The position numbers and the translations under genes were made by a program. Positions 1 through 16,355 of a DNA stretch of 16,355 nt are shown piece by piece. The stretch is taken from NCBI GenBank assembly GCA_963768655.1, contig CAVYIM010000001.1, positions 1 to 16,355 on the forward strand, given 5' to 3'. The notes beneath the pieces were generated by a model. The model did no database searches, was not told the origin of the DNA, and worked only from the letters and a program-made list of their open reading frames with translations. Origin of the DNA: an uncultured Chloroflexia bacterium. GTDB taxonomy: Bacteria > Chloroflexota > Limnocylindria > Limnocylindrales > CSP1-4. Position 1 is the stretch's first letter, and every line of letters starts with the position of its first letter.

Positions 1-70
1 TGCGCCAGCCAGAGCAGCCGGAAGTCCGGGCGGGCGAGCGGCGCGCGGAATCCTGTGGTCTGCGTCCCGG

Positions 71-763
71 TCATCCCTCGCCGCCGGTCCCCGCGTCCGC
101 TTTACGAGCCGCGCGGAAGAAGCCCACCAGCAGCCGGTACTCGTCGGTGGCCGCGGCTTCGCTGGACGGTTCGCGCCCGGCGCCCGCGGCCTCGCTTGTG
201 TCGCCCTGCTGCCCGAACTCGGAGAACTCGCGGACGAACGCTTCGAGCCGGGTTCGAAACTCGAGCGCGACCGACTCGGTCAGCCGGGCGTCGTCGAAGG
301 TGAGCGTGACACCCCGACTGCTCCTCTCGTCCGTGCCGAGCTCGACCTTGCCAGCCTCGATCGACCGCTCTATCTCCCGGCGCACCGTCGCGAAGACCAT
401 CGCGACGAACCGATCGACCGCTCGGGCCACCTCTGCTGGAGCATCCAATTCGCCGGCGAAGAGCCGATGGTCGACGGTGAGGCGCGACGGCCCGGCGTAG
501 CGCTTCTCGAGGATGCCGGACACGAGCCTCGTTCCGGTCACGCGGACCAGCCCGTGTTTCTCCAAAAGCGAGATGTGGTGGTAGAGCCTCGTCTGGCCGA
601 CGCCGAGAGCTCCGGCGATCTGCTTGACGGTCCACTCGCCTCGGCTCATCAGGTCGATCATCCGCATCCGAAGCGGATCCGACAGGACTCGGAGAGTCTC
701 GAGATCCCTCACCATGACCTCGTCGGGGAAGGATGAGTCTCGAGTCTCCGTCTCGTCCACCAT
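71..763 (-). CDS. ArsR-family winged helix-turn-helix transcriptional regulator
   Basis: Segment LETLRVLSDPLRMRMIDLM...TVKQIAGALGVGQTRLYHHISLLEKHGLVRV is an ArsR/HTH_20 pattern. Start placed at ATG 763 (GAGGGTG upstream); the ORF-track extension to 946 looks spurious. Confidence 0.85.
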   Translation of the reverse strand: MVDETETRDSSFPDEVMVRDLETLRVLSDPLRMRMIDLMSRGEWTVKQIAGALGVGQTRLYHHISLLEKHGLVRVTGTRLVSGILEKRYAGPSRLTVDHRLFAGELDAPAEVARAVDRFVAMVFATVRREIERSIEAGKVELGTDERSSRGVTLTFDDARLTESVALEFRTRLEAFVREFSEFGQQGDTSEAAGAGREPSSEAAATDEYRLLVGFFRAARKADAGTGGEG

Positions 764-785
764 GGCGTTCACCCTCACGATAGCA

Positions 786-801
786 TTCACGAATTGGTGA
801 A
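786..801. promoter_or_regulatory. Putative autoregulatory operator TTCAC-N6-GTGAA
   Basis: Inverted repeat in an AT-rich patch 23-38 bp upstream of the ArsR-type start codon. Confidence 0.4.
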
Positions 802-1292
802 CATAAGGTGCATGTTGAATTGGTCCCTGTCCACCCCCAGATCGGCTCCGGCCGGTGGCGATCCTCGCGGTGCCCGAAGTGGCGCCACCACGATCGCGGC
901 CGCGATTGACGGCCGTCCCGGCGGCCCGGTCCTGCCTCTTGCGCACCGCCGTGCGCGTTCAACTGTACCGGGCCCCGGTGGACTCGGGCCTCTCACAGCG
1001 CGAGCGAACGCGACCGATGCGGTCCACCGAAAGGGTCCGGGCCGGGCGCTCTTGCTCGCCCCGCGGGCAGATCCGACCAATCTCGGGTCGTGAGGTCGAG
1101 ATCGCACGCGCGGGTGAGCAGACTCGCCCGGAAGCGGAGGTGCGTGCGAGTCCGCCGGTCACGTTCGCTCGCCCGGTGAGAACGGCCGGCCGGTTTGGAA
1201 GGATGACGGCGGCCGCGGTCCGGCGCTTCCGGCGATGGCCCCGAAGGGCTCCGGGTACGCGGTTCATCGCGAGGGACATCCGCGCCGGCACC

Positions 1293-1301
1293 TGCTATCC
1301 T
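1293..1301 (+). promoter_or_regulatory. Extended -10 promoter element of the tRNA
   Basis: TGcTATCCT (TGn-TAnnnT) 13 nt before the mature tRNA 5' end. Confidence 0.5.
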
Positions 1302-1314
1302 TCGCCGTCGGCAC

Positions 1315-1391
1315 GGGCTCGTGGTGTAGCGGCCTAACATGCCAGCCTGTCACGCTGGAGACCGCCGGTTCGAATCCGGTCGAGCCCGCCA
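1315..1391 (+). tRNA. tRNA-Asp (GTC)
   Basis: Acceptor stem GGGCTCG/CGAGCCC, discriminator G, encoded CCA. Anticodon arm CCAGC-CT-GTC-AC-GCTGG (anticodon 1349-1351). T-arm GCCGG-TTCGAAT-CCGGT. Confidence 0.97.
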
Positions 1392-1405
1392 TTCGCGTCT
1401 CTCCC

Positions 1406-1436
1406 AGCCCCGTCCCCGCCCGGACGGGGCTTTTCT
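1406..1436 (+). terminator. Rho-independent terminator after tRNA-Asp
   Basis: Perfect 10-bp stem AGCCCCGTCC/GGACGGGGCT, 6-nt loop, followed by TTTCT. Confidence 0.85.
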
Positions 1437-1598
1437 CGACCGCGGCCGCACCACGTCTCGGAGTCGCGCCGGCGCCCGGCCGCCGCCGGCGCCTCAGCGG
1501 TGCCGCGGCAGAACTCGCGTGCCAAGACCCGGCCGCTGACGCACAATCAGGTTGAAGGCGCCGCGTGGACGGCGTCACCTCACCCGGAGGGCGAACGA

Positions 1599-2786
1599 AT
1601 GAGCGGCCGAGTCATCGTGGTCGGCTCGGTCAACATCGACCTGGTCGCGCGCGTTCCCCACCTGCCGGGTCCCGGCGAGACGGTGACGGGTGGCAGCTAC
1701 GAGCGCCACCACGGTGGCAAGGGCGGCAACCAGGCCGTCGCCGCCGCCCGCCTTCGCCGGCCGACTCTCTTCATCGGCGCCGTGGGCGACGATACCTTCG
1801 AGCAGGAGGCCAGACGAGCCCTCTCGTCCGAACGAGTGGACGTCTCCATGGTGGCGTCTCTGTCGGGCCAGCCGACCGGCGTCGCGCTGATCCTGGTCGA
1901 TGCGACCGGCGAGAACGAGATCGCCGTCGTGCCGGGCGCCAACGGCGCGATCGAGGCCGGCTACGTCCGCGAGTGCCTGGCCCGGCTGGGCCCCCTCGTC
2001 GGCGACGTGATGCTCGTCTGCAATGAAGTGCCGCTCCACGTCGTCCGCGAGGCCCTGCTGTGCGGGCAGGCGGCGGGCGCCACCACGATCCTCAATCCGG
2101 CGCCGGCGATCGGCATCGACCGCGCGATCTTCGGACTGGCCGATATCGTCACGCCGAATCGCAACGAGCTGGCGACGCTGCTCCAGACCGAGGCGACCCG
2201 GACCGGGCGCAGAGTCGACGTCAGCACGGAGGCGGCCGTGCGGGCCCGTTCACTGCTGGAGCCGGGACCGGACGGCCCCGGCGTCCGCAAGGCGGTCATC
2301 GTCACCCTCGGCGCCGCCGGTGTCGTGGTCCTCGAGCGTGCCGGTACGGGCCTGAGCGCGACCGGCGGCCCCTCCGCGGCGCCGGAAAGCGCCGCGGTCG
2401 GCGAGGGCGCAGGAGGGACCGGCAGCGCGGCGAGCGCCGAAGGGACGGGTGCCGGGGGGACAGGAGCCGCGACCGGTGCCGCGACCGCTGGGATCGCGGG
2501 CTCGGGCGACTCACCCGCCGGAGTTCGCGCGAGCGCGAGCCGTCGCGGCGAGATCCGCGTCTGGGAAGTGTCGGCCGATCGCGTCGACACGGTCGACAGC
2601 ACGGGCGCGGGCGACGCCTTCTGCGGGGCCCTGGCCGCGGCCCTGGCCGAGGGCCGCCCACTGGCGGAAGCCGTCAAGCGGGCGGTTGCCGGCGGGGCAT
2701 TGGCCACCACTCACGTCGGGGCGCGCGAGGGGATGCCGACCTTCGCCGAGCTCGAGGAGTTTCTGGCGGCTCGAGCGGCCGTCTAG
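1599..2786 (+). CDS. rbsK: Ribokinase (PfkB family)
   Basis: VVGSVNIDLV, GGKGGNQAVAAARL, ILNPAPA, TPNRNE, VTLGAAG and VDSTGAGDAF motifs. SD GGAGGG at 1586-1591 before ATG 1599. Confidence 0.85.
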   Translation: MSGRVIVVGSVNIDLVARVPHLPGPGETVTGGSYERHHGGKGGNQAVAAARLRRPTLFIGAVGDDTFEQEARRALSSERVDVSMVASLSGQPTGVALILVDATGENEIAVVPGANGAIEAGYVRECLARLGPLVGDVMLVCNEVPLHVVREALLCGQAAGATTILNPAPAIGIDRAIFGLADIVTPNRNELATLLQTEATRTGRRVDVSTEAAVRARSLLEPGPDGPGVRKAVIVTLGAAGVVVLERAGTGLSATGGPSAAPESAAVGEGAGGTGSAASAEGTGAGGTGAATGAATAGIAGSGDSPAGVRASASRRGEIRVWEVSADRVDTVDSTGAGDAFCGALAAALAEGRPLAEAVKRAVAGGALATTHVGAREGMPTFAELEEFLAARAAV

Positions 2787-2832
2787 ATGCAGGCGGCCCC
2801 GGCCTGGTGAAGCCGATTGCTCGCGCGACCGT

Positions 2833-3672
2833 TCAGGTCGCCGTGGTCATTCGGGGCCGATCCAGAGCCGGAGCGCCCAGTCTCGCCGCGAGGTAGCAGA
2901 CGAAGGCGATCGTCGTCACGTAGAAGCTCACCGGGACCGCGGTCACAAGGGCGAGCAGGATCCCCCCGAGAGTTGCGAGGAGGGCTACGCCGACGCTGAC
3001 CACGGTCGCCAGTCCCGGCCGAGCCGTCAGGCGTTCCGCCGTGGCCCCGGGCGTGATCAGCAGCGTCAGGATGAGCAGCACACCCACGACCTGGACTGCC
3101 TCCGCCACGGCGGCCGCGAGCATGAGCAGGAACAGGATCGAGACGAGGCGAACCGGCACTCCACGTGCCTCGGCCACGAGCGGATCCACGGTCGCGAAGG
3201 TGAGCGGCCTGTACATGACGCCCAGGCCCACCAGCGTCAGCGCGGCCATCGCCGCCAGAAGGATCAGGTCGCCCTGGCTGACGGTCGAGATCGCCCCGAA
3301 GAGAAGAATCGAGAAGGCCTCGGTGGCGAACTGGGCGTTCAGCGTGATGAAGAGGACCCCGAGGCCCAAACCGAAGGCCATCACGACACCTACCACCGCG
3401 TCACGCTCGCGGATGCGCATCCCCAGCGTACCGATGAAGAAGGCGGTCACGAGAGATCCCGTCAGGAGCCCGAGGACCGGAGAGAGACCTATGAGGATGA
3501 AGCCCGCCGAACCGGTGAATCCGACTTCGGCCAGGGCGTGCACCGCGAACGACATGTTGCGGGCGACCACGAAACGGCTGACGAGTCCGGCGACTATCGA
3601 CACGAGAACGCCGGCCAGCAGCATGTCCTGGACGAATGCGTAGGGGAGCAGGTGGAGGAGCTGGTCTATCAC
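2833..3672 (-). CDS. Zn/Mn ABC transporter permease (ZnuB-like)
   Basis: Multi-TM protein with SFAVHALAEVGFTG, LLFGAI and VQVVGVLLILTLLITP motifs. GTGA overlap with the upstream ATPase. Confidence 0.9.
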   Translation of the reverse strand: MIDQLLHLLPYAFVQDMLLAGVLVSIVAGLVSRFVVARNMSFAVHALAEVGFTGSAGFILIGLSPVLGLLTGSLVTAFFIGTLGMRIRERDAVVGVVMAFGLGLGVLFITLNAQFATEAFSILLFGAISTVSQGDLILLAAMAALTLVGLGVMYRPLTFATVDPLVAEARGVPVRLVSILFLLMLAAAVAEAVQVVGVLLILTLLITPGATAERLTARPGLATVVSVGVALLATLGGILLALVTAVPVSFYVTTIAFVCYLAARLGAPALDRPRMTTAT

Positions 3673-4550
3673 TGCTGCGCTCTCACCGGCTCCGGGAAGT
3701 GGTGCGGTTCGTCGATGTCGAAGCCGGCGCCGCTCGCCTCGCCGACCACGACGATCCGGCCGCGCACTCGCAGGACCTCGACCGGGGCGTCGTACAGCCC
3801 GGACATCCTCTCGCTCGTGAGGACTTCGTCGGTGGGACCGGCGGCCCAGCGGCCGTTCACCACGAAGACGACGCGGCGGGCATAGCCGAGCACGGGGTTG
3901 ACGTCGTGGGTCACGAACACCACCGTGCCATGCCTTTCGCGCGCCCAGCCGCCTATCAGCTCAGTGATCTCCTGCTGGTAGCGCATGTCCAGGCTGGCCA
4001 GCGGCTCGTCGCAGAGGAGCAGGTCCGGGTTGCCGACGAGAGCCTGGGCGATCCGGAGCCGTTGCTGCTCACCGCCGGAGAGACGGCCGATCGGTTCATC
4101 TGCGTATGGTCCGGCCGCGACGGCTTCCATCGCCCTCGCCACCCGCAGCCGATCCTCCCGGGACAACCGCCCGAAGCCCCAGCGGTGGCCGTCAACGCCC
4201 AGGCCCACGAGATCCCGTCCGCGAAGAGGGACGTCGCGGTCGAACCCGGCGTGCTGCGGGACGTAGCCGATGGCCGGGTTGCCGCGCCGCGGCGCCGCGC
4301 CGAGCACTTCGAGCTTGCCGCTCGCCAGGGGCGCCAGGCCCAGCAGGGCGCGCAACAGCGACGTCTTGCCGGATCCATTGGGCCCGAGCACTGCCAGGAA
4401 CTCGCCCCGAGGCACCGTCATGGACAACTCCGACCAGACGACGCGGTCGCCGTAGGCGAGGGTCGCCCGATCGAAACAGATCGCCGGCTGGTCCGACGGC
4501 GACGCTCCGACGGACGCGCCCGGACCCTGAGCCCTGCCGTTGCCGCTCAT
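3669..4550 (-). CDS. Zn/Mn ABC transporter ATP-binding protein (ZnuC-like)
   Basis: Walker A GPNGSGKT, IGYVPQ, signature LSGGEQQR, Walker B LLLCDEP, H-loop VTHD. ATGA overlap with the upstream gene. Confidence 0.92.
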   Translation of the reverse strand: MSGNGRAQGPGASVGASPSDQPAICFDRATLAYGDRVVWSELSMTVPRGEFLAVLGPNGSGKTSLLRALLGLAPLASGKLEVLGAAPRRGNPAIGYVPQHAGFDRDVPLRGRDLVGLGVDGHRWGFGRLSREDRLRVARAMEAVAAGPYADEPIGRLSGGEQQRLRIAQALVGNPDLLLCDEPLASLDMRYQQEITELIGGWARERHGTVVFVTHDVNPVLGYARRVVFVVNGRWAAGPTDEVLTSERMSGLYDAPVEVLRVRGRIVVVGEASGAGFDIDEPHHFPEPVRAQQ

Positions 4551-5467
4551 GCGCCCCCTCCGAGCGCCGATTCGATCGCGTTGAGTTGGGCGAGTTGCCA
4601 GCCGACGAACGAGTCGCCCGGGGGCATGGTCTCGGACACGCCGACGATCGGCACGCCCGACTCGGCCGCCAGGGTCTTGATGCTTTCGGTCACCGGGGAG
4701 ACGGCCTGGTTGTTGTAGAGCAGGAGCTTGACCTTGTGACCCGTGAGCAGGTCCTGCTGAGCCGCGACATCGGACGGGGCCGGGTCCGTACCGCTCTCGA
4801 TCGCCTTGGCGAAGCCCTCCGGCGTGAGCACCGGGAAGCCCAGGGCTGTGAGCAGATACGCAGGCACCGGCTCCGTGTATGCGACCGGCGTGGCCGGGTA
4901 GCGGGCCTTCAACTCGGCGATCCTGGCGGTCAGGGGCGCGAACGATGCCAGGTAGGTCGCGAGGTTCGCCTCCACCGTCGCCTTCGACGCCGGCCGAAGC
5001 GCTTCGAGCGCGTCGGCCACCGCACGGGCAACCTTCGGCATCGTGCTCGGGTCGTACCAGACGTGCGGATTCACGCCACTCGGGAGGCCGAGCAGGGTCT
5101 GGACGTCGATCACCTTGCGGTCGGCGCGGGGTGAGGCGCTGATCAGCAGGTCGACGAAGGAGTCGTAGCCGAGCCCGTTCTCCACGACCAGCGTGGCGTC
5201 GGCGACGGCCAGGGTGTTCTGCGAGGTGCTCTCGTACGTGTGAGGGTCGACGTTGGGGTTGTTCAGGATGCTCGTGACGGAGACGAGGTCGCCGCCGATC
5301 CTCGAGATGAGATCGCCGTAGAAGTTCTCCCCGGCGACGGCGTCGATCTTTCCGCCCGACGTGCCGGCCGGCGAGCTGCTCGACGAGCAGCCGGCGAAGA
5401 CCAGTACGACGTAGGCAAGGCCGAGGGCCAGCCAGGTTCCGCGGCTTCGGGCGCGCGTTCGGCTCAT
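4547..5467 (-). CDS. Zn/Mn ABC transporter substrate-binding lipoprotein (ZnuA/TroA-like)
   Basis: Lipobox VFAG-C, metal-binding motifs DPHTYE and NPHVW, ENGLGYD. ATG 5467 overlaps the Fur stop (ATGA). Confidence 0.9.
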   Translation of the reverse strand: MSRTRARSRGTWLALGLAYVVLVFAGCSSSSSPAGTSGGKIDAVAGENFYGDLISRIGGDLVSVTSILNNPNVDPHTYESTSQNTLAVADATLVVENGLGYDSFVDLLISASPRADRKVIDVQTLLGLPSGVNPHVWYDPSTMPKVARAVADALEALRPASKATVEANLATYLASFAPLTARIAELKARYPATPVAYTEPVPAYLLTALGFPVLTPEGFAKAIESGTDPAPSDVAAQQDLLTGHKVKLLLYNNQAVSPVTESIKTLAAESGVPIVGVSETMPPGDSFVGWQLAQLNAIESALGGGA

Positions 5468-5922
5468 GCCCCGCCTCCGCTGCCGGCGCCGGCCCCCGCG
5501 CCGGCGCACTCAGGGCAGGTCCCGAACAACTCCAGGCGATGAGCCTCGATCAGGAAGCCGCTGCGCCGTCCGATCTCATCCATCAGCCGGGCCAGGTCGC
5601 CGTCGACGATGTCCTGGCTTCGCCCGCAACTCGAACAGACGAGATGATGGTGATGTTCGTCCGGGTCGCAGACCACGTAGGCATGCGAGCCGGTGGGGAG
5701 GTCGAGCCGCTCCACGACCCGCAGCGACGTGAGCAATTCGAGTGCCCTGAAGACGGTCGCCCGGCCGATGTTGACTCTCTCGCGACGGCCCCGCTTCAGG
5801 AGGTCGGCCGCCGTGAAATGGCCGCCGGTGGCCGCAACGAGTTGCGCCACCAGGCGCCGGTTCGGCGTTGCCTGGTAACCTGCCCGTTCGAGCGCCTGGA
5901 TAATGCGTTCTGTCTGGTCCAC
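5464..5922 (-). CDS. Fur-family metalloregulator (probably Zur-like)
   Basis: GHFTA, GRATVFRALELL, HHHHLVCSSCG and GTCPEC motifs. Heads the metal ABC operon; start inferred at GTG 5922. Confidence 0.9.
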   Translation of the reverse strand: MDQTERIIQALERAGYQATPNRRLVAQLVAATGGHFTAADLLKRGRRERVNIGRATVFRALELLTSLRVVERLDLPTGSHAYVVCDPDEHHHHLVCSSCGRSQDIVDGDLARLMDEIGRRSGFLIEAHRLELFGTCPECAGAGAGAGSGGGA

Positions 5923-5924
5923 TG

Positions 5925-5971
5925 TGATACCCGGTCTCAGGTTCGGGGCAGGATGATACCAGGTCTCATCC
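5925..5971. promoter_or_regulatory. Two Fur/Zur-type 7-1-7 operator boxes overlapping the operon promoter
   Basis: TGATACC-C-GGTCTCA (5925-5939) and TGATACC-A-GGTCTCA (5954-5968; extends to 10-1-10 over 5951-5971). The second contains a minus-strand extended -10, TGgTATCAT. Confidence 0.7.
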
Positions 5972-6070
5972 GCGTATGTCGAGTAACATATTCGGACGCT
6001 TCGGCCGGTGCGCCCGCGGGCGAGAATGGGCAGACATGGCCCGGACCGGCGCCACTCGAAGGCAGGATGA

Positions 6071-6595
6071 ATGACAGAAACGAATATGGCCGCTACGCCG
6101 GCCCGGCCGTCGCTGTGGCGTCGGATCAGGGGCATTCACCCTGGTCTCGTCCTGGCAACGCTCGACCTGATCGGGCTTGCCGTCGCCTCGTACCTGTCGT
6201 TCGAGGAGCTCATCCCGGGCGGCGAGGTGCAGTGCAAGATCGGCAACTTCGGGATCGGCGGCTGCCAGGACGTCGCGCATAGCGTCTACTCCCGGCCGTT
6301 TGCGGGCATCCCGGTCGCCGTCTACGGCGTCTTCCTGTCCATCACGCTTTTCACCCTGGCCATCGCCTGGTGGCGTACCAACAACTACAAGCTGCTGCTC
6401 CTGCACTACGGCCTGTCGCTGATCGGCGTCGCCTTCGAAGGCTGGTTCCAGTTCGCCCAGGTCTTCCTGATCCACGCCGTTTGCATCTGGTGCGAAACGT
6501 ACGGGGTGTCGCTGATCCTCAAATTCCTGATCGCGCTCTGGGTCTACCTTCACACGCCGAACCCTGACAAGGTCCCGGTCGACGAGCTCACCTGA
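6071..6595 (+). CDS. Vitamin K epoxide reductase (VKOR) family disulfide-bond oxidoreductase
   Basis: Loop Cys pair C-KIGNFGIGG-C, VAHSVYS, GIPVAVYG, active-site CIWC, several TM helices. Confidence 0.92.
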   Translation: MTETNMAATPARPSLWRRIRGIHPGLVLATLDLIGLAVASYLSFEELIPGGEVQCKIGNFGIGGCQDVAHSVYSRPFAGIPVAVYGVFLSITLFTLAIAWWRTNNYKLLLLHYGLSLIGVAFEGWFQFAQVFLIHAVCIWCETYGVSLILKFLIALWVYLHTPNPDKVPVDELT

Positions 6596-6634
6596 CCAAC
6601 AGCCACTCCTCCTGAGAACACGAGGGTTTACGCG

Positions 6635-7600
6635 ATGACATCCAACCGTCCGAGTGGGCGCCCCTCCAACGGCGGCAGCGTGCCGCCGACCAGCCGCCGC
6701 TCCGCCAGGCAGCAGCGCCTGGCGGCCAGGGAGGCGAGTCGGGCCCTGGCTCGGGCCGGGACGCGCGGCTCGGGTGGCTCTCGTGGGCCTCTCATGCTGT
6801 TCACGATCATCGCCGTCGTGGTCGCGGCGGTAGTGATCGGCGGTGCCTATTACCTGACCAATCAGCCTGCGCAGCTGCAGCCGCTGCCCAGCCCCAACCC
6901 GCCGGTGGGCAGCGCCGTGACTCCGATGACCATCCCGCACAACGGCATGACGCTGGGCGATCCGAATGCGAAGGCCACCATCGATCTCTACGAGGACTTC
7001 CAGTGCCCCGTCTGCCGCGACTTCACCGCTGACACGGAGCCGGAGGTCGTCGCCAATTTCGTCAAGACCGGCCAGGCCAAGATCGTCTGGCACGATTTCA
7101 TCATCATCGACTCCAACACCGGTGGCCACGAGTCGCTGGACGCCGCCAACGCGGCCCGTTGCGCCAACGACCAGGGCATGTTCTGGCCCTACCACGACTG
7201 GCTCTATGCCAACCAGTACGGGGAGGGATCCGGCGCGTTCACAAAAGTCCGCTTGAAGGAGATCGGCCAGCTGGCCGGCATCCCGGACCTGACCAAGTTC
7301 GACACGTGCGTCGACAGCGGCACCCACAACGCCGAGATCCAGGCCGAGACCCATCCGTCGGACGCGACCGGCACTCCGTCGATCTACGTCAACGGCGGCA
7401 GCGTCCTCTCGGGCTACGACTACGGGACAATTTCCAACGCCCTCGACAAGGCCCTGGGCATTACGCCCAGCCCGTCGGCGGGCGCCTCGGCCGGCGCGTC
7501 TTCGGCGCCCTCGGCCAGCGGATCGGCCGGCGCGACTCCGTCCACATCGGCCACGCCATCGGCGACCCCGACTCCGACGTCAGGGGCGACGGCGTCCTGA
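6635..7600 (+). CDS. Membrane-anchored DsbA-family thiol-disulfide oxidoreductase 1
   Basis: N-terminal TM anchor, LGDPNAKATIDLYEDFQCPVC, AANAARCA..QG.FW, cis-Pro loop GTPS, Ser/Thr/Pro/Ala-rich C-terminal tail. Confidence 0.9.
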   Translation: MTSNRPSGRPSNGGSVPPTSRRSARQQRLAAREASRALARAGTRGSGGSRGPLMLFTIIAVVVAAVVIGGAYYLTNQPAQLQPLPSPNPPVGSAVTPMTIPHNGMTLGDPNAKATIDLYEDFQCPVCRDFTADTEPEVVANFVKTGQAKIVWHDFIIIDSNTGGHESLDAANAARCANDQGMFWPYHDWLYANQYGEGSGAFTKVRLKEIGQLAGIPDLTKFDTCVDSGTHNAEIQAETHPSDATGTPSIYVNGGSVLSGYDYGTISNALDKALGITPSPSAGASAGASSAPSASGSAGATPSTSATPSATPTPTSGATAS

Positions 7601-7733
7601 TCTGAGATCCGGCTCGGTCTCCGAGCCACGCGCAAGAACGGGTCGGTGGTGCCCGCGGGGGCGCCGTCGGCTTCGAAGCCGAGACTCGGCCGGAAATCCA
7701 AGGCCGGCGGATCGGCCGCACAAGGAAAGGGCG

Positions 7734-8579
7734 ATGGCAGCCAAGAAGCGAAGCGAACGCCGCTCCCCCGGCGGCACGGTTCCGCCCAACGGTAATCGGC
7801 GACCCGATCTGCGGGGACGTCCGGCCGGCGGGCAGTCCAATCGCGCGCTGGCGCGAGCCGGGACGCGGGGATCCGGAGGGGACGGCCGCGGCTCCCTGAT
7901 GCTTTGGAGCGCCGTCTTCGTTGTCATCGCCGGCCTGGTGGTTGGGATCGCCCTTTTCGTAACGCAGTCCGGTAACGGCTCCTCCGGCGCCGTGGTCTCT
8001 CCCAGCGTGGTCACCCCGGCCGGCATCGCGTCTCAGGGTCGGACGCTGGGCGACTCGAACGCGCCCGTGACGGTCGACCTGTACGGCGATTTCCGGTGCT
8101 CCGCGTGCTTCGATTTCGCGACCGGTGGCACGGAGGCGAGCCTGGTGGAGAACTACGTGGCGACCGGCAAGGTCAAGCTGGTCTGGCACGACTACCTTTC
8201 GATCGACATGATCCAGGGCAACTCGGCATCGCGCGACGCCGCCAACGCCGCCTGGTGCGCGGCCGACCAGGGCAAGTTCTGGGTTTTGCACGACTGGCTT
8301 TATGCCAACGACGAGGCGCCGACCGAGGCGGCTTCGGCCTTTACTCCGGCCAGGCTGTCGGCCATCGGGAAGGCGGCCGGACTCGACATGTCGACCTTCC
8401 AGACCTGCCTGAGCGGGAGCAAACACGAGGCCGACATCGCGGCCGAGCAGAAGGCGACGCCCTCGGAGGTGACCGGAACGCCCACCGTCTTCGTGAACGG
8501 TAAGCTGGTGACGGGTGGCACGCCCGGCACCTGGCCCCAGTACGATCAGCTCAAGGCGGCGATCGACGCGCTCAGCTGA
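7734..8579 (+). CDS. Membrane-anchored DsbA-family oxidoreductase 2 (paralog)
   Basis: TM anchor, LGDSNAPVTVDLYGDFRCSAC, AANAAWCAADQGKFW, GTPTVFVNG. AAGGAAAGGG upstream of the ATG. Confidence 0.9.
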   Translation: MAAKKRSERRSPGGTVPPNGNRRPDLRGRPAGGQSNRALARAGTRGSGGDGRGSLMLWSAVFVVIAGLVVGIALFVTQSGNGSSGAVVSPSVVTPAGIASQGRTLGDSNAPVTVDLYGDFRCSACFDFATGGTEASLVENYVATGKVKLVWHDYLSIDMIQGNSASRDAANAAWCAADQGKFWVLHDWLYANDEAPTEAASAFTPARLSAIGKAAGLDMSTFQTCLSGSKHEADIAAEQKATPSEVTGTPTVFVNGKLVTGGTPGTWPQYDQLKAAIDALS

Positions 8580-8610
8580 GCCCTCGCGCGGTCTCCCGGC
8601 CGGCCGCCGA

Positions 8611-9339
8611 CTATTCGCGGGCGACGGTCTCCATGGCGCCGAGCTGCCGTCGCAGTTCCTCCGCCGCCCGCCAGTGGTCGCTCGCGGTTGCCTCCATGCG
8701 CCCGCTCTCGTGCGAGCTCCACTCAGCCAGCCATCGGTTCGCCTCTCGCAGCGTGTGGGCGTCTCTCAGGCGCTCTCGTACGTACTGGATGAAGGCGCAG
8801 TAGAGGGTCCGCGGCGTGGCCTTGGAGACGAGCGCCTCGGCCCCTGGCACGAAGTCGATCGGGACCTTGATCCGGGCGAAGAACGCGCCCACCTCGGCTG
8901 CCAGCGGGTCCGTGGCCTGGCTGTGGCCGCTCCAGCGCAGGATCGGCGCGTGGGAGCTGAAGTCGACCAGGACCGTGGTGTCGTCGGTCATCTGGGCTCG
9001 CATCGTGCCGCCGAAGCTCAGAAACTCGTTCTTGACGGTCAGCCGATCCGTGAGCGTGATACGGCCCCAGGCGAAGTCGGAGACGATCGGGAAGCGCGTC
9101 TCACGGTCGAGGTGAGCCGCGCGGCCGCGCGGTCCTTCGGTGATCCAGTAGTCCATCGACTCGGGGTCGAAATGGTGGAGCGTCGGCTTCGGCCGCAACG
9201 CGGTCAGCAGGTGGCTGGTCTCGTCGCCTCGAGATCGATCGGGTTCGACCAGTTCGAAGCCAAGGTTGGCGAGCATGCGGCCGACTCCTTCGAGCCAGCG
9301 GCTGTCGTCGGGAAGAGCGGTGTGCGGATCGTTCGACAT
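8611..9339 (-). CDS. Hypothetical soluble protein (~242 aa)
   Basis: Globular-looking composition and GC-rich third codon positions. Start is ATG 9339 (AAGGTG upstream) or GTG 9378. No family recognised. Confidence 0.75.
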   Translation of the reverse strand: MSNDPHTALPDDSRWLEGVGRMLANLGFELVEPDRSRGDETSHLLTALRPKPTLHHFDPESMDYWITEGPRGRAAHLDRETRFPIVSDFAWGRITLTDRLTVKNEFLSFGGTMRAQMTDDTTVLVDFSSHAPILRWSGHSQATDPLAAEVGAFFARIKVPIDFVPGAEALVSKATPRTLYCAFIQYVRERLRDAHTLREANRWLAEWSSHESGRMEATASDHWRAAEELRRQLGAMETVARE

Positions 9340-9428
9340 TGCGACTTGCACCTTAGCCTGACTGGCCGTCGCCGTCACGGCCCGATCTTAGCCGCGGCCA
9401 CCGGTGCGGCGTTGCCCGGCGGGCTCGT

Positions 9429-10547
9429 CTATGCGTCGGTGGCGCCGACCGCGTCGCCCGACCTTGCGTTGGTATCTTCGCCCGTGGCCTCGCCCGTCCT
9501 GGGGACGACGATGCCGCCGGCCGAAGCGATCGTAGCGGCCTTGGCGGCCGGGGATGGGCCCGTGGTCTCCCGGGCCATAACCGCTGCCTGGGGCCGTCCC
9601 GACCAGCCGAGATGGGCCAGGGCAGCGACACCGCCGGCCGAGCTGACGAGGAGCGTCAGGACGTGCGTCAGCAGGGCCAGGGCCAGACCGCTGGAGGCCG
9701 GCAGGCCGAAGGCCACGGCGATCGTCTGGCCGGCGTATTCGAAAGTGCCCAGATAGCCCGGGCCCGACGGGATGGCTGTGGCAAGGTTCATGCCGGCGGC
9801 CAGCAGCGCCCCCTCGCCCACGGTCAGCTCGATTCCCAGGGCCTGCCCGACCGCCAGCACGGCCAGGACCGTGCAGCTCCACGCCGCCACGCTCAGGATC
9901 ACCGAAGCGGCGATCGTCCGCGGCAGGGCCGCGACACGCAGGCCGTCCCGCAGTCTCAGGACGATGCCCTTGACCCGCGGCCAGCGGCCCAGGAAGGCGG
10001 CCATCCGGCCGGCCCCGGGGAGACGGTGGGCGGCCAGCGCCACGGCCAGGGCCACCACCAGCAGCCCGGCCAGCGCCACGCCCACGAGGATCGCGCTGAC
10101 GACCACGCCCCGGATGTTGAGGACGAGGATGGCGATGGCCCCGATACCCACCAGCACGATGGTGTCGACGACGCGCTCCACGATCACAGTGCCCAGCGTC
10201 GCGCTGCGGCTGATCCCCTCGCGGTCCCCCAGGTAGTGGCTCCGGACGAGCTCGCCCAGGCGGGCCGGCAGGACGTTGTTGGCGAGGTAGCCGACGAGCA
10301 TGTAGCCGGAGAGGCGGCGCAGCGGCACGGGTCGAATAGGGGCGATCAGCTGCTGCCAGCGGAGCGCCCGGAAGACCAGGTCGGCCGTGACGCCGACCAC
10401 GCCCAGGCAGAGCCAGGAGAGCCGGGCGCCGCCCAGCAGGCTGGCCGTCTTGGCCAGGTCTACGCCGCGCAGGGCCAGGTAGACGCACAAGAGCGAGATG
10501 AGGATGCCGATGCCGCTCCGAGCGATGCCGGTGCTGAGGCGCCTCAC
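9429..10547 (-). CDS. Lysylphosphatidylglycerol-synthase TM / flippase-like (UPF0104) membrane protein
   Basis: RALRWQ, GYLANNVLPARLGELVR, VIVERVVD and IPSGPGYLGTFE motifs. GTG 10547 overlaps the GT2 stop (GTGA). Confidence 0.88.
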   Translation of the reverse strand: MRRLSTGIARSGIGILISLLCVYLALRGVDLAKTASLLGGARLSWLCLGVVGVTADLVFRALRWQQLIAPIRPVPLRRLSGYMLVGYLANNVLPARLGELVRSHYLGDREGISRSATLGTVIVERVVDTIVLVGIGAIAILVLNIRGVVVSAILVGVALAGLLVVALAVALAAHRLPGAGRMAAFLGRWPRVKGIVLRLRDGLRVAALPRTIAASVILSVAAWSCTVLAVLAVGQALGIELTVGEGALLAAGMNLATAIPSGPGYLGTFEYAGQTIAVAFGLPASSGLALALLTHVLTLLVSSAGGVAALAHLGWSGRPQAAVMARETTGPSPAAKAATIASAGGIVVPRTGEATGEDTNARSGDAVGATDA

Positions 10548-11416
10548 CGGGCCGTCGGCTTTCGGCTGGCCAGCTTTCGGGAGGGACGCAACCGCAATCG
10601 ATGAAGCAGGAAGCGCATCACCACCCGCAGGGTGGACAGGCCGTAGACCACGCTGTGTCGGAAGTTGACGGAGCTGGCTTCCTCGAAGTACCGGGTCGGC
10701 ACGGCGATCTCGCCGATGCGCATGCGGCACGCCACGGCCTGGGCGACGAGTTCCTGGTCGAACACGAAGTCGTCGCTGTTGAGCCGGTACGGGATCGTCT
10801 CCAGCAGGTGCCGGCTGTAGGCCCGAAAGCCCGTGTGGTACTCGGAAAGATGGAGGCCGAAGGCCGCGTTCTCGACGCCAGTGAGGAAGCGGTTGCTGAT
10901 GTACTTCCAGCGTGGCATGCCGCCCGCGAGCGGATCACCCAGGAAACGACTGCCCAGCATCAGGTCCTTCGTGCCATCGAGGATCGGCTCCACGAGCTCG
11001 GGAATGCGAGTGGCGTCGTACTGGTAGTCGGGGTGGAGCATGACGACGGCGTCGGCCCCGGCCTCGAGAGCCGCGTCGTAGCAGGTCTTCTGGTTGCCGC
11101 CGTAGCCCAGGTTCTGGCGGTGGATGATCACGTCCAGGCCGAGCTGCTGGGCGACGGCGACGGTATCGTCCCTGGAGACGTCGTCGACGAGGATGATCCT
11201 GTCGATGATCTGATGCGGGATGTCGTGGTAGGTCCGCTCCAGCGTCCTGGCGGCGTTGTAGGCCGGCATGACGACTACGACGTGCCTGGCATTCTTCGTC
11301 TCCGGGCCTGCGACGACGCCAATGAGCCATCCCCCTGTTCCGTGCGCACGAGCGTCAGCAGGTGGCTGGATGGTGTCGTCGATGGCGGACAGTAGTGCGG
11401 GCTCGTCCACCGACAT
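10544..11416 (-). CDS. GT2 glycosyltransferase, polyprenol/dolichol-phosphate mannose synthase (DPM1-like) type, intact copy
   Basis: VVMPAYNAA, ILVDDVSRDDT, NLGYGGNQKT, HPDYQY, GSRF and EYHTGFRAY motifs. Start is ATG 11416 or leaderless GTG 11410. Confidence 0.92.
   Translation of the reverse strand: MSVDEPALLSAIDDTIQPPADARAHGTGGWLIGVVAGPETKNARHVVVVMPAYNAARTLERTYHDIPHQIIDRIILVDDVSRDDTVAVAQQLGLDVIIHRQNLGYGGNQKTCYDAALEAGADAVVMLHPDYQYDATRIPELVEPILDGTKDLMLGSRFLGDPLAGGMPRWKYISNRFLTGVENAAFGLHLSEYHTGFRAYSRHLLETIPYRLNSDDFVFDQELVAQAVACRMRIGEIAVPTRYFEEASSVNFRHSVVYGLSTLRVVMRFLLHRLRLRPSRKLASRKPTAR
10881..11287. repeat. 407-bp direct repeat, copy 1 (GT2 5' half)
   Basis: Identical to 14353-14759 except T10913/C14385 (synonymous Pro codon); offset 3472 bp. 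Confidence 0.95.
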
Positions 11417-11862
11417 AGCCTATCGTAATGGGAGGCGCTGGCGCCATGAGCTCTACCGTTCGGTCAAGGCCCGTTCGAATGATGACCCGTGCGCCCCTCG
11501 ATTGACACATCCAAAGCCAGAAGACGGCCGTAATCGATGGCGGCCGAAGCATTCGGTAGAGAGAGACTTCTGCACCTGCAGCCATGCCATTCGGGCCGAG
11601 TGGATGTGGCTGGTAGTCGTGGTGACATCGGTCCGCCCGTGGCCCCAGCTCGCTCTCGCGATCGGAGTAGCCGTGTGGTTCGTCAAAGGGATGGAGCGCG
11701 ATGAGGACGAGGAAACAGAATCCGACCAGATGGGGCGTGTGCATCTACACCCCCTCGGCGCGATCGCCGAACCTTGGCACCCCGCATAGCAGCCGCGTCC
11801 GCTCGGCCCCGTTCCTCTGCCTTGAATGTCTCGATCCGGGGCAGCCAGATATGATGATTCGC

Positions 11863-12771
11863 CTACTTATCGGGCTGCTCGCTCTCGAGAACTTGACGGT
11901 CTAGCAGCGCCACCAAATCGGAGCGTTCGTCCGTAAACTTCCGAGCGAAGAGCATCGGGCCGGGGCCGTACACGTCGTTGGGCGAGAATTCGGAGTGCGT
12001 CCGCAGGAAGGTTATCTGTCTTTCCGAGATATCCGCCGGGCTCCGTCCCCCGGCGCTCCAATCCGTATAGGTGAGATTCCTGGCTACCCGCGACTTGAAA
12101 TCGGAGTTGCCAAGGATGGTCTGGAAGAACGACTCGTCGGGACAACGGGTGTGTTCGTGGAACCTGACCAGTCTGGCCTCCCGGTTGACGAAATCGAGGA
12201 TGTACTCGCACGCTTCCCGTGAGAGCGCCCACCAGGTGGAGCCGGCGTACGGAGCGAGATCGCCAAAGTCGGCCTTGTAGTCGCGTTCGCGCGGTAGAAC
12301 CCGGGCCATCATCAGCAGCCTCTGCGCGGCTCTGATTGGTCTTGGGGTCGTGGGACGCAGCTTGTAGTTGATGAGCCGGGATATCGGCTTGCCGGCTGTC
12401 TCCGAGGGCATCGACACCAGGTTGATGAACTCCGTTGTCGGGTTGTTCTCAAAGAAGCTCTCTATATAGGCGGCGGACCTGAGTGGGTAGTCGGCGCCGC
12501 TGAGCAGCACGAAGCGGTCGAAGCGACGTTCGTCGGCGAGCGCCGCCTGAATGAGCACTAGGATGGCTTCCACTTGGGAGAAGTCGCCCCAGTGGACCGC
12601 GACTCGCTTGTTGGTGAAGTGGACGTCGCCTGTGATGCCCGTGAAATGGGCCAGCCTGGACTTCTTGTCGACGTGGATGAAAAAGCGAGCCGAGCTCGTA
12701 GACAGCGCCGAAACCAATCGTTGGAGATGCTTTGGAGTGTTGTGGGTCAGGATCAGGTAGGCGATCTTCAA
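11863..12771 (-). CDS. GT14 / core-2-I-branching beta-1,6-N-acetylglucosaminyltransferase-like protein
   Basis: IAYLILTH, FFIHVDKK, VHWGDFSQVEA, LLSGADYP, GSTWWALS, PDESFFQT and LFARKF motifs. TTG start with GGAAGGTG upstream; visibly more AT-rich than the core genes. Confidence 0.9.
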   Translation of the reverse strand: MKIAYLILTHNTPKHLQRLVSALSTSSARFFIHVDKKSRLAHFTGITGDVHFTNKRVAVHWGDFSQVEAILVLIQAALADERRFDRFVLLSGADYPLRSAAYIESFFENNPTTEFINLVSMPSETAGKPISRLINYKLRPTTPRPIRAAQRLLMMARVLPRERDYKADFGDLAPYAGSTWWALSREACEYILDFVNREARLVRFHEHTRCPDESFFQTILGNSDFKSRVARNLTYTDWSAGGRSPADISERQITFLRTHSEFSPNDVYGPGPMLFARKFTDERSDLVALLDRQVLESEQPDK

Positions 12772-12879
12772 GGCACACCTTCCGGCGGGAGTCTTGAACC
12801 GCCCCAGGAATCAAGTGGAGACTCCTGGCTGCCCAAAGCCTCCATCAAAGCTCTATGAAAGGGAGCCGGCGATCAAGCT

Positions 12880-13027
12880 GGGCACCTCGCGACTAGCGAT
12901 GGCCAGATCACTTCAGGGCCCGGCGGACTGGTTGACGGATCGAGCAGCGCTCATCTCTCTATCGCCTTCTCTGTGAAGGACAAGGTTGATCGGAGGCTGC
13001 TCCGGCGGCCCAATTCCAGGAGGGTCG
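12880..13027 (-). ncRNA. Putative bridge/seekRNA in the IS 3' non-coding end
   Basis: Stem (12942-12948/12996-13002), internal loop and inner hairpin (12965-12969/12975-12979), at the position expected for IS1111-group guide RNAs. Boundaries are approximate. Confidence 0.55.
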
Positions 13028-14068
13028 TCAAGCGACCAGTTTGATAGCGGGGCCTGCCGGGGCGAAGGGTTCGTTCTTGACCAGCATGTGCCAGATGGCC
13101 TCGGCCAGCTGGCGGGCTAGGTTGACGCGGGCGACCTTGGAGCCGCGCTGCGGTCCGAGGCGGCGCTTGGTTCGTTCGTAGCGATCGTGAAAGCGGGGAT
13201 CTTGGGCAGCGTGGGTGGCCGCCTCGATGAGCGCCCAACGCAGATACCGCGGCCCGTGCTTGGACAACGGTCCGCGGAAGTCATGTTTGCCGGACTGGCG
13301 CACCAAGGGACAAAGACCGGTGTAGCTGGTGAGCTTCTTCGGGCTGGCGAAGCGGCCGATGTCGCCGATCTCAGAGGCGATCGTGTAAGCGGTCACCCAG
13401 CCGATGCCGGGCACGGTCAAGAGAAGCGGGATGTAGCGGTGGTCGGCGCCGAGCCGCCTCAGTTCGCGCTCAGCCAGATCAATCCGTTCGTCAAGGTCGT
13501 CGACCATGGCCAGGGTTGTTGTCAGAGTCGTTGCCCAGGGCTCCGGCAGATCGAGGCCGGCGAGCAGCTCGTGGCCCGACATTCCGAACAGGTCTGACAC
13601 TGGCACGGTGTGGCCGAAGCTCATGAGGGTGGAGTGGATGCGGTTCTTCAGCGCCGTGCGGTGATGGATGAGGTGCTGGCGAAAGCGGGCCCGCTCGCGC
13701 TCTGCGCGAACGCCTGGCGTCGGCAGCCAGATCTCGGGCACCAAGTCTCGGCGGGCGAGCTCAGCCAGGACGCGCGCGTCGATCTTGTCGGTCTTGGCAG
13801 CCAACGGTGCCAGGCCCTTCGCCCTCACGGGGTCGGCGATGGCGACGTCCCAGCCCCAGCGCTCGAGCTGGTCGTGGACGAAGCGTGCGCCCGTCATGGA
13901 CTCGATCGTCGCGCTGACCTCCTCACCGTGGGACAGGATCCGAGCCGCGAGCGTGCGCAGCGCGTCAGCGTCGGGGTGAACTGCCGTGACCTCGACGGTC
14001 TGACCCTCCTCGTCGAGAACATGCACGTCTACCCTCTGGCGCGACAGGTCCAATCCGACGTACAACAT
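13028..14068 (-). CDS. IS110-family transposase (DEDD RuvC-like recombinase)
   Basis: YVGLDLS (D), TIESMTG (E), KTDKIDA (DD), TVPGIG..TA..IASEIGDIGRF, GLCPLVRQSG (catalytic Ser). Intact 346 aa. Confidence 0.96.
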   Translation of the reverse strand: MLYVGLDLSRQRVDVHVLDEEGQTVEVTAVHPDADALRTLAARILSHGEEVSATIESMTGARFVHDQLERWGWDVAIADPVRAKGLAPLAAKTDKIDARVLAELARRDLVPEIWLPTPGVRAERERARFRQHLIHHRTALKNRIHSTLMSFGHTVPVSDLFGMSGHELLAGLDLPEPWATTLTTTLAMVDDLDERIDLAERELRRLGADHRYIPLLLTVPGIGWVTAYTIASEIGDIGRFASPKKLTSYTGLCPLVRQSGKHDFRGPLSKHGPRYLRWALIEAATHAAQDPRFHDRYERTKRRLGPQRGSKVARVNLARQLAEAIWHMLVKNEPFAPAGPAIKLVA

Positions 14069-14276
14069 GTCTGGAGCCCTCCCGGTGCTGGGTGCAAAGA
14101 CAGCCCAACAATGTCACCGGTGGGGCTCCCTTCATGACATTCCAGGGCGGTTCAGTCCTCATCAACTCGCATCTCTCGAATGTTTGCGTAGACGCGACTT
14201 CGAATACGAGCCACTCAGCAGTTGTTCCGGCGGCGCTCGCGTTCGGAACCACGACGACTGCGGTCCCCGTACGAGG

Positions 14277-14834
14277 CTATCTCGGACATCGATCAGCAGA
14301 TGTCAGAGGAGTAGATGCGCATGGAGAGGACGCGTCGCGGCCCATGAGGCTCGTGAGGAAGCGGTTGCTGATGTACTTCCAGCGCGGCATGCCGCCCGCG
14401 AGCGGATCACCCAGGAAACGACTGCCCAGCATCAGGTCCTTCGTGCCATCGAGGATCGGCTCCACGAGCTCGGGAATGCGAGTGGCGTCGTACTGGTAGT
14501 CGGGGTGGAGCATGACGACGGCGTCGGCCCCGGCCTCGAGAGCCGCGTCGTAGCAGGTCTTCTGGTTGCCGCCGTAGCCCAGGTTCTGGCGGTGGATGAT
14601 CACGTCCAGGCCGAGCTGCTGGGCGACGGCGACGGTATCGTCCCTGGAGACGTCGTCGACGAGGATGATCCTGTCGATGATCTGATGCGGGATGTCGTGG
14701 TAGGTCCGCTCCAGCGTCCTGGCGGCGTTGTAGGCCGGCATGACGACTACGACGTGCCTCCGGGCGGGCTCCGTCGACGTCTCGGCAGTTTCAGGGCTCT
14801 GGTCGTTGGCCGGCTGCGGCTTCTTGTCTGGCAC
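14277..14834 (-). pseudogene. 3'-truncated GT2 glycosyltransferase copy
   Basis: Different N-terminus, then about 135 codons identical in protein to the intact GT2, breaking after NRFLT into an unrelated tail. Lacks EYHTGFRAY and the C-terminus. Confidence 0.88.
14353..14759. repeat. 407-bp direct repeat, copy 2
   Basis: Base-by-base match to 10881-11287 with one mismatch. Confidence 0.95.
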
Positions 14835-14967
14835 CGCGCTAGCCTACCGTAAACGACCGGTTCGCCGGCATGGAACCTCAACCCCGGAGCGGGAGAAGGC
14901 CGCGAAGCGCGATGCAAGGATCGTCCGGTTTCGAGGCGGCAATTGCGCCCCGGCGAGTGGGGTCACC

Positions 14968-16163
14968 GTGAGGGCCCCGGCGTGGGTCCGCGGCCGCGCG
15001 GGCAAGCTCCGCGACAACCCGGGCGCGATCGCCTGGATTCTCGTAGTGGCCTTCCTCTACGGCATCGCCACCTTCGTTCGAAGCCGGGCCTCCGGCTGGG
15101 GCCCGGACCCGATGATGATCCTGGCCACCGACCTGTGGTCGGGCCACTCGAACCTCAGCTCGCTGACGACCATCAACGACATCGTCACCATCGACGGCCG
15201 CAACTACCAGGCCATGAGCCTGCTGCCTACGGTCCCGTACCTGGTCTTCGTGCCCTTCCAGGTCCTTTGGCCCTTCTCGCGCTGGATCGTTTCGGCCGTC
15301 GTCGGGACCGCGGCCGGCTGCCTCGCGCTGCCGCTGGCGCGCCGGTACGGGCCCGGCGGAGCGGCCAGTTACTGGCTGGCCGCGTTCGGGGCGTTCGGGA
15401 CCCTCCTATTCACCCTGACGATCGAAGGCGACTTCTACTACCTCGCCCATCTCGAATCGGTGCTTCTCTGCTTCCTGGCCCTGATCGAGTGGCACGACCG
15501 GCGCCGGCCCTCAGTCGTGGGGCTGCTCATCGGCCTGGCGGCGCTGGCCCGGCCCACCTTTCTGGTCGCGGCCGTGCCGTTCGGGCTGGCCCTCCTGGCT
15601 GAGGCGAAGGATCGGATCAAGGTCTCGGCGGCCTTCGGCCTGCCGATCCTGGGCGCGCTGGCGGTCACCGGGTGGTGGAACTGGGTCCGGTTCGGCTCAC
15701 CGCTCGAGACGGGCTACGACATCGCCTGGATCGAGCCCGCGCTTCAGCGGCTGCGCAGCCAGGGCCTCTTCTCGACAACCCACATACCGGCCAACCTGGC
15801 GCTCTTCATCGGCGGCGGCTACACGTTCCGAGAGGCCTTCCCGTGGCTCGTGCCGAGCAACCAGGGCCAGTCGATCTTGCTCACGATGCCCGCCCTCCTC
15901 ATCGCCGTCGGCGCGAGCTTTCGCGACAGGGTCAACCAGGTTCTTTGGGGGGCCGTCTTCGTCACGGCCATTCCGGTCTTCATGTACTACGGCGGCGGAG
16001 GGGCCTCCACGTATGGCTATCGGTCAGGTTGGATCTCGTGCCGTTTTTGCTGGCCCTGGTGGCGGTGGCGCTCAAGAGCCATTTCGGCAGCCTCGAACGG
16101 GTGCTCATCGGGTTGAGCGTCTTCTTCGTCTGCTACGGCTTCGTCTGGCAGGTCTTCAAGTAG
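14968..16163 (+). pseudogene. Polytopic membrane protein, GT-C-like glycosyltransferase, frameshifted near 16025 (pseudogene or sequencing error)
   Basis: Many TM helices, GLAALARP, WNWVRFGSPLETGY and YGYR. The hydrophobic C-terminus (LDLVPFLLALVAV...WQVFK*) continues in another frame. Start codon and GT-C assignment are tentative. Confidence 0.6.
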
Positions 16164-16195
16164 GATCGCCGGTCGGGCGGCCGATCCCTTCGTTC
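16163..16195 (+). terminator. Possible terminator hairpin
   Basis: GGATCG-CCG...CGG-C-CGATCC stem immediately at the stop codon, followed by CTTCGTT (weak U tract). Confidence 0.35.
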
Positions 16196-16355
16196 CTCCT
16201 CGCTACTTCGCTCACCGGACGTTCGAGTCCGCTCGCTGTGGTGCTCGTCGGCGCCTCGGCCTGGGCTCGCCGGACCGGCGATCAGGCCCGGCTGGGGGCC
16301 CGATCCTTCGTTGCCTCCTGCGCGCGGGCCGGCCGCCGAGGGCTAGAGTTCGCGT

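What the first reader, a model, noticed from the sequence alone, without database searches (positions are those of the whole stretch)
12795..14154. IS1111-group IS110 element inserted into an IS3-type terminal inverted repeat (an IS targeting another IS's ends)
Seen: removing 12852-14142 restores GCCTCCATCAAAGC|CAGGGCGGTTCA, i.e. TGAACCGCCCTGGCTTTGATGGAGGC on the minus strand. This is an IS6110/IS3-like IR pairing with the one at 12795. Known: IS1111-group elements are RNA-guided and site-specific; IS4321 and IS5075 target Tn21-family IRs, others target attC or REP sites. Inference: this element may be programmed for IS3-family ends, hitch-hiking on or disabling them. I do not know of that target class being described.
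Basis: partly seen in the sequence, partly recalled or inferred. Interest (0 to 1): 0.8.

Follow-up and report, generated by a model that had tools for sequence, protein, structure and literature searches.

The report
RNA-guided IS1111-type element splitting an IS3 end
A small RNA-guided jumping gene of the IS110/IS1111 family sits exactly 12 bases inside the end-repeat of a dead remnant of a second jumping gene of the IS3 family. Its own guide RNA appears tuned to that end-repeat, which adds a new example to a kind of targeting that is already known.

Summary
Window 12852-14142 (minus strand) is an intact 1291-bp IS1111-type member of the IS110 family. Its ends are fixed by more than 25 related copies.

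Removing it restores, in register and with no extra bases, the left terminal repeat (IRL) of an IS3-family element. The restored sequence matches 34 of 40 bases, ungapped, of the IRL of an intact 1311-bp IS3 element in a same-genus genome. Window 12795-12834 matches that element's right repeat (IRR). The target is therefore a 69-bp IS3 remnant made of an IRR fused to an IRL.

I located the element's two target guides by covariation across relatives. They flank a hairpin whose loop holds the transposase stop codon. The window's guides fit the IRL site, with a one-base offset.

A copy from a metagenome, 85% identical in DNA, carries the same guides. It sits at the same position of another IRL-like site in an unrelated context.

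So a lineage preference for IS3-type IRLs is plausible, on two independent sites. Relatives with other guides sit in other targets.

The target class is not new:
- IS1383 targets the IS1384 inverted repeats.
- IS4321 and IS5075 target Tn21-family inverted repeats.
- ISEc21 targets IS3-family transposase genes.

Verdict: real, a new member of a known kind, of moderate interest.

The parts
12852..14142 (-). Complete IS1111-type (IS110-family) insertion sequence, 1291 bp
   Evidence: The ends are defined by blastn against related copies. There is one copy in G000.
13028..14068 (-). Transposase gene, 346 aa, uninterrupted. It contains the motif GLCPLVRQSG.
   Evidence: Pfam PF01548 and PF02371. 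NCBIfam NF033542 at 244 bits. Translation and motif.
14136..14142 (-). 7-bp left terminal extension (GAATGTC)
   Evidence: The 7-bp left / 3-bp right rule for IS1111 is in a passage of PMC11187229.
14124..14135 (-). Left subterminal inverted repeat (12 nt)
   Evidence: It pairs with 12855-12867 apart from one extra A.
13040..13048 (-). Target guide V0, together with the C at 13039. It lies in the last codons of the transposase gene and is read as pairing with the top strand of the right flank.
   Evidence: Covariation with right flanks: 14 of 28 unique pairs match 7 of 7 in register, against 5 of 730 cross pairs. Coordinates.
13023..13039 (-). Conserved hairpin (GGUCG / CGACC) between the two target guides. 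The transposase stop codon (13028-13030) lies in its loop.
   Evidence: Alignment and alifold consensus. Coordinates.
13017..13022 (-). Target guide V1 (CUCCUG, followed by G). It is identical to the top strand of the left flank from -4 to +1.
12949..12965 (-). Conserved stretch containing AUAGAGA, identical to the right end joined to the left end. Read as a donor-matching guide.
   Evidence: k-mer scan: at least 9 of 19 elements match at these columns. It sits in an internal loop of the alifold consensus.
12855..12867 (-). Right subterminal inverted repeat (13 nt)
12852..12854 (-). 3-bp right terminal extension (AGA)
12871..12876 (-). TTGATC, a possible -35 box. After circle formation it would lie 17 nt from GAGAAT, which spans the end-to-end junction. 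This is inferred only.
   Evidence: Computed. Relatives have TTGAC at this place. The junction promoter of ISEc11 is described in passages of PMC11187229.
12795..12834 (+). IRR-type terminal repeat of an IS3-family remnant
   Evidence: 36 of 40 bases match the IRR of the G204 IS3 element, with one 2-base gap. Similar ends occur in G160 and G196.
12827..12851 (-). Inner part of the IS3 IRL (IRL positions 13 to about 37). It overlaps the IRR-type part at GGGCAGCC.
14143..14154 (-). Outer 12 nt (the tip) of the IS3 IRL, cut off from the rest by the insertion

Best explanation
Window 12852-14142 is an intact IS1111-type, RNA-guided IS110-family element of an uncultured Chloroflexota bacterium. Related records are titled 'Ca. 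Limnocylindrales'.

It integrated without a target duplication, 12 bp inside the left terminal repeat (IRL) of an IS3-family element. That IS3 element is now only a 69-bp remnant, an IRR fused to an IRL.

Site choice is read as follows. A seekRNA/bridge RNA is transcribed from the end of the transposase gene and the 176-nt right end. Two short guides flank a conserved hairpin:
- V1 (CCUG followed by G) matches the left flank from -4 to +1.
- V0 (AUCAAAC) pairs with the right flank, here with a one-base offset.

The sub-lineage to which this copy belongs keeps these guides and lands at this position of IS3-type IRLs.

What is shown:
- The anatomy, the boundaries, the identity of the target, and guide-flank covariation across the family.
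- A second independent site with the same guides.

What is inferred:
- That the RNA is made and used, that a circle intermediate with a junction promoter forms, and that the insertion disables the IS3 end.
For: (1) IS1111-type features are met:
- a 346-aa DEDD transposase with the motif GL-P----SG;
- 12/13-nt subterminal repeats with 7-bp left and 3-bp right extensions;
- 74 nt of non-coding sequence upstream and 176 nt downstream.
The criteria are taken from PMC11187229, sections 4 and 6.

(2) The boundaries are shared with related copies.

(3) The restored site matches the IRL of a real IS3 element (L080) at 34 of 40 bases, ungapped.

(4) Guides:
- In a MAFFT alignment of 19 right ends, the variable blocks next to the conserved hairpin track the flanks.
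- V0 matches the right flank 7 of 7 in 14 of 28 unique pairs, against 5 of 730 cross pairs. Mean matches are 5.64 (own pairs) against 3.23 (cross pairs), with 18 distinct V0 7-mers.
- The order, with the top-strand match 5' of the bottom-strand match, agrees with the IS1111 seekRNA description.

(5) Second site:
- L081 is 90% identical in protein and 85.4% in DNA over 1321 nt. It has identical V0 and V1.
- Its flanks restore a sequence that matches the G204 IRL at 19 of the first 20 bases.
- It lies between an MFS transporter gene and an Nramp gene, not the window's glycosyltransferase genes.
- The 12 tip bases are identical in the two sites, although the guides cover only 4 of them.

(6) Relatives with other guides sit in other flanks.
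Against: - There are only two independent sites. L005/G219 is the window's own locus with a local tandem duplication. L099 is the L081 locus in an indel-rich contig.
- Both targets are remnants. The one intact IS3 copy seen (G204) is unoccupied. G000 has no matching IS3 transposase (tblastn found none).
- In register, V0 matches the window's right flank at only 3 of 7 bases. A one-base offset is needed, giving 6 of 7 in the window and 7 of 7 in L081.
- Three unoccupied CCTGGNTTTGAT sites exist in G000.
- The same guide block was not found in 400 other family genomes (1 of 401). The same left junction was not found in 49 other genus genomes (2 of 51: G000 and G219).
- The right end does not fold better than shuffled sequence (z = -0.54), and no Rfam family matches.
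- The unique pairs include related elements and possibly orthologous insertions, so the counts overstate independence.
Confidence: 0.7

Rival explanations
1. Near-cognate, one-off insertions. The guides of this sub-lineage are really tuned to another sequence of the kind its relatives use: short palindromes of the form CACGATG | G NNN CATCGTG. On this reading the IS3-type IRL merely resembles that sequence closely enough to be hit now and then.
For: - A one-base offset is needed for V0 pairing.
- Many relatives' targets are palindromes whose right arm (GATGGTG or CATCGTG) resembles the window's TTTGATGGAG.
- Only two sites are known, both remnants.
- Unoccupied guide-core sites exist in G000.
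Against: - Two copies that differ by 15% in DNA keep identical guides and sit at the same position of sequences that share all 12 tip bases and 19 of the first 20 bases.
- No copy with these guides was found anywhere else.
Confidence: 0.17
2. Hitch-hiking composite. The whole of 12795-14154, meaning the IS3 repeats plus the IS110-family element, moves as a non-autonomous IS3 derivative when an IS3 transposase is supplied in trans.
For: - The unit is bracketed by inverted IS3-type tips.
- GTC occurs at 12791-12793 and at 14155-14157. It would be a 3-bp duplication only if the left tip began one base earlier.
- One short, low-depth contig of run X1 continues differently from the window at 12831. 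That is a hint of another context for the inner IRL.
Against: - The unit is seen at one locus only.
- There is no IS3 transposase in G000.
- The insertion separates the IRL tip from its inner part by 1.3 kb, which should harm rather than help recognition by the IS3 transposase. This rests on established knowledge of IS3 ends and was not tested here.
- L081 has no partner IRR.
Confidence: 0.08
3. The TGAACCGCCC stretches are the IS110-family element's own terminal repeats, so the true element is 12795-14154.
For: - They form an inverted pair around the transposase gene.
- L081 shares 18 nt beyond the left end and 8 nt beyond the right end with the window.
Against: - More than 25 relatives have conserved ends exactly at 12852 and 14142 and lack these stretches.
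- The stretches are the two ends of a 1311-bp IS3-family element with OrfA and OrfB in G204, and the join is in register with its IRL.
- A conserved RNA block matches the 12852 end joined to the 14142 end.
- L081 lacks the 12795-12851 part.
Confidence: 0.02

Closest known systems
IS1383 of Pseudomonas putida H, which integrates into the inverted repeats of IS1384 (Muller, Lauf and Hermann 2001; title seen in reference lists only)
   Same: An IS110/IS1111-family element whose specific target is the terminal repeat of another insertion sequence.
   Different: - Different host phylum and a different target IS.
- I could not read the paper, so I do not know the family of IS1384, the position within its repeat, or whether guides were mapped.
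IS4321 and IS5075 (IS1111 family), which target the terminal repeats of Tn21-family transposons (Partridge and Hall 2003; title only. The target logo is mentioned in PMC11187229 section 13)
   Same: - IS1111-type anatomy: subterminal repeats, asymmetric extensions, no duplication.
- Insertion at one fixed position and in one orientation inside a transposon end.
   Different: - The target here is an IS3-family IRL rather than a Tn3-family 38-bp repeat.
- Only two sites are known here, against nearly 900 insertions reported for IS4321.
ISEc21 (IS110 type), whose target lies in IS3-family transposase genes (PMC11187229, passage seen)
   Same: An RNA-guided IS110-family element that lives inside IS3-family elements.
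   Different: - ISEc21 carries its non-coding RNA region upstream of the transposase gene.
[quoted passage not shown]
ISEc11, ISPa11 and ISKpn4 seekRNAs (PMC11187229) and IS621-type bridge RNAs (PMC11208160)
   Same: - A downstream non-coding region.
- Two short target matches to opposite strands, with the top-strand match lying 5'.
- A donor-matching block.
- A possible promoter formed at the circle junction.
   Different: - Here the 5' guide lies inside the last transposase codons, and the stop codon sits in the loop of the hairpin between the guides.
- The two matches abut rather than overlap at this target.
- No RNA data exist for this element.

Membership tests
IS1111 group of the IS110 family | DEDD (RuvC-like) transposase with the PF02371 C-terminal domain, 330-350 aa | tested here: met
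   PF01548 and PF02371. NF033542 at 244 bits against a cut-off of 140. Length 346 aa. The size range is from PMC11187229 section 6.
IS1111 group of the IS110 family | Subterminal inverted repeats of about 11-13 bp, with terminal extensions of 7 bp on the left and 3 bp on the right | tested here: met
   A 12-nt and a 13-nt repeat that differ by one extra A. The extensions are GAATGTC and AGA. The rule is quoted from a passage seen.
IS1111 group of the IS110 family | The longer non-coding region lies downstream of the transposase gene | tested here: met
   74 nt upstream against 176 nt downstream.
IS1111 group of the IS110 family | C-terminal motif GL-P----S(t)G | tested here: met
   GLCPLVRQSG at residue 251.
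IS1111 group of the IS110 family | Insertion without added or duplicated bases | tested here: met
   The restored site aligns ungapped with the uninterrupted IRL of the G204 IS3 element.
IS1111 group of the IS110 family | A seekRNA with two short matches to opposite target strands, the top-strand match lying 5' | tested here: met
   Covariation of V0 and V1 with the flanks. No RNA was observed: no RNA run was listed.
IS1111 group of the IS110 family | The transposase branches within the IS1111 clade of ISfinder transposases | not tested
IS1111 group of the IS110 family | A circular intermediate with abutted ends and a junction promoter | not testable with these tools
   The only indication is an inferred TTGATC-17 nt-GAGAAT across the computed junction. 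The contigs laid show no joint of that kind at very low depth.
IS3 family (the target element) | Two overlapping ORFs: OrfA with a helix-turn-helix and OrfB with a DDE integrase core. Length 1.2-1.5 kb. Terminal repeats of the form TG...CA. | tested here: met
   For the reference element in G204:
- length 1311 bp;
- OrfA has HTH_Tnp_1; OrfB has rve, rve_3 and HTH_21;
- NF033516 at 263.8 bits against a cut-off of 160;
- the two repeats are 36 of 40 identical to each other.
The window holds only the two repeats (69 bp), and G000 has no such ORFs.

The most novel reading that the evidence does not exclude
A lineage of RNA-guided IS1111-type elements in Limnocylindria-like Chloroflexota is a dedicated parasite or antagonist of IS3-family elements.
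- Its guides are held fixed on the IS3 IRL, even across copies that differ by 15% in DNA.
- Each insertion cuts the 12-bp cleaved tip away from the part of the repeat that the transposase binds. This would immobilise the IS3 copy while giving the invader a safe landing site.
- One of the two guides is written into the last codons of the invader's own transposase gene, so retargeting also changes the protein's tail.
Probability: 0.3. Interest if true: 0.6.

Novelty: new member of a known kind. Interest (0 to 1): 0.42.

Why it matters
- It adds an IS3-family terminal repeat to the list of mobile-element ends that IS1111-type elements select. The known cases are the Tn21-family repeats, attC sites, REP sequences and the IS1384 repeats.
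- It comes from an uncultured soil and peat Chloroflexota lineage. Here the guide positions can be read directly from natural covariation, across 18 different guide 7-mers.
- It offers a compact natural series of retargeted guides for the seekRNA/bridge-RNA field. In this series the 5' guide overlaps the coding sequence.
- It gives a testable case of one transposon disabling another.
- It does not change the picture of how these elements work.

Tried and rejected
- **Rfam.** A scan of 12600-14400 on both strands at E up to 1 gave no match.
- **Single-sequence fold of the right end.** It was no better than shuffled sequence (z = -0.54), so I used comparative analysis instead.
- **Intact IS3 partners in G000.** The candidates at C4:611889 and C5:102415 have no partner repeat.
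- **65-nt search with the left part of the remnant in 200 family genomes**. Most hits were chance-level. The useful ones were G160 (L048) and G196 (L053). L055 turned out to be unrelated.
- **Empty orthologous sites.**
  - The nearest Branch-type gene, in G160, is only 73% identical and has unrelated upstream sequence.
  - The Nramp neighbour of L081 has an orthologue in G000 on C5, but homology stops at the gene.
- **REP-like abundance of the palindromic targets in G000.** There are 11 sites, against 0-13 for five control patterns, so they are not enriched.
- **Sequencing runs.**
  - No RNA holder was listed.
  - The three DNA runs are Logan contigs at depth of about 3 and come from one study. 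They show no empty-site or circle joint and leave parts of the stretch without cover.
  - This says nothing either way.
- **Donor guide.** The variable block V2, after GCAGCCUCC, did not match either strand of the left end in my reading of the alignment. Its role is open.
- **Tools and papers not available.**
  - PMC219399 is not held.
  - Supplements were not consulted.

Full report
**What is there**

The window is the whole of contig C1 of a 3.37-Mb, 9-contig genome with about 68% G+C. Related records are titled as uncultured Chloroflexia or 'Candidatus Limnocylindrales' MAGs.

Between 12795 and 14154 lie an inverted pair of TGAACCGCCC stretches and, on the minus strand, a 346-aa ORF (14068..13028). 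The ORF carries:
- Pfam DEDD_Tnp_IS110 and Transposase_20;
- NCBIfam NF033542, 'IS110 family RNA-guided transposase', at 244 bits against a cut-off of 140;
- the motif GLCPLVRQSG.

The flanking genes are glycosyltransferases: a Branch-type gene at 11863-12771 and a GT2 fragment at 14277-14834.

**Boundaries of the IS110-family element**

G000 holds one full copy. It also holds a 73% relative on C8 and fragments on C5.

In a sample of 200 other family genomes, 66 gave some match. Near-full-length copies at 73-79% identity lie at 16 places in 11 genomes. The genome collection gave 12 more loci.

blastn of the element, oriented with the transposase gene forward, starts at element base 1 in most rows. 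It reaches base 1291 in L005, L006, L007, L020 and L030.
- All 33 left-end rows start with GA(A/C)T..., most of them with GAATG(T/C)CATGAA, straight after unrelated flanks.
- Right ends stop at ...TTCATAGA in 26 of 30 rows, and the next base is nearly always G; four divergent copies (L025, L035, L039, L045) end otherwise.

So 12852 and 14142 are the ends. The anatomy is that of the IS1111 type as defined in PMC11187229 (sections 4 and 6):
- a 7-bp left extension, then a 12-nt subterminal repeat;
- a 13-nt subterminal repeat, then a 3-bp right extension;
- 74 nt of non-coding sequence upstream and 176 nt downstream.

**What it is inserted into**

A search with the window's left flank in 30 other genus genomes hit G204:C74 over the TGAACCGCCC... 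part. That locus (L080 228-1538) is a 1311-bp element with:
- OrfA (HTH_Tnp_1) and OrfB (rve, rve_3, HTH_21);
- NCBIfam 'IS3 family transposase' at 263.8 bits against a cut-off of 160;
- two terminal repeats that are 36 of 40 identical to each other.

The window's two flanks, joined in a script, align ungapped with this element's IRL at 34 of 40 bases. The join falls between IRL positions 12 and 13. Window 12795-12836 aligns with the IRR at 36 of 40 bases with one 2-base gap.

The target is therefore a 69-bp IS3 remnant. An IRR-type repeat runs straight into an IRL-type repeat at a shared GGGCAGCC. The IS110-family element lies 12 bp inside the IRL tip, and its transposase gene reads inward.

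Further IS3-type ends of this kind exist in G160 and G196. In G160, a weak rve_3 C-terminal fragment, below Pfam's cut-off, lies nearby.

G000 itself has no matching IS3 transposase (tblastn found none). It has only 10 occurrences of TGAACCGCCC.

**Rejecting the reading that these are the element's own ends**

- Relatives lack the stretches.
- A conserved RNA block contains AUAGAGA, which is the 12852 end joined to the 14142 end.
- The stretches are the two ends of a real IS3 element.

**How the site is chosen**

No Rfam family matches, and a single-sequence fold is unremarkable. The family alignment is informative, however.

In a MAFFT alignment of 19 right ends, a fully conserved hairpin (GGUCG / CGACC) has the transposase stop codon in its loop. 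It is flanked by two variable blocks.
- The 5' block, V0, lies in the last codons of the gene. It equals the bottom strand of the right flank.
- The 3' block, V1, is followed by GAAU. It equals the top strand of the left flank.

With the metagenome loci added, 36 rows reduce to 28 unique guide-flank pairs with 18 different V0 7-mers. Results:
- 14 of 28 pairs match 7 of 7 in register, against 5 of 730 pairs of a guide with another element's flank.
- The mean number of matches is 5.64 for own pairs against 3.23 for cross pairs.

Some of these pairs are related or possibly orthologous insertions, so the figures overstate independence. Several mismatching cases become matches after a shift of 1, 2 or 4 bases (L081, L012, L013, L094).

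The order of the two matches agrees with the seekRNA description for IS1111 members (section 9). An alifold consensus puts the donor-like block in an internal loop of a second stem.

**The window's own guides**

V1 is CUCCUG followed by G. It matches the left flank from -4 to +1.

V0 plus the next C is AUCAAAC. It predicts a right flank starting G TTTGAT. The observed flank has one extra base at +2.
- In register, the match is 3 of 7.
- With a one-base shift, the match is 6 of 7.

The two matches thus abut instead of overlapping by one base.

**A second, independent site**

Of the 34 metagenome loci, 16 showed the guide motif. Two of them, L081 and L099, carry exactly the window's V0 and V1. 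L099 is the L081 locus in an indel-rich contig.

L081 is 90% identical in protein and 85.4% identical in DNA over 1321 nt. Only 18 nt on the left and 8 nt on the right continue beyond the element. It lies between an MFS transporter gene and an Nramp gene.

Its left flank ends with the same 12 tip bases. Its restored site matches the G204 IRL at 19 of the first 20 bases and then diverges. It has no IRR partner and no IS3 ORF nearby. It shows the same one-base offset.

The guides cover only 4 of the 12 shared tip bases, so the shared tip is best explained by common IS3 origin of the two targets.

No further same-guide copy was found:
- 1 of 401 family genomes has the guide block, and that is G000.
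- 2 of 51 genus genomes have the left junction: G000 and G219.

G219/L005 is the window's locus, 98.6% identical over 5.4 kb, with a 3.99-kb tandem duplication.

**Points against a strong claim**

- There are two sites, and both are remnants.
- The intact G204 IS3 copy is unoccupied.
- Three CCTGGNTTTGAT sites in G000 are unoccupied.
- Many relatives target short palindromes whose right arm resembles the IRL stretch. A near-cognate hit therefore cannot be excluded.

**Known precedents**

- The reference lists in PMC11208160 give Muller et al. 2001. Its title states that the inverted repeats of IS1384 are the specific integration target of IS1383 (title only).
- Partridge and Hall 2003 covers IS4321/IS5075 and the Tn21-family repeats (title only; the logo is mentioned).
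- PMC11187229 states that ISEc21 targets a conserved stretch within IS3-family transposase genes (passage).
- Three full-text searches found no paper describing an IS1111-type element that targets an IS3-family terminal repeat.
- Supplements were not seen. They hold target logos for more than 300 IS and may bear on this.

**Verdict**

It is a new member of a known kind, not a new target class.

Still inferred or untested:
- disabling of the IS3 element;
- hitch-hiking of the composite unit;
- the circle junction promoter (TTGATC, 17 nt, GAGAAT).

The sequencing runs available were too thin to show empty sites or circles.

Noticed in passing
window 10874-11287 and 14346-14759: A direct repeat of about 300-410 nt at 99-100% identity, lying within GT2 glycosyltransferase sequence, brackets the Branch-type gene, the IS3 remnant and the IS110-family element. 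In the near-identical genome G219 (L005) the segment between the repeats is tandemly duplicated (3989-bp spacing). This looks like repeat-mediated duplication or an assembly effect at a contig end.
   Followed up: partly
window 13028-13048: The 5' target guide lies in the last four or five codons of the transposase gene, and the stop codon sits in the loop of the hairpin between the two guides. Relatives with other guides therefore have other C-terminal residues, for example A-I-K-L-V-A here.
   Followed up: partly
L006, L010, L012-L014, L018-L023, L083, L091, L098 (flanks): Many relatives sit in short palindromes of the form CACGATG | G NNN CATCGTG, cut right after the left arm. V1 explains only about 3 bases of the conserved left arm, so what reads the rest is unexplained. 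The palindromes are not enriched in G000: 11 sites against 0-13 for controls. However, 6 of the 11 lie in the first 118 kb of C7.
   Followed up: partly
L012, L013/L102, L094 (right junctions): The right flank is out of register with the guide by 2 or 4 bases, which read GA or GAGA. This looks as if the AGA end had been extended by slippage.
   Followed up: no
G000 C8:about 8405-9656 (L002) and C5:505804-506212 (L003/L004): There is a second, 73%-identical IS110-family element with different ends (subterminal repeat CAGAGGG...) on C8, and a degraded fragment of another on C5.
   Followed up: partly
window 12831 (run X1): One 197-nt, depth-3 contig of run X1 matches 12831-12986 and then continues with 41 unrelated bases. 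It diverges exactly where the inner IRL meets the IRR-type part in the window. This is a hint that the same interrupted IRL also exists attached to a different interior.
   Followed up: no
L048 (G160:C70) 1501-2551: An IS3-type end with a weak rve_3 fragment abuts two broken pieces of a formate-tetrahydrofolate ligase gene. The gene may have been disrupted by the IS3 element.
   Followed up: no
L007, L008, L009, L086, L090, L092 (flanks): The relatives with CTATAC | GGGTGAAGG flanks share a longer conserved context (GGAGTC...CTATAC on the left...CAGCGAC...CGACGAG on the right) across different MAGs. This is either one old insertion inherited vertically or a conserved repeated target.
   Followed up: no

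Follow-up and report, generated by a model that had tools for sequence, protein, structure and literature searches.

The window analyzed here, that is, the whole stretch of 16,355 nucleotides, is the entire contig C1 of a nine-contig, 3.37-Mb genome. An intact IS1111-type element of the IS110 family was found at window positions 12851–14142 on the minus strand (1,292 bp). The features of the element are the following:

12851..14142, minus strand: whole insertion sequence, with the core G counted once per end (14142 and 12851)
14139..14146, minus strand: left junction (target CCTG at 14143–14146, core G at 14142, element start AAT at 14139–14141)
14124..14136, minus strand: left subterminal inverted repeat CATGAAGGGAGCC, complementary to 12854–12867 with one extra base
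13028..14068, minus strand: tnp, 346-aa DEDD transposase of the IS110 family (open 346-codon frame, Pfam domains, motif)
12871..12876, minus strand: −35-like box TTGATC of a putative junction promoter, with GAG 17 nt further on
12854..12867, minus strand: right subterminal inverted repeat GGCTCCCTTTCATA, kept in relatives
12842..12857, minus strand: right junction (element end CATAGA at 12852–12857, core G at 12851, extra C at 12850, right target TTTGATGG at 12842–12849)

The tnp product matched PF01548 (E 1.8e-20, residues 4–149) and PF02371 (E 1.1e-25, residues 215–298), the DEDD (RuvC-like) domain at the N terminus and the Transposase_20 domain at the C terminus that are expected in the IS110 family and its IS1111 group. 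For transposases of the IS1111 group, Siddiquee et al. (2024; PMC11187229, section 6) give a length of 330–350 aa and the motif GL-P----S(t)G. With 346 aa, tnp lies inside this range, and its residues 251–260, GLCPLVRQSG, fit the motif. The subterminal inverted repeats CATGAAGGGAGCC and GGCTCCCTTTCATA agree at 12 of 13 positions when one extra base is allowed, a length within the 7–17 bp of the IS1111 group. The non-coding ends are unequal, with 74 nt upstream of tnp (14142–14069) and 177 nt downstream of it (13027–12851), again as in IS1111 elements.

Homology with the first 11 related loci that were aligned starts at GAATG(N)CATGAA and stops at TTTCATAGAG (…CATAGAG), and identical element ends were read in 84 unique copies. 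The ends that the original prediction implied (GAATG… and …CATAGA, with a circle junction CATAGA-GAATG) agree with both data sets. The family's related loci belong to Chloroflexota, Candidatus Limnocylindrales. One full copy of the element is present in the window's genome, together with a 73%-identical relative on contig C8. The flanks of the insertion at 12851–14142 were searched in 40 relatives, and no empty site was found; the locus occurs only in genome G024, where it is occupied. In G024, the element at the same locus is adjoined by a second copy; the two are 98.6% and about 100% identical to the window copy, and the pair looks like a tandem duplication. The neighbourhood of the element is rearranged, with a duplicated glycosyltransferase segment, as well as the tandem duplication in G024.

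Related copies were drawn from the genus and the class of the window's genome, from one GTDB scan, and from one metagenome scan. For the 3′ region, the sample comprised 84 unique copies; guide and left flank formed a unique pair in 57 of these, and a right flank was available in 76–77. Locus L084 was excluded throughout, and loci with in-frame stops were excluded from the protein alignment. The structure alignment (A3) contained 77 sequences and included 48 nt of coding sequence.

This alignment revealed four helices that would shape an RNA with two internal loops, read on the minus strand from the last codons of tnp into the 3′ non-coding end. Its parts are listed below in transcript order:

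12942..13060, minus strand: predicted bridge/seekRNA core of 119 nt, target-binding loop then donor-binding loop (four helices, 77-sequence alignment)
13050..13060, minus strand: 5′ arm CCGGCAGGCCC of closing stem S1, inside tnp, pairing with 13002–13011
13039..13047, minus strand: right-target guide CUAUCAAA plus a C that pairs with the core G; overlaps codons 341–344 (A-I-K-L)
13023..13037, minus strand: hairpin P0, GGUCG cuuga CGACC, stem-loop of the target-binding loop; holds the stop codon UGA (13028–13030)
13013..13020, minus strand: left-target guide CCUG plus core G plus AAU, 3′ strand of the target-binding loop (covariation, 57 copies)
13002..13011, minus strand: 3′ arm GGGCCGCCGG of closing stem S1 (77-sequence alignment, helix 1)
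12993..13001, minus strand: 5′ arm AGCAGCCUC of P2, donor-binding loop; includes most of AGCCUCC
12981..12992, minus strand: 5′ strand CGAUCAACCUUG of the donor-binding loop; overlaps the 12986–12998 segment
12965..12980, minus strand: hairpin P3, UCCUUC acaga GAAGG, stem-loop of the donor-binding loop
12953..12964, minus strand: right-end guide CGAUAGA-G-AGAU, 3′ strand of the donor-binding loop; equals the element end (C)ATAGA-G
12942..12952, minus strand: 3′ arm GAGCGCUGCUC of P2 (fold and 77-sequence alignment)

Across the 77 sequences, 92.9% of the cells in the four helices were paired. Thirteen of the 30 pairs had changed on both sides, against 5.2 ± 1.3 in shuffled alignments (0 of 500 reached it; the shuffles ignore the kinship of the copies, so this and the shuffle counts given below are not probabilities). 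When the helix partners were slid by 1–3 columns, the paired fraction fell to 29–54%. S1 has 10 pairs, six of them compensatory, and was paired in 97.3% of cells. P0, which also appeared in separate fold predictions, has five pairs (97.9% paired, two compensatory). P2 was paired in 80.9% of cells, with two compensatory pairs, and its 5′ arm was invariant in 27 of 27 rows of the closest-group alignment; P3 was paired in 97.2%, with three compensatory pairs, one of which was UA in 47 sequences and CG in 26. All four helices and both element ends are intact in the window copy. Folded as a single sequence, the 3′ region was not more stable than its shuffles (z = −0.93), and a scan of 12500–14500 against Rfam 15 with E values up to 10 returned noise matches only and no family.

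A different closing helix, between GGGCCGCCGG and the downstream segment CCGCCGGGCCC (about 12916–12926), was rejected: it showed no compensatory change in 27 sequences, whereas the upstream partner of GGGCCGCCGG has six. RNAalifold proposed the GGGCCGCCGG/CCGCCGGGCCC helix only when the upstream sequence was omitted.

From these comparisons, the RNA is predicted to span about 13060–12942 and thus to begin some 33 nt 5′ of the tnp stop codon. Its target-binding loop would consist of S1, the right guide, P0, and the left guide, and its donor-binding loop of P2, the 5′ strand, P3, and the right-end guide. A conserved fold that presents guides in internal loops is expected of IS1111 seekRNAs and bridge RNAs. 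The original prediction had placed a candidate bridge/seekRNA of the IS110 family at 12880–13027, and the conserved fold, with the guide covariation described below, bears this out; the GAGCAGC/GCUGCUC stem and the CCUUC/GAAGG hairpin were likewise recovered in the fold and the alignment. Its limit at 13027 was too narrow, because the RNA start at about 13060 lies some 33 nt outside.

One of the guides reads the left target. The sequence ATTCCAGG (plus strand) occurs both at 13013–13020 and at the left junction, 14139–14146; in transcript sense it reads CCTGGAAT, and the two sites are identical at eight of eight positions. In the 57 unique full-length copies, identity between guide and left flank at positions −1 to −4 was 0.93, 0.91, 0.82, and 0.60, against 0.35, 0.38, 0.40, and 0.26 for non-cognate pairings; no correspondence with the guide was found at positions −5 to −8. 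The mean matching run was 3.61, against 0.94 ± 0.18 after shuffling, and none of 20,000 shuffles reached it. This covariation upholds the proposal that CCUG-G-AAU is a target guide. As many as 21 different 4-mers occur among the 57 copies, and the guide CCUG is confined to the window copy, whose flank is CCTG, and G024. Departures from identity are partly a U opposite a bottom-strand G (L058, L073, and L032), the direction expected of RNA–DNA pairing. The misfits are L039, L082, L027, L083, L100, L101, L103, and L128; L039 shares its right flank with L098 and has a different left flank, which makes it chimera-like. After the G of the guide come three bases that repeat the start of the element in the two largest groups (AAT and ACT) but not in a third (AGA vs. 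AAT). The guide had been assigned to the loop of a small hairpin after the stop codon. This placement was not sustained: CCUGGAAU lies in an internal loop, as its 3′ strand, and both the opposite (5′) strand and the stem that closes the loop precede the stop codon.

The two tnp residues before the conserved C-terminal LVA* vary widely among relatives. Because the C-terminal codons vary in this way, the bases 5′ of the stop-codon hairpin were compared with the right flank. In 77 unique copies, a signal appeared at one offset only. In 95%–99% of the copies, the core G has as its partner the base nine positions 5′ of the stop codon, and the next six nucleotides form Watson–Crick pairs with right-flank positions +1 to +6 in 74%–83% of cognate pairings, against 30%–41% of non-cognate ones; the signal fades by +8. 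The mean was 5.78 Watson–Crick pairs of 8, against 2.99 ± 0.16 after shuffling, a value that 0 of 20,000 shuffles reached. At least six of the eight pairs were formed in 50 of 76 copies, compared with 6.8% of non-cognate pairings. Nine of the 76 had at most three pairs in register, and three of these (L152, L031, and L155) rose to 6–7 of 8 with a 2-nt shift. The shifted copies include several with an extra AG beside an AG-repeat end, for example L031 and L152. In the window copy, guide and right flank form three of eight pairs in register, and seven Watson–Crick pairs plus one G-U if C 12850 is skipped; among 75 other flanks, a single one fits the window guide as well as TTTGATGG does when five shifts are allowed. 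The right guide, which reads the top strand (13047–13039), sits 5′ of the left guide, which reads the bottom strand (13020–13017), and this is the strand order of IS1111 seekRNAs.

Comparison of guides, flanks, and ends indicates that the core shared by target and element is a single G, on which recombination would be centred. Copy L090 has an A for the core G at three places, namely the left-guide strand, the right end of the element, and the 3′ strand of the donor loop, and the last base of its right guide is U rather than C. Most targets of the family are palindromic (CACGATG-G-NNN-CATCGTG). In the window's genome, half-sites CAC[GC]AT…AT[GC]GTG occur nine times at spacing 6, against zero to four times at each of 24 other spacings. 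A spacing of 6 agrees with a target that consists of left flank, G, and right flank and in which no further base is duplicated. The alternative of a GA dinucleotide as core, with duplication of 2 bp, is ruled out by the spacing of empty palindromic sites and by L090.

In the donor-binding loop, ATAGAGA (12956–12962) equals the end of the element followed by the first bases of its left end (CATAGA-G-A). As the 3′ strand of this loop, (C/G)AUAGAGAG is read in almost every copy; the element itself ends in CATAGAG. Changes at the right end are mirrored in the RNA in two lineages, L090 (CATAGAA) and L080 (CATAAAG, with ATAAAG in both). The reading of AUAGAGA as a donor guide, which had been offered with the warning that so short a match could be chance, thereby goes beyond chance once the relatives are included. 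In L082, L126, L147, and L149, the right end was read as CATAGTG and the donor guide is still AGAG; three of these four share some 20 nt of supposed flank, so the boundary is doubtful there. The 5′ strand of the donor loop showed no continuous pairing with the left end of the element at offsets 1–8 and no covariation with the right flanks. Among donor guides, then, the right-end guide is mirrored in two lineages, and the left end is matched convincingly only by the 3-nt AAU extension of the left-target guide.

Our results thus point to an IS1111-type two-loop bridge/seekRNA with its right-target guide in the last codons of tnp and a single shared G, a reading that we hold to be highly probable. 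The predicted fold rests on compensatory changes, and the assignment of the two target guides and the right-end guide on covariation with the flanks and ends of relatives.

The original prediction had arranged the parts differently: the loop of the small hairpin would read the left junction, and one internal loop would mix the donor guide, on its 3′ strand, with a second target guide, AGCCUCCGAUCAA (12998–12986), on its 5′ strand, an RNA that would deviate from the two-loop design of IS621. All three sequence matches on which it was built are present in the window. Two of them proved to be guides, and the third, at 12986–12998, did not. In that segment, AGCCTCCGATCAA matches the reverse complement of the right flank 12837–12848 at 12 of 13 positions with one extra base, and in the window taken alone only 1.5%–2% of 5,000 flank shuffles aligned locally at least as well. 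Relatives also hold scattered matches to their right flanks, such as 8 nt in L028 and 8 of 9 with a gap in L041, but these fall in different registers. Cognate scores did not exceed shuffled ones (4.36 vs. 4.22 ± 0.14, p = 0.19; p = 0.45 for the variable part), and 7 of the 12 matching bases (AGCCUCC) belong to a helix strand that is invariant in 27 of 27 rows, although the right flanks are diverse. Column-by-column scans of the segment against the right flanks gave no covarying pair, and the distal right flanks of 76 relatives were not complementary to the region (mean z 0.02). The right flank is read far more strongly upstream of the stop-codon hairpin, by CUAUCAAA-C at 13039–13047, and CCUGGAAU lies in a loop closed by a covarying stem. 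We therefore consider the mixed arrangement very improbable. Target and donor guides occupy two separate loops, and the sole real mixing of the two is the 3-nt AAU extension of the left guide into the left end of the element. Covariation of loop bases with target and donor flanks, which had been put forward as a check of the prediction, was found for the left flank and, in two lineages, for the right end, and was absent between 12986–12998 and the right flanks. The segment that follows P2, GAUCCGUCAACCAGU, was also tried as a right guide; a weak signal (p = 0.02) came from one subgroup with CCACGAUCC, without column-wise covariation.

Two further readings concern what the RNA does and whether the window copy still works. 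The fold could be a 3′ UTR element with another role (stability, translational coupling, or protein binding), and the flank matches could reflect the site preference of the protein, since the palindrome CACGATG…CATCGTG shared by most targets of the family is readable by a protein dimer. Such an account has very little to recommend it, because the guide varies in step with its flank in at least 21 left 4-mers and many right 8-mers, among them the non-palindromic TATAC, CCTG, GAGT, and GCCT, and because the G-U wobbles run in the direction of RNA–DNA pairing (L058 and L073). In addition, RNA guidance has been shown experimentally for this transposase family (PMC11187229, sections 8–10). It is also conceivable that the guide is of the known type and the window copy a stranded, inactive relic, single in its genome, whose right junction no longer fits its own guide. 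The one-base offset between guide and right flank, the single full copy in the genome, and the rearranged neighbourhood, with its duplicated glycosyltransferase segment and the tandem duplication in G024, all agree with this. We judge it unlikely all the same, since the tnp frame is open over its full length with both domains, the four helices and both ends are intact, G024 has two nearly identical copies, and a one-base bulge beside the core may be tolerated. The two-loop guide RNA in an intact element is the reading that we retain.

As the right guide lies in codons 341–344, relatives aimed at different sites differ in the residues before LVA. We think it somewhat probable that the right guide is dual-coding in this Limnocylindrales IS family, so that retargeting rewrites two residues of the transposase tail and selection acts on RNA and protein together. 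No statement on a guide that overlaps the coding sequence was found by a literature search or in the running text, as distinct from the figures and supplements, of PMC11187229 and PMC11208160; the latter text reports that the structure search of Durrant et al. took in 50 bp of 3′ coding sequence. If the stop-codon hairpin and the stem in the coding region were general in IS1111, half of the target-binding loop would be absent from those published seekRNA maps whose start lies beyond the stop codon.

Earlier publications already describe how IS1111 elements are guided by RNA to their targets and that bridge RNAs lie in their right ends (PMC11187229; PMC11208160); judged from the text of these papers, the present element is a new example. 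With the mechanism known, the finding is confirmatory and not surprising. According to the same texts, IS1111 seekRNAs map downstream of tnp (PMC11187229, section 8), the match to the top strand lies 5′ of the match to the bottom strand (section 9), and 93% of IS1111 elements have a bridge RNA predicted in their right end (PMC11208160). The closest systems that we compared are the seekRNAs of ISEc11, ISPa11, ISKpn4, and ISPst6 (Siddiquee et al., 2024; PMC11187229). As described there, these elements share with the window element the size and motif of the transposase, the subterminal inverted repeats, the long non-coding end 3′ of tnp, the order of top-strand then bottom-strand match, matches that overlap at the insertion point, and natural retargeting among close relatives. 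Set against the text of that paper, the element described here has its first guide and half of its closing stem in the last ~11 codons, which may not be a real difference. The hosts are Proteobacteria for those four elements and Chloroflexota here.

The bridge RNA of IS621 offers a second comparison (Durrant et al., 2024, PMC11208160; Hiraizumi et al., 2024, PMC11208158). On the descriptions in these texts, both RNAs have a target loop followed by a donor loop, as two internal loops, each composed of a stem, a guide, a stem-loop, and a guide; in both, the two DNA strands are read and the core is included in the guides. The handshake guides of IS621 (PMC11208158) would have their counterparts in the bases that follow the core, AAU in the left guide and AG in the right-end guide. 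By the same two papers, IS621 differs in that its RNA lies at the 5′ end of the element, upstream of the recombinase, whereas the RNA described here lies at the 3′ end. The strands are also read in the opposite order, with left guides on the 5′ strand of each loop in IS621 and the top-strand guide on the 5′ strand here, and the core is a single conserved G and not a CT dinucleotide (PMC11208160; PMC11208158). As further differences from the RNA described in those papers, the left guide has no more than about 4 nt besides the core, the extension belongs to the bottom-strand guide, and only one donor guide, that of the right end, was identified. The element would work like IS621, yet it is not a member of the IS621 type (IS110 group), because the position of the RNA, the core, and the strand order differ.

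The family provides a well-resolved natural case of RNA-guided recombination in a little-studied phylum (Chloroflexota, Candidatus Limnocylindrales). Through dozens of natural retargeting events, RNA positions can be assigned to the DNA positions that they read: on the left the core and 4 nt, on the right the core and about 7–8 nt, with a core of a single G. Annotation restricted to the non-coding end can miss a guide in the last codons, a point of relevance to the mining of IS1111 elements as programmable recombinases.

By analogy with IS621 and ISEc11, the element would excise as a circle. In the circle, the terminal GAG would meet the left-end AAT to give GAGAAT, and CATAGA-G-AATG would complete a promoter (TTGAYC/TTGACN, 17 nt, GAGAAT). 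Completion of a promoter across the circle junction is described for IS621 in the two texts consulted (PMC11208160; PMC11208158), and junction promoters are known for ISEc11 as well; the counterpart here is putative. On the model of the same two elements, the transposase would bind the RNA once this has been cleaved out of the tnp transcript, and would then recombine the circle with a DNA site matched by both target guides. The left guide would run 3 nt into the left end of the element, in the manner of a handshake. Scans of the linear element for sigma-70 promoters and intrinsic terminators returned no sites. A TTGA.. box (mostly TTGACG, TTGACC, or TTGACA) stands 16–18 nt before the terminal GAG in 81 of the 84 copies.

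Two additional bases (AG) were present at the right junctions of the related loci L031, L032/L152, L155, L068, and L072. In these copies, the AG is located after the CATAGAG end of the element and before the sequence that is matched by the right-target guide, which lies in the last codons of the transposase gene (tnp). When the alignment was shifted by 2 nt, the right-guide pairs of L152, L031, and L155 rose from 2–3 to 6–7 of 8. The additional bases and the improved fit after this shift suggest that crossover or slippage can happen inside the AGAGAG run.

The right flank of the insertion in the window had peculiarities of its own. The original prediction had matched 12 of 13 positions between the RNA segment 12986–12998 and the right flank at 12837–12848; when gaps are allowed, this match grows to about 20 of 25 (12826–12848 against 12986–13010). 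The flank is complementary to the 3′ arm of S1 (the closing stem of the target-binding loop), the 5′ arm of P2 (the stem of the donor-binding loop), and the loop strand. We consider this extended complementarity a local oddity, because it was absent in 76 relatives. In the same flank, positions 12797–12813 are an inverted near-copy (15/17) of 14139–14155, which comprises the left flank and the initial four bases of the element (TGAACCGCCCCAGGAAT vs. TGAACCG-CCCTGGAAT). A match as good was obtained in 22 of 3000 shuffles. Either the near-copy belongs to a long, imperfect hairpin in the target site, or it was left behind by an earlier insertion in inverted orientation.

The sequence CCGCCGGGCCC (window 12916–12926), on the 3′ side of the donor loop, is a potential partner of the S1 3′ arm. 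In the closest group, this pairing would replace the S1 arm located in the coding region, and covariation within that group gave no support for it. The alternative fold is possible in a free 3′ fragment.

Palindromes of the form CAC[GC]AT-N6-AT[GC]GTG, the usual target of the IS family of the element, were over-represented at spacing 6 in the genome of the window (G000). Seven of the nine spacing-6 sites were on two contigs, C7 and C8, with lengths of 301 kb and 98 kb. Examples are:

C7:45492, palindrome site
C7:82011, palindrome site
C8:82971, palindrome site

The same genome carries a second relative, L002 (C8:8479–9621), with 73% identity. It belongs to a group whose left end begins with GACT, and its own left end is replaced or truncated. 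In L025, a second module consisting of the RNA and the right end (4507–4704, minus strand) lies tail to tail with a full copy about 780 bp away on the same contig; a pattern search revealed no recognizable transposase gene start upstream of this module. The loci L039 and L098 have the right flank CAGGATCGTGGCGAAGT in common and differ in their left flanks and guides. The guides of L039 match neither of its flanks, which suggests that two copies recombined.

A 407-bp piece of a family-2 glycosyltransferase gene occurs twice in the window, at 10881–11287 and 14353–14759, with 100% identity. The two gene copies are:

10544–11416, glycosyltransferase copy, 290 aa
14277–14834, glycosyltransferase copy adjoining the element, 185 aa, the shorter of the two

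In G024, a relative genome with this locus, the element, the flank, the repeat, and the segment 11288–12850 look tandemly duplicated as one unit, and the element is present twice.
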